Assembly (NCBI GenBank): GCA_030668705.1
Contig: DAOVFB010000001.1
Location: 1 to 60,950, forward strand
Source: Candidatus Stahliibacteriota bacterium
GTDB lineage: Bacteria; Hydrothermota; UBA3072
Direction of reading: 5' to 3'
DNA length: 60,950 nucleotides
Made by a program: the position numbers and the translations under genes. Numbering within the stretch: the first letter of the stretch is position 1; each line of letters opens with the position of its first letter. The notes below the pieces were generated by a model. The model was not told the DNA's origin and made no database searches. It saw nothing but the letters and a program-made list of their open reading frames with translations. Positions 1 through 60,950 of this stretch are shown one piece after another.

Positions 1-45
1 TAAAATAAGAACATTTATTTTAGTGATGATATGTGACATCCATTT
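1..45. repeat. Partial copy of a dispersed intergenic repeat family (AAATAAGAACATTTATTTTAGTGATGATATGTGACAT)
   Basis: Aligns by eye with 54778-54822 (AATAAAGTAGGACATTTATTTTTGGTAATGACAGTATGTG) and with the tail of 60930-60950. It is cut by the window edge. Confidence 0.5.
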
Positions 46-73
46 CACCCCGCGATAATCGAGGTAGGTATTT

Positions 74-198
74 GGTCTTAGGTTTAGGGTCTTAGTTTTA
101 TTTTTTTACAACTTAACTACTCAACTACTCAACTATTTAACTATTTAACAACGTGTATCTGCGGTTTCGTTTGACTTTGGACATTGGACATTGAACGA
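74..198. repeat. Cluster of short tandem oligomer repeats (microsatellite-like)
   Basis: GGTCTTAG occurs at 74-81 and 88-95. Five consecutive 8-mers T[TC]AAC[TA]A[CT] span 113-152. TGGACAT occurs twice at 178-191. Confidence 0.8.
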
Positions 199-219
199 AC
201 AAAAAATAATTCTTCTCTG

Positions 220-360
220 TGACCTCTGCCTGCCCCGTAGGGAGGAAACGACCGTACTGGGGTGTCTCTGTTGTTGTGAAATAAAGGTGTGAAGTGATAG
301 GGCATTTTGCAATTTGCACTCTTCAATCTTCATTGGAGCGAAGCGACTGTCTCTGTGGAA
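220..360 (-). repeat. CACAGAG-type intergenic repeat modules (same family as 34765-34905)
   Basis: On the minus strand the region reads CCACAGAGACAG (358-347), CAACAGAGACACC and GGTCACAGAGAAG. CCACAGAGACAG is identical to 34834-34845. The three overlapping 60-76 aa minus-strand ORFs here are translations of the repeat. Confidence 0.5.
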
Positions 361-368
361 AGATACTC

Positions 369-1610
369 TTACCATGGAGGATTTTTGAGGATGTCACCCA
401 GGAGATAGAAGGAGCCGGTTACCAGGATGATGTCATCTACAGTTGCATCAGATATTGCTTTCTTTAGAGCTTCGATTGGATTTTCTTTTATATCTGCTAT
501 TTCTATACCTACTTCTTTTGAGTTATTTGTTATTTCTTCTATTTTTATAGTCCTTGGGTATAATATAGTTGTTGGATATATCTTTTTCACTATTGGTTTT
601 ATCTCACAAAGCATTCCTCCAACATCTTTATTGGAAAGGCATGAGAATACGAGCAGGACAGGTCTGTTGAAAACGTCCAGGATTGCTTGTTTTAGAACCT
701 TGATAGAAGCTACATTGTGAGCACCATCAAGAACAACATAAGGTTTTTTCCGGACTATCTGAAATCGTCCAGGGATAGTGAATTGAGAGAGGGCTTTATT
801 TATTTTCTCAATCTCAATCGGTATTCCCGCTTCCCCGCAAGCTGAGATTGCTACGGTTGCATTTAAGGCCTGATGTCTACCAATGAGACCCATTTGTATT
901 TTATCATCATTCAGTTTAAATATGGTTCCTTCCTTAGAGACAGAAATAACCTCGTAGTCTTTGATGAATTTGATATTACCATAGGCTTTCCTTTTAAGGA
1001 CAGTTTCAACCGCTGGTAATTGTGGAGCTGAGATATTGATTCCATTCGCTTTAAAGATTCCTGCTTTCTCTACTGCAATTTCCTCTACCGTTTCCCCAAG
1101 GATCTTCTGATGATCTATACTGATGGGTGTGATGATGGATACTTCGGGATCAAATACATTCGTAGCGTCCAGTCTTCCGCCCAATCCCACTTCAAAGATT
1201 GAATAGTCCACTCCCTTTCTTTTGAAGAGGAGGAAAGCACATGCTGTTAGTGTTTCAAATACACTTATCTTTTGCTTAACCATTGATAATTCTTCTATCA
1301 GGGAAGCAAATCTCTCTTTGGAGATAAGCTTCCCATTTATCTTTATTCGCTCTCTATAGCTAGTAAGATGGGGGGATGTATAGAGACCCGTAGAATAGCC
1401 CGCTACCCTGCATATCGCATCTATTAGATGTGCAGTAGAGCCTTTTCCTTTAGTTCCTGCAATAAGAAACCCCTTAAGACTTTTATGGGGGTTACCTATG
1501 TCTATTAGGAATCTACGAAAATGATCTAATGACTCAGGGTATTTTGCCCTTTGGGATTTTTCTCTGTCGATAAGGGAATTGAGATATTTCTCAGCCTGTG
1601 AGAAATTCAT
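369..1610 (-). CDS. folC: Folylpolyglutamate synthase / dihydrofolate synthase
   Basis: 413-aa ORF with Mur-ligase P-loop GTKGKGST, a DGAHN motif and FolC-like N-terminal helix. Confidence 0.9.
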   Translation of the reverse strand: MNFSQAEKYLNSLIDREKSQRAKYPESLDHFRRFLIDIGNPHKSLKGFLIAGTKGKGSTAHLIDAICRVAGYSTGLYTSPHLTSYRERIKINGKLISKERFASLIEELSMVKQKISVFETLTACAFLLFKRKGVDYSIFEVGLGGRLDATNVFDPEVSIITPISIDHQKILGETVEEIAVEKAGIFKANGINISAPQLPAVETVLKRKAYGNIKFIKDYEVISVSKEGTIFKLNDDKIQMGLIGRHQALNATVAISACGEAGIPIEIEKINKALSQFTIPGRFQIVRKKPYVVLDGAHNVASIKVLKQAILDVFNRPVLLVFSCLSNKDVGGMLCEIKPIVKKIYPTTILYPRTIKIEEITNNSKEVGIEIADIKENPIEALKKAISDATVDDIILVTGSFYLLGDILKNPPW

Positions 1611-1752
1611 CCAATATCTACTGGTTATGCGTTGAGTGTAAGGAGAAACTTTTTCTTTGCATGAATGTAAGTAGCCTTTTTATTGTCAAGTGGCCATTGA
1701 ATCTCTTCCACTTGGCGTCTTGGCCACTCGAACTTCCCTTATGTTCAGAGGT

Positions 1753-2460
1753 TTACTCACCCAATAATATCCGCTCCTTCATTTCTGCTACTGCCCTCTC
1801 CATCCCTACTATAATCGCTCTGGAAATAATTGCATGACCTATATTCAACTCATCTATTTCTTCTATCATTGCAATACGTCCGACATTACGGAGATTAAGT
1901 CCATGACCAGCGTGGACTTCAAGGCCCCTTGTTATGCCAACCTGAGCTGCCCCTTCTATTTTCTTATAGTTCGCATCACTGGGATATTCACTCCATTTTC
2001 CTGTATTCAATTCAACAGCACAGGCGCCTAGATCAGATGCCATCTCAACCATTTCCACTTTAGGTTCGATAAAGAAAGTTACCATTATTCCTGAATTTTT
2101 TAGTTTCTTGGTGGCCTTCTCGATTTCCCCGGGAACGGTTTTCAGGTTTAGCCCTCCTTCAGTGGTTATTTCCTCTTCCCTTTCGGGAACAAGACAGACC
2201 CAATCTGGTTTAATGTCCAGGAGCATTGACTGAATTTCCTTATCAAGAGATGCCTCGACATTTAAGTGGGTCTTAACAACCTCCCTTAAGATTCTGATAT
2301 CTCTCTCCTTTATATGTCTCCTATCTATCCGAAGATGGGCAGTTATGCCATCGGCTCCTGCAGACTCTGCAAGAAGAGCTGCCTCTATGGGGTCGGGATA
2401 CCGCATCCCCCTTGCTTCTCTTATAGTCCCAACATGGTCTATATTAACTCCCAGTCTCAT
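1753..2460 (-). CDS. pdxJ: Pyridoxine 5'-phosphate synthase
   Basis: 235 aa with LGVNIDHVGTIREARG and ITAHLRIDRRHI motifs; length is typical of PdxJ. Confidence 0.93.
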   Translation of the reverse strand: MRLGVNIDHVGTIREARGMRYPDPIEAALLAESAGADGITAHLRIDRRHIKERDIRILREVVKTHLNVEASLDKEIQSMLLDIKPDWVCLVPEREEEITTEGGLNLKTVPGEIEKATKKLKNSGIMVTFFIEPKVEMVEMASDLGACAVELNTGKWSEYPSDANYKKIEGAAQVGITRGLEVHAGHGLNLRNVGRIAMIEEIDELNIGHAIISRAIIVGMERAVAEMKERILLGE

Positions 2461-2791
2461 CAGTATATAACCTCCTGTCTGTTTCTCTAAGCCTTTTAAT
2501 AAGTGTTTTAACCAAGAGCCCTACCATAGGTTCTTCTTCTAATTTCTCCTGTAGTTTATTTGATTCGAGTACAGAAACCACGGTATTCTCGATAGCCTCT
2601 GCTGTTGCACTCCGTGGTTGCCTATCCAGAACTCCCATTTCTCCAACGAAATCCCCTGCTTTAAGGTCGGCAACCCATTTACCCTTCTTATTGATTCTCA
2701 CCCGCCCTTCCCTTATTAAAAATATCTCTTTCGAAATATCTCCCTCTTTGAACAGAACATCGCCGACTTTGAAACGTCTGGTCTCGCTCAT
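2444..2791 (-). CDS. Stand-alone cyclic-nucleotide-binding domain protein
   Basis: FKEGD, IREGRVRI, GDFVGEMG and RSATAEA form the CAP/Crp effector-domain signature, and there is no output domain. The ORF is open to 2824. The ATG at 2791 forms a TAATG overlap with the secDF stop, so I prefer it; the start remains uncertain. Confidence 0.75.
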   Translation of the reverse strand: MSETRRFKVGDVLFKEGDISKEIFLIREGRVRINKKGKWVADLKAGDFVGEMGVLDRQPRSATAEAIENTVVSVLESNKLQEKLEEEPMVGLLVKTLIKRLRETDRRLYTDETGS

Positions 2792-5223
2792 TACCTTCTC
2801 CTGGAAGGACTCCTCTTTTCCCACTCAACAACAATTGGAGCCACAATAAAGATAGATGAGTAGGTACCTATAACGACACCTATGAGTAAAGTAAAGGAAA
2901 ATCCGTGGAGGGTTCTTCCGCCAAGGAAATAGATAGAAAAGAGCACAAAGAGAGTTGTAATGGAAGTAATTATTGTTCTTGCGAGTGTGTCATTAAGGGA
3001 CGTATTGATTATCTCTTCGTATGGTTTGCCCCGGAGGAGTTTTACGTTTTCTCTTATCCTATCGGATATAACGATTGAGTCGTTAATCGAATATCCGAGG
3101 ATTGTAAGAAGACCAGCGATTATTGGAATATTGAACTCAACGTTCGCGATTGAGAGTAATCCGACTGTGACTAAGAGGTCATGGAGAAGAGCAACCACTG
3201 CAGCAACGCTAAAGCGGAAGGTAAACCTGATAGAAACATAGATGAGTATACCAATCATTCCAAGGAGTAGGACCCAGGATGCCTTCATCTGAAGTCCCTT
3301 ACTTATAGCTGGACCAACCAGTTCCTCCCTTGGGAAATCAATCTTATTATCCTGGAATTGCCCTCTTAATTTTTCTTTCAGGTTCTCGACAGAGAACCCT
3401 TCAGTTTCCCTGAGTTTTACCAGGAATAACTCCTTGCCTTTGTATTTCTGTATTGATGCTCTTTCGTATCCGGTTGACGCGAGAGCTGCTCTCATTTGCT
3501 CCGAGGAAACTGGCTTTTCTTCGAATGCGACTTCAAGAAGATATCCACCAGTGAAATCAACGCCGTATTTGGGGCCTTTATGGGCAGCAATGGAAACAAG
3601 TCCTGCTAAGATTATAATACCAGAAAATGCGAAAGCTATCTTTCGTGCTCCTATGAAGTTGTACTTTGGCTTCTTGAATATCTGGAACATAGGTAGTGCT
3701 TTTAATCCCTTGAATGTCCAGTACTCAAATATGTTACGTGTGATGAATATGGCAGTAAAGAAACTGGCTGCAAGACCAATAGAAAGAGTGATTGCAAATC
3801 CTTTTATCGGACCGGTTCCAAAATAGAAAAGGATTATCGCAGCAATGAACGTTGTTGTGTTTGCATCCAGTATTGTAGTGAACACTCTCTCGTATCCACT
3901 TACTATTGCCGTCCGTATAGTTTTTCCTGAAGCAAGTTCCTCCCTTATTCTCTCAAAGATCAGAACATTTGCGTCTATAGCAGCCCCCACTGTTAGAACT
4001 ATTCCGGCAATACCAGGCATGGTTAGAGTTGCCCTTAAACCCGAAAGAACGGCTAATAGGAAGACGAGGTTGAGAATTAGAGCAAAGATGGCTACCACAC
4101 CTGCTTTACGATAATATACAGCAATAAAGAGAAAAACTATAATTCCGGCTAGCATGAAAGCCCGCGTGCCTGCTCTTATAGAATCGGCCCCCAGAGCAGG
4201 TCCAATAGAACGCTCTTCAATTATTTTAAGCGGTGCAGGTAGAGCACCTGCTTTGAGGATAATCGCCAATGTTTTTGCTTCCTCCATAGGGGAATTGCCG
4301 AGGGTGATAACGGAACTTCCATTGGGTATCCTTTCCTGAACTACAGGGGCGGATTTGACTACACCGTCAAGCACTATTGCTATTCTCTTTCCTATATGTG
4401 CTCCAGTAATCTGTGCCCACTCTGCCCTTGCTACCCTTGTCATTGTGAGGTCCACTCTGACACCTATGGGGTTGTTACGTGTTCCTATTCCTGGTGTTGC
4501 ATCAAGGATCGAACTTCCCGTAAGAAGGGGTTTTTCTTTCAACAGGTACAGAGGATAATACTTATAACCCTCCTGAATCACTTCTTCCCCCCACTGGAAG
4601 GCGTAGCCATACGGGATACGTTTCTTCACTTCAGGGATTTGCAGGAGTGAATCAATATAAGGCTGATAAGAAGAAATAATTCCATAGATCTTTACAGATG
4701 GCCCTATAAAATAGCTGAAAAGGTTAAAAGTATCACCCTTAATTTCTCTCAGGGTTTCGTTGATATTGTTAAGAGTATTCTGAAATATAGCAGATTCTGC
4801 CACTGATTTGAACTCCAGAAGTGCCGTTTTCCCTATAAGTTCACGCGCTTTATCCCTATCTACTACACCTGGCAGTTGGATCATTATACAATCCCTTCCC
4901 TGTTTCCTTATATCTGGTTCAGATACTCCAAACTGGTCAATTCTGTTGCGAATAATCTGAAGTGCACGATCTGCTGCGCCCGCTATTTCTTCTTCCTTAA
5001 GTTTGGATTTATCTACTTCCAGAACCATGTGCATACCACCCTGCAGGTCAAGCCCAAGGTGGAGTGCTCTGGATTCAATTGCTTCTAACTTCGCAGGCGA
5101 TATGCGGGCCATTTCTTCTTTATCAAGAGAGAAGTACACCCATGAATAATGCAACTGCCAGATTGCAATAGCAATTACTACAAAAATAAATAACCATCTC
5201 CATTTTAAGTTTTTCATTAACAA
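2791..5223 (-). CDS. secDF: Fused protein-export membrane protein SecDF
   Basis: 810 aa with SecD motif LGLDLQGG, SecF motif GVDFTGG and two six-TM blocks. AGGAGG lies upstream of the start. Confidence 0.93.
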   Translation of the reverse strand: MLMKNLKWRWLFIFVVIAIAIWQLHYSWVYFSLDKEEMARISPAKLEAIESRALHLGLDLQGGMHMVLEVDKSKLKEEEIAGAADRALQIIRNRIDQFGVSEPDIRKQGRDCIMIQLPGVVDRDKARELIGKTALLEFKSVAESAIFQNTLNNINETLREIKGDTFNLFSYFIGPSVKIYGIISSYQPYIDSLLQIPEVKKRIPYGYAFQWGEEVIQEGYKYYPLYLLKEKPLLTGSSILDATPGIGTRNNPIGVRVDLTMTRVARAEWAQITGAHIGKRIAIVLDGVVKSAPVVQERIPNGSSVITLGNSPMEEAKTLAIILKAGALPAPLKIIEERSIGPALGADSIRAGTRAFMLAGIIVFLFIAVYYRKAGVVAIFALILNLVFLLAVLSGLRATLTMPGIAGIVLTVGAAIDANVLIFERIREELASGKTIRTAIVSGYERVFTTILDANTTTFIAAIILFYFGTGPIKGFAITLSIGLAASFFTAIFITRNIFEYWTFKGLKALPMFQIFKKPKYNFIGARKIAFAFSGIIILAGLVSIAAHKGPKYGVDFTGGYLLEVAFEEKPVSSEQMRAALASTGYERASIQKYKGKELFLVKLRETEGFSVENLKEKLRGQFQDNKIDFPREELVGPAISKGLQMKASWVLLLGMIGILIYVSIRFTFRFSVAAVVALLHDLLVTVGLLSIANVEFNIPIIAGLLTILGYSINDSIVISDRIRENVKLLRGKPYEEIINTSLNDTLARTIITSITTLFVLFSIYFLGGRTLHGFSFTLLIGVVIGTYSSIFIVAPIVVEWEKRSPSRRR

Positions 5224-5245
5224 CCTCCTAAGGACTAATTATCTG

Positions 5246-5878
5246 TCAGGCAAAGATTTCTTCTCCGCCAGCAATTATCTCATTTAAGGCATCCTTAAAG
5301 TGATTCTTCTCTTTTAATATATCTTCTCCCACCTGGTTCTTGTAGAATTTCCAGGACCTTTTTATTTCATCTCGAAGGAGTTCTACAAGATTCCCTTCTT
5401 TTCTGCCTCTTATAACGTCTTCTTGATGATAAAGCAGGATATCTTTGGTGAGTGATCGGGCAAGCCTTCTGGCCTTTTGATGTTCTTTCTTCTTTTCTTC
5501 ACTCCAGGACTCAGGTAGAGGGGGTGCCGTTATCTTGGGTTCTACTGTTCTCTTTTCCTGTAAAGTTCTTAAGAATATCTCTTTTGCTTCGGTTGTAGTG
5601 GGCTCTGCTGTAACACTTTCTTTTTCTTCTGCTTCCACTGCTTTTTCCATGGTGGATTCAGTTGGAATTTCCCCAAATGAAGTTCCGGTAGAGATTTCTT
5701 CAAATGAAGGCTCACGAGTCTTTTCTTCTTCTACTGGGATAAGTTCTATATCAAGTGGTTTCCGGTAAATAGTAAAAATGTTAGAGCAATTTGGGCAACG
5801 GACCTGTCCCCCTCCCACCGGGATGTCGGAATCGTTAACTCTATATTTCTTCTTACACTTGGGGCACTCACTGATCAT
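5246..5878 (-). CDS. MJ0042-type zinc-ribbon protein with acidic linker and conserved helical C-terminal domain
   Basis: N-terminus has CPKCKKKY...RCPNCSNIF (two CxxC pairs), followed by an E/T-rich linker and a C-terminal ARRLARSLTKDILLYHQEDV block. GGAGGAAG Shine-Dalgarno sequence upstream. Confidence 0.65.
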   Translation of the reverse strand: MISECPKCKKKYRVNDSDIPVGGGQVRCPNCSNIFTIYRKPLDIELIPVEEEKTREPSFEEISTGTSFGEIPTESTMEKAVEAEEKESVTAEPTTTEAKEIFLRTLQEKRTVEPKITAPPLPESWSEEKKKEHQKARRLARSLTKDILLYHQEDVIRGRKEGNLVELLRDEIKRSWKFYKNQVGEDILKEKNHFKDALNEIIAGGEEIFA

Positions 5879-5923
5879 CTCTTCCTCCGTTTTTTTTATA
5901 TCTAATAAGAAAGGCCCAAAAGG

Positions 5924-6703
5924 TCAAGGGGTTATCTTTTTACTACGCCAGTTGTTCCTTATTTTATCAAGGAGAGCCAGTGTCTTTTCAGGGTATTTAG
6001 CTGGTAATATTTCGAAAATTATATATCCATCAAACTCGTTCGTAAACTCCATAATTGGTATCCAGTTGATCTTTCCTTCGAAGGGTATGAGGTGGTCATC
6101 ATTACCCTCCATATTAGAATCGGATAGATGGAAATGTCTTATTCTACTCCCCAGTAATTTCAGGAATTCTTCTATACGGTTAACCTCTGCCGCTGCGTGT
6201 GATGTATCGAGACATATAGAAAGGTCAAATTTTGCCGCGAGATACATGAGTGTTTTTGGTTCTGAGCCAAAATAACCGGGGAAAGTATTTTCAAGGATCG
6301 GATTTACTTTCCATTCGTGTGAGAATTCTACTATCTCTTTTAAACTCTTTTCAGCCTGGTTCAGCGAGCCATCTTTATAACCTGGATGTACGATAACTAT
6401 TGGAACTTTAAGATGTTCTGCAACGAGTATGGTTTTCTCTACTTCCCGGACAGATTTCATTCTCGTCCATTCTTCAGAGCATGCAATATCAACCCACCCG
6501 GGAGGATGAAGAGAGGAAGCTTTGATTTGGTTCCTTCGGAGATTCTTTTGTATTTCCTTTATATCCTTTCCATCCTCATAATTAAAATGGCCAGGGTCAC
6601 ATCTTATCTCAACCCACTTAAAAGGACTTTTTCCTATAGAGTTGAGGGCTTCGTATATACTTCTATCCTTTGTTATTGTAGTTGAAACACCAAAATTAAT
6701 CAT
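5924..6703 (-). CDS. Sugar phosphate isomerase/epimerase (xylose isomerase-like TIM barrel) family protein
   Basis: 259 aa with VEIRCD, IVIVHPG, LENT and DTSHA blocks typical of the AP-endonuclease-2/xylose-isomerase-like fold. Confidence 0.7.
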   Translation of the reverse strand: MINFGVSTTITKDRSIYEALNSIGKSPFKWVEIRCDPGHFNYEDGKDIKEIQKNLRRNQIKASSLHPPGWVDIACSEEWTRMKSVREVEKTILVAEHLKVPIVIVHPGYKDGSLNQAEKSLKEIVEFSHEWKVNPILENTFPGYFGSEPKTLMYLAAKFDLSICLDTSHAAAEVNRIEEFLKLLGSRIRHFHLSDSNMEGNDDHLIPFEGKINWIPIMEFTNEFDGYIIFEILPAKYPEKTLALLDKIRNNWRSKKITP

Positions 6704-6860
6704 TTGACGGATAATATAGATGTTTTTCCTGTTTGCAAGGGGATTTTAACGTTTCGATTGATTGAAAAGTGAAAATAAGGACATTTGTCCTAATTGCAAA
6801 TTACAAAATGACCGAAGACGGTAGCTTTTCGATTTTTGGCTTATGACTTTTAAACGGGGG

Positions 6861-6888
6861 TTGACATCGAGATTATTATTTCTATTAT
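6861..6888 (+). promoter_or_regulatory. Sigma70-type promoter placed for a leaderless transcript of the 6895 lipoprotein gene
   Basis: TTGACA (6861-6866), 16-nt spacer, TATTAT (6883-6888), 6 nt, then ATG at 6895. No Shine-Dalgarno sequence. Confidence 0.6.
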
Positions 6889-6894
6889 TGAAAA

Positions 6895-7518
6895 ATGAAG
6901 AGGATTTATTTACTTATACCAGTTTTATTCCTTACTCTCACTTCCTGTAGTAAAAAAGCCATATATGTTTCTGCTTCTATTGGTAAATATCCTGATATAA
7001 ATCGTTTCTGGGCTTTGATACAGTACGTGGACTATCGGCCTGTAGAGGATGCCAAAGTGGTCCTTGATAGTACCACTACTATTGGATTTGACGGGACAAT
7101 GGGTGGTTATTACAAGGAAGGGATGATGTGGTTGACTTATGATTCCACGTATACAATCCAGATAGAGGTGGAGGACTATGAGGATATCTTCGGAACAGTA
7201 GAGATTCCTTCGGCTTTCAGCCTCCAGATGGAAAGTTCTATAGATGAAGGAGATTCATTGATTATCGAATGGACGCATGCTGATTCCATGGAGACTTCAC
7301 CTGATCAGTGGCGGATGCTTGTAGTGGAAGGCCAGGACACCTTATATCATCTGGGTTTTGCCAGGACCGAGAATAGATATAAAATTCCTTCCGGGATCAT
7401 ACACAATGACATAGATGTAACACTTGATGCAATTAGATTTGGGGAATTATCTCGGGTCTATATTAATTCAGTTTTTGCGGGGATAGTGCAGAGGAAGAAA
7501 ACCGTTACTGTGAATTAA
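6895..7518 (+). CDS. Hypothetical lipoprotein
   Basis: 207 aa with signal peptide and lipobox LTLTSC. I recognise no family. Confidence 0.7.
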   Translation: MKRIYLLIPVLFLTLTSCSKKAIYVSASIGKYPDINRFWALIQYVDYRPVEDAKVVLDSTTTIGFDGTMGGYYKEGMMWLTYDSTYTIQIEVEDYEDIFGTVEIPSAFSLQMESSIDEGDSLIIEWTHADSMETSPDQWRMLVVEGQDTLYHLGFARTENRYKIPSGIIHNDIDVTLDAIRFGELSRVYINSVFAGIVQRKKTVTVN

Positions 7519-8452
7519 CAACCTTTGCCAACTTTATTTCCAACTCATTTTTGAGAGTTTCTAAGTCACACTTGGTAGTAAAACCAGATGCTGTTTTATG
7601 ACCACCGCCGCCATATTCCGAGGCAAGTTCCTGAACATTAACCCCATTTTTGGAACGCAGTGATACCTTTAATTTACCACCCTCTCTCTCTTTTATTATA
7701 GCCGTAGCCTTAACACCTTTTATGGATAGGCCATAATTCACAAATTCATCTGTGTCCTCTTCCCTTGCACCTCGTTTTTCTAACATCTTCTTTGTCACAT
7801 ACATAATACTGAACTTATCATGGAGCGTTATGCTCTGCAGGACATCTCCTAACAACTTAATCCTTGTTGGTGGGTCAGTAAACCATATAAATTCTGAGAT
7901 TTGAGCGGCAACTACCCCATATTCTACCAGTTTTGAAGCTACCCGCAGGGAATGAGATGTGGTATTGGGATATCGGAAGGAACCTGTATCAGTAAGAATT
8001 CCAATATATAGGTAGGTAGCAATCTCTTTATCTAATTTAATTAGTTTATCCAGTAGTTCGTATATAATCTCTGCCGCAGAAGAGTAATTAGGCTTTACAA
8101 CATTAATGGTGCCAAAATTCTCGTTGCTTATATGATGATCTATATTGATTACAGGTTTTGTAAAGTCCAGTTCATCCTTTATTGAGCCGATGCGTTCAAT
8201 CTCTGCTGAATCTACGATGAGTATGACTTCTTCGTCAAAATCTTTTTTATCGGTGTGAATAAGGTTTACCTTCTTGAATCGGCAATATCTGTCTGTTGGA
8301 GGGTCCTGGTTGTAGATGTAAGCCTTCTTTCCCATTTTAAGAAGTCCCAAAGCAAGGGCTATCTGGGAGCCTATAGAGTCACCATCAGGATTCTTGTGAG
8401 AGACGATCAGGAACTTATTGTATTTTTTTATCATTCTAATCACTCTTTTCAC
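7505..8452 (-). CDS. nrnA: DHH/DHHA1 phosphoesterase (NrnA-like oligoribonuclease / pAp phosphatase)
   Basis: DHH motif SHKNPDGDSIGS, a DHH box, and DHHA1 GGGGH near the C-terminus. It is the last gene of the nusA-infB-rbfA operon. The start could instead be the ATG at 8434. Confidence 0.85.
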   Translation of the reverse strand: MKRVIRMIKKYNKFLIVSHKNPDGDSIGSQIALALGLLKMGKKAYIYNQDPPTDRYCRFKKVNLIHTDKKDFDEEVILIVDSAEIERIGSIKDELDFTKPVINIDHHISNENFGTINVVKPNYSSAAEIIYELLDKLIKLDKEIATYLYIGILTDTGSFRYPNTTSHSLRVASKLVEYGVVAAQISEFIWFTDPPTRIKLLGDVLQSITLHDKFSIMYVTKKMLEKRGAREEDTDEFVNYGLSIKGVKATAIIKEREGGKLKVSLRSKNGVNVQELASEYGGGGHKTASGFTTKCDLETLKNELEIKLAKVVNSQ

Positions 8453-8795
8453 TTTCTTCCTCGCTTTCTTTGTTCAAGAGAGTTTCTATATGTTTGATTT
8501 TCTCAAAGGTTTGGTTGTATTTAAACTGGATCTTTGGAGTATATTTAAATTTCAACCTTTTTGCTAATTCGTGTTGAAAGAACCCACTGGCATGATTCAG
8601 TAATCTGCTATTCTTCTGGCCCTCTTCACTTCCTCCGTGAACAGTAAAATATATAGTTACATGCTTAAAATCAGGACTGATTTCCGCAGAGATTAATGTA
8701 ATTAAACCTACACGAGGATCCTTAACCTCTTTCGCTATAATCTCAGAGACAGTTTCAATTATTAGGGAATTCACCCTTTTTTGTCTGAATCCCAT
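8436..8795 (-). CDS. rbfA: Ribosome-binding factor A
   Basis: 119 aa with N-terminal RVNSLIIETVSEII..DPRVG and the conserved position downstream of infB. Confidence 0.9.
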   Translation of the reverse strand: MGFRQKRVNSLIIETVSEIIAKEVKDPRVGLITLISAEISPDFKHVTIYFTVHGGSEEGQKNSRLLNHASGFFQHELAKRLKFKYTPKIQFKYNQTFEKIKHIETLLNKESEEESEKSD

Positions 8796-9075
8796 TGCCC
8801 ACTTCTACAGTATAATCTATTATATCTATACCCTTTTTTTGCTGTATATTACCTATAGTCTTTTTCAATAAAGATTCCATGAATTTACTGTCGTTGCTTA
8901 CTCCAACGATTCCAATAAGTGCCCGTTGCCACTTATCTAAATAGTCAATCTCACTTATTGCTACATTAAATTTATTTCTTGTAGTTACCTTTATACTATT
9001 TATAATACTTCGTTTTTTCTTTAATGAAGTTACACCTGGAAGATATAACTCTACTGTACTAATGCCAATTACCAT
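8755..9075 (-). CDS. DUF503 family protein
   Basis: 106-aa ORF between infB and rbfA. LPGVTSLKKKRS and DKWQRALIG blocks are typical of DUF503. Confidence 0.75.
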   Translation of the reverse strand: MVIGISTVELYLPGVTSLKKKRSIINSIKVTTRNKFNVAISEIDYLDKWQRALIGIVGVSNDSKFMESLLKKTIGNIQQKKGIDIIDYTVEVGNGIQTKKGEFPNN

Positions 9076-9083
9076 ATTAATAA

Positions 9084-11159
9084 CTACAGAGACCTCTTCT
9101 CTTCGACCATCTTATAGGTCTCGATAATGTCTCCCTCTTTGATGCTGTCAAACCCTTTTAATTTTATTCCACACTCATACCCTTCTTCAACAACCTTTAC
9201 ATCATTATCGAATCTCTTTAATGATTTTATACTCGTTTTTATTATCTCTTCATCGTTACGTAGCAAAACAGCTATATCTTTATTATGCAGTTCACCTTCC
9301 CGCACATAACATCCGGCTATTATTCCTATAGTTGAACCTGTAAATACCTTTCTTACCTCTGCTTCTCCTGTCTTTACTTCTTCTCTCTTTGGCGCTAATA
9401 GACCGGTCATAGCCAGTTTGATGTCCTCTATTATTTCAAAGATGACATCGTATGTTTTAATTTCTACTCTATGGTTTCTGGATTCTTTTCTTGCCTGAGA
9501 ATTAGGATTTACCTTATAGCCAATGACTATTGCATTTGATGCGGATGCCAGCATCACATCATTCTCTGTTATTGGACCTACTCCAATGTGAATAACATCT
9601 ATTTTAACTTCATCCGTGGAAAGCCCTTCTAAGGAATCAGAGAGAGCCTCAACGCACCCAGCATCGTCTCCTTTAATTACTACTTGGAGTGCTTGAGTTT
9701 TACCTTCTTCTATCTGTAGATAGAGAGATTCAAGGCTTACTGATTGTTTCTGTCCCAGTTCCCTTTTTCTCTCGGTCGATTTCCTTACTTCAGAAAGCGA
9801 ACGTGCAGTTTTCTGATCATTTACCACTCTGAAAGTATCACCAACTGCTGGAAGCTCTTCAAAACGTGCTATCTGCACTGCAGATGAAACCCCTGCAGTA
9901 TCCAGGCGCTTATCATTCTCATCAAGGATCAAACGAACCTTGCCACAGGTAGCCCCGGCAATAAAGGAATCATTAAGTTTTATCTCGCCTTCTTTTATGA
10001 CCACTGTTGCTGCATTTCCAAGACCCTTTCTTATTCTTACTTCAAGAATTGTCCCAAGCCCTGCTCCTTTTGTGGGAGCTTTTAGGTCAATATCTTCCGA
10101 TTGAAGGAGTATGGCATCCAATAGGTCTTCCACACCATGACCGTTCAAAGCAGAAATCTCCATACACAATACTTTCCCACCATACTCCTGGACGAGAATT
10201 CCCTTCTCTGCAAGTTCTGCTCGAACCTTGTCTGGATTGGCTGCAGCAAGGTCAACCTTGTTTATTGCTACTACGATGGGGACTCCTGCTGCCTGGGCAT
10301 GGTCTATAGCCTCCAGAGTTTGAGGCTTAACGCCATCATTTGCAGCAACTACAAGTACGACTATATCTGTAACATTAGCTCCCCGTGCTCTCATTGCAGT
10401 AAACGCTTCATGTCCGGGAGTATCAATGAAGGTTATCATATGGTTGTTATATTTAATATGATATGCGCCGATCTTTTGAGTGATACCTCCTGATTCTTGA
10501 GCTGCGACCCTTGTCTTTCTTATGTGATCAAGAAGGGTGGTTTTCCCATGGTCTACGTGTCCCATTATTGTAACAATAGGTGGTCTTTTTTTAATCTCGT
10601 AGCGCTTTTCTTCAAGTTCCGGAGTTTCATACCCTTCAGATAAACAAGCGGTGAAATTGAATTCATCTGCTATTAGTGAAGCGGTATCGAAATTCAATCG
10701 CTGGTTTATTGTAACCTGCATCCCAAGGCGTAGACAGGCGCCTATTATTTCATTTGGGCGAACGTCCATAAGTTCGCCAAGTTCGGATACGGATGTACCT
10801 TCCCCTATGGTTATAATATTTTCTTCTTTTGTTTCTTCTTTCTTTTCTCTCTTCTTGTATCTTTTCTTCTTGCCTATACCTTCAAGTTGAGCAACAACCT
10901 GTTTGACCTTCTTCTTAGCCTTTATTTTTTTCTCTTTTTTAGTTTCTTCTTTTTTTTCTAATTTTTCCTTCTTTTCTTCTTTCTCTCCCTTCGGAAGTTT
11001 CTTCTTAATGTGAAGAGCTTCTTCGTTGGAAAGAGTGCTCATATGAGATTTAACCTTAATTCCTTCATTTAGTAGAAAGCGTATGATATCCTTACTTGGG
11101 ATACCCAGTTCTTCTGCTAATTTATATACCCTGATGCGTTCCTCTTCCTTTTTAGGCAT
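9084..11159 (-). CDS. infB: Translation initiation factor IF-2
   Basis: 691 aa with a K/E-rich N-terminus and G-domain motifs [17 protein letters not shown] and NKVD. Confidence 0.97.
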
Positions 11160-12438
11160 TGGTTTGGTCCGAACTCATTACTTTATGGATGGCTGTGTAA
11201 ATCTTATCCACACTTTTACTTCCCAGTCCTTTTGCTTCCATCAATTCTTCCTTGCTGTGGGACATTATATCCTGAGCATTTTTATAGCCTGCGTCTTTGA
11301 GCAGTTTCTTTATGTGACTACTAATTGACAGTTTTCCTACCTTGATTTTCTTTCTTCGATTGGATTCTTTGTTCTTGTGGTATTCACTGCGACCCTTTAT
11401 TTCTATATCAAGACCGGTAAGCGCTACAGCAAGAGATACATTTTCACCTACCTTACCAATGGCTCCTGTTAACTCGTCATCCGGAACTATACAGAGAACC
11501 TTTTTGCTATCCAGCATTTCAGCTTCAACTACTTCAACGGGAGAGAGCGCTTCTGCTGCATACTTTGCTTTATCCTTTTTCCACCTTACGACATCGACAC
11601 GTTCGCCGGCGAGTTCTCTGACAATGGATTGAATTCTGTTGCCTCTGTGGCCTACACATGAACCAACGGCATCTATCTTCTCGTTAGTTGAATAAACGGC
11701 TATCTTTGTCCGTTGGCCCGGGTTCCTTGCGATACCTTTTATATTTACTTCTGAATGTAGTATTTCAGGTATCTCAAACTCAAGTAACTGAGTCACAAAA
11801 TCCGGGTCAATCCGCGTGAGATACACCACGGGTCCTTTTATGCGGACTCTTTCCTCATCACCTTCTTTTGGTCGTTCGGTTACCTCTTTTATTATGGCCT
11901 TAATAGGACTTCCCTTACGCAATTTTTCCTCAGGTATTTGCTCTTCTCTTGACAGAAATGCTTCAGTATTTCCTATTTTGATATACGCTCCTGTGGAATA
12001 GATTCTTGAGACTGTTCCACTTACCAATTCACCTACTTTAGTCTTATATTTTTCATACAATATTTCTTTTTCATTTGTTTTAATCTTTTGAATGAGAGTG
12101 TTCTTTACGACGGTAATTGCATTTCTGCCGAATCTTTCTATGGGGAGTTCCTCTTTGAAAGTAGCCCCTGCCTCAATCGTTGGCTTGAACCTTCGGGCCT
12201 CGGATAGGGAGATCTCTTTGTATGGGTCTTCAACTTTTTTAACAACTTTCTTTATCCTGAAGAGTGTTATCTTACCTGAAGCCTCTGAGATTTCACATTC
12301 CAGGTCTTCCTCCAGCCCATATTCTTTCCTTGCTGCAGTGATGATGCTCTCCTTTAGAGTCTCAAGCACAAATTCCTTTTTCAGGTCTCGCTCAATCGCA
12401 AGTTCTGAGAGCATTGCGACAATTCCTCTGTCAATCAT
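11152..12438 (-). CDS. nusA: Transcription termination/antitermination factor NusA
   Basis: 428 aa with S1 and tandem KH domain blocks and a C-terminal HhH-like tail. It overlaps the infB start. Confidence 0.95.
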   Translation of the reverse strand: MIDRGIVAMLSELAIERDLKKEFVLETLKESIITAARKEYGLEEDLECEISEASGKITLFRIKKVVKKVEDPYKEISLSEARRFKPTIEAGATFKEELPIERFGRNAITVVKNTLIQKIKTNEKEILYEKYKTKVGELVSGTVSRIYSTGAYIKIGNTEAFLSREEQIPEEKLRKGSPIKAIIKEVTERPKEGDEERVRIKGPVVYLTRIDPDFVTQLLEFEIPEILHSEVNIKGIARNPGQRTKIAVYSTNEKIDAVGSCVGHRGNRIQSIVRELAGERVDVVRWKKDKAKYAAEALSPVEVVEAEMLDSKKVLCIVPDDELTGAIGKVGENVSLAVALTGLDIEIKGRSEYHKNKESNRRKKIKVGKLSISSHIKKLLKDAGYKNAQDIMSHSKEELMEAKGLGSKSVDKIYTAIHKVMSSDQTNA

Positions 12439-12698
12439 TTTACCTTCTCTTCGATAATTCCGGGGGAGGAAACTTCAAGGCGATATGGCTCGGGCATAAA
12501 GCCATCAACATCGAGCTGTACTGATAGTTCTTTTGATATTCTGGCGCAATCGTCTATTGTGATGCCTCCCGTTTTATCAACAAAAACTCTAATGAGTCTG
12601 TTTTTTACTTCTAGTTTCTTGAGTATAAATCCTTCATCGAATCCGTGAAGGATTGTTTCGAGCATTTCTTTTATTTTATCTTCTATAGATTTTCCCAT
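12435..12698 (-). CDS. rimP: Ribosome maturation factor RimP, N-terminal domain only (87 aa)
   Basis: It sits immediately upstream of nusA with an ATGA overlap. The RLEVSSPGI signature is present, but the ORF stops 8 aa later, so the C-terminal Sm-like domain is absent. Confidence 0.7.
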   Translation of the reverse strand: MGKSIEDKIKEMLETILHGFDEGFILKKLEVKNRLIRVFVDKTGGITIDDCARISKELSVQLDVDGFMPEPYRLEVSSPGIIEEKVK

Positions 12699-14371
12699 AA
12701 TCTATTAACCACCTCTTTTGCTATTTTTTGGGGAACCTCTTCAGCCTCTCCAGTTTTTCTATTTTTTATCTCTATTATTCCCTTTTCTAACCCCTTGCTC
12801 CCTATTATTATCTGTAAAGGTATACCTATTAAATCAGCATCATTAAACTTGTATCCTGCTCTTACCTTCCTATCATCATAGAGAACTTCATAATCTTTTC
12901 CTAATAATCTATATAAATCTTCAGCTAGTGCAACCCCTTTTGAATCTGATGCATTGAGATTTAGTATAAGTAGATGATATGGAGTGATTTCCTTGGGCCA
13001 AATAATTCCTCTTTCATCGTGGGATTGTTCTATTGCTGCAGCCATTATCCTCTCCAGCCCTATTCCATAACTCCCCATAACTATAGGTTTTTCTTTTCCA
13101 TTCTCATCGAGATAAAATGCTCCTAATGAGGATGAATATTTCGTTCCCAGTTTGAAGATATGCCCCAATTCAATTACATTCCTCCAGGAAAGCTCCGTAT
13201 GACATTCAGGGCATAAATCTCCTTTTTCAGGTATTCTTATATCCACGAAATCCTTGATATCCATGTCTCTTTCCGGGTTAATTCCTTTTAAATGGTAATC
13301 ATCTTCATTGGCTCCACTTACCAGGCCTTTTATTCCTTTAATGGATAAATCAGCATAAACCGGGTAATTTGATCCAATAGGACTCACGTATCCTATGGAG
13401 GCTCCAACTAATTTTTTTACTTCTTCTTCAGATGCTATTCTTATTTCTTCAAATTCTCTTTTTAGTTTTTCTTCGTTTATTTCATAATCCCCTCTTATGA
13501 CTATCCAAATTGGTTTATCATCTTTCATATAGAGGAGACTCTTCATTAATTGGGTTGGGGGTAGACCCAGAAAACGGGAAATTTCATTCACGCTACCCGG
13601 AACTGGTGTATGAATCTTTTCCAGTTCACCATCCTTGAAGTTTGCCTTGCTTGGGAGCGTCGATATGGCTTCTATATTGGAAGCGAGTCCACAATTTGGA
13701 CATACAGTAATACGGTCTTCTCCTGAGGGGGAATCTATCATAAATTCCTTTGATTCCGAACCACCCATAATGTCGATTGGAGCCGTAACCTCCGTAGTTG
13801 TGAGTCCGCATAATGAGAATATTCTCCTGTATGCTTCTTCGTGTAGTGAGAAACTCTTATCCAACCCTTTCCTATCCCTGTCAAAAGAATAGGAATCTTT
13901 CATAATGAAAGTGCGGGCACGTAGAACTGCTCCTCTCGGCCTGATTTCATCTCTGTATTTTATCTGAATCTGATACCATACCTGTGGTAGAGAACGGTAG
14001 GATCTGATTTCATCTCGGATAACCGTGGTTATTATCTCCTCATGGGTTGGAGCAAGGGCCATTTCACTATTCTTCCTATCAGAGAGGCGGAACATCTCAT
14101 CTCCGTATTCCTCCCATCTTCCTGTTTCTTTCCATATTGAAGATGGGGTAAGCGCTGGCATTAGTAACTCCTGTGCTCCGATTCTGTCCATCTCTTTCGT
14201 TATAATCTCCCGGATTTTCTTAAGGACCCTCCACCCGAGGGGCAAATAGGTATAAATCCCCGCTGCCAGAGGCTTTATGAGACCAGCTCTTAGTAGCAAT
14301 CTATGAGATACGCTCTCTGTTTCTTTTGGTACTTCTTTTTTTGTCGGTATAAACGCTTTACTCCAACGCAC
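12683..14371 (-). CDS. proS: Proline--tRNA ligase (bacterial type with editing insertion)
   Basis: 562 aa with class II aaRS motifs, an INS domain and a C-terminal anticodon-binding domain. GTG start at 14371. Confidence 0.95.
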   Translation of the reverse strand: MRWSKAFIPTKKEVPKETESVSHRLLLRAGLIKPLAAGIYTYLPLGWRVLKKIREIITKEMDRIGAQELLMPALTPSSIWKETGRWEEYGDEMFRLSDRKNSEMALAPTHEEIITTVIRDEIRSYRSLPQVWYQIQIKYRDEIRPRGAVLRARTFIMKDSYSFDRDRKGLDKSFSLHEEAYRRIFSLCGLTTTEVTAPIDIMGGSESKEFMIDSPSGEDRITVCPNCGLASNIEAISTLPSKANFKDGELEKIHTPVPGSVNEISRFLGLPPTQLMKSLLYMKDDKPIWIVIRGDYEINEEKLKREFEEIRIASEEEVKKLVGASIGYVSPIGSNYPVYADLSIKGIKGLVSGANEDDYHLKGINPERDMDIKDFVDIRIPEKGDLCPECHTELSWRNVIELGHIFKLGTKYSSSLGAFYLDENGKEKPIVMGSYGIGLERIMAAAIEQSHDERGIIWPKEITPYHLLILNLNASDSKGVALAEDLYRLLGKDYEVLYDDRKVRAGYKFNDADLIGIPLQIIIGSKGLEKGIIEIKNRKTGEAEEVPQKIAKEVVNRLWENL

Positions 14372-14405
14372 GAAGTATATATAATGTGTTTTTTTGATTA
14401 GTCAA
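14372..14405 (-). promoter_or_regulatory. Sigma70-type promoter abutting the proS GTG start (leaderless layout)
   Basis: On the minus strand: TTGACT (14405-14400), 16-nt spacer, TATATA (14383-14378), 6 nt, then GTG at 14371. Confidence 0.55.
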
Positions 14406-14426
14406 CCACACATTAAAAAACACTTC

Positions 14427-14454
14427 TTGACAAAAGATTTTTTTGCTATATATT
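14427..14454 (+). promoter_or_regulatory. Sigma70-type promoter of the rplM-rpsI... operon
   Basis: TTGACA (14427-14432), 16-nt spacer, TATATT (14449-14454). The leader of about 60 nt ends in AAGGAGAAG before the ATG at 14517. Confidence 0.6.
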
Positions 14455-14516
14455 GATTCAGTAAGAAATAGGTTTGGTTAGATATATATAATTAGTAATG
14501 AAAGAAAGGAGAAGTA

Positions 14517-14951
14517 ATGCGGACATTTTCTCAACGGAAGGAAGATGTGCAGAGGGATTGGTGGATTGTAGATATTAAAGATAAACCCTTGGGTAGGGTT
14601 GCTTCCAGTGTGGCCTCAATTCTTCGGGGTAAACACAAGGTTGATTTTACGCCCCATGTAGATAATGGGGATTTTGTCATTGTGATAAATGCAAATAAAG
14701 TGATGCTAACTGGTAATAAAGAGGAACAGAAGTTATATCGTCATCATAGTGGTTATATTGGTGGACTTAAAGAAGTTCCTTTTTCTAAGAGGATAGAGAA
14801 TGACCCGGAGGGTATTATTATTGATGCGGTTTCTGGAATGTTGCCCAAGAACAAACTGGGAAGAAAGATGATAAAAAAATTAAAGGTGTACAGGGGAGAA
14901 AAGTACCCTCATCAGGCACAGAAACCCAAAAAATTAGAGTTGGGAGGATAA
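14517..14951 (+). CDS. rplM: 50S ribosomal protein L13
   Basis: 144 aa with [22 protein letters not shown] and [16 protein letters not shown] blocks. Confidence 0.97.
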
Positions 14952-14955
14952 TAGT

Positions 14956-15345
14956 ATGGAAGAGCTTGCTTTGGTTACAGGAAAGAGGAAAGAATCATCA
15001 GCTAGTGTCCGTTTCTATCCTGGTAACGGTCAAATTACGGTTAATAGAAAACCAGTAAAGGATTATTTAAAGGTAGATCGTCTAGTTTATGAGGTAAGGA
15101 AGCCCCTTGAGCGAGTTAACGAGCTTAATAAATATGACATAATTGTTGTCGTAAAGGGTGGGGGTATCTCCGGGCAAGCAGAAGCAATACGGCATGCCGT
15201 TGCAAAAGGACTCGTCCAAATAAACCCTGAATTTAAGAAACCTTTAAAGGACGCGGGTTACTTGACAAGAGATGCACGAGTTAAGGAAAGAAAAAAATAC
15301 GGTCTCAGAAAAGCTCGAAGGGCTTTTCAGCATTCAAAGAGGTAG
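14956..15345 (+). CDS. rpsI: 30S ribosomal protein S9
   Basis: 129 aa with [19 protein letters not shown] and a C-terminal [11 protein letters not shown]. Confidence 0.97.
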
Positions 15346-15354
15346 GAGGCGAGA

Positions 15355-16068
15355 GTGGCATTATTGCAATTTAAAGATCTATTAGATGCAAGGGCTCATT
15401 TTGGTCACAGAAAGAGGAATTGGAATCCCAAGATGAAGCCTTATATCTATACAGAGAAGGATGGATTACATATCATTGATCTCCGAAAGTCTGTAGAGCT
15501 ACTACGGGAAGCCTATAGTGTTGTGGCAAATGCAGCTGCGCATGGAGCAGAGTTTCTTTTTATAGGAACGAAAAAACAAGCTGCTGATGTAATTAAAGAT
15601 GCTGCCATCCGTGTGGAGGTCTCCTATGTAAATGAACGCTGGTTAGGGGGAACCCTTACCAATTTTAGGGTTATTAGAAGGAGTATTGATAAGTATAATA
15701 AACTATGTGAGAGAATCGAACATGAGGATTTCCAAGAGCTTTCCAAGAAAGAGCAGATCCGCTTAATAAGAAAACGAGATAAAATGGAACGCCACTTCAA
15801 GGGAATTCAGAGTATGGAAAGAGTCCCGGATTTTCTATATGTTATAGATGTAATAAATGAAGATATTGCTGTTAAAGAAGCTCATCTTCTTGAAATCCCT
15901 GTTGTAGGAATAGTAGATACAAACTCTGATCCTGATTTTGTGGATTACCCCATTCCTGCAAACGATGATGCAATAGAATCAATAAAGTTGATAACCAAGG
16001 TAATTGAAACGGCCATTGTTGAAGGTCGAAGTAGATTGGAAGAAAAGCCTAAGAAATCCAAGGATTAA
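15355..16068 (+). CDS. rpsB: 30S ribosomal protein S2
   Basis: 237 aa with GTG start, HFGHRKRNWNPKM and WLGGTLTNF motifs. Confidence 0.97.
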   Translation: MALLQFKDLLDARAHFGHRKRNWNPKMKPYIYTEKDGLHIIDLRKSVELLREAYSVVANAAAHGAEFLFIGTKKQAADVIKDAAIRVEVSYVNERWLGGTLTNFRVIRRSIDKYNKLCERIEHEDFQELSKKEQIRLIRKRDKMERHFKGIQSMERVPDFLYVIDVINEDIAVKEAHLLEIPVVGIVDTNSDPDFVDYPIPANDDAIESIKLITKVIETAIVEGRSRLEEKPKKSKD

Positions 16069-16148
16069 TTCCTTAATTGGCTCGGTTTGCGTACAAGAAT
16101 CAGATTTTTCCCGTGCTTAGTATTGGAAATTCTTGAATAGGAGGAAAA

Positions 16149-16754
16149 GTGGCTACTGCAAAAGATGTAGATATCGAATGCATAAAGAAACTCAGAGCAA
16201 AGACTAATGCTGGTATTCTTGATTGTAAAAATGCACTTATAGAATCTGGTGGTGATATAGACAGAGCTATTCAAATCTTAAGGGAGAAAGGAATAGCAAA
16301 AGCTTCAAAGAAGATGGGAAGAGAGACTGGAGAAGGCGTTGTCATAGCTTATATCCATCCAGGTGATCAGCTGGGTTCCCTTGTCGAACTCAACTGTGAG
16401 ACCGATTTTGTTGCAAGAACCGATGATTTCAAGGAGTTGGCTAAAGAAATAGCAATGCAAGTTGTAGCTGTGGACCCGATCGCTGTGGATAGAGAGTCTG
16501 TGCCCGAGGATATTATAGGAGAAGAGAGGTCGATCTACGAAGAGCAGGTTAAAAGAATGAATAAACCAGAAGAAGTAGGGAAAAAGATTGTAGAGAATAA
16601 ACTTGAGAAGTTCTATAAAGATGTTGTTCTCATAGAACAGGATTACTTTAGAGATCCAGAGAGAACAATAGGTGATCTAATAAAAGAGAAGATTGCTATA
16701 ATTGGAGAAAATATAGTAGTAAGGCGCTTTGAAAGGTTTCGAGTTGGAGAATAA
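16149..16754 (+). CDS. tsf: Elongation factor Ts (short form)
   Basis: 201 aa with GTG start after AGGAGG, an N-terminal UBA-like KKLRAKTNAGILDCKNAL, and LNCETDFVART. Confidence 0.95.
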   Translation: MATAKDVDIECIKKLRAKTNAGILDCKNALIESGGDIDRAIQILREKGIAKASKKMGRETGEGVVIAYIHPGDQLGSLVELNCETDFVARTDDFKELAKEIAMQVVAVDPIAVDRESVPEDIIGEERSIYEEQVKRMNKPEEVGKKIVENKLEKFYKDVVLIEQDYFRDPERTIGDLIKEKIAIIGENIVVRRFERFRVGE

Positions 16755-17478
16755 ACTGAGTTATGATAGGATCCTTCTCAAGATAAGTGGAGAGTTTTTT
16801 CAGGGAAAAGAGAAGCCGCTCTCTTTTAGATCTTTAGAATCTGTAACTTCCCAGATAAAAAATGTTCATGCAACGGGTGTAAAGCTTGGGGTTGTTGTTG
16901 GAGGAGGGAATATTATCAGGGGCGCAAGAGAATCAAAGGAAACGGATTTGCCACCGGAAGAACTTGATGGATTAGGTATGGAGGCAACCATTTTAAATGG
17001 TGGTGCACTTTCTCTCCATCTGAAAAAGTTTGGTGTCCCCAATACGGTAATTTCTGCCATTCCAGTTTTATCCTCAATAGGAGAACATTATGACAAACAT
17101 AGAGTAGAGTATCTCCTCTCTCTGAACCACGTTTTGATATTTGTTGGGGGCACTGGAAATCCATATTTCACTACAGATACGGCTTCTGTTCTTCGTGCTA
17201 TACAAATGGGTGCTGATGTTCTTTTGAAGGCTACTAACGTTTCCGGTGTTTATGATAAGGACCCAAAAGCTTGTGAAAACGCCCATTTATACCGGAGACT
17301 TACCTACAAAGAGGCATTAGATAAAGGATTAGGTATAATGGATTCGACTGCGTTTTCCATGGCATGGACCAATAATCTTCTTATTGTTGTATTTGATGCT
17401 ACAGTTCCAGGCAATATCGAAAGGGTGGTAAGAGGAGAGGAAGTTGGGACAATTATTGAAGGAGGGACCAATGGATAA
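16729..17478 (+). CDS. pyrH: UMP kinase
   Basis: RILLKISGE, VVGGGNI and GNPYFTTDTA motifs. The start is ambiguous: TTG at 16729 or TTG at 16744, both overlapping the tsf stop. Confidence 0.93.
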   Translation: MKGFELENKLSYDRILLKISGEFFQGKEKPLSFRSLESVTSQIKNVHATGVKLGVVVGGGNIIRGARESKETDLPPEELDGLGMEATILNGGALSLHLKKFGVPNTVISAIPVLSSIGEHYDKHRVEYLLSLNHVLIFVGGTGNPYFTTDTASVLRAIQMGADVLLKATNVSGVYDKDPKACENAHLYRRLTYKEALDKGLGIMDSTAFSMAWTNNLLIVVFDATVPGNIERVVRGEEVGTIIEGGTNG

Positions 17479-18028
17479 AGAGTTAAAAAAGGAGATGGTC
17501 GCCAAGATGGGAAAGACGGTCTCTATTGTTTCTGATGAGTTTTCTGGTGTCAAGACAGGTCGAGCATCTCCCGTGCTTATAGAGAATATAAAGGTTGAAT
17601 GTTATGGCACTAAAACTCCGTTAAACCAGCTTGCTTCGATTGCAACCCCAGAACCGCATCTTATAGTAGTTCACCCATATGATGAGAATGCCATTGGAGC
17701 TATAGAAAAGGCTTTAATGAGTTCCAATCTCGGGTTAAATCCAAACAATGATGGAACGGTTCTTCGTATACCGATTCCCCCTCTAACCGATGAAAGAAGA
17801 GAGGAACTTGGAGCGTTAGTTCATAAGTTAGCGGAGGATGGAAAGGTATCTCTCCGTAATATCAGAAGGGATATTCTAAAAAAGCTTCAGACTATGGATA
17901 GAGATGGAGAAATATCTGAAGACGAAGCAATGAGATATAAAGATCAGGTTCAGGAAGTTACCGATCACTTTACCGAGAAGATTGACAATCTTTTGATAAA
18001 GAAGGAAGAAGAGATATTGAATGGATAA
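17471..18028 (+). CDS. frr: Ribosome recycling factor
   Basis: The ATG at 17471 is preceded by GGAGGGA. GRASPVLIENIKVECYG and LRIPIPPLTDERREEL motifs are present. The ORF is open from 17444. Confidence 0.95.
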   Translation: MDKELKKEMVAKMGKTVSIVSDEFSGVKTGRASPVLIENIKVECYGTKTPLNQLASIATPEPHLIVVHPYDENAIGAIEKALMSSNLGLNPNNDGTVLRIPIPPLTDERREELGALVHKLAEDGKVSLRNIRRDILKKLQTMDRDGEISEDEAMRYKDQVQEVTDHFTEKIDNLLIKKEEEILNG

Positions 18029-18704
18029 TGTTCCCGCCCATATAGCAATTATAATGGATGGGAATGGTAGATGGGCGAAGAAAAAGGGGCTCACCCGTTT
18101 GCAGGGACATCATGCTGGAGTAAACTCTGTTAGAAGAGTAATTGAGGCAAGCCTTGATTATAAAGTCAAGTACCTGACCTTATATACCTTTTCAACCGAA
18201 AATTGGGATCGTCCAAAGAAAGAGGTGGATGGCTTGATGAGGCTCTTCCCAAGGGTTATAGAGAAAGAGGTCGATAGATTAAAGAATCGCAAAGTCAGGG
18301 TTAGATTCCTGGGAAGGTTCATTAATCTTCCGGATCAAGTAAAGAAGAAGATCCAGTGGATTCAGAATCAGACGGAGAATTTTAAGGCTCTGAACCTCAT
18401 TATAGCTCTTAATTACAGCGGAAGGAAAGAGCTGGTAGATGCTGTAAATAAGGCTGTTCGGGGTGGGAAAGAGATTTGCGAGGATACCTTTAGAGAATTT
18501 CTTTACCTCCCAGATGTGCCGGATCCTGACCTTCTTATACGAACCAGTGGAGAAATACGTATCTCAAACTTTCTACTCTACGAGATTGCATATACAGAGT
18601 TATACTTTACTCCAACCCTCTGGCCCGATTTTGGTAGGAGTGATTTTATAAAAGCAATTAAGTCATACGAGGAAAGGGAAAGACGATTCGGGGCACTAAA
18701 TTGA
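18021..18704 (+). CDS. uppS: Di-trans,poly-cis-undecaprenyl-diphosphate synthase
   Basis: 227 aa with HIAIIMDGNGRWA, LYTFSTENW and IRTSGE.R.SNFLL motifs. Confidence 0.95.
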   Translation: MDNVPAHIAIIMDGNGRWAKKKGLTRLQGHHAGVNSVRRVIEASLDYKVKYLTLYTFSTENWDRPKKEVDGLMRLFPRVIEKEVDRLKNRKVRVRFLGRFINLPDQVKKKIQWIQNQTENFKALNLIIALNYSGRKELVDAVNKAVRGGKEICEDTFREFLYLPDVPDPDLLIRTSGEIRISNFLLYEIAYTELYFTPTLWPDFGRSDFIKAIKSYEERERRFGALN

Positions 18705-19552
18705 ATCTAGTTAGGCGATGGATAACCGCTATCCTATTCATTCCGGCGTTAATTGTTATTGCCTGGGCTGGAGATATATACTTTCTTATTCTTGTTGAAC
18801 TGGGAATATTCCTGGGTGTTTATGAATTCTGTGATATTCTAAGACAGAGAGGGCTTACACCCTATAAATCCCTTGTCATTCTTTCCTCCCTGGTTCTCGG
18901 ACTGAGTGCCTACTCCCAAAGCCATCTCTTTACTGTTCTTACGATAACTATGCTCGTAATTGTTGTGGCGATTGCAGAACTCTGCCGCAGAAAGAAGGAA
19001 GAAGCAATATTTCATCTTTCAGGAACGGTATTCGGTGCTATATATGTAGGATGGTTAATCAGTCATCTTATTCTTCTTATGCAGATGCCAGAAGTGCTCA
19101 AACCTCTTGTTTATACCAATATTTTTAATATACCGATTAGATTGGGTACAAGCCTTGCTCTTCTTCCTTTTGTTCTTACATGGACTAATGATACAACGGC
19201 ATTTTTCACTGGAAGACGTTTTGGCAGGAGGAAGTTATTTCCTTCTATCTCTCCCAATAAGACATGGGAAGGTGTCATAGGAGGAGCAGTGGGAGCAATC
19301 ATTGCTGCATTTATCTATCAGCAGATTTATGCTCCCTATCTTTCATGGTTTGATTGTATGATGTTGGGTGGGGGAACTGCAATCATAGCCCCTATCGGAG
19401 ACCTTGTTGAATCTATGATAAAGAGGGATGTTGAGATAAAGGATGTGTCTACTACTATCCCGGGACATGGGGGATTTCTGGATAGATTTGATAGTCTACT
19501 ATTTACTGCCCCTTTAATCTATTACTATTTACGTTTCTTTGCTGTAAGATGA
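18701..19552 (+). CDS. cdsA: Phosphatidate cytidylyltransferase
   Basis: 283 aa, polytopic, with the C-terminal CTP-transferase signature SMIKRD.EIKD...PGHGGFLDRFDS. Confidence 0.9.
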   Translation: MNLVRRWITAILFIPALIVIAWAGDIYFLILVELGIFLGVYEFCDILRQRGLTPYKSLVILSSLVLGLSAYSQSHLFTVLTITMLVIVVAIAELCRRKKEEAIFHLSGTVFGAIYVGWLISHLILLMQMPEVLKPLVYTNIFNIPIRLGTSLALLPFVLTWTNDTTAFFTGRRFGRRKLFPSISPNKTWEGVIGGAVGAIIAAFIYQQIYAPYLSWFDCMMLGGGTAIIAPIGDLVESMIKRDVEIKDVSTTIPGHGGFLDRFDSLLFTAPLIYYYLRFFAVR

Positions 19553-20685
19553 AAAAAGTAGCAATTTTAGGTTCTACGGGTTCTGTTGGTAGAAATACTA
19601 TTAATGTTATAAAAAATCTTGACGATTACGAAATATTTGCTCTCTATGCAGGGAATAATATTTCATTGCTAATAAAACAGGCGGAAGAATTTAATCCTCT
19701 TTATGTAGGTACTTTTTTCCGGGAAAACGAAAAAAAGTTAGATGATATGGTAGGGGGGAGGTGGAGAACGCTTTTTGGTATTGAGGGGGCAAGTGAGTTA
19801 GCCGCAAATAACGAAATAGATGCAATTGTTATAGCATCAGCCGGGAGTTTAACCTACGAAATCCTTATAAAGGCGCTGGAAAATGGAAAGAGAGTGGCTA
19901 CGGCAAATAAAGAAACCATTGTTGCTTACTCGACTCTCTTGAAGAAAAAATTGCCTGATATGCCCGGTAAGCTCATCCCTGTTGATAGTGAGCATTCTGC
20001 TATCTATCAGTCTCTCCTGGGAGCAAACCGCTCTGATATCAGAAGAGTAATACTACCTGCATCAGGTGGACCATTCAATAACAGGGAGTCCCTTGATGGA
20101 ATAACAGCCCGTGAGGCTTTAAATCATCCGACCTGGCAGATGGGGAAAAAGATTACAATAGATTCGGCAACTTTAATGAACAAGGCTCTTGAGGTGATAG
20201 AGGCTTCTGTTCTTTTTAATCTGTCTCCCGATGAGATTGAAGTCGTTATACATCCCCAATCTATCGTTCATGGTATGGTAGAGTATAAAGATGGGTCTGT
20301 CATTGCTCAATTATCAAAGCCAGATATGAAAATACCCATTCAATTTGCTCTGACGGCTCCAGAGCATGTTAATTCTCCTGCCCCCAAACTTGTCATATCC
20401 GATGTTGAGGCACTAACTTTTCATAAGGTTGATGAGAAAAAATTTCCACTCATACCTCTTGCCTATTATGTCTTAGGAGAGGGAGGAACTCTTCCGGCTG
20501 TATTTGTTGCAGCGGATGAAGTGGCAGTGAGTGCATTTCTTTCCGGAAAGATTAAATTCAGAGAGATAATGGATATAGTAAGGGAGGTTACGGAGTCCCA
20601 TAGTTTGATTGAGGACCCGGGAGTGGAAGATATTATTAATGCAGAAGAATGGGCTTTTTCTAAAGCCAGGGAATTGATTGAATGA
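19549..20685 (+). CDS. dxr: 1-deoxy-D-xylulose 5-phosphate reductoisomerase
   Basis: 378 aa with ILGSTGSVG, ANKE, PVDSEHSA and HPTWQMG motifs. Confidence 0.95.
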   Translation: MKKVAILGSTGSVGRNTINVIKNLDDYEIFALYAGNNISLLIKQAEEFNPLYVGTFFRENEKKLDDMVGGRWRTLFGIEGASELAANNEIDAIVIASAGSLTYEILIKALENGKRVATANKETIVAYSTLLKKKLPDMPGKLIPVDSEHSAIYQSLLGANRSDIRRVILPASGGPFNNRESLDGITAREALNHPTWQMGKKITIDSATLMNKALEVIEASVLFNLSPDEIEVVIHPQSIVHGMVEYKDGSVIAQLSKPDMKIPIQFALTAPEHVNSPAPKLVISDVEALTFHKVDEKKFPLIPLAYYVLGEGGTLPAVFVAADEVAVSAFLSGKIKFREIMDIVREVTESHSLIEDPGVEDIINAEEWAFSKARELIE

Positions 20686-21944
20686 TTGTTTCTATTATTG
20701 TTGCTGTTTTGGCACTTAGTATTCTCATATTTGTTCATGAGTTATCTCATTTCCTGATAGCCAAAGCTTCTTCCATCGATGCTCCCGTATTTTCGATAGG
20801 CTTTGGCCCCCGCCTTTTTTCCTTTAAGTGGAAAGAGACGGATTTCAGGGTATCGGCAATTCCATTTGGAGGATACGTACAGTTAAAGGGAATGGAACCC
20901 GATGAAATAAAAGGAGAAAGGAATGAATTCTACTCAAGGAATGTCGTCCTTCGGATTGCTACAGTATTTGGAGGACCCTTTGCCAATATCCTTTTTGGAT
21001 TTTTGCTGTATCTCGGTATATTTGGTATTGGTGGGATAGAAGTACCGGATACGACTATTATTGGTAGTTCAGCTGCAGGAAGTTATCTTATCCAGGGAGA
21101 TAGAATCCTTTCCATTGATAACAACGAGGTTTTTAACTGGTATGATATAACAAAGGACCTCAAAAATGGCTCGGAAGTCCTGCTCATTCGGGATGGAGAG
21201 GAAAAGAGGGTAATTGCTGATTCTGTATATCTCGATTCGCTATTTCCTCAGTATCCCCCTATCGTTGGGATGGTAGATAAGGGAGGACCCGCATATTCAA
21301 GCGGTATAAGAGAGGGGGCGAGGATTCTTGCGATAAATGGAAAGAAACTCGATAAATGGGAAGATATAACCACCTGTGTTTATCCTGCTGCAGGGGATTC
21401 TCTCAGTGTCCTGTACTGCCAGAATGGTGATACTGCTCTTCTTACAATGGTTCCGAAGGAGCAGAAAGCTCTCGTAGGTGATTCAGTCGTGAGTAGAGGA
21501 ATAATAGGGATTACATCTCCAATTAAGACAGTCAAGATATCCTTTCCTCTGGCCGTTTCCTTTGCATCAAAGCAGACCTGGGGAACTGCTACAATAATCT
21601 TTCGCTCGATTTCTCTTTTAATACATAGAAAGGTATCAGCCAGGAATCTGGCCGGTCCAGTGGGAATTGTTATGCTAACACAGCAAAGTATGAGATGGGG
21701 GCTTAACAGTCTCCTCTCCTTTGTTGCCCTTCTCTCTGTGAATCTGGCGATTGTTAATTTAATACCTATTCCTCCTTTAGATGGATTTCATATCGTTGCT
21801 TCTGTTGTTAGTAGTATTGTCAGAAGAAAACCCTCTAAAAAGATGCTGCAGATTATTACGGTGATTGGAACTATGATTTTACTATCACTTATGGCCCTGC
21901 TTCTTCTTAATGATATATTGAGATTATTCAGTGGAGGTATGTAA
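20682..21944 (+). CDS. rseP: RIP site-2 metalloprotease (M50) RseP
   Basis: 420 aa with HELSH at the N-terminus, a PDZ region and a C-terminal NLIPIPPLDG motif. Confidence 0.9.
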   Translation: MIVSIIVAVLALSILIFVHELSHFLIAKASSIDAPVFSIGFGPRLFSFKWKETDFRVSAIPFGGYVQLKGMEPDEIKGERNEFYSRNVVLRIATVFGGPFANILFGFLLYLGIFGIGGIEVPDTTIIGSSAAGSYLIQGDRILSIDNNEVFNWYDITKDLKNGSEVLLIRDGEEKRVIADSVYLDSLFPQYPPIVGMVDKGGPAYSSGIREGARILAINGKKLDKWEDITTCVYPAAGDSLSVLYCQNGDTALLTMVPKEQKALVGDSVVSRGIIGITSPIKTVKISFPLAVSFASKQTWGTATIIFRSISLLIHRKVSARNLAGPVGIVMLTQQSMRWGLNSLLSFVALLSVNLAIVNLIPIPPLDGFHIVASVVSSIVRRKPSKKMLQIITVIGTMILLSLMALLLLNDILRLFSGGM

Positions 21945-23860
21945 TGGAGAAGTATTGGGTTGCCTCGATGGAGGAATTTGAATTTGGCGCAGAAGTCCTC
22001 ACACAACCAGTTCTAAAAAGATTAAGAGATATCGCTAACGAGTGTCGGGGGGATATATTAAAGATGACCACCATTGCAAACTCAGGACACCCGGGAGGCT
22101 CTATGTCATCTATAGACATATATACTATTGTCTACAGTTTAACCGACCTTGATAAGAATAAAGTGGTAGTGAGCCATGGTCATACCTCTCCAGGCGTATA
22201 TTCCATCCTGGGCAGACTTGGCATTATTGACCGTGAAGAACTCCTTTCTTTTTTCCGTTATGCTGGAGGCCCTTATGAGGGGCATGTTGAATCTCACCTG
22301 CCGCATATTGTATGGAGCACGGGAAACCTTGGGCAGGGATTATCTGCAGGATGCGGTTTTGCTATCGCATCAAAGTTAAAGAAAGAGAATAGTCATACAT
22401 TTGTTCTTATGAGTGATGCAGAGCAGACAAAGGGCCAGGTTGCAGAGGCGCGTCGTTTTGCATCTAAATTTAGCCTTAATAATTTAACTGTTGTAATAGA
22501 TTATAATCACCGGCAGATTTCTGGCAAAATAGAGGATATAATGCCAGTAAACATAAAGGAAAACTACATTGCAGATGGGTGGAGGGTACTGGAGGTTGAT
22601 GGACATAACTTTGAATCCTTATATGAAGCATTGCACACAGCACGTAACGATAAATCTTACCATTATGCAATCCTTTCCGAAACAGTAATGGGTAAAGGGG
22701 TTTCATTTATGGAGGGAAACGTAGCATATCATGGTAGTGCATTGTCTGGTGAAGAATTAGAAAGAGCTTTAAATGAACTCGGAATCGAGAATGATATAGA
22801 TAGATTCATAAAGATAAGAAAGGAGAAAGAACCACAGCATTTTATAAAGAGCCCTGTCCATGAACTACTACCCGAGATTAAAGTAGGAACCCCAAGGGAG
22901 TATAAAGTAGGAGAAAAATTAGGTAACAGGAATGCTTTTGGGAATGCATTAGCGGAGCTTGGAAGATTAAATGAACCAGGGACTATTGTGGCACTTGATT
23001 GCGATCTTGCTGGATCTGTTGGATTAAAGGTATTCGGGGAAGTTTATCCTGAGTTTCTTATAGAGACAGGTGTTTCCGAACATAATACAGCTACTGTTGC
23101 AGGAGTCCTTTCCACTCAGGGGATACATACATTCCTGGCTGATTTTGGCGTTTTCGGGATTGACGAGATGTACAATCAGCAGCGTCTAAATGCAATAAAC
23201 GGGACAAAAGTTCGCCTGATATTAACACATTGTGGTATAAACGTGGGTGAGGATGGAAAAACTCATCACTGCATAGATTACCTTGGTATGGTAAGGAATT
23301 TGCCAGGTTTTGCAGTCATTATACCAGCTGATATAAATCAGACAGATAGGATTATCCGCTATCTCCCAAAGATGGATCGGAATGTTATGGTGGTTATGGG
23401 TAGGGCAAAGGAAGGAGTGATCAGCGATTTGGATGGTAAGCCAATCTTTGGTGGGGACTATGAGTTTGAATACGGGAAGATTGATGTCATTCGGGATGGG
23501 AATGATGGGGTTATCTTATCTTATGGATATGCACTTCGTCTTGCCATTGAGGCCCAGGAAATCCTTGCCGGGTTCGGTATCTCTTTAAGGGTTTTAAATG
23601 TATCTTCGCCTTTGGAAATTGGTGCGGAAGATGTAAAGAAGATAGTGGAGTATAGGAATATTTTTACCTATGAGGACCATCTCGTTGGGAGTGGGCTTGG
23701 TTCCATTGTTGGTAATCTCATAGCCTTAAATGGAATTTCTATGAACTTCCAGTCTTTTGGTATCACTGATTTTGCTCCATCTGGCAATGCAAAAGATTTA
23801 TTCAAAAAGATTGGACTCGATCCAGAAACTGTAGCAAATAGGATTAAAGAAAAGATTTAA
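21944..23860 (+). CDS. tkt: Transketolase (fused N- and C-terminal halves, short form)
   Basis: 638 aa with a TPP-binding GHPGGS..S block, a GDG-like region, and pyrimidine-binding and C-terminal domains. Confidence 0.88.
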   Translation: MEKYWVASMEEFEFGAEVLTQPVLKRLRDIANECRGDILKMTTIANSGHPGGSMSSIDIYTIVYSLTDLDKNKVVVSHGHTSPGVYSILGRLGIIDREELLSFFRYAGGPYEGHVESHLPHIVWSTGNLGQGLSAGCGFAIASKLKKENSHTFVLMSDAEQTKGQVAEARRFASKFSLNNLTVVIDYNHRQISGKIEDIMPVNIKENYIADGWRVLEVDGHNFESLYEALHTARNDKSYHYAILSETVMGKGVSFMEGNVAYHGSALSGEELERALNELGIENDIDRFIKIRKEKEPQHFIKSPVHELLPEIKVGTPREYKVGEKLGNRNAFGNALAELGRLNEPGTIVALDCDLAGSVGLKVFGEVYPEFLIETGVSEHNTATVAGVLSTQGIHTFLADFGVFGIDEMYNQQRLNAINGTKVRLILTHCGINVGEDGKTHHCIDYLGMVRNLPGFAVIIPADINQTDRIIRYLPKMDRNVMVVMGRAKEGVISDLDGKPIFGGDYEFEYGKIDVIRDGNDGVILSYGYALRLAIEAQEILAGFGISLRVLNVSSPLEIGAEDVKKIVEYRNIFTYEDHLVGSGLGSIVGNLIALNGISMNFQSFGITDFAPSGNAKDLFKKIGLDPETVANRIKEKI

Positions 23861-23997
23861 TCATCATCCCTTATTATAGATATATAACAATTTCTTAGTT
23901 CCTTAAGTTCCTCCTCATTATTTACATTTTGATTATTATCTATATTATCAATGTGAGGATGCCAAAGCTCTTCCTATCTTATATTTAAAATCTTCCC

Positions 23998-24225
23998 TCA
24001 ATAAAGTTCCTCTTCTGCCCTGAAGTTGTAGAAATAAACGCCTGCCGAAAGTCCATCAATATTGACTTTATGTATGCCCGCTCCCATAACACCATCAATA
24101 CTCCTCTGGAATTCCAATCTCTAAATCCATCTTACCGTATGTGAGCAGAAATCTCTAACCTTCAGCCTTGATATGAAATTCTTTATACAGTTATTCGCCT
24201 TTGGAGTAACAGACCTTACTCTGCG
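23998..24225 (-). pseudogene. Remnant of a T9SS-type C-terminal sorting domain (orphan 3' end with an in-frame stop)
   Basis: Minus-strand translation reads ..TPKANNCIKNFISRLKVRDFCSHTVRWI*RLEFQRSIDGVMGAGIHKVNIDGLSAGVYFYNFRAEEELY*. The G.H.V..DG..LS.GVYFY tail is the T9SS CTD signature. There is an in-frame TAG at 24121-24123 and no upstream body. Confidence 0.5.
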
Positions 24226-24605
24226 TTTGTTTTGGGAACGCGAAACAAGTTTCGCTACTCCAATTGTTTTCAAAAATATCTTCTTGTCAAATGATTTTTT
24301 TACAAAAATGATTCATTTTCTCAATTTTGAGTAACAGACCTTACTCTGCACCCTCTGGCATCGGGACAAGGATGTCCCTCCTACATTTTGGGTGACTCAT
24401 CGAGTCACCCCTACCTATGTAGGCACGGTTTCAACCGTGCATTGTGCACGAATAAATTCATGCCTGCAAAAATTGTGTTTGATGATCGCGGGCAGAAGCC
24501 CGCTCCAACAGAGGAAAAGGCAATGCCTTTTCCCTACAATCAGGGCGCGAGACTTGTAGAGGCAATTCATGAATTGCCTCTACTCCAATTGTTTTCATAA
24601 ATACC
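24201..24605. repeat. Two hairpin-module cassettes sharing identical head (GAGTAACAGACCTTACTCTGC) and tail (TACTCCAATTGTTTTCA) sequences
   Basis: Heads are at 24204-24224 and 24329-24349; tails are at 24256-24272 and 24581-24597. Internal perfect hairpins lie at 24240-24255, 24363-24378, 24390-24410 (nested in 24380-24423), 24423-24440, 24488-24503, 24513-24533 and 24556-24583. Confidence 0.85.
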
Positions 24606-24733
24606 CCTTGACTGAGGCCCGTAGACAGTAAACCAAGGTCAAAAGTCCTCCGCTTCGATTCATCATTCTCATTGACATATAGCTAATTGATAATATTTTA
24701 TCTTAGGATAAGAAAAAATGCGAGAATATAGAT

Positions 24734-25462
24734 ATGATTAAGAGAAAAGATGCGATAATACTTAAGAGTTTTGATTACAGGAATACAAGTAAGATAATAC
24801 ATGTGCTGACAGAGGATTCACAGAGGATTTCAGTTATTGCAAAAGGTGCACGGAGGACTACTTCCCGTTTTGGAGGAAATATCGAGCCCATCAATTTTAC
24901 TCAAATAGTATATTATATAAAGGAGGACCGGGATATTGGGATACTGAAGGAAGCTAATACTCTGGAGCCCTTCCTGAACCTTAAGAATGACCTGTATAGA
25001 TTAAATATAGCCTGGGGACTTATATGGATTGCAAAAAAAATACCTGATCCACAAGACGGCCTGTTCGGTCTCTTAGAGAGATCCCTTACCTTTCTCAATC
25101 GGGGATTCGAAGAAGAGGTATTGGTCTATTTTCTTCTTTCCCTTTTCCATTTGAGTGGTGTTTCCCCAAAGATCAATAGATGTGTGATGTGTGGCTCTAA
25201 AGAAGTGAAGTTCTTTGATATTCCATCAGGGGGTGCTCAATGCGCCGAATGCAGGGTAGACTCTGCTATTCTAGTTAATAGCTTACTTCTCGTACTTTAC
25301 GATCTAAAGAAAGGTAGGCTTAGAGCATGGGAGGAAATAGTCGAGTCTGACGAGAAAAAGGTCCTGGAAATAGTATTGGAATATGGGATATATCACCTTG
25401 GTGAATGGTTGAATCGTCTGAGGGATATCCTACCGTCCCGGATAATGCCAAAGGAGCGATAA
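24734..25462 (+). CDS. recO: DNA repair protein RecO
   Basis: 242 aa with an N-terminal OB-fold block (ILKSFDYRNTSKIIHVLT..AKGARR) and a CxxC...CxxC zinc motif (CVMCGS...CAEC). Confidence 0.85.
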   Translation: MIKRKDAIILKSFDYRNTSKIIHVLTEDSQRISVIAKGARRTTSRFGGNIEPINFTQIVYYIKEDRDIGILKEANTLEPFLNLKNDLYRLNIAWGLIWIAKKIPDPQDGLFGLLERSLTFLNRGFEEEVLVYFLLSLFHLSGVSPKINRCVMCGSKEVKFFDIPSGGAQCAECRVDSAILVNSLLLVLYDLKKGRLRAWEEIVESDEKKVLEIVLEYGIYHLGEWLNRLRDILPSRIMPKER

Positions 25463-26118
25463 TTTGACCAGTCTCCAAGAATCACAAGGCTTTTATTATT
25501 ATCCTCATATAAATAAGGTTTATGGAAATGTCCCATCATAATTGCATCAATGCCACTTGAAAATTTTCTGTGTGCATATCTGGCCAAGTAATTTAGGTCT
25601 AGGGTAGTTTTTCCGGAACGTAGCCTTGATAATCTTGATACCTTTCTTGCCAGAGTAATTCCCAGATCCGGATGTATGATTGAGAATAGTGCTCTTGAAA
25701 GTCTATTCTTGAGTATTATTCCCAGCATATCCGGTGAATTGATTTCATTACCGTGCTCAATCAAGATCTGAGCACCAGAAGCAGAAATTACCTCAGGCAG
25801 AGAGTGGGGGACTATTCCAATATCTTTGATAAATTGCCCAAGGTAGAAATCGTGGTTACCCACCCAATAGTGTATTTCAACCCCCGCACTTTTTGTTTTG
25901 TACAATTCACAGAATACTCTGAAGAGAGACTTGGGTATAACCGTCTTATATTCAAAGTAGAAGTCAAATATATCACCTAAGAGGAATAATTTATCTGCTT
26001 CTTGTCTTACTTTTTTAAGGAATAAAAAGAAATCGTTGATATCACTGTTTCTGGATTTGTTGTGGAAATGGGTGTCGGCAATGGCAAAGATAATATCACT
26101 ATTAGATATGTTAAGCAT
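25393..26118 (-). CDS. lpxH: UDP-2,3-diacylglucosamine diphosphatase (LpxH-type metallophosphoesterase)
   Basis: Colinear with the LpxH motifs IADTHFH, LLGDIFDFY, VGNHDF, HGN, MGHFH and LGDW. 241 aa. Confidence 0.8.
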   Translation of the reverse strand: MLNISNSDIIFAIADTHFHNKSRNSDINDFFLFLKKVRQEADKLFLLGDIFDFYFEYKTVIPKSLFRVFCELYKTKSAGVEIHYWVGNHDFYLGQFIKDIGIVPHSLPEVISASGAQILIEHGNEINSPDMLGIILKNRLSRALFSIIHPDLGITLARKVSRLSRLRSGKTTLDLNYLARYAHRKFSSGIDAIMMGHFHKPYLYEDNNKSLVILGDWSNYRSFGIIRDGRISLRRFNHSPR

Positions 26119-26134
26119 AGAATAGTGAAGAATC

Positions 26135-26422
26135 TCAGATGGTAAGTTTGTCTGTCATTTCCTTAATTATAGAAATTGCTTCTCCGTAGTAATGATGTTT
26201 TAGAAGTTCATTAACAAGGTTACGATACCGTTCTTCCTCTCCAATATTAGCTTCTCCTTCAACTTCTGCTATTTTGGATAACTCCTCTGTGGATTCTCGA
26301 AAGATGCTTCCTTCCTCTTTATCAAGAATATTTAAGATGCCTTGTTCTTCTTCTTCCTCCTTCCCTTTCCTTTTCTCTTCTCTTTTAAATATTTCTTCAA
26401 ACGGAGATTTTTCCTGGTCCAT
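26135..26422 (-). CDS. Small acidic hypothetical protein
   Basis: 95 aa, E/K-rich. It overlaps the stop of the upstream TPR gene and sits inside the TPR-lpxH operon. Confidence 0.55.
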   Translation of the reverse strand: MDQEKSPFEEIFKREEKRKGKEEEEEQGILNILDKEEGSIFRESTEELSKIAEVEGEANIGEEERYRNLVNELLKHHYYGEAISIIKEMTDKLTI

Positions 26423-27359
26423 CTACCCTCCTATCTTTGTATAACGTGAGTGCTTCTTTGGCATCAGTAAGGTTAGGATCTAATTTAAGGGCTTTATCCC
26501 AATTTTCAATTGCCTGGTTAATATCCTCTTTCTTTTCATATGCAAAGCCCAAATTAGCATACGCAGAAGCAAAGCCTTTATCCTTCCCAAGAGCCTGTTT
26601 AAAGATATCAATTGCTCCATCAATATCGCCTTCGTTAAAGATAATTAGCCCCATGCCACTCAATGCTTCTACCTTATCCGGGTCTTTTTCAAGCACCTGT
26701 TTGAATATATCCTGAGCTTCTTGGTCCTTTCCTTCCTTAGATAAAGCGATCCCAAGATTTGTCAATACTTCAAGTGATGATTTATCTAACTCTGCAGCTT
26801 TTTTAAATCCGTCAATAGCAGTTGTTGCTCTCCCGGCATAGAAATTCTTAATTGCCATATCGTTGAGTAACCTTGCCTCCTCTTTTTTCTTCATTAGCGT
26901 GAGTTCTTCTCTCTCTTTCTTGAATTCTTCCACATAGTTCCGGATGTGTTCTGAAATAGCATTTAAGTTCAGAACCATTTCCCCAAAGTGTTCTTCAATA
27001 GCAGAAAAACTCTCTTTTAGTGTATCCGAGATTGTTTTTTCTAATGCAGAAAGTCTCTCCTTGAGAGCTTCATAGTTTTTATTAAGACTATTTGCAAAAT
27101 TTTCCTCAAGAGAGGTCAATGAATCCATTATTGAATCGCCGATTTGCGCGGGATTTTCATGGATGACATTTTTTATCTCGCCGAGGGCTTCTCTCTGTCC
27201 CGCGGTTGCCTTTTCTGGTAAATTTTCGATTAAAGAGGTTATTTCTCTTAGATTTTTATCCAGAAGTGACTGAAGTTGATAGTGATCCTCATGCCTTGCT
27301 TGGTTAAATTGTTGTAGTCCCTTTCTTAAAACTTCTATTTCGTTTTGTTCTTCTTCCAT
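26397..27359 (-). CDS. Coiled-coil / TPR repeat protein
   Basis: 320 aa. The N-terminal ~170 aa are heptad-like and helical. The C-terminal half has about four TPR units (AIDGFKKAAELDKSS, AQDIFKQVLEKDPDK, AIDIFKQALGKDKGF, AIENWDKALKLDPNL). Confidence 0.75.
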   Translation of the reverse strand: MEEEQNEIEVLRKGLQQFNQARHEDHYQLQSLLDKNLREITSLIENLPEKATAGQREALGEIKNVIHENPAQIGDSIMDSLTSLEENFANSLNKNYEALKERLSALEKTISDTLKESFSAIEEHFGEMVLNLNAISEHIRNYVEEFKKEREELTLMKKKEEARLLNDMAIKNFYAGRATTAIDGFKKAAELDKSSLEVLTNLGIALSKEGKDQEAQDIFKQVLEKDPDKVEALSGMGLIIFNEGDIDGAIDIFKQALGKDKGFASAYANLGFAYEKKEDINQAIENWDKALKLDPNLTDAKEALTLYKDRRVDGPGKISV

Positions 27360-27363
27360 CTTA

Positions 27364-30300
27364 TTACCTCCCGATGGTGGGGTTTAACCTGCTGTATTCA
27401 TTAGCAGAATCTTTAAGGATTGATGATATATATTTCTTTTTTCTTGCAGGATTCATCTCTACCCCGGAAATTAGTCCTAAAGCGAGTCCATACTCCCTTT
27501 TATGTAAAGCAGCGTAATACCTGAGTAATTTTACTTCATCTGTTTGCTCTAACCTTGTTAATCTTTGATAAGCATTTGAATAATCGCAATTCTGTAGTTC
27601 TATTTTGCTAATTAAAATTTCTTTTTCATCACCCTCTGTATGTTTAATTTCCTCATACGCTTTTTCGTATTCTCTCAATTCGATATATAATTGGGCGCGT
27701 CTCTTGGGTGACTCTGAGATTGCAATCATATCATGCAGTATCTCTATACGTGAATCTTTTATCTCCTCTAGGGTAATCTCTACATCCTTTCCCAACCACC
27801 ATAACAGGGTCCCTTCTTTTCTTTCTGGATTTGATATTGAACTGAGGTAAAGTTTTGCCTTTTTTTGGTCTTTTGTTAAGAAGTAGAGATACCCTGCCTC
27901 TCTCATTGCCTCTTCATTATCTGGTGCCTGGTCAAGAAGTTGTTCGTAGAAAGGCAGGCGTTCACTAATGGCCAGTTGCTTTATATAATGTATAACCTCC
28001 TCCCAATTTGAGAGCACCAGGTTGATTTTTATGAGGAGGGGAAGCATTTCAGAGTCATCCGGGTCAATAATGTCCTTTAGTTTTTCTGCTACATCGGGAT
28101 ATTCCTTAAGTAAATATTCCGTTTCTGGTGCAGCTTTTTCTTTTTCACCTATTGAGTAATCTATCATGACATGAGACACTTGAAGTGGGAGAGGAATATT
28201 ATCCTTAAAAGCATTATCTATCTTCTGGGTGAGGAATTTTCCGCGTAGATTTGACCCATCAAAGTAAAAGTCTATTAAATTCACAAGTCGCGTATTTCGG
28301 CCTTCCTGATGGTAGACATCAAATAGCTTATCTACGAGTTCCTCTGATAAATCAAAGGAAGAGAAAAGGGATTCTATACCAGCCAGTGCTTTCTTCCTCT
28401 CGTCTTCATTCTTCCAATATGATTCAATGAAAGTCTTTAATGCCTCTTCTTTTCTTCCAAGTTTAGAAAATATGTTTCCCATTATTAATAATGCTTTATT
28501 GGCTATTTCGGGATCCTTATGGCCTTCCAGTGCTTTTAGTGCTTCTTCATTTAGACTTGGGTCAAATCGTAGACCTTTTTCTATTTCGGGAATACCAGTT
28601 TCGTCCCCCATCAGGAGTTTCGCTTTGCCATAATATATACGAAGTAAAGCGTCTATAGGTGCAATCTCAATTAATTTCTCATATTCTCCTACAATTATGT
28701 CAGCCATTGATGGTCTTTGATTCAAAACTTCATCCAGGCAAATAATACCCTTTCTCGCGTTTTCCTCTTCCTTGTATAGTTCGTAGAGAGACATTAAAAT
28801 ATCAGGTTCTGGAGTCCCTTTTTCTCGGACTTGCTCAAGTACTAATATCGCCTGGTCTATGAGCGAATTGCTAATACTCCAGGCTTTTTGTGCCAATTTT
28901 GAAGCCTCGCTATAATTTCCTACTTTAGCATTTGCCTTTGAAAGATTAAGCGATAATTCACCCTGCTCTTCAGCTTCAAGTGAAGAAAGTGCTTTTTTCC
29001 CCCACTTTATTGCTTCTTCATAGTACCCATTATCTAAGAGGATTTCTGTAAGAGTTTGATATAAATACTTATTGGCCTTTTTTGAATGAATATGCTTTAT
29101 AAGGAAAGATGTAATATTGCTGACGTCTTCAGGAAATTGTTTCGCAGCCATTTTAATCTCATTGCAACCCTTTTTATATTCACCTTTATGAAAATAGAGG
29201 GAGGAGATAGTTCTTCTTATTTCCTCTTTATCTCTGTATTTTTGAAGGTGCTCAATGAGGAAATTGAATCTCTCGGGTACTTCAGATAATGCTTCAATAT
29301 AGAATTTTTCTGCATTATCAAAATCTTCAGTGAGTCGTTTTAATTCTCCCAGGGCGAAAGGGTAAGTAAAAGGAGGGAAGTTCTTTCTATCGAGTAATTC
29401 ATAAAAGTATAAAAAGTTGGGGGCAAGATCGGGATTTCCCCTAACCCACCTGTCGAACTCCGTAAGCATAAGAGGTACGTAATCAGGTTCCTCAGCTAGA
29501 ATTTGATCGATACGCTGTGCAGCCTCTTCTGGCTCTTCTGGTATTCTAAACATTAAAGAGGTGAGTTTGACTTCTGTATTGTGTGGATTTTCTTTTTTGA
29601 GTTTATTCAGTTCTCCCTTTACTGTTTTTAATCCATCCGGCTTTTGAGCCAGGTCTTTGAATATGCCAAGAGCTTTGTCTACATCACCTTCTCTGGAGAG
29701 TAATTTCGCTTTCAATAAGAGAGCTTCTGCGGATTCTTTTGAATCCTTTATTATCTGGTCCAGTTTTTCTAATATCTCGGGAGCTCCAGAGGGGGCAATT
29801 TCAAAGGCTTTCTTCAGTTGTTTTACTGCTTCTTTCGTCCACCCCAGTTTCCTATAAATAGATGAAAGATAGAGATAGGGGTCAAGTTCATCTGGTAGTT
29901 TACCCTGAATCTTTTTTACTTTCTTCCCTATCTCTTCATCTGGTGAAATCAGAAGGGATGCGAGGAATTCCTGTAAGGATTCAGAATATCTTTTCTTTTT
30001 AAGATAAGCTTCAGCCAGATTCTTATGGAGTAAGGAATTGTCAGGATTCTTTTTTACCATCCTTTGATACTTTTTTATTGCTTCTTCAGTCTCGAACACT
30101 TCAATAAGCTTTATGGCATCTTCTTCTTTTCCTGATTCAATGTAAAGTTCACTCAAATAATCCAGTACTTCTTTGGATTTATCCTTGAATGAATCAAGGA
30201 TAGTGAAAGCTTCAGGAAACAGTTCTTCATTTCTATCCAGGGCGTCCCTTATTTTTGATATTCCTTCTTCATAGTTCTGAATCTTTAAGAGAACGTGTCC

Positions 30301-30921
30301 CAATCCAAAGAGGAGCCATTCATCGCCATAGCATTCCTGATTTGCACGTCTTAGTTCTCTTATCACTATTTCCAATTCTTCAGGGTGTTTTTCGATTATT
30401 TTGTTAAAAATGTCTACTGATTGTTTGCTTTCTTTTCCTTCGAGCGCAATGCAGAGGCTATAAAGATGTGAAAGATCTCTGCCTTTATATTTTTCCTTAT
30501 GTGCGAGGATATTATCTACAGTCCTCTGTTCCCGTTCCTGGAGGTTGTTTCTCCCCTCTGGCGTCATTTCCCTTAAGATATCATAAACATCCTCAAGATC
30601 CCTCTTTTCTGCCTTTTTTTCTATGAGATATTCTGCCAGCTGGTCGGGTTTACCTCTACCATAATATAAATCCTCCATTTCGCTAAGAACCTGCCGGGCG
30701 GCCTCAGCGGAAAGCATTTCTCCCTTCTTTGCCCACACTGTAACTTCATTCAGTTTGTCCATGATCAAATATGTATGCATAATCTCGAGTATGAGAGGGA
30801 GATCGGATTCCTCTTGGGTAAAGGCGTTTTTTAAAATTTCTACGGCTTTCGAGGGTTCTCCTTTTGAGGAGACTCTGCGAGCCTTATCTATTGTGTTGGA
30901 TTTATCGCCAAAGCTAAACAT
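27364..30921 (-). CDS. Very large TPR/helical-repeat protein (1185 aa), no signal peptide
   Basis: TPR-like A..Y..AL...P repeats run throughout. It is the first gene of an operon with 26397-27359, 26135-26422 and lpxH. Confidence 0.75.
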   Translation of the reverse strand: MFSFGDKSNTIDKARRVSSKGEPSKAVEILKNAFTQEESDLPLILEIMHTYLIMDKLNEVTVWAKKGEMLSAEAARQVLSEMEDLYYGRGKPDQLAEYLIEKKAEKRDLEDVYDILREMTPEGRNNLQEREQRTVDNILAHKEKYKGRDLSHLYSLCIALEGKESKQSVDIFNKIIEKHPEELEIVIRELRRANQECYGDEWLLFGLGHVLLKIQNYEEGISKIRDALDRNEELFPEAFTILDSFKDKSKEVLDYLSELYIESGKEEDAIKLIEVFETEEAIKKYQRMVKKNPDNSLLHKNLAEAYLKKKRYSESLQEFLASLLISPDEEIGKKVKKIQGKLPDELDPYLYLSSIYRKLGWTKEAVKQLKKAFEIAPSGAPEILEKLDQIIKDSKESAEALLLKAKLLSREGDVDKALGIFKDLAQKPDGLKTVKGELNKLKKENPHNTEVKLTSLMFRIPEEPEEAAQRIDQILAEEPDYVPLMLTEFDRWVRGNPDLAPNFLYFYELLDRKNFPPFTYPFALGELKRLTEDFDNAEKFYIEALSEVPERFNFLIEHLQKYRDKEEIRRTISSLYFHKGEYKKGCNEIKMAAKQFPEDVSNITSFLIKHIHSKKANKYLYQTLTEILLDNGYYEEAIKWGKKALSSLEAEEQGELSLNLSKANAKVGNYSEASKLAQKAWSISNSLIDQAILVLEQVREKGTPEPDILMSLYELYKEEENARKGIICLDEVLNQRPSMADIIVGEYEKLIEIAPIDALLRIYYGKAKLLMGDETGIPEIEKGLRFDPSLNEEALKALEGHKDPEIANKALLIMGNIFSKLGRKEEALKTFIESYWKNEDERKKALAGIESLFSSFDLSEELVDKLFDVYHQEGRNTRLVNLIDFYFDGSNLRGKFLTQKIDNAFKDNIPLPLQVSHVMIDYSIGEKEKAAPETEYLLKEYPDVAEKLKDIIDPDDSEMLPLLIKINLVLSNWEEVIHYIKQLAISERLPFYEQLLDQAPDNEEAMREAGYLYFLTKDQKKAKLYLSSISNPERKEGTLLWWLGKDVEITLEEIKDSRIEILHDMIAISESPKRRAQLYIELREYEKAYEEIKHTEGDEKEILISKIELQNCDYSNAYQRLTRLEQTDEVKLLRYYAALHKREYGLALGLISGVEMNPARKKKYISSILKDSANEYSRLNPTIGR

Positions 30922-30936
30922 AATGATTTATAAAAG

Positions 30937-30964
30937 ATTATAATAAAAATTGACAGCAAGTCAA
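30937..30964 (-). promoter_or_regulatory. Near-consensus sigma70 promoter of the TPR-lpxH operon
   Basis: On the minus strand: TTGACT (30964-30959), 16-nt spacer, TATAAT (30942-30937), 15 nt, then ATG at 30921. No Shine-Dalgarno sequence. Confidence 0.65.
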
Positions 30965-31011
30965 GAGTTTTTAGTGCTACATTACTATATGGAAAACAGT
31001 TTTTACGACTT

Positions 31012-31650
31012 TTAAATACTATCGAGAGTCCGTGTAATTACTCTACCCAGTTCAATAAGTTCGTTGATCTTTCTATACTCATCTGGAATATTGATTGTGA
31101 GTAGGAGAAAAGAATCGGTTTCTGCTTCCCAGGGGATGAACATTGTTTTCGCATCTTCTCCGTTAAGGAAAAAAAGATTTTCAGGTTGCACAGATAGTAT
31201 ATATGCTATAACTCGCCTATTTAGTAATTCTTTTTTGAAATTTTCATCAGAACCCCTGATATCATATGTTTCTTCAATGTTAAACTGATTTACTCCTGTG
31301 GTTTTAGTTAATAGTTTCTTGTATGGTAACCTGAATTTCTTCTGAAAGCTAAAAGTCTTATCAATCCTGGTATGGTCAATAGCAATTAACAATGCCAGGC
31401 TCTCTTTTGCTCCTCCGGAGATAGGCAAATATATTAAAAAAGCGTTATGATTATGGATACGTAGGGATAAATACAACTGCTTTCCATCTTCAGTTTCTTT
31501 TAGGGATAACCCGAGTCTCCTTGAGTATTCCTTCAGGTTTTTGTTTCTTGTTTCTTTTTTCTTTTTATCAATCAACTTCTTTATAATCACTATTAATAAT
31601 TGGAACAATATAAAAGCGGGGAGTATAAAGTTCTTAAATTTCTCCATCAT
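31012..31650 (-). CDS. Hypothetical single-pass membrane protein
   Basis: I chose the start at MMEKFKNFILPAFILFQLLIVII (31650) because of the abutting promoter. The ORF is open to 31824 but would then run across the divergent pilin-like gene start. I recognise no family. Confidence 0.6.
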   Translation of the reverse strand: MMEKFKNFILPAFILFQLLIVIIKKLIDKKKKETRNKNLKEYSRRLGLSLKETEDGKQLYLSLRIHNHNAFLIYLPISGGAKESLALLIAIDHTRIDKTFSFQKKFRLPYKKLLTKTTGVNQFNIEETYDIRGSDENFKKELLNRRVIAYILSVQPENLFFLNGEDAKTMFIPWEAETDSFLLLTINIPDEYRKINELIELGRVITRTLDSI

Positions 31651-31685
31651 AAGTGAAGTATATAATGATACAGGTATCCAGTCAA
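31651..31685 (-). promoter_or_regulatory. Sigma70-type promoter in the leaderless layout for the 31650 gene
   Basis: On the minus strand: TTGACT (31685-31680), 17-nt spacer, TATACT (31662-31657), 6 nt, then ATG at 31650. Confidence 0.5.
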
Positions 31686-31756
31686 CCCTTTTTAAGAAAT
31701 TCCCTCTTGACACATTACAATATTCCGTTATTCTCATCCTAAAAGGAGGAATACTA

Positions 31757-32263
31757 ATGAATAAAACGGTACTGCGAACGCTTGATTTATTAATAGTTAT
31801 TGCCTTTATTTCTTTACTGTACATTGTAATTAAACCTCAGTATAATCAGGGAAAGATAAATGAGAATAGTTGTAAGCTCCAATCTAATATGTTTACGGTT
31901 AAAGCTGGGGTTGAGAGGTATGTTGCGTTTAATAATGGGAATTATCCCTGCAATTTAGAGCAGATTTATGAAAATTTAGAGGGACTGGAGATACCCGTTA
32001 ATCCGTACACCAATGAAAAAATGACCATTTATGACCTCGTGCAATTTAAATATAGTGTCCCTGGTGATGTCGAAGATGATATGCTGGATGGGGTAAACGG
32101 TATACAAGCTGGGGAACCGGGACAGATTGGGGTTGGTTTCTTTATTCCAATTGGTAAAGATTCTATTCCCACAAAATATGGAATAATAGGATTTGACAGA
32201 AATGGGAAGCCACTCATTCTGGAGGAAGGGAAGAAAAAAAGAGTTGTAGTCTTGAGTGGCTAA
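31757..32263 (+). CDS. Type IV pilin / T2SS pseudopilin-like protein with a degenerate prepilin motif
   Basis: The ATG at 31757 follows AAAGGAGGA. N-terminus MNKTVLRTLDLLIVIAFISLLYIV resembles GFTLIELLIVIAII but has V at -1 and D at +5. The C..NM...A.E.Y....G.YP block is typical of pseudopilins. Confidence 0.6.
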   Translation: MNKTVLRTLDLLIVIAFISLLYIVIKPQYNQGKINENSCKLQSNMFTVKAGVERYVAFNNGNYPCNLEQIYENLEGLEIPVNPYTNEKMTIYDLVQFKYSVPGDVEDDMLDGVNGIQAGEPGQIGVGFFIPIGKDSIPTKYGIIGFDRNGKPLILEEGKKKRVVVLSG

Positions 32264-32274
32264 ATTTTGTGTAG

Positions 32275-33153
32275 TTGGATCTTTTAAAACCTGAAATAAT
32301 AGAAGAAGTAGGTTCCCTTAATCTTAGAGCACGCCTGGTGGTCGAAGGGTTTCTTATTGGTCTACATCAAAGTCCTTTTCATGGTTTTTCGCTTGAGTTT
32401 CATGAGCATCGTCCCTATTATCCAGGAGACCCTATAAACAGGATTAATTGGAAACTCTATGGACGAACAGATAGATATTATCTGAGAAAATATCAAGCCG
32501 AGACAAATCTGTCTGCTTATCTTCTTTTGGATAAGAGTAAATCAATGGATTATGGTGGAAAGATAACCAAATTTCATTATGCAAGGACTCTTGCGGCGAG
32601 TCTTGCATATCTTTTGTTACACCAAAATGACTCGGTAGGACTTGTTGTGTTTGATAGAGGGGTAAAAACCTTCCTGCCGCCCAAAAGCAGACTCACTCAT
32701 CTTAAGCTCTTGTTAAAAGACCTTGCTAATGCAGAACCTTCAGAGAAAACTTCCATTTCCGATGTAATCTTTAATATTGCTCCCATGATAAAAAGAAGGA
32801 GCCTGATAATAGTGTTCTCTGATTTGCTTGAAGACCCAGATGAAGTGATAAAGGCTTTCAGACTTATAAGGGTAAGGAAGAACGAAGTTATAGTGTTTCA
32901 CATTCTAGATAGAGATGAAAGGGAATTTGAGTTTACGGAGCAAGCACTCTATAGAGATATGGAGGATTATACTACTATTCCAGTGAATCCTTTAAATATA
33001 AAAGAATTATATCGAAATAGATTCAATGAGTTCCTTAAGCTATACAGATCAGGATTTGCACACAACAGAATTGATTATTCCCTTATCACAACCGACACCC
33101 CTTACAATAAAGCACTAAGAAAGTACTTGAGTAAGAGGAAACGTCTTTCATGA
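32275..33153 (+). CDS. DUF58 domain protein (vWA-like, usually partnered with a MoxR ATPase)
   Basis: 292 aa with SPFHGFSLEFHEHRPYYPGDPINRINWK and LLLDKSKSM (MIDAS-like) blocks. TTG start. Confidence 0.85.
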   Translation: MDLLKPEIIEEVGSLNLRARLVVEGFLIGLHQSPFHGFSLEFHEHRPYYPGDPINRINWKLYGRTDRYYLRKYQAETNLSAYLLLDKSKSMDYGGKITKFHYARTLAASLAYLLLHQNDSVGLVVFDRGVKTFLPPKSRLTHLKLLLKDLANAEPSEKTSISDVIFNIAPMIKRRSLIIVFSDLLEDPDEVIKAFRLIRVRKNEVIVFHILDRDEREFEFTEQALYRDMEDYTTIPVNPLNIKELYRNRFNEFLKLYRSGFAHNRIDYSLITTDTPYNKALRKYLSKRKRLS

Positions 33154-34760
33154 GTTTTCCGCATTTTCTCCTTTTATTTTTTCTTATTCCCATTCCGATT
33201 ATATTCCATTTTATATCCAAAAGATTCTTGCGCACCAAGGACTTTCCATCGCTACTCTTTGTTTTGAAAAGCGATAGGAAGCTACTACGATGGTTTCGGC
33301 TCCGAAGATTACTGCTTCTTCTTCTCCGGATAGGAATCATTACTTCTTTGATATTTGCCGCTTCTAATCTACTTATCCCCTTCGCTTTTCCGGACTTAGA
33401 TCGAAAGGTTATTCTGGATCAGTCCCTTTCTATGAGAGAAAGGAATATATCGCATAAATCTTGTGTGGTTGTTCCTAATAAGGGTGGAACTCCTCTTATA
33501 TATAAAGCTGTCAGGATATATCCTATGGGCATACTCGTTACTGATGCACAGAGGAATGGGTTTAAAGAGTTATTCATAAAAGGTGATAGGTACCCGGGAA
33601 TTGATTTAGAGAAAATCCCTATGCCTGATGGGAATATTGGCATCATTGATCACCAGATTGGGTCCCCTTTTAGAGGAGATAAAGTTGATATACTGTTTAC
33701 CATTTTGAATCAGTATAAAGATTCAAGGAATATTCGTCTTTCATTATATATAGATAATAGTGAATTAGATAAAAAAAACCTTCTCCTCCATACCGGGACA
33801 AATGAGGTAAAGTTCAGTATACATTTAAAAGAGGGTTCACACAGTGGTGCTCTTATGGTAGATGATGAGGATGGTTTTGAATTTGATAATATCAGGTACT
33901 TCACTCTTTTCGTATTACCTGTGACGAAAATTGTCATATATTCTACTCGATATCCAGAGAAACTTCTTGCTGCCCTACATTCTCCCTCCTTTCAAGTGAA
34001 ATGGATAAAGGAACAGCCAGGAAAAATAGAGGGAGATATATTTATTTCGGAGTGTATATGCCTGGATGCGATATCAAAGATTGTGAAGGATTCAATACCT
34101 GGCATTATTTGTATTTCGGGGAGGGATAAATGTCCTTATGCAATGGAAATTCCGGATAGGATTTCAAAGATAGCCAATCTTTCCGGTTTTTCGTCTTTTT
34201 CAGAATTGCAGAGTCTTAGTGATATTCCAATACGCTACGATTGCCGCCCTACTCCCGGCAGAACACTCCTGTATTTCGAGAATGGAGATCCTTTTCTTAA
34301 GAGAACTGGAAATGTTTTGCTTTTGCCTGTGACTATGGAGGAATCGGATTTATCGCTCCATCCTGTTTTTATTCCTTTTCTCTATGAACTTATTGCTTAT
34401 CTCCTGAAGGGGGATTACGATAACGATATATTGATGGATGAACCGGTTGTTATAAAGGCCTCATCCGAGCCCGTTGTTATTACCCCAAATAATAAAAGAT
34501 ATAAACCGACTTCAATAGGAGATAATAGATATTTATTCACGCAGACCGGGAAGCCAGGGATATATCGGGTATCTCCTGGAACTTCTGAAGAGAGATGCAT
34601 ATCTGTTAATCCGTACCCCTCTGAATCGATGTTGGATACATTAAAGGCGCAGGAATCCGCAAATCTATTCGGAAGAGGAAACTATCACAACGGTGCAACC
34701 TTTTTCCTGGTAATGTCATTTTTATTATATTCCCTGTCGATAGTACTTGAAAGGAAGTAA
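33150..34760 (+). CDS. BatA-N (aerotolerance-regulator N-terminal) domain membrane protein
   Basis: 536 aa. The N-terminal double-TM FPHFLLLFFLIPIPIIFHFI...LRRLLLLLLRIGIIT is typical of the BatA_N domain, followed by a large extracytoplasmic region and a C-terminal TM. The start overlaps the DUF58 stop. Confidence 0.7.
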   Translation: MSFPHFLLLFFLIPIPIIFHFISKRFLRTKDFPSLLFVLKSDRKLLRWFRLRRLLLLLLRIGIITSLIFAASNLLIPFAFPDLDRKVILDQSLSMRERNISHKSCVVVPNKGGTPLIYKAVRIYPMGILVTDAQRNGFKELFIKGDRYPGIDLEKIPMPDGNIGIIDHQIGSPFRGDKVDILFTILNQYKDSRNIRLSLYIDNSELDKKNLLLHTGTNEVKFSIHLKEGSHSGALMVDDEDGFEFDNIRYFTLFVLPVTKIVIYSTRYPEKLLAALHSPSFQVKWIKEQPGKIEGDIFISECICLDAISKIVKDSIPGIICISGRDKCPYAMEIPDRISKIANLSGFSSFSELQSLSDIPIRYDCRPTPGRTLLYFENGDPFLKRTGNVLLLPVTMEESDLSLHPVFIPFLYELIAYLLKGDYDNDILMDEPVVIKASSEPVVITPNNKRYKPTSIGDNRYLFTQTGKPGIYRVSPGTSEERCISVNPYPSESMLDTLKAQESANLFGRGNYHNGATFFLVMSFLLYSLSIVLERK

Positions 34761-34764
34761 TTAA

Positions 34765-34905
34765 AAAGAGTAGCCACAGAGACACAGAGGACACAGAGAA
34801 AGATTGTATCGTTAGGAGGAGAAAGAGTAGCCACAGAGACAGGAGAGGACACAGAGAAGAAGGAACAGGGATAAGAATTAGATTGAGTAGAAGGGGCACA
34901 GAGGA
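34765..34905 (+). repeat. Three spaced copies of a CACAGAG-rich ~33-nt unit (period 57-59 bp)
   Basis: GAGTAGCCACAGAGACACAGAGGACACAGAGAA starts at 34768. GAGTAGCCACAGAGACAGGAGAGGACACAGAGAA starts at 34825. A degenerate GAGTAGAAGGGGCACAGAGGAAAAA starts at 34884. Confidence 0.8.
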
Positions 34906-34946
34906 AAAATAATAAAATAATTGAAAAGAATTAAGTAGGAGGTGAT

Positions 34947-36269
34947 ATGGACAAGATTTCAGTCTGGAAGGATGTAGATAATAGGAAGAAGATTCTAAAA
35001 TTCGCCGAAGGTTATATTGCATTTCTTAATAAGAATAAAACCGAAAGAGAAATTGTGAAATCTTCTATAGAAATGCTATCTAAAGACAAAGGATTCCTTG
35101 TTAAGAATATAAAAAACAAGGCTCTGGTTGCGGCAAAACCATCAAAGGATATTCTGGACAAAGGTATGAGGATCATAGCTTCCCATATAGATTCCCCACG
35201 GATAGATCTAAAACCCACTCCTTTGTATGAAAAACAGGATTTGGTTTTATTGAAGACTCACTACTATGGAAGTATAAGGAAATATCAATGGCTTTCAATC
35301 CCCCTGGCAATACACGGTGTGGTGGTGACAGAAGCTGGGAAGGTAAAGGAAATAGTAATAGGGGAGGATGATAAGGATCCAGTCTTTACTATTCCTGATT
35401 TATTACCCCACCTTTCTAAAAAGCAAGATGAGAAAAAGATAAAGGAATTTGCAGAAGGAGAGGAGTTGAACGTCCTCTTTGGTTCCATACCTAAGGCTGA
35501 TGAAAAAGAGGATCCCGCACTTAAGAATATTCTGGATTTACTCAAGGGTAAATATGGGATTCTCGAGGAAGATCTTATCAGTGCTGAATTGGAGCTTGTC
35601 CCATCCTGGAAGGCAAGAAGTATAGGTCTTGATGAGAGCCTCATTGGAGCATATGCTCATGACGACCGGGTCTGTGCTTATGCTTCTTTGAAGGCTATAC
35701 TTTCCGTAGAGAAGTTCCAGAAAGTTCCGGCTATTATTCTCTTCGATAAGGAAGAAATTGGTTCTGAAGGTAATACTGGCGCTCGCTCCGAGATTGTTTC
35801 AGACTTCATTATGGATGTTCTGAAATCAGTGGATGTCGTTCCTGCCTATCGTAACATAAGGCGAGTTATAGAAAAATCGTCAGTTATCTCTGCTGATGTA
35901 AATGTGGGGATTCACCCTACTTATCCTGAGGTTCTGGATGAATATAATGCGGCTAAGATAGGTTCTGGCCTTGTTTTAACTAAGTATACAGGAGTTAAGG
36001 GGAAGGCAGGTAGCAGTGACGCCAGTGCTGAATTTGTGGCAGAGCTAAGGAGTATTTATAATAAAGCCGGTGTTAGATGGCAAATTGGTGAGTTGGGTAA
36101 AGTGGATCTTGGTGGAGGTGGGACCGTGGCTAAATTCTTAGCACAACTTGGATTTCAGGTTATCGATTCCGGCCCTCCTGTACTTGCAATGCATTCGCCA
36201 TTTGAAATAGTAAGCAAAGGAGATCTTTTTCATACCTATAGAGGATATAAAGCCTTTCTGGAAGCATAA
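34947..36269 (+). CDS. M18 family aminopeptidase
   Basis: 440 aa with SHIDSPRIDLKP, AYAHDDRVCAY and FDKEEIGSEG blocks. AGGAGG Shine-Dalgarno sequence. Confidence 0.85.
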   Translation: MDKISVWKDVDNRKKILKFAEGYIAFLNKNKTEREIVKSSIEMLSKDKGFLVKNIKNKALVAAKPSKDILDKGMRIIASHIDSPRIDLKPTPLYEKQDLVLLKTHYYGSIRKYQWLSIPLAIHGVVVTEAGKVKEIVIGEDDKDPVFTIPDLLPHLSKKQDEKKIKEFAEGEELNVLFGSIPKADEKEDPALKNILDLLKGKYGILEEDLISAELELVPSWKARSIGLDESLIGAYAHDDRVCAYASLKAILSVEKFQKVPAIILFDKEEIGSEGNTGARSEIVSDFIMDVLKSVDVVPAYRNIRRVIEKSSVISADVNVGIHPTYPEVLDEYNAAKIGSGLVLTKYTGVKGKAGSSDASAEFVAELRSIYNKAGVRWQIGELGKVDLGGGGTVAKFLAQLGFQVIDSGPPVLAMHSPFEIVSKGDLFHTYRGYKAFLEA

Positions 36270-36351
36270 TGATGAACTAACACACCAACCCTATCTTTGC
36301 GAGAAATAAAATGATAGAATATGTAATGAAAGTGTGGGAATGGAGTAAACC

Positions 36352-36379
36352 TTGACAAGTGATAATAGAGGATTAATAT
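36352..36379 (+). promoter_or_regulatory. Sigma70-type promoter of the cysD-cysN-tauE... operon
   Basis: TTGACA (36352-36357), 16-nt spacer, TAATAT (36374-36379). Confidence 0.6.
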
Positions 36380-36418
36380 AGCAGCAGAGCTGAGTTTATG
36401 AAAAACGAGGAGGTTGGA

Positions 36419-37219
36419 ATGGATCATCTATCCGATTTGGAAAGTAGAAGTATATATATAATAAGAGAAGCCTATCATCAGTTTCAGAAAGTTGCAGCAC
36501 TATGGTCAATTGGAAAAGATTCTACTACTTTGTTATGGCTTATAAGAAAGGCCTTCTTTGGGAAGATGCCTTTCCCTGTTGTTCATATAGATACTAGTTA
36601 CAAATTCAAAGAAATTTATAAATTCAGAGATGAATATACGAAAAAGTGGGATCTTGATCTCATTGTTCATAGAAATGAGGATGCAATTTCAAGTGGAATG
36701 GGGCCAAAAAAGAGTAAGCTGGAGTGTTGCACAGAGCTTAAGACCAATGCATTGAAGGGTGCTATAGATAAATATGGGTTCCGTGCGCTATATCTCGGTA
36801 TTAGAAGGGATGAGCATGGTATAAGAGCAAAGGAAAGAGTGTTCTCACCTCGAGACCAGGATTTTGAGTGGGATTACAAAAACCAACCCCCCGAACTCTG
36901 GGATCAGTATAAATCAAAGACTGAGGCAGAAGAACATATAAGGGTTCACCCTTTGCTCGGGTGGACGGAACTGGATATCTGGAAATATATAAAGAAGGAA
37001 AATATCCCTGTAGTAGGGCTTTATTTTGCAAAGAATGGAAGGCGTTACAGAAGTATAGGTTGCGAACCCTGTGTAAACACAATACCGTCCGATGCAGATA
37101 CAGTCGATAAAGTAATAGAAGAGCTTAAAACGACCACAATTTCAGAAAGAAGTGGTAGAGCTCAGGATAAGGAGTCTGATTATATGATGCAGAAGCTTAG
37201 AGCACTCGGATATATGTAG
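36419..37219 (+). CDS. cysD: Sulfate adenylyltransferase subunit 2
   Basis: PAPS-reductase/ATP-sulfurylase small-subunit fold with LESRSIYIIREA, WSIGKDSTTLLWL and a C-terminal GRAQDKE..MQKLRALGYM. The ATG at 36419 follows GAGGAGG. The ORF is open from 36398. Confidence 0.92.
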   Translation: MDHLSDLESRSIYIIREAYHQFQKVAALWSIGKDSTTLLWLIRKAFFGKMPFPVVHIDTSYKFKEIYKFRDEYTKKWDLDLIVHRNEDAISSGMGPKKSKLECCTELKTNALKGAIDKYGFRALYLGIRRDEHGIRAKERVFSPRDQDFEWDYKNQPPELWDQYKSKTEAEEHIRVHPLLGWTELDIWKYIKKENIPVVGLYFAKNGRRYRSIGCEPCVNTIPSDADTVDKVIEELKTTTISERSGRAQDKESDYMMQKLRALGYM

Positions 37220-37229
37220 AGGAGAAGGC

Positions 37230-38462
37230 ATGGAAGATGGTAACACGCTCAAATTCGTAATTGTTGGTCATATAGATCACGGTAAGTCAACACTGATAGG
37301 ACGCCTATTTTTTGATACGAATTCCCTCCCTCCTGATAAGATAGAGGAGGTAAAAAAGGCTTCTAAAGGGAGAAGGGATGGAGAAATGGAGTTCGCATTC
37401 CTTATGGATCATCTTCGCGAAGAAAGGGAACAGGGCATCACTATAGATACAGCACAGACATTTTTCAAGACCCCAAAGAGGGAATATGTTATAATAGATG
37501 CACCCGGACATGTTGAATTTGTGAAGAATATGATAACAGGAGCGTCTCAGGCAGAAGCAGCGTTACTCATTGTTGATGCAAAGGAAGGTGTTGCAGAACA
37601 GACAAGACGGCATGCAAATTTGGTTTCGATGCTGGGTCTTGATCAGGTTATAGTGGTGATAAATAAGATGGACGCAGTGGATTATAAACAGGGAAGGTAT
37701 GATAAGATAAGGAGCGATGTAAAGGAATTTTTCGATACTATTGCACTTAAAGCGGATTACTATATTCCTATTTCTGCCTTAAAGGGTGATAATGTTGCAA
37801 CCCGCTCTGATTTAATGAAATGGTATGAAGGGCCAACAGTTCTCGGGTCGCTGGATTCACTCGCAAATAGAGTACCTCCTGAAGATAAGAGCCTTCTTTT
37901 CCCGATCCAGGATGTCTATAAGATATCCGGCAAGCGTATTGCGGTTGGAAGAGTGGAAGCTGGCACAATAGAGAGTGGTATAGAGGTGAAGATATTGCCA
38001 GGAGGCGAGAAAACAGAGGTCAAATCTATAGAGAAATTTCAGGAAGAGAAAGATAAAGCAGTTGCAGGAGAATCTATAGGTATTATGACAGAGGACCCAG
38101 TTTTCCTGCAAAGAGGGAATGTCTTATGTATTGAGGGAAAAGAACCCACCATCACTAATAGTTTCCAGGCAAATGTTATATGGTTATCCAAGGAAGCTTT
38201 TGATATAAAGGAAAGGATTATGATGCGCTTGGCCACTCAGGAATTTGCAGGGAATGTAATTAAAATAAAGAGGAGGATCGATTCTTCGTCACTTTCCATA
38301 TTAGAGGAGGATGCTTCTACGATTGGTAATCTGGAAATCGGGGAAGTGGAAATCCAGGTAAAGGCCCCAGTTGTGTTAACAAAGTTCAATAATATTCAGG
38401 AACTCGGAAGATTTGTGTTGGTCCGTGGTAACGATGTAGTGGCAGGTGGAATTATAACCTGA
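37230..38462 (+). CDS. cysN: Sulfate adenylyltransferase subunit 1 (GTPase), without a fused APS-kinase domain
   Basis: 410 aa with GHIDHGKSTLIGRL, DAPGH and NKMD motifs and EF-Tu-like domains II/III. It ends without a CysC module. Confidence 0.9.
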   Translation: MEDGNTLKFVIVGHIDHGKSTLIGRLFFDTNSLPPDKIEEVKKASKGRRDGEMEFAFLMDHLREEREQGITIDTAQTFFKTPKREYVIIDAPGHVEFVKNMITGASQAEAALLIVDAKEGVAEQTRRHANLVSMLGLDQVIVVINKMDAVDYKQGRYDKIRSDVKEFFDTIALKADYYIPISALKGDNVATRSDLMKWYEGPTVLGSLDSLANRVPPEDKSLLFPIQDVYKISGKRIAVGRVEAGTIESGIEVKILPGGEKTEVKSIEKFQEEKDKAVAGESIGIMTEDPVFLQRGNVLCIEGKEPTITNSFQANVIWLSKEAFDIKERIMMRLATQEFAGNVIKIKRRIDSSSLSILEEDASTIGNLEIGEVEIQVKAPVVLTKFNNIQELGRFVLVRGNDVVAGGIIT

Positions 38463-38472
38463 AGGAATAGGG

Positions 38473-39240
38473 GTGGGTCTTAATAGTAGCGCTATAATCC
38501 TTTTAGTTGTCGTTTCGTTTCTGGCGCAGACAATAGATTCTTCTCTGGGGATGGGGTATGGGACAACATTAGGTCCTATTCTTATTATCATAGGTTTACC
38601 ACCATTAATAGTTGTTCCCGGAATGCTGGTCTCCCAGTTGTTTGGTGGTATCTTTGGAACTATATTTCATCATAGGTATGGGAATGTTAATCTATCAAGG
38701 AACAGTATACATCTCAAGATAGCACTGCTCTTAACAGGGTTCAGTTTGATTGGAGGCGTAGGTGCTGGTTTTATTGCCTTGAATATTCCTCAGGAGTATA
38801 TCAAAATCTATATCGGGTTAATCGTTTTTTCTATGGGGGTTCTCATTCTCCTATTCCGAAATAAACCGGTAAAATTTAGCTGGCGAAGGATAAGTGTATT
38901 GGCACTTGTTGCTTCTTTCAATAAGGGCTTAAGCGGCGGTGGATATGGTCCTGTTATGACGAGTGGACAGATATTATCAGGTATTGGTGCTAAAAGTTCA
39001 ATTGGTATAACTTCTTTTGCTGAAGCTGCTTCTTGTTTGGCCGCAATATTGGTTTATATCTTTGGTTTAGATGCTCCAGACTTCAGACTTGCTATTCCAT
39101 TAACGGTTGGTGCGGTTGCTTCCGTTCCAATCGCCGTCCGAATTGTAAAGAAGGTTAACGAGAATAAATTTATCACTACGATAGGGATTGTCACAATGTT
39201 CTTAGGTACTTTAACCCTGCTCAAGGTCTTTTTCTCTTAA
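38473..39240 (+). CDS. TauE/SafE family anion (sulfite/sulfonate) permease
   Basis: 255 aa with about 8 TM helices and G-rich helices typical of TSUP/TauE. GTG start. Confidence 0.75.
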   Translation: MGLNSSAIILLVVVSFLAQTIDSSLGMGYGTTLGPILIIIGLPPLIVVPGMLVSQLFGGIFGTIFHHRYGNVNLSRNSIHLKIALLLTGFSLIGGVGAGFIALNIPQEYIKIYIGLIVFSMGVLILLFRNKPVKFSWRRISVLALVASFNKGLSGGGYGPVMTSGQILSGIGAKSSIGITSFAEAASCLAAILVYIFGLDAPDFRLAIPLTVGAVASVPIAVRIVKKVNENKFITTIGIVTMFLGTLTLLKVFFS

Positions 39241-39258
39241 AAAGAAAGGAGTGTTCTT

Positions 39259-40536
39259 GTGTTTTTTGGAAAAAAGAAGAAAATTGTTGTTCTCGGTATT
39301 GATGGAGTCCCCTACAGTTTTTTAAAGGAGGGTATCCTGAATGGGAAATTCCCAAATATAGAGAAAATCTGTGAGGAAGGTGTTGGTCTAAAACAATACA
39401 ATTCAGTATATCCTACTGTATCATCTGTTGCCTGGACTTCCTATATGACGGGTAAGAATCCGGGTGAGCATAGCATTTATGGTTTTGTAGACAGAGATTG
39501 CTCCCCATTCCGGTTGAAGATACCACTTGGGAGTGATAGGACTGCTAAGACCCTCTGGAAAGAAGCTTCGGAGAAGGGGAAGAAGGTTCTTGTTATGAAT
39601 GTCCCTGTAACCTATCCACCCGAAGAAGTAAATGGTATCCTGATATCAGGATTTCTAACTACGAGTGTCCAGAAGGTTGTCCAACCTGCCACGCTTGTTC
39701 CATATTTGAAAAAGAAAGGGTATATTATAGATGCGGACCCAAGGTTTGGGCATTCCGATAGAGAAAAATTTATGAAGGAAATCATGCGGGCGCTTGATAT
39801 ACGTATGGAGGTATTCCTTGAGTTGATGAATAAGGATAACTATGATCTTGCCCAGTGCCATATAATGGAAACTGACCGAATCAATCACTTCTTCTGGGAG
39901 GATTATGAAGATAATAAAGAGTTTAAAGACGATTTCGAAGAATTCTACAGGAAACTTGATAAATGGATAGGGAAGACATATAGTTTATTGGGTGGAGATG
40001 ACAGGTTCCTTGTTCTATCCGACCATGGATTCTGCAGAGTAAAATATAATGTGGAGTTAAATCATTTCCTTGAGGAGGAGGGCTACCTAATCTTCGGTGA
40101 CGATACCCCCAAAAGCGTAGCTGAACTTAAGAGTGAATCAAGGGCATATTCACTGATACCTGGAAGAATTTATATAAACCTTCTAAATAGAGAGGAGAAG
40201 GGTTCGGTTCCGGAAAGTGAATATGACTCACTTCGTCTGGAATTAAAGGAGAAAGTTCTCAAGCTGAAAAGTCCAGAGGGTGAACCCATTATAGAAAAAG
40301 CTTTCTTCCGTGAAGAGATTTACAGTGGGCCTTACCTTTATCAAGCGGCTGACCTTATTGTTCATCCTCATTGGGGTTATGATTTAAAGGCTCATGTAAA
40401 TACTGGTAAACTTTGTCATGAACCTTCTGCAATAACGGGTATGCATACTTATGAGGATGCCGTTATATTCGGAAAGAACATCAATATAGAAGAGGTTCAT
40501 TCAATACAGGACCCGCTGAGGTTAATTTTACATTAA
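39259..40536 (+). CDS. Alkaline-phosphatase-superfamily protein (type I phosphodiesterase/nucleotide pyrophosphatase family)
   Basis: 425 aa with VVLGIDGVPY, YPTVSSVAWTSYMTGKNPGEHSIYGF (nucleophile region) and LSDHGF blocks. Paralogue of 45066-46634. Confidence 0.75.
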   Translation: MFFGKKKKIVVLGIDGVPYSFLKEGILNGKFPNIEKICEEGVGLKQYNSVYPTVSSVAWTSYMTGKNPGEHSIYGFVDRDCSPFRLKIPLGSDRTAKTLWKEASEKGKKVLVMNVPVTYPPEEVNGILISGFLTTSVQKVVQPATLVPYLKKKGYIIDADPRFGHSDREKFMKEIMRALDIRMEVFLELMNKDNYDLAQCHIMETDRINHFFWEDYEDNKEFKDDFEEFYRKLDKWIGKTYSLLGGDDRFLVLSDHGFCRVKYNVELNHFLEEEGYLIFGDDTPKSVAELKSESRAYSLIPGRIYINLLNREEKGSVPESEYDSLRLELKEKVLKLKSPEGEPIIEKAFFREEIYSGPYLYQAADLIVHPHWGYDLKAHVNTGKLCHEPSAITGMHTYEDAVIFGKNINIEEVHSIQDPLRLILH

Positions 40537-40546
40537 TTTAAAACTT

Positions 40547-41845
40547 CTAATACCCAATTACATATACATCATAACTGTACGAGTTAGTGACATAAAGATA
40601 TTTACCATTGGGAAGGGATCTCACAAAATTAGGACCATTCCCCACTGAAATATTATCAATAACAGAATTATCGGAGGTACGAATGACTGATACGTTGTTG
40701 CTATATCGGTTCGTTACATATAAATATTTACCATTGGGTAATACCTCAGCATTCTTAGGATTTGCCCCTACGGGGATAGTTTTAACTACGGTATTGGCAG
40801 AAGTCCTTATTACATAAACATTATCTAACGATTCATCAACCACATAAACATAATCCCCATTAGGATGGGAAGCAATGCCACAAGGCCAGTATCCTACTGG
40901 AATACTGTCAACCACTATATTGTCAGAGGTCCTTATCACATAAATACTACTGGTTCCCATGCTTGTAACGTATACGTATTCTCCGTTTGGAAGTACGGTA
41001 ATACCTCTTGGGTCATTTCCAACCGTAATAGTGTCCACTACAGTATTGTCTGAAGAGCGTATGACATACACGTTATTGCTATATCGGTTTGACACATATA
41101 GATATTTCCCATCTGGCAGTGAAACAACACCACGTGGTCCATCTCCCAAAGGAATCTCATCAACTACTATATTGTCAGAGGTTCGAATGACGGTTGAATT
41201 ATCGCTATCACGATTTACTGCATATACATATTGTCCATCAGGGAGGGAAGTTACATCTCTAGGAGCATTTCCAACAGGGATTGTTTTAACTACCGTATTA
41301 TCGGAAGTGCGTATAACCGATAAGTTATCATTGTCGGAATTAGTTACATAAATATAATCACCATTCGGGAGTGAAGTTAACCCTTGAGGGTGAGTTCCTA
41401 CAGGTATAATATCTACTATCTTATTCGGATAACCTTGTGGGATTGTGGTATCTGATTCAACTATATGTACGAGGTGAACTGCAGACCAATTGGATGTAGC
41501 CCCAACTATTGCATCAAGAAAACTCATACGATAATCATCTTTAGCATGGACCTTTATTCCATACGTTCCAGTATCCGTAAAAGTATGATTCACTACAATG
41601 GTATCTCCACTAGGGATATAATCACTCCATATAGATAGATTACCATCATCCCAGTCAAATTGATAGGATATATTATCACCATCAGGATCAGTTGTAAAAG
41701 CTGAAAAGTTAATAGGTACATTCGTTTCCCCTGTTGAAGGACCAACAGGAGCATTGGGAACTTCAGGTGAATTGTTTTGGGAACAACTTGAAAAAGCTAA
41801 AAAGATGATTAAAATAGATAATGTACTAGACCTTAGAATCTTCAT
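40547..41845 (-). CDS. Lipoprotein with an N-terminal PKD domain and a seven-bladed YVTN-type beta-propeller
   Basis: Lipobox LAFSSC and PKD block FTTDPDGDNISYQFDWDDG...GTYGIKVHAKDD. The propeller is about 42-aa repeats of Y.YVTN....V.VIRTSDN.VV..I.VG..P.....LP.G. Confidence 0.85.
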   Translation of the reverse strand: MKILRSSTLSILIIFLAFSSCSQNNSPEVPNAPVGPSTGETNVPINFSAFTTDPDGDNISYQFDWDDGNLSIWSDYIPSGDTIVVNHTFTDTGTYGIKVHAKDDYRMSFLDAIVGATSNWSAVHLVHIVESDTTIPQGYPNKIVDIIPVGTHPQGLTSLPNGDYIYVTNSDNDNLSVIRTSDNTVVKTIPVGNAPRDVTSLPDGQYVYAVNRDSDNSTVIRTSDNIVVDEIPLGDGPRGVVSLPDGKYLYVSNRYSNNVYVIRSSDNTVVDTITVGNDPRGITVLPNGEYVYVTSMGTSSIYVIRTSDNIVVDSIPVGYWPCGIASHPNGDYVYVVDESLDNVYVIRTSANTVVKTIPVGANPKNAEVLPNGKYLYVTNRYSNNVSVIRTSDNSVIDNISVGNGPNFVRSLPNGKYLYVTNSYSYDVYVIGY

Positions 41846-41869
41846 AATCCCTCCTTATCTATATATAAA

Positions 41870-41897
41870 ATTATAATAAAAAGAAAGAAAAAGTCAA
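41870..41897 (-). promoter_or_regulatory. Consensus sigma70 promoter of the YVTN lipoprotein gene
   Basis: On the minus strand: TTGACT (41897-41892), 16-nt spacer, TATAAT (41875-41870), then a leader with AAGGAGGG before the ATG at 41845. Confidence 0.65.
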
Positions 41898-42022
41898 CAT
41901 CGTGCTATGTATAAATCATTAGAGTAATACAAATAATAATTGATAAAAACATGATTTTTAATAGAAAGTGGTTAACATAATATAAAATGTTGCTTAAAAA
42001 TTTATAATGATAAGAGAGGCCG

Positions 42023-42698
42023 ATGAAGACATTTTCCGATAAAACTAAGTCGATAAACAATAAAAAGCCTAATGTATGTATAATTATAATGGATTCTGCA
42101 AGGGAGGATCATTTTTCTTGTTTATGGATACGATAAAAAAACATCTCCCTATTTAGATGAAATGATTGATGAATCCATAATATTTAAGAATGCTTATACG
42201 AATGCTCCCTGGACTGCTCCTTCATATGCATCATTATTTACAGGACTATATCCGTCTGAGCATAGGTTACAAAATGGCAATCTTTGGTTAGATGAGAATA
42301 TTAAAACCTTAGCGGAAATTTTAAGTGCAGAGGGATATGAAACGATGGGGATTAGTAATAACCCATGGGTTGGTTTTTCTACTGGCCTTAGTAGAGGTTT
42401 TGAGTGGTTTGATGAAATATGGCGTAAATACTTTGGTAAATACACTAAGAGACATACTTATTTGAATACCTTAAAGCTTATATTTGCAATTAGCGATAAG
42501 GGTGCCAAACAAACCAATGAAACTTTTACAAATTGGTTTGAGAATAAACATGCACCTGATAAACCATTTTTTGTGTTCATAAACTATATGGATACACATA
42601 ATATTTGGTCTCCACCTCGAGTATTTATGAAAAACTTTCTGGGTGGTAATTTTATCTGTCTCTTAAGTTTTAGATTTTACTGCCGGTTTTATGAGTAG
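42023..42698 (+). pseudogene. Sulfatase-like hydrolase/transferase (alkaline phosphatase superfamily), frameshifted and 3'-truncated
   Basis: Frame 1 reads MKTF..PNVCIIIMDSAREDHFSC and stops at 42133. The +1 frame continues YGYDKKTSPYLDEMIDESIIFKNAYTNAPWTAPSYASLFTG. The shift lies in the T-run at 42119-42123. The ORF ends after ~180 aa, where family members continue for more than 200 aa. Confidence 0.75.
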
Positions 42699-42727
42699 TT
42701 ACCCTTTTATTGTTAATTTTTTTGTTT

Positions 42728-43804
42728 TTAACTTAAGCTAATTTTGGAACGGTCTCCTAAAATTAAGTTCATAGCGTGAGGCTTAAGTTCGTTTTTACTG
42801 ATTTCTACTTCTTTCCCAATAAGGCAATTATCGAGCCTGTAAGATATATCTTTTATCCTGGTATTTTCCATGATGATGCTATTTTCTATCTCGCTGTTTC
42901 GGATTTCACATCCATAGTAAATAGAAGTATATGGTCCTATATAGGAGTCAACGATTACGCTTTTATCTCCAATGGTAACGGGTCCTCGAATCACACTATT
43001 TTTAATCTCAACCCCTTGCCTCAGTTCTATTTTTCCTTCAATCCTAGAGTTCCCATCTACTCTAACCCCCGTTTCCTTCCTACTTTTTAATGAAGAAAGG
43101 ACAAACCTGTTTGCCTCTAATACATCCTCCACTTTTCCCGTATCCTTCCACCAGCCTTTCACCTTGTAGGGTAAGACTTTGTAATCGTTATCAATCAACC
43201 ATTGTATTGCATCAGTTATTTCCAGTTCGTTTCTCGCCGATGGTTTGATTCCATTAATAGCCTTAAAAACATTTTCGTCAAAGAGATATACCCCTACAAG
43301 AGCGAAGTTCGTTGGAGGAACCTTTGGTTTCTCCACCAATCTTTTTATTTGATTCTTATCATCTAATTCGACAACTCCAAATTCACATGGGTTATCTACT
43401 TCTGCAAGGAGAATAAGTGAATTTGCGTCGGATTTTTCGAATTCTTTCGTGAACAGAGTTAAATCAGAAGCGAGTATGTTATCTCCAAGGTACATAATAA
43501 ATGGGTCATCCTTGAGGAAATATCTGGCGACCTTTACACAATGGGCAAGCCCTAATGGTTTTTCCTGATGTATGTATTCTATGTTAATTCCCCATCTTTT
43601 GCCATCTCCGATTTCTCTCGTAATAGCATCCGCAGTCTCCTTTCCTACAATTATTCCAACCTCTTTGATACCCACCTTCACTATATCTTCCAGCCCGTAA
43701 TATATTATGGGTTTATTGGCTACCGGTATTAGTTGCTTTGCAGCTGTATGTGTCAGGGGGCGGAGCCTCGAACCTGTTCCTCCTGCGGCTATCAGTGCTT
43801 TCAT
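42728..43804 (-). CDS. rfbA: Glucose-1-phosphate thymidylyltransferase (long form with C-terminal left-handed beta-helix)
   Basis: 358 aa with N-terminal AAGGTGSRLRPLTHTAAKQLIPV and a C-terminal hexapeptide-repeat region. It lies downstream of rfbB. Confidence 0.8.
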   Translation of the reverse strand: MKALIAAGGTGSRLRPLTHTAAKQLIPVANKPIIYYGLEDIVKVGIKEVGIIVGKETADAITREIGDGKRWGINIEYIHQEKPLGLAHCVKVARYFLKDDPFIMYLGDNILASDLTLFTKEFEKSDANSLILLAEVDNPCEFGVVELDDKNQIKRLVEKPKVPPTNFALVGVYLFDENVFKAINGIKPSARNELEITDAIQWLIDNDYKVLPYKVKGWWKDTGKVEDVLEANRFVLSSLKSRKETGVRVDGNSRIEGKIELRQGVEIKNSVIRGPVTIGDKSVIVDSYIGPYTSIYYGCEIRNSEIENSIIMENTRIKDISYRLDNCLIGKEVEISKNELKPHAMNLILGDRSKISLS

Positions 43805-43849
43805 ATAATTACCTTCAGTTTGGATGTCAGAGTTTGATTTAAATATGTC

Positions 43850-44923
43850 TTATCTCTTTCCATATACCTTGCTATAGTATTCCTGGTATTCACCTGTGAT
43901 AACACTATTTATCCACTCTCTATTATTAATATACCATTTTATAGTTTCCTTTAACCCCGTTGTAAAATCGGTTGTTGGTTTCCAACCGGTTGTATTCTTT
44001 ATTTTCTCATAGTCAAGTGCGTATCGGAAGTCGTGTGCTGCCCCACGGGGGTCGTCTATAAATGTGATAAGGGCTTCATAATATTCTTTGTTCTTATGGG
44101 TTTCTTCTGCTAATGATTTACAAATTAACCGAACGACCTCTATGTTTTCCGTCTCATAGTCACTACCAATATTGTATATCTCACCGACCTTACCTTCTCT
44201 CATTACCATATCAATTGCCCTGCAGTTATCCAGTACATAAAGCCAGGTACGAATGTTCTTACCTTCTCCATAAACTGGCAGTTTCCTACCCTCAAGTGCA
44301 TTCTTTATCATTAAGGGAATGAGTTTTTCCGGGAATTGATAGGGTCCATAGTTATTTGAACTTCTCGTTATAATTAGAGGGACACCATAACCCTTATAAT
44401 ATGAAAGGCAGATTAGATCGGCAGATGCCTTTGATGCAGAATACGGGTTATTTGGATGGAGCGTACTCTCTTCACTAAATTTACCTTCATTATCAAGGCT
44501 TCCATAGACCTCGTCTGTTGATATCTGAATAAAGCGTTTGACGTTATATTCCCTTGATGCTTCAAGCAGGGCGAGTGTGCCTTTGATATTTGTTTCTATA
44601 AAGGGAGATGTATCAAGCATACTCCTGTCTACATGAGTTTCGGCTGCAAAATTGACAATTACATTAAAATCCTTTTCGTTAAATAGTTTATCTATAAGCA
44701 TTGCATTGGATATATCACCTTTTATGAAACTGTGTCTCTTATCGTTTTCAATATCAGAAAGATTCTCCAGGTTGCCTGCATATGTAAGTTTGTCAAGATT
44801 GGTGATTTGAACATTGGAATGGTTATTCAATAAGTACCTGATGAAATTTGAGCCAATAAAACCAGCTCCACCAGTAATTAAAAGAGAAAGGTCCTCAGGT
44901 AATTCCCTATTATGTTTCTCCAT
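43850..44923 (-). CDS. rfbB: dTDP-glucose 4,6-dehydratase
   Basis: 357 aa with GGAGFIGSNF, catalytic YSASKASAD and an HVDRS block. Confidence 0.92.
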   Translation of the reverse strand: MEKHNRELPEDLSLLITGGAGFIGSNFIRYLLNNHSNVQITNLDKLTYAGNLENLSDIENDKRHSFIKGDISNAMLIDKLFNEKDFNVIVNFAAETHVDRSMLDTSPFIETNIKGTLALLEASREYNVKRFIQISTDEVYGSLDNEGKFSEESTLHPNNPYSASKASADLICLSYYKGYGVPLIITRSSNNYGPYQFPEKLIPLMIKNALEGRKLPVYGEGKNIRTWLYVLDNCRAIDMVMREGKVGEIYNIGSDYETENIEVVRLICKSLAEETHKNKEYYEALITFIDDPRGAAHDFRYALDYEKIKNTTGWKPTTDFTTGLKETIKWYINNREWINSVITGEYQEYYSKVYGKR

Positions 44924-44929
44924 AAATTT

Positions 44930-44957
44930 ATCATACTGGCTGAGAGAATTTTGTCAA
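44930..44957 (-). promoter_or_regulatory. Sigma70-type promoter in the leaderless layout for rfbB
   Basis: On the minus strand: TTGACA (44957-44952), 16-nt spacer, TATGAT (44935-44930), 6 nt, then ATG at 44923. Confidence 0.6.
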
Positions 44958-45031
44958 GAGATGGCTATCTTCTTAAGTCGAGTCATTCTCAGCCCAAAGG
45001 GTGTATAAGAATGAAAAAAAAGAAAAATGGG

Positions 45032-45060
45032 TTGACATTTTTTTCTTTTATGTAATTATT
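45032..45060 (+). promoter_or_regulatory. Sigma70-type promoter in the leaderless layout for the 45066 gene
   Basis: TTGACA (45032-45037), 16-nt spacer ending in TGT, AATTAT (45054-45059), 6 nt, then ATG at 45066. ATTATT with a 17-nt spacer is an alternative reading. Confidence 0.5.
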
Positions 45061-45065
45061 CTATC

Positions 45066-46634
45066 ATGAACAAGGTTTTTATAATAGGCCTTGACGGTGC
45101 ACCTTATAAAGAGTTTAAGGAATGGATAAAGAAAGGTGAATTACCGTTTCTTTCAAGGCTGTCGAAAGAGGGTGCTTTTGGTAAGCTAAGAAGTATCATT
45201 CCTGCGTATTCAATGCTTGCTTGGCCGGTGATATTTACTGGTAAAAATCCTGCGAAGATTGGACCCTTTCTTTATAAAGGAGAAAAGAGAGGCTTTGATC
45301 CGGACTACTTCTCTTCAGCGCAGTTTATAAACTTCACTGATATTAAGACCTGGTCATTATGGGAATGGGCATCTGAGTTCGGTAGGAGAGTTGGGGCTTT
45401 AAACATACCCATGAGTTATCCTCCCACGGAGGTGAATGGATTTGAGATCACAGGTTTCCTGACACCAAAGAACGCTGAAAATTTCACTTATCCTCCGGAA
45501 CTAAAAGGTGAATTAGAAGGCTATCGGATTGACATTGCTCTTTCCAGTGGTATGGGTTTCGGTGACAGGACATTGAATAAAGAGGCGCTACACAAGGACC
45601 TTCTTAATCTACTTGAAGAGAGAACTGAATGGACAATTAAACTTCTCTGTAAATATGACCCGGAGATATTTATGATGAATTTCAAGGAAATGGATAATTT
45701 TATGCATTATTTCTGGGATAAAAAGGATCTCCTACTTGATTACTTTAAGAGAGCCGATAGGAGTGCGGAAAGGATATATGAGGAGTTAAAGCCTAATCAT
45801 ATTTTGTTTATATCTGATCATGGATTTACAGATGCCCCAATAAAATACTTCCATATCAATCAATATCTTGAAGATAAAGGATTTTTAAAAAGAGCAGAAA
45901 ATGTTAAGGGCAGATTTTCAAACTTTATATATAAAACCGGTATAGAGACAGTAAAGAGATTTGGCTTCCTGAAGAATCTTTTCACTGATAGATTTAAGCT
46001 GAAGATAGTGAGGGAAAGTATAAAGGAAAAGATAAACTGGGATAAGACAAGGGCTTATGCCAACTGGTATGCAGGCATTTATCTTAACCCTGAATATTAT
46101 CCGAATGAAGAGAGTAAAAAGGAAGGAGCGGAAGAGGTTAAGGGTCTTCTTATAGATGCTAAGGACCCGGAGAATGGCAAAGCGATATTCCTTGATGCAA
46201 AGACAAAATGGGATTTATATAAAGGTGAATACTTTGATGAGATGCCCGATGTGGTATATACAACTACAAAGGATTATAAGCTGAACACTAATCTTCCCGG
46301 GAAACTTATCGATAAAAGGATCGACCGCCCTGATTTAGTGGGTCATCATGTGTCTGCCCTGGATGGTATTATTCTTATTCGGGGTGATAGGGTTAAAAAG
46401 GGTATAGAATTAGGAGATAGCTCTATTAAAGATGTCTTTCCCACCGCCTGTGCACTTGGAGATATCCCAATCCCGAAAGATGTTGATGGCAGGATTCTGA
46501 AAGAAGCATTAATTGAAGGTTCTTACAAGGAAGAATATAAAGATTTACCATATTCTCAGAAAGAGGCACATTATTTATCGGAAGATGAGGATAAATCAAT
46601 AAAAGAACATCTGAAGGGGTTAGGATATATATAA
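45066..46634 (+). CDS. Alkaline-phosphatase-superfamily protein (type I phosphodiesterase/nucleotide pyrophosphatase family), long paralogue
   Basis: 522 aa with FIIGLDGAPY, ISDHGF and GHHVS blocks. Colinear with 39259-40536 plus insertions. Confidence 0.75.
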   Translation: MNKVFIIGLDGAPYKEFKEWIKKGELPFLSRLSKEGAFGKLRSIIPAYSMLAWPVIFTGKNPAKIGPFLYKGEKRGFDPDYFSSAQFINFTDIKTWSLWEWASEFGRRVGALNIPMSYPPTEVNGFEITGFLTPKNAENFTYPPELKGELEGYRIDIALSSGMGFGDRTLNKEALHKDLLNLLEERTEWTIKLLCKYDPEIFMMNFKEMDNFMHYFWDKKDLLLDYFKRADRSAERIYEELKPNHILFISDHGFTDAPIKYFHINQYLEDKGFLKRAENVKGRFSNFIYKTGIETVKRFGFLKNLFTDRFKLKIVRESIKEKINWDKTRAYANWYAGIYLNPEYYPNEESKKEGAEEVKGLLIDAKDPENGKAIFLDAKTKWDLYKGEYFDEMPDVVYTTTKDYKLNTNLPGKLIDKRIDRPDLVGHHVSALDGIILIRGDRVKKGIELGDSSIKDVFPTACALGDIPIPKDVDGRILKEALIEGSYKEEYKDLPYSQKEAHYLSEDEDKSIKEHLKGLGYI

Positions 46635-46653
46635 AAATTATATATGAAAACGT

Positions 46654-47150
46654 GTGACGGGAGCCTGTAGGTTTACCAGAAAAGATTATTCTGAGGAACA
46701 TGCGGTTGTATTTACGCGCCGATACGATGAAGGAGAGCGCAAAATAAAAATTGAGAAAGTCCGTGAGCACTTATATGAGTTAGAAATAGCACTTGAAGAG
46801 ATTCAACGAGTTACTAAACCTCAGAGTTTTATCCTTATTACAACAGATAAGGTAGGCTTAGTGTAGGATCCTTACCCAGAAATATGTTGAAAAATTTATA
46901 CATAAATCTGCCAACTTCTCTGCAAGCCTTTATAAAGCGGGTATTAAAGTGGGCATTACCTTTCGAGAGATATCAAACACCTTTGTGTACGCATGTCAGG
47001 GAGTACACACCATCAGAACTTTCCCAATTCATGGAGGATAATGGTTTTTGTCTTGAATTTATGGATACCTTTCCTAACAGGAGATTTTTTGGTCTATGGG
47101 AACATCTTATTGAATTTTTGTTCAGGGGATACCTACGGATATACAAATAA
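46654..47150 (+). pseudogene. Remnant of a class I SAM-dependent methyltransferase (two fragments, SAM-binding N-terminus missing)
   Basis: The first fragment has LEEIQRVTKPQSFILITT, matching the post-motif-II RVLKPGG-type block. The second has HVREYTPSELSQFMEDNGFCLEF, matching the C-terminal H.R.FT..EL block. They are split by a stop between 46866 and 46884, and there is no GxGxG motif. Confidence 0.6.
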
Positions 47151-47157
47151 TCAGGAT

Positions 47158-48300
47158 ATGATAGAGATAAAAAAACCTTCTCTGTCGGTGCTCTCTTCAC
47201 TCCCTCCTGTTTTGGGTATAAGTAATTTTACTCTTTCAGCTATAAAGACGCTCGCCCAGTGCTTTTCTCTTCAAATACTCGCTTATTATCGATTTTATCC
47301 CCCCTTTCTCAGGATTAACACTGTTAAGTATGGTAGAGCGTTAACTTCAAGTAAAGATTTCGAAATACTTTACAGTTTAAGCATTATTAATCCATTCTCC
47401 TGGGTCAGAACATATAGGAATATTTCATCTCCTGTTGTTTTGATGGAATGGTGGAATGTTATCCAACTTCCCCATTATATTTTTCTGTCTTATTTATTGA
47501 AAAAGAAAAATATAAAAATATTTGCTGAACTTCATAATCCAGTATCGCACGAGGGCATTATTGGAGAAAGGGTTCTTTTCAATATATGGATGAGATTAGT
47601 TGATTTGGTAATAGTTCATACTGAGTGTTCAGGAAATGCAGTAGATCATGATTCAATCCATGTCATACCGTATGGGGTATATCCCTGCGAGGATATCCCT
47701 GCCAAGGAAGCGAGAAAAAAATTTTCAATTCCCAATGAAGCAAAAGTCCTACTGTTTTTTGGGAATTTAAGGCCATACAAAGGGCTTGATTTACTCCTCA
47801 AATCCTTTAAGCATATTGCTCGAAATGACAAAAATGTGTGGCTTATCATAGCCGGCAGACCATGGAAAGACTTTGATGATTATTTAAATCTAATAAATTC
47901 ATTTGGAGAGGATATAAGTTCACGAATAATCTTACGAGACGAATTTATTCCTGAAAGTCAAGTTCCTTTTTATTTTTCTGCTGCTGATCTTTTAGTATTA
48001 CCTTATAAACAATTTGATTCACAGAGCGGTGTCATAATGCTTACAATAAGCTGTGGGTTGCCTTATGTTGTATCCGATGTTAAAGGATTACGCGAGTTTG
48101 CTTTAGATAGTTCTTTAATCTCCAAAGTTGATTCCCAAGACCTCTCTTTTGTAATTGAAAGAATTTTATCATCACCTTCCAAACTGGAAGAACTTCATTC
48201 CGATCTCAAATCTTTGCGAGCGAAATATAGTTGGGTAAATTATGCCAGAAAAATAAAAGAGTTATGGAACATTTCTGTAAATACAAAGGAGGAAGAATGA
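47158..48300 (+). CDS. Glycosyltransferase family 4 (GT-B, group 1)
   Basis: FFGNLRPYKGLD, IAGRPW and the EX7E-like region PYKQFDSQSGVIMLTISCGLPYVVSDV are present. The ORF is open from 46993 across the pseudogene, so I prefer the ATG at 47158 (MIEIKKPS). Confidence 0.8.
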   Translation: MIEIKKPSLSVLSSLPPVLGISNFTLSAIKTLAQCFSLQILAYYRFYPPFLRINTVKYGRALTSSKDFEILYSLSIINPFSWVRTYRNISSPVVLMEWWNVIQLPHYIFLSYLLKKKNIKIFAELHNPVSHEGIIGERVLFNIWMRLVDLVIVHTECSGNAVDHDSIHVIPYGVYPCEDIPAKEARKKFSIPNEAKVLLFFGNLRPYKGLDLLLKSFKHIARNDKNVWLIIAGRPWKDFDDYLNLINSFGEDISSRIILRDEFIPESQVPFYFSAADLLVLPYKQFDSQSGVIMLTISCGLPYVVSDVKGLREFALDSSLISKVDSQDLSFVIERILSSPSKLEELHSDLKSLRAKYSWVNYARKIKELWNISVNTKEEE

Positions 48301-50684
48301 AAGAAAAATTCTTTGATTTATATGTTTTTTTAGGATATCTAATTTTACCTCTTATATATTTTCGTAAATTCATAACCGGTAAGGTGATGTTGTATGGAAG
48401 TGACTGGTTACTTGGTGTTTACTTTAACAAAGTGTGGATGTCGGAATTTATCGAAAATTCTCATTCAATTGCCTACTGGAATCCGTATGTTTTTTCGGGT
48501 AACTCGACAGTTAGTTCATTTTTCGGGGATATTATGACTCCAACCATGTTGTCACGGTTTATAATTCCTACTCATATAGTTCATGTTCTCACCTATGTAT
48601 TTATAATCTCAATTGCTTCCTTTGGAACCTATTTACTTCTTAAAAATATTGGAATTAAAAGAAATCTGGCAATTCTTGGGGGAATACTTTACGGCTGGAC
48701 TGGAGTAATAGCATCAACAACAGAAGGGGGACATCTTGGAAGGACAGTAAGTGCTGCCTTATTTCCAATGATTTTCTATCTGATTTTTATGGGCTTGAAG
48801 AAAAAAAGAATAAGGTATTTCATCCTAGCGGGTGGAACAGGAGGACTAACACTCCTTATGGGACATTTCCAGATGGCTTACTACTATGTTCCGACTATAC
48901 TGGGCTTTGTTATATGGTACCTGATAGCCAAAAGAAAAGAGTACAAGAGGAAGGAAATTATTAAAATATCTTCATTCCTTGTGCTTACCTTCCTTGTGAG
49001 TACAATGATGTATTCTTTTTACATATTTCCTGTAAAGATGAATCTCCCATATGGGGCAAGGGGTGCAAGCAGAGGGTATGAATATGCAACTTCCTGGTCA
49101 ATGCCTCCCGAGGAAACCTTAGGTTTATTCAATCCTTATTTTTCAGGAATTCTGGACAATTACTGGGGTAGGAACTACTTCAAACTTCATACAGAGTTCA
49201 CAGGTATATTGGTGCTTCTACTCTTTCTTGGTGGGGTGATATTTGAGAGAAAGAGGGGATGGGTGAAATTCTCTATATGGTTATTCGTCCTTTCACTACT
49301 TTTTGCCTGGGGAGGGCATACTTTTTTCTATAGAATTTACTATTACTTGATTCCTGGCATACAAAAATTCAGAGCCCCTGCTATGCTATTCTATCAGACT
49401 GTTTTTGCCATGGTCATAGCTGGAATGTTTTTTCTGAACGACCTTGAATATGATAGGAAAAAAGTATATTATATTTTTGGATTCTCAGGATTTATACTAC
49501 TACTTGCTCTTATATTCACGCTGGCGAAATCGGGAATACAGACAAACCTTGCTAATTTTATCTCCACAAAACTTTATTATAGTTACAGTAGATCTATTGT
49601 CCAAAGCAAGATTTCTGTGCTTTACAGGAATTACCCTTTGATTATAAAAGGGTTCTATTTTTCGTTTCTTTTTGCATTAATTTATTCAGGGTTCCTACTG
49701 GCGGTGTCTAAGAATAAGTTCAAAAAGACATGGTTATTTCTTGCTATCGGTGTGGTCTTTCTCTTTGAAGTCTGGCCCATTGAGAAAAAGTTCTTGAAGG
49801 CTGTTCCCCATCCTGATAAATACTATGCATCCGATGGTGTTGTAGATTTTTTAAAAAGGGATAGTTCCAAGTTCCGTATCTTTCCTTTACAGTATGAACA
49901 TGATAAGGATGGGTTGCTTGCACTCCACGGATTACAAAATGTAGGAGGATATGCTCCAAACCCGCTTAAGGTATATCAAAATTATATAGGGGCAGGGAAT
50001 TCGGTGATGTTTCAGCCTTCAAGATTAATCCTCAATCCTAAATTGATTGACCTTCTTAATGTAAAATACCTTATCGATAGCCCATTACCAGAGGATATTT
50101 CAGGATATCCGGAAAGGGTTCAAAATCAGATAAAACAATGGAAGAACTTCATCTTGAGATACAAAGAGATTTATAGAACAAATAAATATATAGTTTTTAA
50201 GAACCCTGACCAAGTTCCAAGGATTTATATGGTCCATCTCTTTAATATCCAGAAGGATTACGAATTTGTTTTAGGGAAAATCGGAGAGGATGACTTTTCA
50301 CCTCTTGATTCCTGCTATCTTGATGAAAGCCCTTCGTATCAAACGGATGAGAACATAAAGCATGAGTATTCAATAGATATTACATCTTATAGCCCTAACC
50401 AGATTATTCTACAAGTCAACTCAAATGCTCCAGGAATTGTAATATTCTCAGAGAACTATTACCCCAGATGGAAAGCGAGAGTAGATGGTAGGGGAGCTAA
50501 AGTATATCGAACCAATTACCTTTTTAGAGGAGTGGAAATTCCAGAAGGAAACCACAAGGTAGAAATGGTATATGATAACACAGAAGAGAAGAAAGGGATA
50601 ATCTTATCATTTATAGGTTATTTAATATTTCTTTCGGGTTTTTTCTTCCCACAGAGGGAAAGGGTTAAAGAAAGTTACTCTTGA
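48297..50684 (+). CDS. YfhO-like polytopic membrane glycosyltransferase
   Basis: About 795 aa with more than 12 TM helices, the WNPYVFSG motif and a large C-terminal extracytoplasmic domain. The ATG at 48297 overlaps the GT4 stop (ATGA). Confidence 0.7.
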   Translation: MKEKFFDLYVFLGYLILPLIYFRKFITGKVMLYGSDWLLGVYFNKVWMSEFIENSHSIAYWNPYVFSGNSTVSSFFGDIMTPTMLSRFIIPTHIVHVLTYVFIISIASFGTYLLLKNIGIKRNLAILGGILYGWTGVIASTTEGGHLGRTVSAALFPMIFYLIFMGLKKKRIRYFILAGGTGGLTLLMGHFQMAYYYVPTILGFVIWYLIAKRKEYKRKEIIKISSFLVLTFLVSTMMYSFYIFPVKMNLPYGARGASRGYEYATSWSMPPEETLGLFNPYFSGILDNYWGRNYFKLHTEFTGILVLLLFLGGVIFERKRGWVKFSIWLFVLSLLFAWGGHTFFYRIYYYLIPGIQKFRAPAMLFYQTVFAMVIAGMFFLNDLEYDRKKVYYIFGFSGFILLLALIFTLAKSGIQTNLANFISTKLYYSYSRSIVQSKISVLYRNYPLIIKGFYFSFLFALIYSGFLLAVSKNKFKKTWLFLAIGVVFLFEVWPIEKKFLKAVPHPDKYYASDGVVDFLKRDSSKFRIFPLQYEHDKDGLLALHGLQNVGGYAPNPLKVYQNYIGAGNSVMFQPSRLILNPKLIDLLNVKYLIDSPLPEDISGYPERVQNQIKQWKNFILRYKEIYRTNKYIVFKNPDQVPRIYMVHLFNIQKDYEFVLGKIGEDDFSPLDSCYLDESPSYQTDENIKHEYSIDITSYSPNQIILQVNSNAPGIVIFSENYYPRWKARVDGRGAKVYRTNYLFRGVEIPEGNHKVEMVYDNTEEKKGIILSFIGYLIFLSGFFFPQRERVKESYS

Positions 50685-51921
50685 AAAAAAGATAGTATGC
50701 CTGACTGACAGCATAAAAGAAGGTTCCTGCAAGTAATGATAACTCTACCCTGATCATCGGGCTCATTTCCAGAAGCACTACGGCTATAATAGCTACAAAC
50801 AGAGAACCTATGATAGAGAATAGTGAAACTCTGTATTTTCCTCCGGCAACGAGTATCCTGTTAATCAATCTGGCAAACATATAGAATCCAATCATTAAGG
50901 AAATAAGTATACAGTCCAATCTCTGAACCTCATATGACTTACCATAAAGCAATTTTACGATAGCTGGTCCCCAGAGTAAAAAGACAAGGCTTATAGATAT
51001 TATGACATAGAGAACAATAAAAGTGCTTTTTCTTATATATCTCTTTATTTGTTCTTTATTTTTTTCACCAAAAGCTCTTGAGATATTAGGGAAGAGACTC
51101 GTAAACAAAGCAATCAAGATACCTCTCATCAAATTTAAGGGCATGAAAATGGCGATATAGAGCCCGTTGTAAAAATTGGCATTCTCACCGCCGAGCAGTT
51201 TGAGCATCAAGGGGCCCAGCCTTAACAGAAAAATTCCGAAAAAATTCAAGAGGCTTATTTCGATAATAAATAACTCTAATCCCTTTATCGGCTTTTGCTT
51301 ACCGCTTATTGAAAACCAGTTTCTTGAAAAGGTCAAAACAAGTAGAATTAGTAAAGGAATGACAGGACTTAAAGCAATTCCTGCCCCTGTTGATACAGCA
51401 CTCTTTTCTATCATTAATCCAATGATAATGCCGATGAGAAGAAATATTCGATGAGAAACAAGGAATAAGGAAACAAGGTGGAATTCTCTTCGCCCTTCGA
51501 CTACTGAAAGAAAAAATCGAAAACTTGATAAGAGTAGCACTCCCAGAATGAATTCGAATAGTAAAATCAAGTTATCGTCAAATAACTTGAGTGATATCGG
51601 CTGTGAGAGGGACAATGAGATTAAAAGAAATAAGCCTGCAAGGATTGAAAAGATTAGTGTGGATTTTTTATAAACCGTGTTTAATGCTTCTTCATCTCCA
51701 ATAGCCTGATAATATGGAATATTTTTCATAAGGGTATCTCTTGCCCCCGAAGATAATACGATCTTGAATGTCATGATGAGCGAATAGAGTAGGCTCAGAA
51801 GACCGAATTTCGAAGGGCCAAGAAAACGCGCTGCAATTACCTGAAATAGGAAAATGAAGAATGCAGCTCCATACTGTCCAAAAATGTTGAATATTGTCCC
51901 TTTTCTAACTCCCTGTGCCAT
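50665..51921 (-). CDS. MOP-superfamily polysaccharide flippase (Wzx-like)
   Basis: About 418 aa with 12-14 TM helices. I chose the ATG at 51921 (MAQGVRKGTIFNIFGQ) because of the abutting promoter. The ORF is open to a TTG at 51945. Confidence 0.75.
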   Translation of the reverse strand: MAQGVRKGTIFNIFGQYGAAFFIFLFQVIAARFLGPSKFGLLSLLYSLIMTFKIVLSSGARDTLMKNIPYYQAIGDEEALNTVYKKSTLIFSILAGLFLLISLSLSQPISLKLFDDNLILLFEFILGVLLLSSFRFFLSVVEGRREFHLVSLFLVSHRIFLLIGIIIGLMIEKSAVSTGAGIALSPVIPLLILLVLTFSRNWFSISGKQKPIKGLELFIIEISLLNFFGIFLLRLGPLMLKLLGGENANFYNGLYIAIFMPLNLMRGILIALFTSLFPNISRAFGEKNKEQIKRYIRKSTFIVLYVIISISLVFLLWGPAIVKLLYGKSYEVQRLDCILISLMIGFYMFARLINRILVAGGKYRVSLFSIIGSLFVAIIAVVLLEMSPMIRVELSLLAGTFFYAVSQAYYLFFKSNFL

Positions 51922-51955
51922 ATTGAAAGTATATATGTGTCCCAAAGATTGTCAA
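51922..51955 (-). promoter_or_regulatory. Sigma70-type promoter in the leaderless layout for the flippase gene
   Basis: On the minus strand: TTGACA (51955-51950), 16-nt spacer, TATACT (51933-51928), 6 nt, then ATG at 51921. Confidence 0.55.
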
Positions 51956-51976
51956 CCTTGGGACAAAGCCTAAACT

Positions 51977-53698
51977 TCAATAAATCAGATTAAGTATCCA
52001 GCCTACGAAGAATGCGGATACAACCATTATAATAGCTGATTTCAGCATATCCCAGAATCCAAGTTCTTTGGTAAGAACTACAAATGTGGCCACACAGGGG
52101 AAGTACATTGTAAGGACTACAGAAGCAGTAACAAGTTGCCCCATCGATAAGCCAAGAGGTGCGAGCATTCCTACGGCAACATCTTTTCGCAGGAATCCGA
52201 TGAGAAGTGCAGCGATTGCCGCTGGTGGCAGCCCCAATATCTTTGATAGACCAGGACCAAAGATTCTTGAGAGGAAATCTATAACGCCAAGAGTGTATAA
52301 AAGATTAACAAGTAAAACCCCGAGTAAAACAAAGGGCAGGGCTTCTTTTAAGAACCATTGGACCCGCATCCATACCTTTTTAAAAAGAGAGGTGAAATAA
52401 GGAAATCTATAGGGAGGTATCTCCGTAAAGATTTCAGGACTCTCTCCGCGCACGAATTTTGCCATTATTTTACCGAGAACGAACCATACGATAAATAGAG
52501 TTCCGAATAACGGAGCAAAACCACGGAATCCATATTTGCCCAGAAGTCCGAAGATCATGGCAATCTGTGCCATACAGGGCACTGCTATTGCCATGACGGT
52601 TCCTGAGATGAAACGTTCTTTTCTTGTTTCCATTATCCGGGTTGCAAGAGCTCCGGGTACATTGCAACCGAGACCAAGCAGCATTGGAATGAAACCCATT
52701 CCATGAATACCAATCTGATGCATCAATCTATCAAGTAGGATTGCAAGTCTCGGCAGGTAACCTATGTCTTCGAGAAGAGAAAGAATAAGATAGAAACTGA
52801 ATATGTATGGAAGCACTGCCCCTATTGGTATATATAATCCGGTGCTTAAGATCCCGAAGGATTGGAAGAAATCAATCTCTCCATTTACTAAATTACCAAT
52901 CAAAATATTATGCCAGAAGCCGGAATGGGTTAAGAGGGTTGAAATTTTCATCAATACCGGAGCCCAGAGGTTGTTAAATAAGGGTTCAAAAACCCACCCG
53001 ATAAGGCCTTCTCCTATAAAGCGTATAACATAGAAGGAAACAAATAGAACTATGAGAGCGATAGGGAATCCTGCTACGGGATGAGTTGATGCTTCCTCTA
53101 ATCCCTGCAGGAATGTATGATGGTGATGCTTTACAGTTTGTATCTCTTCTACTATGTTTCCAATTGTATTCCATCTTTGTTCTTTAGGGACATTAAAATC
53201 CGAGGGTTTAGCATTGTTTAAATTTTCCTTGAGTTCTTTTATGCCCTTACCGGTAATACCTACGGTGGTAATAACCTTAACATTGAGTAGATTGCCTAAT
53301 CTATCTACATCTATTGTTATTCCCTTATGTGCAGTCTCGTCCCAGAAATTCAGGACAACAATAGTCGGGAATCCTGCCGAGAGAAGTTCGAGTGTAAGAT
53401 TCAAATTCCTCTCAAGATTTGTCGAGTCTACTATATTAACTACCACTGTTTCTTTAGGATCATTTTCCTTTAAAAGGTTTGCCGCCACTTTTTCTGCGGG
53501 TGAATCAGGATCAAGTGTATAAGTCCCGGGCGCATCTATCACTTCTACCTTTTTGCCATCCAATCTGATCGAACCTTTAGTAAATTCCACAGTTGTTCCC
53601 GGGTAGTTTGAAACGATGACACGAACACTGGTTAAGCGGGTAAATATTGCACTCTTTCCGACATTTGGATTTCCCATGAGGAGAATTTTCCTAATCAC
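51977..53698 (-). CDS. feoB: Ferrous iron transporter FeoB
   Basis: 573 aa with an N-terminal G-domain (GNPNVGKS, DAPG) followed by polytopic gate motifs. Confidence 0.93.
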   Translation of the reverse strand: MIRKILLMGNPNVGKSAIFTRLTSVRVIVSNYPGTTVEFTKGSIRLDGKKVEVIDAPGTYTLDPDSPAEKVAANLLKENDPKETVVVNIVDSTNLERNLNLTLELLSAGFPTIVVLNFWDETAHKGITIDVDRLGNLLNVKVITTVGITGKGIKELKENLNNAKPSDFNVPKEQRWNTIGNIVEEIQTVKHHHHTFLQGLEEASTHPVAGFPIALIVLFVSFYVIRFIGEGLIGWVFEPLFNNLWAPVLMKISTLLTHSGFWHNILIGNLVNGEIDFFQSFGILSTGLYIPIGAVLPYIFSFYLILSLLEDIGYLPRLAILLDRLMHQIGIHGMGFIPMLLGLGCNVPGALATRIMETRKERFISGTVMAIAVPCMAQIAMIFGLLGKYGFRGFAPLFGTLFIVWFVLGKIMAKFVRGESPEIFTEIPPYRFPYFTSLFKKVWMRVQWFLKEALPFVLLGVLLVNLLYTLGVIDFLSRIFGPGLSKILGLPPAAIAALLIGFLRKDVAVGMLAPLGLSMGQLVTASVVLTMYFPCVATFVVLTKELGFWDMLKSAIIMVVSAFFVGWILNLIY

Positions 53699-54021
53699 TC
53701 GAGCTCCTCTACTTTAATAGCTGTTGCCATAAAGGGACCAATTGCAAGCCGCATCCTTCCTATTTCCACGACTATAGGCCCTCTGAAGGCCTGCTGGGAG
53801 ACTTTTCTAATAATAGTTCCCTCTCTAATTCCCATATCCCCCAATCTTTTTTGTATTCTAAGGCCCCTTCTACTCCCCATATGTCTTGGCATTGCATGTC
53901 TTGACATTCTGTGTGCTCCTCGTCCCATTCCCATATGTCTCTGGGCTCTCTGTGCTCTCCCTCCTGCCTCAATACTTATTACTTTAAGAGCGACATGCTG
54001 CTTTGCCTCTACCAGGTTCAT
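53695..54021 (-). CDS. feoA: FeoA-family protein carrying a ~30-aa Arg/His/Met-rich insertion
   Basis: The FeoA SH3-like core is LKVISIEAGG...GLRIQKRLGDMGIREGTIIRKV...GPIVVEIGRMRLAIG...A..IKVE. It is interrupted by RAQRAQRHMGMGRGAHRMSRHAMPRHMGSRR. Confidence 0.8.
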   Translation of the reverse strand: MNLVEAKQHVALKVISIEAGGRAQRAQRHMGMGRGAHRMSRHAMPRHMGSRRGLRIQKRLGDMGIREGTIIRKVSQQAFRGPIVVEIGRMRLAIGPFMATAIKVEELE

Positions 54022-54419
54022 CTACTTTTCCTTTTTTTATTCTTTGACTTCATAAAGGAAATTATTCTTTCCAGTGTATGATTGGATATATCGTGTTCGA
54101 TTCTGCAGGCTTCTTCATCTGCGGTTTTTTCATCTACTCCTAACCCATTTATTAAAAAATCCCTTATTATGTGGTGTTTCCGTAAGATCTCCCTGCCAAT
54201 CTTTCCTCCACTTTCTGTTAATTCAATGTAACCATATTTTTTATGTTTCAGTAATCCTGCTTCAGTGAGGATATTAACGGCATAATTTACACTTGCAAGT
54301 GAAACATTTAGCTGTTTTGCTATACTTTTTACCCGTGCTACTTTTTCTTCTTTGCATATCTGATATATTGTTTCTAAATAATCTTCCTTACTCTCAGTTA
54401 ACTCCATATTATCTCCCAT
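54018..54419 (-). CDS. DtxR/MntR-family metal-dependent transcriptional repressor (no SH3-like third domain)
   Basis: 133 aa with the wHTH block EDYLETIY...ARVKSIAKQLNVSLASVNYAVNIL and the metal/dimerisation helix HH.IRDFL...E..AC..EH. First gene of the feoAB operon. Confidence 0.88.
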   Translation of the reverse strand: MGDNMELTESKEDYLETIYQICKEEKVARVKSIAKQLNVSLASVNYAVNILTEAGLLKHKKYGYIELTESGGKIGREILRKHHIIRDFLINGLGVDEKTADEEACRIEHDISNHTLERIISFMKSKNKKRKSR

Positions 54420-54422
54420 TAA

Positions 54423-54467
54423 GTTAGACTACTCTAACAATATAAGAGAGATTTATCTTTTTGTCAA
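54423..54467 (-). promoter_or_regulatory. Promoter of dtxR-feoAB with a 16-bp palindromic operator candidate at the transcription start
   Basis: On the minus strand: TTGACA (54467-54462), 17-nt spacer, TATATT (54444-54439), immediately followed by GTTAGAGTAGTCTAAC (54438-54423; arms GTTAGA/TCTAAC), then ATG at 54419. Confidence 0.55.
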
Positions 54468-54469
54468 GA

Positions 54470-54827
54470 GGTAATGACATATGTGTTGCATGGCTGTTAT
54501 TCCAAAGCAATATGTCACATTTAATTACTACGAAAAATGGTACATTTTCATCAGCCATTCGGACTTGCCACACGAAAAGACGCGGTCAATTTCCGAAAGC
54601 CGTGGAAATTGCTGCTCGGCTCTCGCATCGAGCTCTCGTGAGATTAAAATCTCGCGAACCATGCCCGCTCGCCCTCCGAGACGCGCATCGGAGCGGCAAG
54701 TCCTCATGTATTGATTCCTTGAATCTAATTATATCTCTATGAGATAGTTTTTCCTAAATGTGACATCTATTTTTGGGAATAAAGTAGGACATTTATTTTT
54801 GGTAATGACAGTATGTGTTGCAGGGCT
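54470..54827. mobile_element. MITE-like non-coding insert flanked by 26/27-nt direct repeats, with 11-bp inverted repeats and a 143-nt multi-hairpin core
   Basis: Direct repeats are GGTAATGACATATGTGTTGCATGGCT (54470-54495) and GGTAATGACAGTATGTGTTGCAGGGCT (54801-54827). Inverted repeats are ATGTCACATTT (54512-54522) and AAATGTGACAT (54756-54766). The core is 54561-54703, closed by GGACTTGCC/GGCAAGTCC. There is no credible ORF. Confidence 0.55.
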
Positions 54828-54946
54828 TGACAAAACAGATAGATTATATTACTTTTCAGCCTAACGAGACTGGACAAAAGATAAGGGAGGACAAGCGAAG
54901 AAGGAATATATTCTCTTGCGAAAATGAGGAAGAGAAGGAGGTTTTT

Positions 54947-55231
54947 GTGTCGGTTAAGGTAAAATTAACTGTGGTAGGAAAGAAGAAGCAACGGACATAT
55001 AGAATAGTGGCTATTGATTCCAGGAATCCCCGTGATGGAGAATACCTGGAGAAACTGGGTTGGTATAATCCGAGGACAAAAGAGCTGAAAATGGATGAAG
55101 AAGGAATTATGAGATGGCATGGAAAAGGGGCTATATTGTCAGAAAGAGTCAAGTCGTTACTCAAAAGATGGCGAGCAAATAAAAATAAGGAGGTAGAGAA
55201 CGTTGAAGGAACTAATAATATACATAGCTAA
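54947..55231 (+). CDS. rpsP: 30S ribosomal protein S16
   Basis: The GTG at 54947 follows [47 protein letters not shown] is present. The ORF is open from 54815, but the upstream part has no S16 similarity. Confidence 0.93.
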
Positions 55232-55442
55232 ATCATTGGTAGATGAACCAGATAAAGTGGAAGTGGAAGAGATTGCAGGTGAGCGTACAGTTGTCTATGA
55301 ACTCAAGGTTGGCAAGAATGATATTGGTAAGATTATAGGCAAGGCTGGAAAGACAGCCAAAGCGATTAGAACAATTGTTACTGCTTCTTCGATGAAGGTT
55401 GGTAAACGAGCAGTACTGGAGATTTTAGAACCCTCCGAATAA
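55203..55442 (+). CDS. KH-domain RNA-binding protein (YlqC/UPF0109-like)
   Basis: 79 aa with TTG start. [21 protein letters not shown] and [18 protein letters not shown] (GxxG loop) are present, in the conserved position after rpsP. Confidence 0.88.
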
Positions 55443-55460
55443 TAATTTATCGTAAGTGAA

Positions 55461-56123
55461 ATGAGAATAAATGTCCTCTCCATCTTTCCGGATTTATTTA
55501 CGGTATTTCTGAAAACCGGGATAGTCAGAATAGCGCAGGAAAAAGGTCTTCTTGAGGTAGAGGTTACTGATATCAGGGATTTTGCTCTGGATTCATATGG
55601 AACGGTTGATGATTATCCATATGGAGGGGGTGCCGGGATGATTATGAAGGTTGAGCCAATTGTTTCTGCTTTAGAGAGCCTCGATAATCCGGGAAGCGTT
55701 TATTTGCTTACGCCACGGGGAAAGTTGTTCAATCAGGCTCTCGCCAGGGACCTTTCTGGCAGGGAAACAATAACTCTAATATCTGGCAGATATAAGGGTG
55801 TAGATGAGAGGGTTAGAGATTTTGCCGATGGAGAGATATCCATAGGTGATTATATCCTGAGTGGTGGAGAGATTGCTGCGATGGTAGTTATTGAAGCGGT
55901 GGTAAGGCTTCTTCCCGGTGCTGTAAGTGATTCTGCTTCTGTTTTAGGAGATTCCTTTGAGAATGGGTTATTGGACTGCCCGAATTATACAAGGCCACGG
56001 GTCTTTCGGGGGATGGAGGTTCCCTCGGTGTTATTGTCCGGTAACCATGAAGAGATACAGATGTGGAGAGAAAAGGAAGCATTAAAACTCACAAAGAAGT
56101 ATAGAACAGATCTTTTAGCGTAG
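55461..56123 (+). CDS. trmD: tRNA (guanine37-N1)-methyltransferase
   Basis: 220 aa with [32 protein letters not shown] and LSGNHEEI motifs. Confidence 0.95.
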
Positions 56124-56151
56124 GTATGAGATAGCAACAAAGGAGAGAAAA

Positions 56152-56490
56152 ATGGAAAATATAAAAATAATGGGAGAGGAGTATATAAAGGATACCCCTG
56201 ATTTTTCACCAGGCGATCTAATCCGTGTGATAACAAAGGAAAAGAGAGGGGATAAAACACGTCTGCACCGCTTTGAAGGAAGAGTAATCGGCAAGAGAGG
56301 GTCGGGAACCGGTAAGACGTTTATGGTCAGAAAAGTAACGCAGGGGATAGGGATCGAGAAGGTATTTCCCTTATATTCTCCAATTATTGATTCAATAAAA
56401 ATACTCAAGAAAGGTAAGGTTCGTAGAGCCAAACTTTATTACCTTCGGGAAAGGGAAGGGAAGGCGGCCAGAATTAAAGAAAAGAAATGA
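56152..56490 (+). CDS. rplS: 50S ribosomal protein L19
   Basis: 112 aa with [24 protein letters not shown] and [24 protein letters not shown] blocks. Confidence 0.96.
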
Positions 56491-57080
56491 GAGATATCGA
56501 AGGGGAGTGGTGTCCCTCCCGTGCTACCTTTGTGTGTGGTATAGATGAGGTCGGAAGGGGTTCACTTGCCGGACCTGTTGCTGCCTGTGCTCTTGTATTA
56601 CCAAAAGGTTTAATTATTCCTGGGGTTACTGATTCCAAAAAACTCACCCCGAAAAAGCGTTCTGAGCTTTTTCCCTTGATACTGAATTCTTCCATATCGG
56701 TAGGAATTGGATTTGTAGATTCGATTATGATAGATAAATGGGGGATAAATTATTCGGTGTTTGAAGCTATGTATCGTGCCCTCTTAAACCTTTCCCTGAT
56801 ACCAGATTGGGTTCTGGTTGATGGGGATTCTATTCCCTGTTTACCTATTTCTCAGACGGCGATAAAGGGTGGTGATGCACTTTCCCATCTTATCGGTGCA
56901 GCCTCGATTGTGGCAAAGGTACTCCGAGATAGGGTGATGGAATTTTTTGATATCTTATACCCGCAATATGGATTTGCCAAACATAAGGGGTATGGAACAG
57001 CTCTCCATATTAAAAATATAAGGAAATTTGGTCCCAGTCCAATACATAGGAAAACATTCAGGCCAATAAATGAATTTTAA
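56487..57080 (+). CDS. rnhB: Ribonuclease HII
   Basis: 197 aa with [20 protein letters not shown] and ASIVAKV.RD motifs. Confidence 0.93.
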
Positions 57081-57417
57081 GGATAGAGGCGAAAGGATTG
57101 CAGCGAAGCATTTGCAGGGGTTAGGGTATAAAATCCTGGCACATAATTTCATAGGACGCAATTTCGAGATAGATCTTATTGTCAGAAAAAAGGACTTAGT
57201 TGTTTTTGTTGAAGTTAAAAGAAGGACTGCGACAAATTTTATGTATCCAGTAGAAGGGGTTGACAGGAAGAAGAGAATTAATATCATAAAAGGAGCAAAG
57301 TATTACCTTGTAAAGAATGACCTTTATGATAAGGTTGATGTAAGATTTGATGTAATAAGTATAAGAGGTAATGAAGAGCAACTAGAACATTACAAGGACG
57401 CGTTCAGGAATTGTTAA
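57070..57417 (+). CDS. yraN: YraN family (UPF0102) endonuclease-like protein
   Basis: 115 aa with GERIAAKHLQGLGYKILAHNF, EIDLIV and VFVEVKRR motifs, in the conserved position after rnhB. Confidence 0.88.
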   Translation: MNFKDRGERIAAKHLQGLGYKILAHNFIGRNFEIDLIVRKKDLVVFVEVKRRTATNFMYPVEGVDRKKRINIIKGAKYYLVKNDLYDKVDVRFDVISIRGNEEQLEHYKDAFRNC

Positions 57418-57438
57418 ACTGAAAGTAAGGAGGTATGT

Positions 57439-59133
57439 ATGAAGAAGTTGTTTGTAGTGCTGTCTATCCTGTTATTTGTGTCAACTGTTTCAGCTCAAGG
57501 TTTGAATCTTGAGTCCTTCAGGCAGCAGGCAACCTATATTATAAGAGATGACCTGGACTATGCCATAAACGGGACAGACATTTTTGAGGTTGATGGGGCT
57601 CGAATATTCACCAATCTCAGCAACCTTTCAACAGGCACAGAGGAACTTATGGGTTATAACTCTGATAACACCTTTGTTATCGGATATGTTTCTCCAGAAT
57701 TCTGGGGACTGAAGAGTGCCCTTTTCTGGGGGACTATGAAAGATCTTGATCCCGATTTTCTAGGCATTGATGTGGATGGGGATGGATGGGATGATCTCTG
57801 GGGGGACGGATTCCTCTCTGGTGTCTGGCATAGAGAATGGGATGCAAACGGTGATGGCTCCATAGATTTTATTGATTACAGATATGTAGAGGAAGCAGGC
57901 GAGGATAGTGACCTTGAAAGTGATATCCTGGTCAATATTGGAAAGGATATGGGAGTGAGCGCTTTTGCACTCACTTACCGCCGAGTGGCAGACAAATTCA
58001 CTGAGGATAACTCGGATTCACTCTACTTTGATAGGGAGGACTATAGTACTGGAGATCTTACTGAGTTTTACAGAGAGGATGAGGCCGACAATTATATCTA
58101 CACATCTCCTTCCAATCAATTCAATCTTGCCTATACCAGTCCATTTATGAGCTGGGACCTAAGAGGGGATTTCTACTTTAATATGTCTAATATTGAGGAT
58201 AAATGGACATCTAACTATCACTATTTCGAGAACCTTGCACCTCCCCCTGCATCCATAACAGATACCGAATTGGATACTACATATTCCGCTGGAATGGATA
58301 AATACTCCAATAATGAAGCAGGAATCGCTTTAAGATTGAAGAATACCGATCCCGTATTAACCTGGGAAGTATCAGGAAGATTTGGTATGAATTTTGGTAG
58401 CGGTGATTATGAGGACTCTTATTTCAATTTCACTGAAACTCACGATATGAATGCTGGAAATGTTGATTCTGATATCTACGCGTATACCGATCAGTATATC
58501 GCACCTATATCCGTCTCAGGTATGAACATGGGAATAGGTGGTAGGATGGAATGGCAGTTAGCAAGCAATGTTCGTTTTGGTCTTGGGGCAGGATTCAATA
58601 GTTCAAGGCTCACCCGTGAATACGACCAGGATTACACAAACATTGAAAGAATTGAATACGATGATGGTGATTTAGATCCGGCCGATCCTGATGATTATGT
58701 TGACATAACACAGAGCGGATATAGTTCAATGAGGACATATGAGACTATAGTGGATGCAATCTATGTTCCTGCAGGTATAGAGATAAATGTCGGTAAGAAC
58801 AAGGATTGGTTCCTCAGGTTTGGCGCTTTAGCAATAAAGGAGAATATCAATACAAAGAATATAGAAGAGATAGACGAGGTACAGAGGGAAGTCCACACCA
58901 TTACCTATGGTGATGGTACTACTACAACCACATACGAAGATGTTGAATATGAGTCTACCAAAGAGAATGATTATAGTGAAAACCAGACTGTTAATTTCGC
59001 CTATGGTCTGGGTTGGAAACCTTCCGACAACCTGAGTATCGACTTACTCGGGATGTTTGACGTTTCAGGTGTCGAACTCCTATCCACAGACTGGTTCCAA
59101 TCCCTTAAACTCTCAGCAACTGTCTCATACTAA
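57439..59133 (+). CDS. Secreted Asp-rich protein, probable outer-membrane beta-barrel with Ca-binding-like DxDGDG loops
   Basis: Signal peptide ends ..VSTVSAQG. DVDGDGWDD and DANGDGSIDF motifs are present. The C-terminal half has alternating aromatic/polar strands, and the protein ends LKLSATVSY (aromatic terminus). AAGGAGG Shine-Dalgarno sequence. Confidence 0.6.
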   Translation: MKKLFVVLSILLFVSTVSAQGLNLESFRQQATYIIRDDLDYAINGTDIFEVDGARIFTNLSNLSTGTEELMGYNSDNTFVIGYVSPEFWGLKSALFWGTMKDLDPDFLGIDVDGDGWDDLWGDGFLSGVWHREWDANGDGSIDFIDYRYVEEAGEDSDLESDILVNIGKDMGVSAFALTYRRVADKFTEDNSDSLYFDREDYSTGDLTEFYREDEADNYIYTSPSNQFNLAYTSPFMSWDLRGDFYFNMSNIEDKWTSNYHYFENLAPPPASITDTELDTTYSAGMDKYSNNEAGIALRLKNTDPVLTWEVSGRFGMNFGSGDYEDSYFNFTETHDMNAGNVDSDIYAYTDQYIAPISVSGMNMGIGGRMEWQLASNVRFGLGAGFNSSRLTREYDQDYTNIERIEYDDGDLDPADPDDYVDITQSGYSSMRTYETIVDAIYVPAGIEINVGKNKDWFLRFGALAIKENINTKNIEEIDEVQREVHTITYGDGTTTTTYEDVEYESTKENDYSENQTVNFAYGLGWKPSDNLSIDLLGMFDVSGVELLSTDWFQSLKLSATVSY

Positions 59134-59144
59134 AGGGGGCATAA

Positions 59145-60395
59145 ATGAAAAAGATAGTATTGATATTTGCCGTATTAATTCTAATTGTCGCAGGTTGTGC
59201 AAAAAAAGATATAAATCCGCTTTCACCTGATACCACTCTTCTCACAACTGATGAGAATCCACTCCATCTTGAGGGCGTTTCGGGGACACTTGTTACAGAT
59301 CCGACTTCAGTAGGTGTTCATCCTGATGATGAGACGAGCTGGATATATATCTACTTTGATGATGTTGTAAATACCGCATCCACAGGGATAAAGGTAGAAG
59401 AGACCGATGGTGACGAAGTTACATATACATATGAATGGTCAACCTCTGGCGGACAGTCAGACCTCTTAATGAAACCAGTTGCTGACCTTGACTACAACAC
59501 CACCTATATACTTAAACTGTATGCCAGTGATATATATGATACCAGAGGAAATTTCCTTGATAGCGATATGGACGATATTGGAGGAGAGAGTCCTGATGAT
59601 GACTACATTCTACTGTTTGCCACTGTGAGGTCTAATGGTTCACCCGGTGACTCTCCATTTGATATGGAAGATATATATCACCCCTGGATTAATAGTCCTA
59701 TGCGCTTCCTGATTGGAGATAGCGTAGTCTATGATGTGTGGACCGATGTGGATGTGGCTATTAATATCGTTGATTTGACCATTGATGCATCTGATAGTTC
59801 TTTTCATATAGTTGGTGTCGATCCGAATACCATTGATGGAACAACTATGATGCTCATTATGGCAAATAGTGGGGAAGAGGTTACCCTGGATGAGGTTACC
59901 TATGAGGGTGATACATCTGAGACGAATTTTGGAAGAGTTACTGTAAAACCAGAAGAGAATCTTGAACCTGGAACCGAATATTTCTTACGAATCTTTGGCG
60001 CAATTGCCGATGAAGCAGGAAATAAACTGGATGAAGTTGATATTATTAAAGCCGAATATTACTTTACTACTCTTGGCAGAAATATAGATAGCACCGAGGT
60101 TGCAGATGATATTGAGCCTCCATATGTAGTTAGTTGGAGTGCTCTTAATTCGCACTTTGAGGTAGAGTTCTCAGAGGAAATAGATGAAAGTACCATAGCA
60201 CTGAGCACAATTTATCTCAGTTATCCAGGATATGGAGATGGTGTTTTATCAATAAGAAACGAAGGTGGACATACCATAGTCCGTTTCACCAGAGGGGATG
60301 GTAATAGCGTTTCTGGTTACACAGGCTGGGTTAGTCCTGAGATCAAGGATTTAGCAGGTAATAGAAAGGGAAGTTCTTCGAGTCATTCATTCTGA
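59145..60395 (+). CDS. Lipoprotein with Ig-like (SbsA/Big_5-type) domains
   Basis: Lipobox LIVAGC. There are two segments ending in ..A.D..GN.L.. (DIYDTRGNFLD, IADEAGNKLD, IKDLAGNRKG), as in SbsA-type Ig-like domains. It is probably co-transcribed with 57439-59133. Confidence 0.6.
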   Translation: MKKIVLIFAVLILIVAGCAKKDINPLSPDTTLLTTDENPLHLEGVSGTLVTDPTSVGVHPDDETSWIYIYFDDVVNTASTGIKVEETDGDEVTYTYEWSTSGGQSDLLMKPVADLDYNTTYILKLYASDIYDTRGNFLDSDMDDIGGESPDDDYILLFATVRSNGSPGDSPFDMEDIYHPWINSPMRFLIGDSVVYDVWTDVDVAINIVDLTIDASDSSFHIVGVDPNTIDGTTMMLIMANSGEEVTLDEVTYEGDTSETNFGRVTVKPEENLEPGTEYFLRIFGAIADEAGNKLDEVDIIKAEYYFTTLGRNIDSTEVADDIEPPYVVSWSALNSHFEVEFSEEIDESTIALSTIYLSYPGYGDGVLSIRNEGGHTIVRFTRGDGNSVSGYTGWVSPEIKDLAGNRKGSSSSHSF

Positions 60396-60777
60396 TAAGG
60401 AACTGATCCAATCTGCCCGAAAGGCAAAAGAAAGAGCATATGCCCCCTACTCGAAATTTCGAGTGGGGGCTGCTCTTTTATCTTCCGGAACCATATATCA
60501 GGGTTTCAATATAGAGAATGTTTCCTATTCCCTCACCATTTGCGCCGAGAGGGTTGCTATGATAAATGCCATACTCGATGGCTCCAAAGATTTCGAAAAG
60601 ATAGTGATAGCAGCAGATAGTAAGGATTTTCCCTATCCCTGTGGTGCCTGTCTCCAATTCCTTTCGGAATTTACCCGGGATATGGGGATTATTCTTGTAA
60701 ATGGAGAGGGTGAGATAAAGGAAACAACCTTAAAAAGACTTTTTCCCAATCCCTTTAGTTCTTCTGAACTTAAATAA
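60385..60777 (+). CDS. cdd: Cytidine deaminase (start codon unresolved)
   Basis: CAERVA and PCGACLQF zinc motifs are present. Homology (DKELIQSARKAKERAYAPYSKFRVGAA) extends upstream of the first canonical start (GTG 60463). Between the in-frame stop at 60352 and 60463 there is no ATG, GTG or TTG, so ATT at 60385 is given as a tentative start. Confidence 0.8.
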   Translation: MHSDKELIQSARKAKERAYAPYSKFRVGAALLSSGTIYQGFNIENVSYSLTICAERVAMINAILDGSKDFEKIVIAADSKDFPYPCGACLQFLSEFTRDMGIILVNGEGEIKETTLKRLFPNPFSSSELK

Positions 60778-60802
60778 ATTTCCGTCTTTTTTATATAATT
60801 TT

Positions 60803-60950
60803 GACCCCTCGAACCATGCCCGCTCACCCTCCGAGACGCTTTTTTTAACGGTAAGTCCTCATGCATTGATTACTTAAATTTAATGTTATTTCTATGAGAT
60901 ATTAATCCCAAAATGTGACATCTATTTATGATAATAAAGTATGACATTTA
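60803..60950. repeat. Second, 5'-truncated copy of the 54655-54800 repeat
   Basis: GAACCATGCCCGCTCACCCTCCGAGACGC...GGTAAGTCCTCATGCATTGATTACTT...TCTATGAGATA...AAATGTGACATCTATTTATGATAATAAAGTATGACATTTA aligns with 54655-54797 at roughly four of five positions by eye. It runs to the window edge. Confidence 0.75.

Follow-up and report, generated by a model that had tools for sequence, protein, structure and literature searches.

A defining property of REPs is their presence in many copies dispersed over the genome, and a normal REP family has one shared stem; their genomes also carry a cognate RAYT / TnpA(REP) gene, often with REPs at its sides. In E. coli, REP/BIME sequences were reported to serve as exonuclease barriers or partial terminators. 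REP doublets that form hairpins, the REPINs, were reportedly described by Bertels and Rainey in 2011. GTAG REPs were shown to be short palindromic units (20-40 bp) with a conserved GTAG (or GTRG) at one end, to have stems of 6-13 bp, loops of 2-4 nt, G.T pairs and both head-head and tail-tail dimers, and to form clusters of variable composition sited downstream of genes; the GTAG repeats in that survey came from Proteobacteria, Cyanobacteria, Chloroflexi and PVC (Di Nocera 2013, PMC3733652). The REPs that flank RAYT genes in Pseudomonas include Pent1, TGTAGGAGCGGATTCATCCGCGAT, Pput1, TGTGGGAGCGGGCgTGCCCGCGAA, and Pflu1, GTGGGAGGGGGCTTGCCCCCGAT (Nunvar 2010, PMC2817692, Table 1). Cleavage by TnpA(REP) needs GTAG and a perfect stem, while changes in the stem sequence are tolerated (Corneloup 2021, PMC8266576).

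The locus described here lies in a 60.9-kb stretch of DNA (the window, meaning the whole stretch that was analysed) from a strain with a genome of ~40% GC that belongs to the uncultivated phylum Caldifarciminota (candidate division WOR-3). A hairpin cluster is located at 24200-24605 inside an 873-bp gap upstream of recO; the gene on the other side of the gap, which the first-pass annotation took for a transketolase gene (tkt), is identified here as dxs, encoding Dxs (DXP synthase). We consider it probable that the palindromic units at 24200-24605 are of REP type and form a compact, BIME-like cluster adjoining the relic of a secretion-domain gene. The cluster would then be a known kind of element, GTAG REPs, in a phylum where it was previously undescribed. 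Its anatomy and tag, a covarying family of units and their match to RAYT-flanking REPs are shown here. The features of the gap are the following.

23861..24655, no strand: 795-bp part of the dxs-recO gap that varies between strains; blastn homology to sister strains L001-L003 ends at 23860 and resumes at 24655/6
23998..24117, minus strand: decayed T9SS C-terminal sorting domain, a 39-codon ORF in the left third of the gap
24200..24224, plus strand: head 1, a forward palindromic unit with extended tag TTGGAGTAA and then a hairpin; GTAA, versus GTAG in sister strains
24240..24263, minus strand: unit U1, hairpin GCGAAAC-AA-GTTTCGC at 24240-24255, foot tag CTAC at 24255-24258, extended tag TACTCCAA
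24255..24278, plus strand: tail 1, U1 tag followed by a 15-nt flank, TTGTTTTCAAAAATA
24279..24324, no strand: AT-rich spacer of the window strain only, absent from strains B and D
24325..24349, plus strand: head 2, repeats head 1 except for one mismatch
24360..24385, minus strand: unit H1, on this strand TGTAGGA-GGGACATCCTTGTCCC-GAT, family 1; hairpin at 24363-24378, tag TCCTACA at 24379-24385
24390..24414, minus strand: unit H2, hairpin GGGTGACTC-ATC-GAGTCACCC, foot tag CTAC at 24411-24414
24419..24440, plus strand: unit H3, tag GTAG at 24419-24422, then GCACGGT-TTCA-ACCGTGC
24446..24463, plus strand: H4, hairpin GCACGAATAAATTCATGC, made imperfect by a single C.A mismatch
24485..24510, minus strand: unit H5, on this strand TGTTGGA-GCGGGCTTCTGCCCGC-GAT, family 1; tag degenerated to GTTG
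24513..24537, minus strand: unit H6, hairpin GGAAAAGGCA-A-TGCCTTTTCC, foot tag CTAC at 24534-24537
24556..24588, minus strand: unit H7, a 28-nt perfect palindrome with outermost bases GTAG...CTAC; extended tag CTACTCCAA at 24580-24588
24580..24603, plus strand: tail 2, the H7 tag plus flank TTGTTTTCATAAATA
24672..24699, plus strand: recO promoter-like site TTGACA-16-TATTTT, outside the variable segment and kept in all strain versions

Every hairpin listed in the first-pass annotation is present and has a perfect Watson-Crick stem, and the identical duplication of a head and a tail that it reported was confirmed by exact-match counts. The head, GAGTAACAGACCTTACTCTGC, has exactly two copies (24204-24224 and 24329-24349; no match in 100 shuffles) and with its flanks forms a 25-nt repeat with one mismatch (24200-24224 versus 24325-24349); the tail, TACTCCAATTGTTTTCA, also has exactly two copies (24256-24272 and 24581-24597) and extends to 24 nt with one mismatch. 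The complementarity noticed earlier between the start of the head and the start of the tail is real and has a simple cause: both bear one extended tag, TTGGAGTAG, in opposite orientations, together with a few flanking bases. The stem CCTACAT...ATGTAGG around H2 results from pairing of the H1 tag with that of H3. On the minus strand U1 reads TTGGAGTA-GCGAAACTTGTTTCGC-GTT, and head 1 and U1 make up an inverted doublet with 27-nt arms that are 70% complementary and 9 nt apart. Our best reading is that unit 1 is a REPIN-like inverted doublet (a head-head dimer in REP terminology), and that unit 2 (24321-24605) is the outer unit pair of unit 1 placed around six or seven further units. Unit 1 by itself folds weakly (z = -1.9). 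H4 is a paralogue of a perfect GTAG-tagged unit, GCACGAAT-TT-ATTCGTGC, found upstream of the head in strain B. The units have the dimensions of REPs (16-28 nt, stems of 6-13 bp, loops of 2-4 nt); their orientations in the window run + - + - - + (+) - - -, and the linkers between them are heterogeneous, so that the regular alternation with defined linker motifs typical of BIMEs is not seen.

Nearly every GC-rich hairpin has GTAG at one foot (CTAC on the other strand). The GTAG/CTAC foot is present in 6 of the 12 perfect hairpins of the element versus 3/119 in the remainder of the window (Fisher p = 1e-5), and in 6/10 versus 3/119 if only the GC-rich hairpins of the element are counted (Fisher p = 3e-6). 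Six units of the window carry canonical GTAG/CTAC, two carry GTAA (GTAG in sister strains) and one GTTG. A tag-anchored scan recovered seven tagged units at the cluster (H7 being counted on both strands). The remaining 60 kb of the window yielded just three, all weak (stems 17-50% GC), and ~32 kb of sister or related loci yielded none. Several hairpins share whole flanking frames as well. Family 1 has the frame TGT[A/G/T]GGA, a 16-nt palindrome and GAT, with eight distinct copies (six loci) across strains; the eighth copy, U1, has TGGAGTA for TGT[A/G/T]GGA and GTT for GAT. All 48 stem cells of this family pair (100% versus 74% in shuffles), both sides change in four of the six stem pairs, and the covariation score is 0.77 versus 0.21 in shuffles (0 of 500 reach 0.77) and <=0.20 for slid controls. 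The complementary stem variants within a family by which REPs are recognised are thus found in family 1. In the strain comparison, two stem pairs of H7 are doubly compensated in strain B (C-G to T-A, A-T to G-C), and H1 differs from its duplicate H1' by a G-C to C-G change. Viral contigs were scanned as well and matched TGTAGGAGCG-N10-CGCGAT 13 times; in nine of these matches the interior is self-complementary (p about 1e-9 by chance), and therefore this frame brackets varied palindromes elsewhere in nature. The hairpins had been regarded as unrelated to one another, a view that cannot be kept given the shared foot tag and the eight copies that form one covarying family.

Comparison of the junction in relatives, the check proposed by the first-pass annotation, revealed that the cluster is present or absent depending on the strain. 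The dxs-recO gap occurs in four structural versions (873, 930, 786 and 203 bp) among conspecific strains whose flanks are 97-98.4% identical, and the fourth version (strain C) has no cluster. The 795-bp segment 23861..24655, which is bordered by the 7-bp direct repeat TCATCAT, is replaced in L001-L003 by 124 unrelated bp. Two "units" exist in the window strain only; the cluster-bearing sister strains have one, with heads (GAGTAGCAGACCTTGCTCTGC, GAGTAGCAGAGCTTGCTCTGC) and tails (CTAC-TTTCA, CTACCCCAGTTGTTTTCA) that differ from those of the window, so an element type with fixed termini, as was first suggested, is not supported. The "variable cargo" between the termini fares no better, since the content changes by deletion or duplication at repeats and not by capture of new hairpins: strain D has lost H2-H5 (150 nt) between repeats CGCTCC[C/A]ACA, and the window is without a block of ~110 nt (present in B and D) that is located between two copies of ATCG[G/C]GACAAGGATGTC[C/G]CTCC[T/C]ACATT. 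The strain versions show a cluster rearranged between conspecific strains through deletion or duplication at repeated sequences. Both head copies and both tail copies in the window share substitutions specific to the window strain, which suggests that head and tail were recently duplicated, or converted, within it. An assembly chimera is rejected: every one of the strain versions recurs unchanged in two to four independent assemblies, that of the window in two independent JGI assemblies (L007, L008). Seven of the 11 cluster-bearing contigs end within the cluster, and such clusters are of practical concern because they break metagenome assemblies.

The cluster is extragenic, between the stop codon of dxs and the recO promoter-like site, which agrees with the extragenic and mostly downstream location of REPs. 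The earlier statement that the gap has no credible ORF holds for the cluster, where the best Pfam match of any ORF is at chance level (E = 0.16) and the exact 46-aa ORF is found at this locus alone. The 46-aa and 57-aa ORFs in the cluster are an example of how such clusters come to be called as spurious small genes. The left third of the gap does contain a feature, the T9SS sorting-domain relic: the ORF is intact at 69 aa in sister strains and has lost ~53 bp in the window, as judged by alignment. The top Pfam and NCBIfam match of the relic is Por_Secre_tail, a weak one (E about 0.2), and its homologue P0054 (62% identical), in the same gap of L052 and L058, carries PF18962.

Searches with exact sequences of the head, the tail and H2 gave no real match in metagenome, genome and viral collections, and even the locus itself was absent from them, which is why we take these collections to be without this strain. 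The head 21-mer had no matches in metagenome contigs and genome contigs (collections apparently without this strain's genome), and the head 18-mer had a single match in the viral collection, in coding sequence. The 34 metagenome and five viral matches of the tail 18-mer are mostly coding sequence by appearance, and none has an upstream head-like sequence or another feature of the element. There were no matches of the H7 core in the viral collection; the H2 21-mer matched no viral sequence and three genome sequences, each an ordinary terminator of an unrelated bacterium; and blastn of H5 and its flanks against plasmids produced matches at chance level only. The first-pass annotation would have given up its modular element if head and tail occurred nowhere else, and the count of real matches, in collections without this strain's genome, is indeed zero; exact heads and tails are, however, poor probes, since sister strains carry variants of both.

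A number of other identities were considered and rejected. The locus was said to be neither a CRISPR array nor a simple tandem duplication, and we agree: the head repeat differs from the tail repeat, their copies start 125 and 325 nt apart, respectively, and there is no Rfam CRISPR-DR match. The description of the element as modular was likewise right. The ends do not fit the RYYYAAC / GTTRRRY of integron attC sites (by eye), and no reverse transcriptase, IscB/TnpB or IS110 gene is located nearby that would point to a retron, omega-RNA or bridge RNA. The loop of H1, ACAAGGAUGU, resembles the CsrA-binding consensus; a CsrB-like protein sponge is rejected, as GGA is in the loop of H1 and its duplicate only and the sequence is the tip of a family-1 REP. 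ARAGORN found no tRNA or tmRNA.

Several observations were counted against the REP reading. Neither the rest of the 60.9-kb window nor ~32 kb of sister and related loci contained a further unit, no Y1/RAYT or other transposase was detected by a Pfam scan of the 30 window ORFs, and no intrinsic terminator is predicted. The stems of the units are of many different sequences, and the orientation of the units does not strictly alternate, unlike in E. coli BIMEs. If the locus is nevertheless a cluster of REPs, its units probably fold as hairpins in single-stranded DNA, as other GTAG REPs do, and the folded units would be substrates of a RAYT/TnpA(REP) HUH tyrosine transposase, an enzyme that needs GTAG and an intact stem to cleave. 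We propose that the stems remain perfectly paired despite sequence drift because the putative RAYT cleavage needs an intact stem. The cluster itself would be remodelled through local unequal recombination or slippage between repeated sequences. If it is transcribed, from the dxs side or from a promoter-like site in the spacer, the hairpins may be barriers to 3' exonucleases or partial terminators between the dxs operon and recO.

A bolder proposal, which we regard as unlikely though worth stating, is that the cluster is a site where REPs diversify in place, the tag and foot being identical to those of Pseudomonas REPs and each unit acquiring a new perfect stem, so that we would be looking at a snapshot of REPs arising de novo. 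This would mean a REP/RAYT system with a gammaproteobacterial recognition code in Caldifarciminota, either by ancient conservation or by cross-phylum transfer. In a variant of this proposal, no RAYT is involved, and the tagged hairpins may be kept by a different HUH enzyme or solely at the level of RNA.

Alternatively, the plus strand of the cluster may encode a stand-alone structured non-coding RNA, or a pair of paralogous sRNAs, with a 5' hairpin (the head), a multi-hairpin body and a terminator that consists of a 5'-3' closing helix followed by UUGUUUU (the tail). Unit 2 has a very strong predicted fold on this strand (-108.4 kcal/mol, z = -7.6; 0 of 200 shuffles fold as well), a promoter-like TTGTCA-17-AATGAT, identified by consensus match only, is present on the plus strand of the spacer (24284-24312) ~13 nt upstream of head 2, and certain helices appear to be retained in strains B and D: the head helix GAGUAR/UURCUC would stay paired through two G.U wobbles, the closing helix would, by reading of the sequences, still be possible in B (GGAGUAG/CUACUUU) and in D, and the long-range helix GCACCCU/AGGGYGC is perfect in both. 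The fold of the minus strand is better still, however (-122.1 kcal/mol, z = -8.7; again 0 of 200 shuffles fold as well), and the promoter-like site exists in the window strain only. Another such site, TTGACA-16-AACAAT on the minus strand (24290-24263; consensus match only), begins in the spacer and extends back into tail 1. The stems are nearly free of G.U pairs, and the wobbles reveal no clear strand preference, ~4 favouring the plus strand versus 1 to 3 for the minus strand, by the head helix chosen. Nor do the loops belong to the types that usually stabilise hairpins. No Rfam 15 family matches the window at gathering score, and those that match 23800-24800 at E up to 10 do so at chance level. 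Finally, the conspecific strains differ by a deletion of 150 nt (H2-H5) in D, by ~110 additional nt in both B and D, and by the absence of the entire element from C; such changes fit independent modules, and not one cooperative fold. Taken together, we find an RNA gene improbable.

It is also conceivable, at a similarly low level of confidence, that the hairpins are functionless debris, neither mobile nor selected, left by template-switch (fold-back) errors and local duplications after the deletion of a T9SS-substrate gene. The cluster does lie beside a gene relic, is dispensable in that strain C lacks it, and has perfect Watson-Crick stems on both strands. Fold-back errors could also account for the hairpin GCAGAGC-TT-GCTCTGC in the head of strain D, which is replaced in the window by the overlapping GAGTAA-CAGACC-TTACTC (24204-24221), B being intermediate, and for the new 5' arm GCACGAAT that arose in B opposite pre-existing sequence (ATTCGCC in D, ATTCGTGC in B). 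What debris would leave unexplained is the GTAG foot tag on nearly every unit (p about 1e-5) and the conserved 7-nt head and GAT foot that the units share with Pseudomonas REPs; moreover, no comparable hairpin cluster is present in any other intergenic region of the 60.9-kb window.

The MITE reading of the first-pass annotation, here taken as a classical element that ends in 8-bp terminal inverted repeats (TTGGAGTA/TACTCCAA), has accumulated a hairpin cargo and is moved by a DDE transposase, was a reasonable direction and could draw on the identical duplication of head and tail, on their mutually complementary ends and on the strain-specific substitutions common to both copies, which suggest recent copying. 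We now consider it very improbable: neither unit is accompanied by a target-site duplication, the conserved sequence runs asymmetrically past the 8-bp inverted repeat, two units exist in the window strain only, the heads and tails of sister strains differ (the tail of B is entirely without its inverted-repeat half), no copies were found in the collections searched (this strain's genome not being among them), and the REP tag common to head and tail accounts for their complementarity. Equally hard to credit is the terminator or insulator role also raised there, in the form of intrinsic terminators or insulators that arose on the spot as an array separating recO from the dxs operon, for although the cluster is downstream of dxs and upstream of the recO promoter-like site, and the H2 hairpin sequence is a textbook terminator (A-run and T-run) in Vibrio, Reichenbachiella and a Paludibacteraceae MAG, no hairpin in 23800-24800 has a T-run directly after it and none is predicted there as a terminator, strain C manages without the cluster, and such a role is compatible with, and secondary to, the REP reading.

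If the locus is a cluster of REPs, it would carry GTAG-type REPs into an uncultivated phylum with an AT-rich genome, and flanking motifs that are the same as in Pseudomonas bear on the age and constraint of the REP-RAYT recognition code. Four versions of one locus offer a rare direct view of a REP cluster that gains and loses units while every stem is still paired.

The cluster can be compared with four kinds of known elements. The BOX elements of Streptococcus pneumoniae, with the order boxA-boxB(n)-boxC, are strongly structured and intergenic and have conserved end modules around a variable number of internal ones, as the cluster does; their modules are conserved sequences and not tagged palindromes, and the cluster has no sequence relation to them. 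REPINs are like unit 1 in that they consist of two inverted units with the tags outermost; they are inverted copies of one REP and exist as a replicating population. The arms of unit 1, unlike those of REPINs, have different stems and would give two small hairpins and an 8-bp closing helix, not one long hairpin. E. coli BIMEs share with the cluster a mosaic of palindromes in both orientations, short linkers, an intergenic location and a number of units that varies by strain. They differ from it by the regular alternation of two unit types and by conserved linker motifs and an IHF site, none of which we recognise in the cluster. The closest likeness is to Pseudomonas-type REPs (the GTAG-1 class). 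The cluster departs from these in its host phylum, which is outside the list of Di Nocera's survey, and ~40% GC, in the own stem sequence of almost every unit, and in being the only cluster seen in ~100 kb sampled, with no RAYT among the 30 window ORFs scanned. Its likeness to them includes the terminal GTAG, separated from the stem by an unpaired GA, a stem that starts from GCG...CGC, a short loop and the conserved 3-nt foot GAT; the units are ~24-26 nt perfect palindromes with complementary stem variants, arranged in tail-tail and head-head dimers and in mixed clusters that are extragenic and downstream of a gene. The RAYT-flanking REPs of Pseudomonas have the head and foot of family 1, H5 is identical to the P. 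putida REP TGTGGGAGCGGGCgTGCCCGCGAA at 20 of 24 positions, and H3 has the same layout of GTAG, 7-bp stem and TTCA loop as REPs of Haemophilus and Thioalkalivibrio (PMC2817692, Table 1). The cluster as a whole fits the published description of GTAG REPs (Di Nocera 2013, PMC3733652).

The feature that the first-pass annotation saw in the dxs-recO gap (~24200-24605) is real and was correctly seen, but its explanation differs: judging from sequence, the element is a putative REP/BIME-like cluster of GTAG-tagged palindromic units, variable between strains, in a bacterium that RecO homologues place in candidate division WOR-3 (current NCBI phylum name Caldifarciminota). The head (21 nt) and the tail (17 nt) that had been proposed to bound both unit 1 and unit 2 are each present in two exact copies in the window, with 0 copies of the head in shuffled sequences; flanks included, they form direct repeats of 25 and 24 nt with one mismatch apiece. 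Every hairpin listed previously is a perfect stem. Relative to shuffled sequence, unit 2 folds with z = -7.6 on the + strand and z = -8.7 on the - strand, and unit 1 folds weakly better (z = -1.9). No similar hairpin cluster was found elsewhere in the window, searches for Rfam families, tRNA and tmRNA gave no match, and a terminator scan predicted 0 intrinsic terminators; the same scan placed promoter-like sites in and beside the AT-rich inter-unit spacer and also at recO.

The upstream gene (window 21944-23860), initially called tkt, encodes DXP synthase (Dxs) and not transketolase; the Dxs orthologue carries DXP_synthase_N and transketolase-like domains, and dxs belongs to the isoprenoid/envelope gene row uppS, cdsA, dxr, rseP, dxs. 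These genes, recO, ribosomal protein genes, nusA and others make up a housekeeping neighbourhood, and no transposase, integrase or reverse transcriptase is found among the 30 scanned window ORFs. In the next-closest relatives (L004 and L005, RecO 72-74% identical), mgtE and CNNM-family genes, not dxs, precede recO, indicating that the dxs-recO junction is specific to this species group. recO (+) and the metallophosphatase gene convergent with it (-) have 70 bp in common at their 3' ends (window 25393-25462), as annotated in every related locus. Two long opposite-strand ORFs, 31012-31824 (-) and 31541-32263 (+), overlap by ~280 bp; neither has a Pfam match, and thus at most one is likely a real gene.

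The locus itself is without a match in the searched sequence collections, i.e., the genome of the window strain is not among them. Comparison of the junction across related strains, as had been suggested, recovered it from conspecific strains with dxs and recO 97.0-98.4% identical to those of the window, and showed four structural versions, with the cluster present in A, B and D and replaced in C.

Structural versions of the dxs-recO gap
Version A: the window (= L007), also L008; gap 873 bp
Version B: L052, also L053 and L054; gap 930 bp
Version C: L001-L003; gap 203 bp
Version D: L058 = L059 (NCBI MAG GCA_023127855.1), also L060 and L062; gap 786 bp

Independent assemblies agree on the sequence of every version, which rules out an assembly chimera: no version is an artefact. 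Seven of the 11 contigs with version A, B or D terminate inside the element (the starts of L008, at window 24147, and L009, at 24608; the ends of L053 and L054; the starts of L060, L061 and L062), and they come from independent JGI, Logan and ENA assemblies; we attribute these breaks to internal repeats and mixed strains. In version C, 124 unrelated bp, which include TTTGAGTAG, similar to the head tag, stand in place of window 23861-24655 (795 bp). The replaced segment is bordered by the 7-bp direct repeat TCATCAT (23861-23867 and 24656-24662), which may mark an insertion or a deletion, or may be microhomology due to chance. Version D is without hairpins H2-H5 of unit 2, the junction lying within a repeat, CGCTCC[C/A]ACA, found after H1' (the H1 duplicate) and H5. 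A ~110-nt block of B and D, bordered by two copies of ATCG[G/C]GACAAGGATGTC[C/G]CTCC[T/C]ACATT, is missing from the window, and unit 1 with its spacer (125 bp), between the two window heads, is absent from B and D. In version B a partial unit precedes the head, and the tail is 9 nt shorter. Both window heads have two A-for-G changes in common, and both window tails agree at two bases where D differs, which places the origin of the second copies, or their conversion, in the lineage of the window strain.

The left third of the gap contains a gene relic on the - strand (window 23990-24190, L052 5001-5210, L058 1827-2036). In B and D it is an intact 69-aa ORF consisting of nothing but a T9SS C-terminal sorting domain (PF18962); the window copy is decayed, with ~53 bp deleted and 62% identity to the sister copy. 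A secreted-protein gene formerly lay between dxs and recO, and the hairpin cluster is now where the gene body was. Gene callers place spurious ORFs of 46 aa (window 24460-24600) and 57 aa (L058 2194-2367) in the element.

The hairpins had been regarded as unrelated to one another. Comparison of versions A, B and D reveals that they have a common tag at the foot, GTAG, which reads CTAC when the unit is reversed.

Tag contexts of the units (slash, hairpin foot)
U1, hairpin of unit 1: ...GTTTCGC/TAC
H1: ...TGTCCC/TCCTACA
H2: ...GTCACCC/CTAC
H3: GTAG/GCACGG...
H5: degenerate tag TCCAACA
H6: ...CTTTTCC/CTAC
H7: GTAG...CTAC
Head: GTAG/CAGAGC... in B and D; GTAA in the window

Of the 12 perfect hairpins within the element, 6 have the tag, vs 3 of 119 elsewhere in the window (p = 1e-5), and a tag-anchored scan of the window, L001, L004, L005, L052 and L058 found no units beyond the dxs-recO locus. 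The head is a forward-oriented unit with an extended tag, TTGGAGTAG, which version D continues with the perfect hairpin GCAGAGC-TT-GCTCTGC. The tail consists of this extended tag, carried by a unit in reverse orientation (U1 or H7), and the 15 nt of flank after it. Head and tail are complementary because both carry one extended tag on oppositely oriented units. Unit 1 is an inverted doublet with tags outside (arms of 27 nt, 70% complementary, 9 nt apart), an arrangement known as a head-head dimer and similar to a REPIN. In the stem CCTACAT...ATGTAGG described around H2, the H1 tag pairs with the H3 tag.

The exact 21-nt H2 hairpin, GGGTGACTC-GAT-GAGTCACCC, is also found at L055 2898-2918, L056 4354-4374 and L057 1625-1645 (three matches vs ~0.3 expected by chance), in Vibrio crassostreae, a Reichenbachiella MAG and a Paludibacteraceae MAG, where it forms textbook intrinsic terminators with an A-run on one side and a T-run on the other. 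The tip of H1, ACA-AGGA-TGT (window 24363-24378), resembles the CsrA-binding consensus, RUACARGGAUGU; only H1 and its duplicate (in L052 and L058) have GGA in the loop.

Eight distinct copies, drawn from H1, H1', H5, U1 and two units of the extra block of B and D, form family 1, whose frame on the tag strand is TGT[A/G/T]GGA, a 16-nt palindrome and GAT; U1 deviates, with TGGAGTA and GTT. All stem cells are paired and 4 of 6 pairs are changed on both sides, giving a covariation score of 0.77, compared with 0.21 for shuffles (0/500 as high) and <= 0.20 for slid controls. Between versions the stems keep their pairing: H7 in its A/D form differs from B by two double compensations, and H1 differs from H1' by G-C to C-G. 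Of the other strain differences, several lead to G.T pairs, five are in loops and a few are true mismatches; the wobble pairs single out no transcribed strand across the versions. A stand-alone sRNA would explain part of the data, as would template-switch debris, and neither accounts for the tag and the common frame; the same two features are left unexplained by a classical MITE and by a terminator array, each of which also covers part of the data. Anatomy, tag, covariation, strain dynamics and the match to the literature together support a candidate REP-type (BIME-like) cluster, known from one locus; REPs as a class are further defined by a high, dispersed copy number and by a cognate RAYT.

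RAYT-flanking REPs from Pseudomonas (TGTAGGAGCGGATTCATCCGCGAT, TGTGGGAGCGGGCgTGCCCGCGAA, GTGGGAGGGGGCTTGCCCCCGAT; Nunvar et al. 2010, PMC2817692, Table 1) are identical to family 1 (TGTAGGAGCGGTTTCCAAACCGCGAT, TGTTGGAGCGGGCTTCTGCCCGCGAT, TGTAGGAGGGACATCCTTGTCCCGAT) in head, stem base and foot, and H3 (GTAG-GCACGGT-TTCA-ACCGTGC) has the layout of Haemophilus and Thioalkalivibrio REPs from the same table. Of 13 matches to TGTAGGAGCG-N10-CGCGAT in viral contigs, mostly with 57-66% GC, 9 are palindromic inside (p ~1e-9), indicating that outside this locus, too, the frame encloses palindromes with differing sequences. It was shown that RAYT binds the GTAG REP hairpin as a single strand and that cleavage requires GTAG and an intact stem, changes of stem sequence being tolerated (Corneloup 2021, PMC8266576); by analogy, RAYT-type recognition would explain stems that are perfect yet dissimilar. 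The present cluster also fits the published description of GTAG-tagged REPs (Di Nocera et al. 2013, PMC3733652), which reports such repeats from Proteobacteria, Cyanobacteria, Chloroflexi and the PVC group: stems measure 6-13 bp and loops 2-4 nt, G.T pairs occur occasionally, units can form head-head or tail-tail dimers, the composition of clusters varies, and in one class GTAG is followed by two bases that do not pair and a foot of 3 nt is conserved.

Follow-up and report, generated by a model that had tools for sequence, protein, structure and literature searches.

A probable miniature inverted-repeat transposable element with a conserved structured core, inserted beside a bacterial -35 box

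The Correia elements of Neisseria, enterobacterial ERIC, pneumococcal RUP and BOX, and bcr1 of Bacillus are miniature inverted-repeat transposable elements (MITEs) with internal structure. Among the insertion sequences, the ISTde1 subgroup of the IS1202 family is characterized by 15-17-bp direct repeats and imperfect ~25-bp inverted repeats that start with 5'-TGT, and its members occur in diverse uncultured phyla (Siguier et al., bioRxiv 10.1101/2022.12.17.520857). In the sister ISAba32 subgroup, one fixed end is placed exactly one duplication length from a XerC/D site (bioRxiv 10.1101/2022.12.17.520857). Elements of the ISAba32 group are known to hit one target more than once.

The DNA analyzed here, referred to as the window, is a stretch of 60,950 nt. 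Positions 54495-54810 of its plus strand (316 nt) are very probably one copy of a MITE with a 15-17-nt target-site duplication. This non-autonomous DNA transposon is scattered across the genomes of candidate division WOR-3 and of related bacteria. A MITE lodged beside a promoter and carrying a covarying structured core is the explanation that best covers the whole locus, and it is held with good confidence. A first-pass annotation of this region had proposed either a compact structured RNA or a mobile DNA module; the insert combines the two, a mobile DNA module with a compact conserved structure inside it. The repeats, helices and hairpins described in that annotation are all present, at or within 1 nt of where it placed them.

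The limits of the window element were set by BLASTN at 54494/5-54810, with 90% identity over 317 nt, the full length, to L019:75-388, and by breaks in Logan contigs. Contigs from four Logan samples contain flanks that are 98.8% (dtxR side) and 100% (rpsP side) identical to the window. The left contigs end at 54524, while the right contigs start at 54779 in three samples and at 54769 in one. The left break and the 54779 starts lie about 30 (29-32) nt inside the element, as expected of a k = 31 assembler at the edge of a repeat. An invertible promoter switch between the 11-bp repeats was also considered and rejected, as these contig ends fit repeat boundaries and not the predicted inversion junctions.

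The element has the termini TGT...ACA and imperfect ~28-nt terminal inverted repeats, TGTTATTCC...GGTAATGACA. The left terminal inverted repeat is TGTTATTCCAAAGCAATATGTCACATTTA (54495-54523, plus strand). The right one (54755-54810, plus strand) has the terminal sequence TTTTTGGTAATGACA, ends in GGTAATGACA, and contains a tandem duplication (54762-54780 and 54788-54806) that is shared with some other copies and absent from the L018/L028 copy. Terminal pairing of TGTTATTCCAAAGCAATATGTCACATTTA with TAAATGTGACATCT..TTTTTGGTAATGACA reaches 82% complementarity over the inner 22 nt (54502-54523 and 54755-54776). The perfect 11-bp inverted repeats noted in the first-pass annotation do exist, but they are only the inner part of the ~28-nt terminal repeats and sit inside this 22-nt pair.

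AT-rich arms separate the terminal repeats from the core, which has a GC fraction of 0.5-0.6 against ~0.3 in the flanks. In aligned copies, the left arm carries a small conserved palindrome, AAAATG-GTA-CATTTT (54534-54548), with a compensatory change to AGATG/CATCT in two copies. In two copies from the WOR-3 metagenome-assembled genome JAGLZA01, the segment made up of core and inner arms is flipped with respect to the outer termini, and the breakpoints lie within the palindromic ATGTSACAT motif. A long-core subfamily of the element carries additional modules. At 316 nt, the element lies below the ~600 bp usual for MITEs and holds no credible open reading frame (ORF): frames across it are not conserved, as 1- and 2-nt indels distinguish the copies and two of them carry the core in the opposite orientation to the arm that holds the ATG. 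This agrees with its earlier description as non-coding. A hidden small protein was ruled out, as the frame lacks a ribosome-binding site and is interrupted in other copies by the indels and the core inversion. ARAGORN found no tRNA or tmRNA.

The insert is one of several copies. JAGLZA01 contains 10 copies on 10 contigs, and the window itself contains at least two. The second window copy (60805-60950, plus strand) is 5'-truncated, comprises the core from GAACCATGCCC on plus the right arm, and runs into the window end (nhmmer E = 1.3e-13, with alignment). A right-end-like fragment at the window start (1-31, plus strand) is a weak match read by eye (E = 0.57). With these two, both contig ends fall in copies.

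The first copy search used the translated open frame across the insert as a degenerate probe and found nine copies in JAGLZA01 and one diverged core in CAYZBF01. A further exact scan, run with the conserved 5' segment of the core, brought the JAGLZA01 total to ten and matched no other species representative. One complete long-core copy was present in an ENA metagenome. An exact 29-mer from hairpin 3 had no match in genome contigs, an exact 28-mer from the 5' part of the core had none in metagenomes, and distant BLAST searches of phages and plasmids gave chance matches only. Elements of this kind between divergent promoters break assemblies, and recognizing them improves the genomes of uncultured phyla.

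The region is bounded by two direct repeats, 54470-54495 and 54801-54827, which differ by one indel and one mismatch (25/27 identical). The first-pass annotation interpreted them as a long target duplication or an attL/attR pair. An origin by insertion stands, but the duplication is only 15/16 nt long: the left copy is TATGTGTTGCATGGC (54480-54494, plus strand, 15 nt) and the right copy is GTATGTGTTGCAGGGC (54811-54826, plus strand, 16 nt). The first 10 nt of the right repeat, GGTAATGACA, are common to copies elsewhere with quite different flanks. The right end of the element is therefore at 54810, and the earlier repeat straddles that end. The 26/27-nt repeat is thus the 15/16-nt target duplication plus the element's own terminal 10 nt, which recur in the left flank at 54470-54479 (plus strand), identical to the right terminus.

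Duplications of 15-17 nt occur in seven copies and are unrelated from copy to copy. Besides that of the window, they read AGAACTCCCCACCTC in L033, CCAAAATTTGATAAATC in L028, CAAAGGGGAGGAATAC in L034, ATAGRTAAAAAGGAGG in L037, AGAGCCCGAATYCCAC in L035, and AGTTTAATTTTCYCT in L032. The left-flank 10-mer GGTAATGACA is found in the flank of no other copy, and L001 has a diverged GGCTAATAATA at the same place. This 10-mer is probably a relic, the end left by a previous insertion into the same hot spot.

These junctions also bear on the proposal that the 26/27-mers are integrase attL/attR sites, or paired regulator sites that couple the iron-uptake and ribosomal-protein promoters. Each repeat adjoins a -35 box and the two are nearly identical, as either version would have it. 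However, every other copy has a different flanking repeat and hence there is no common attachment core; 10 of the 27 nt are the element's own end; no integrase or recombinase lies nearby; the 27-mer has no further occurrence in the window; and L001 has the same two promoters without the repeat. Both versions are contradicted by the copy-specific junction repeats and were rejected as highly improbable, and the repeats are read here as target duplication plus element end.

The element lies between two divergent operons. On the minus strand, a gene for a DtxR-family regulator (54018-54419) is the first of dtxR-feoA-feoB, as identified from the translation and the Pfam families Fe_dep_repress, FeoA, and FeoB. 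Its leader contains the palindrome GTTAGACTACTCTAAC (54423-54438), which lies outside the element, is conserved upstream of dtxR in L001-L006, and is likely a DtxR-type operator. The dtxR promoter, TTGACA-17-TATATT (54439-54467, minus strand), has 11/12 matches. On the plus strand, rpsP, encoding ribosomal protein S16 (54947-55231), is the first of rpsP-KH-trmD-rplS-rnhB (Pfam Ribosomal_S16, KH, trmD, L19, and RNase HII) and is preceded by the ribosome-binding site AGAAGGAGG (54933-54941, plus strand). The called 138-aa S16 ORF starts inside the right duplication, well upstream of the likely start, and the gene caller may have been misled.

The observation that the direct repeats abut the dtxR and rpsP -35 boxes is borne out, with TTGACA at 54467 (minus strand) and at 54827-54832 (plus strand). 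The rpsP -35 box directly abuts the duplication, and L001 has the same arrangement, with TTGACA-17-TATTCT. When the element and one duplication are removed in silico, a compact divergent promoter pair remains, with 27 bp between the -35 hexamers. The two promoters formerly stood back to back at that distance; the insertion moved their -35 hexamers 359 bp apart, with both promoters still intact. The effect at this locus is probably modest: the distance between the promoters has grown by ~330 bp, and the element may have brought in a divergent small-RNA promoter.

An empty site in relatives had been suggested as a check on insertion, and among the relatives compared (L001-L006) no clean one was found. 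L001, whose DtxR is 93% identical, has the same two promoters and, at the same site, a decayed and internally deleted copy of the element without the direct repeat. The more distant L002-L006 have a different gene upstream of dtxR. The two copies of the window duplication differ at 2/16 positions, and intergenic DNA is ~30% diverged between the window genome and L001. The two genomes may share one old insertion or may have been hit separately.

The junction with the rpsP promoter is one instance of a wider pattern. In 5/8 copies, TTGAYA (TTGACA, TTGACT, or TTGATA) directly follows the duplication at the GGTAATGACA end; the hexamer is absent beside the duplication in the other three. Against a background of 0.0019 per position, this has P = 1e-12, or 3e-10 when three offsets are allowed. 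All five copies have a gene that reads away from that end within 17-140 nt, so that TTGAYA serves as the -35 box of that gene. The metagenome copy L063 shows the same layout, with the duplication followed by TTGACA-17-TAGAAT. Insertion is likely to be targeted such that it abuts a -35 box. Because the 15-17-nt duplication restores the native sequence beside the -35 box, insertion spares the promoter.

Landing of a transposon end with single-nucleotide precision next to -35 hexamers would amount to a novel mode of target selection. Such targeting avoids disrupting genes and leaves the promoter whole. The rule of a short motif at one duplication length, known for one IS1202 subgroup, would then hold for another subgroup with another motif as well.

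Judging by its duplications and ends, the element may be mobilized by an ISTde1-type transposase of the IS1202 family, a proposal for which the chances appear evenly balanced. The copies have the 15-17-bp duplications of that subgroup, and both ends start with 5'-TGT: TGTTATT at one, and TGTCATT (the reverse complement of AATGACA) at the other. Neither a transposase beside any copy or in any collected locus nor an autonomous element with the same ends was found in the ~445 kb of collected loci. The link to IS1202, drawn from duplication length and end sequence, is therefore a lead. A DDE transposase supplied in trans, perhaps of the ISTde1 subgroup, most likely mobilized the element. This enzyme would cut the target with a 15-17-nt stagger and would set the GGTAATGACA end one duplication length upstream of TTGAYA, against the -35 box of an outward-reading gene.

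The GC-rich core (54556-54709, minus strand as the probable RNA strand) is a separate module that is much more widespread than the arms. It comprises a ~150-nt three-way junction of P1/P1b, P2, and P3-P4, and the window core matches a covariance model of the family at 119 bits (E = 3.6e-33). The closing helix pairs GGACTTGCC (54561-54569) with GGCAAGTCC (54695-54703) and bounds the 143-nt core of the first-pass annotation. It forms part of the long helix P1, which is usually extended by GAAAAG/CTTTTC (P1b). P2 is a hairpin with a conserved CCNGCGAGG loop. P3 pairs TCTCGG-XY with a strand made up of N1N2, a CCT bulge, and CCGAGA, and XY covaries with N2N1 as GC/GC, GT/AC, AC/GT, CC/GG, TT/AA, and CT/AG. 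P4, which is enclosed by P3, is a variable hairpin.

The first-pass annotation described a 9-bp helix enclosing four hairpins. All are present in the window, but only the closing helix and hairpins 1 and 3 are family features, paired in 97-100% of cells. Hairpins 2 and 4 show pairing in only 72-74% of cells; in a few copies, that of the window among them, they take the place of P3 and P1b. Insertions in L027 lengthen stems, and in L045 P4 is swapped for an unrelated hairpin. A pseudoknot between the P2 loop (GCGAG) and CTCGC was tried and discarded, as it had no supporting covariation.

The core is almost certainly a conserved structure. A search of metagenomes with a 26-nt pattern from its most conserved segment fetched 34 loci, in which that segment is invariant by design of the search; across these loci, P1, P2, and P4 often differ completely in sequence while their strands still complement each other. 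In a MAFFT alignment of 29 cores with an author-drawn structure, 31/42 pairs show compensatory change in 207 cells, against 70 +/- 7 in shuffled alignments (0/500 reach 207) and 40-62 with the structure slid. The same 29 cores, trimmed and aligned anew, were used to build a covariance model, and the alignment fitted to it, which leans toward the structure used to build the model, gives 34/44 compensatory pairs in 336 cells (shuffles 98; slid 37-61). Many copies are related, so these cell counts are not independent and overstate the number of separate events. The test for covariation in other copies that the first-pass annotation had put forward thus came out in favor of structure. The model finds 48 matches in the 445 kb of collected loci, including some missed by the 26-nt pattern.

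The structure belongs to no family in Rfam 15, consistent with the earlier failure to place it in a known RNA family. With cut-offs of E = 10 (window copy, long-core copy) and E = 1 (eight diverse copies), searches gave no match, and neither did those of the insert region and the whole window. Full-text literature matches to a conserved 12-mer of the core were unrelated (mouse and human immunology by title). A ~150-nt motif with 34 covarying pairs and dozens of copies across many metagenomes that is missing from Rfam is a candidate new RNA family.

The neighbors of the core are ordinary metabolic genes. An all-against-all BLASTP comparison of ORFs in all loci found no recurrent neighbor protein family and showed only housekeeping synteny. 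In syntenic regions, cores lie in different spacers (L046 versus L072), which indicates that they move. The core also occurs with other flanking inverted repeats in L062 (TGTTTGGAAAATTTT) and with almost none in L046 and L027. Since it is found with other flanks or nearly without them, the core is no mere side product of the arms described here and represents either cargo or a self-contained unit.

Single-stranded DNA structures with roles in mobility include the ends of IS200/IS605 elements, REP/RAYT elements, and integron attC sites. By analogy, the core could work as a folded single strand or cruciform needed by a transposition or recombination machinery, with the AT-rich arms secondary. 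Its pairing is almost purely Watson-Crick on both strands, the copies with little beyond the core have P1 as their outermost inverted repeat (L046, L027), and unrelated arms such as the L062 terminal repeats are tolerated. Copy orientation relative to genes is also non-random, as expected of elements specific to one replication strand. This reading is nevertheless rather unlikely. Known ends of single-stranded DNA transposons are less elaborate than a three-way junction that has long conserved unpaired segments and a fixed 3-nt bulge, and two pair positions show G.U alternation on one strand only. Moreover, the ordinary terminal repeats and 15-17-nt duplications of the arm-bearing copies are characteristic of a DDE enzyme that works on duplex DNA, and no HUH or tyrosine recombinase gene lies close to the core in the collected loci.

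An RNA made from the minus strand is instead the slightly favored reading of the core. The first-pass annotation had drawn the structure on the plus strand, and energies and wobbles make the minus strand the probable folding one. In the window, the plus strand folds at -64.8 kcal/mol (z = -5.1) and the minus strand at -69.5 kcal/mol (z = -4.3), with 0/200 shuffles as good. Across representatives of less than 88% mutual identity, the minus strand folds ~10 kcal/mol better in 25/26 (Wilcoxon p = 1.3e-5). Minus-strand RNAalifold recovers P3 unaided and adds pairs that alternate between U-A and U.G (15:7) and between G-C and G.U (16:4), which are mismatches on the plus strand. The conserved unpaired segments of the core are purine-rich on the minus strand.

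The arm on the rpsP side contains a TATAAT -10-like hexamer (54728-54733, minus strand) ~20 nt upstream of the core. Its position is kept in 10 arm-bearing copies, which read TATAAT, TAGAAT, TAGGAT, TAACAT, TTGAAT, or TATAAA. The hexamer is a putative promoter element; its -35 partner is poor (TTAGGA, 18-nt spacing). Fold energy, G.U alternation, purine-rich unpaired segments, and the -10-like hexamer together favor a minus-strand RNA.

Three observations temper this preference. The minus strand is G-rich, so part of its energy advantage is compositional. The plus strand is co-oriented with the neighboring genes in about two thirds of copies, so a minus-strand RNA would usually be antisense to its surroundings. 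Plus-strand wobbles are scarce, at 42 G.T and 68 A.C against 1555 Watson-Crick cells, which amounts to 2-4% of paired cells on either strand, a proportion below what is usual for an RNA and compatible with a DNA-level structure too.

A minus-strand transcript raises the further possibility that the core is the promoter-proximal leader of the transposase mRNA of a parent insertion sequence, or its antisense regulator, left behind after deletion of the transposase gene. On the minus strand, the core follows closely after the conserved -10-like hexamer, and the arm that carries the hexamer abuts the target motif, which mirrors the rule that in ISAba32-group elements the transposase-proximal IRL abuts the target. 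On the other hand, a transposase follows 0/48 covariance-model matches, the nine co-oriented downstream genes appear housekeeping-like by eye (including phosphatase, urocanase, RibF, GcvT, and CoaX), and the core occurs with several unrelated types of flank. A leader or antisense remnant is therefore improbable.

Under the favored minus-strand reading, a small RNA would be read leftward from the -10-like element of the arm, divergent from rpsP or whichever promoter is targeted. This RNA is perhaps trans-acting or protein-binding and carried as cargo by the element family, which is the best guess at its role. More speculatively, the core might represent a new functional class of RNA of mobile elements, such as a self-cleaving ribozyme or an RNA cofactor for transposition or for promoter-adjacent target choice, which different miniature transposons would have carried into several lineages. 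The idea draws on the invariant unpaired segments, the fixed bulge, the lack of a partner gene nearby, and the lack of a database match, and it is a long shot.

In size, multi-helix architecture, and covariation, the core is typical of the curated structured RNA families in Rfam. Elements of the ISTde1 subgroup are 1.3-2 kb long and encode a DDE transposase, whereas none was found for the element described here, and the subgroup has no reported target specificity, whereas this element abuts TTGAYA. As in ISAba32-group elements, a particular end of it stands at a distance of one duplication length from a short motif, always in the same orientation, and repeat hits are possible. The ISAba32 group uses a dif-like motif with a 5-6-bp duplication, in contrast to TTGAYA and 15-17 bp here.

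The element shares with Correia, ERIC, RUP, BOX, and bcr1 a short, non-coding, foldable sequence with terminal repeats and a target duplication, and it likewise has many intergenic copies, often beside promoters, that are most likely mobilized in trans. It differs from them in its duplication of 15-17 nt (2-9 nt in those elements), in being positioned to the nucleotide against a -35-like hexamer, and in its center, which does not consist of folded-back arms but is an autonomous three-way junction that also occurs without these arms. A MITE is a known kind of element; what is unusual here is the nucleotide-exact insertion beside -35 boxes and the uncatalogued covarying core.

Until the element inserted, the dtxR/rpsP locus consisted of two promoters placed symmetrically back to back. 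Their divergent -35 regions (window 54459-54468 and 54826-54835) form a 10-bp perfect inverted repeat, TTTTGTCAAG / CTTGACAAAA. On the dtxR side, the promoter and the start codon are separated by the palindrome GTTAGACTACTCTAAC (window 54423-54438), probably the autoregulatory DtxR-type operator. Six related genomes keep it upstream of dtxR as GTTAGA-NNNN-TCTAAC.

On the opposite side, the public gene call gives ribosomal protein S16, the rpsP product, as a 138-aa protein (window 54815-55231) with a GTG start at 54815, a position that falls within the target duplication and the promoter. The true S16 start is likely the GTG at 54947 (window 54947-55231), which is preceded at 5 nt by the ribosome-binding site AGAAGGAGG. 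The S16 ortholog in the sister genome is 87 aa long.

A -35 hexamer also lies close to the element at L052, another element locus. Here it is the other end of this minus-strand element, the left one (TGTTATTTTC), located ~95 nt from the core (50-200) on its upstream side, that is separated by 16-17 nt from the hexamer TGTCAA, which is on the opposite strand and points away from the element. This spacing implies that either end of the element may be capable of abutting a promoter.

The element family includes structural variants. In two copies (L037:4141-4429 and L035:892-1177), the core and inner arms are flipped relative to the outer terminal repeats, and the breakpoints of both inversions fall within a palindromic ATGTSACAT motif, which suggests recombination between the arms. 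A long-core subfamily (L032:7494-7925, L034:3790-4148, and L045:6044-6450) retains the complete core motif and carries additional 5′ and 3′ domains around it; within it, L045:6169-6324 is a full-length match to the covariance model of the core.

The core copy at L027:2997-3198 (also L061 and L069) lacks recognisable AT-rich arms, and its P2 loop holds a 50-nt stem-extending insertion. This copy begins 3 nt past the stop codon that ends a 366-aa ORF, which looks HypD-like when judged by eye. Separately, an unrelated repeat containing AAGATTGCTTCAC...GTTCGCAATGAC occurs at L027:1800-1890 and in the related genome L005, ~300-450 nt upstream of dtxR; in L027, it adjoins a short stretch (GACGCGGGCAATTTTG) similar to the core's 5′ portion.

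The window both starts (1-31) and finishes (60805-60950) within copies or fragments of the dtxR/rpsP element, and the assembly evidently broke contig DAOVFB010000001.1 at these repeats.
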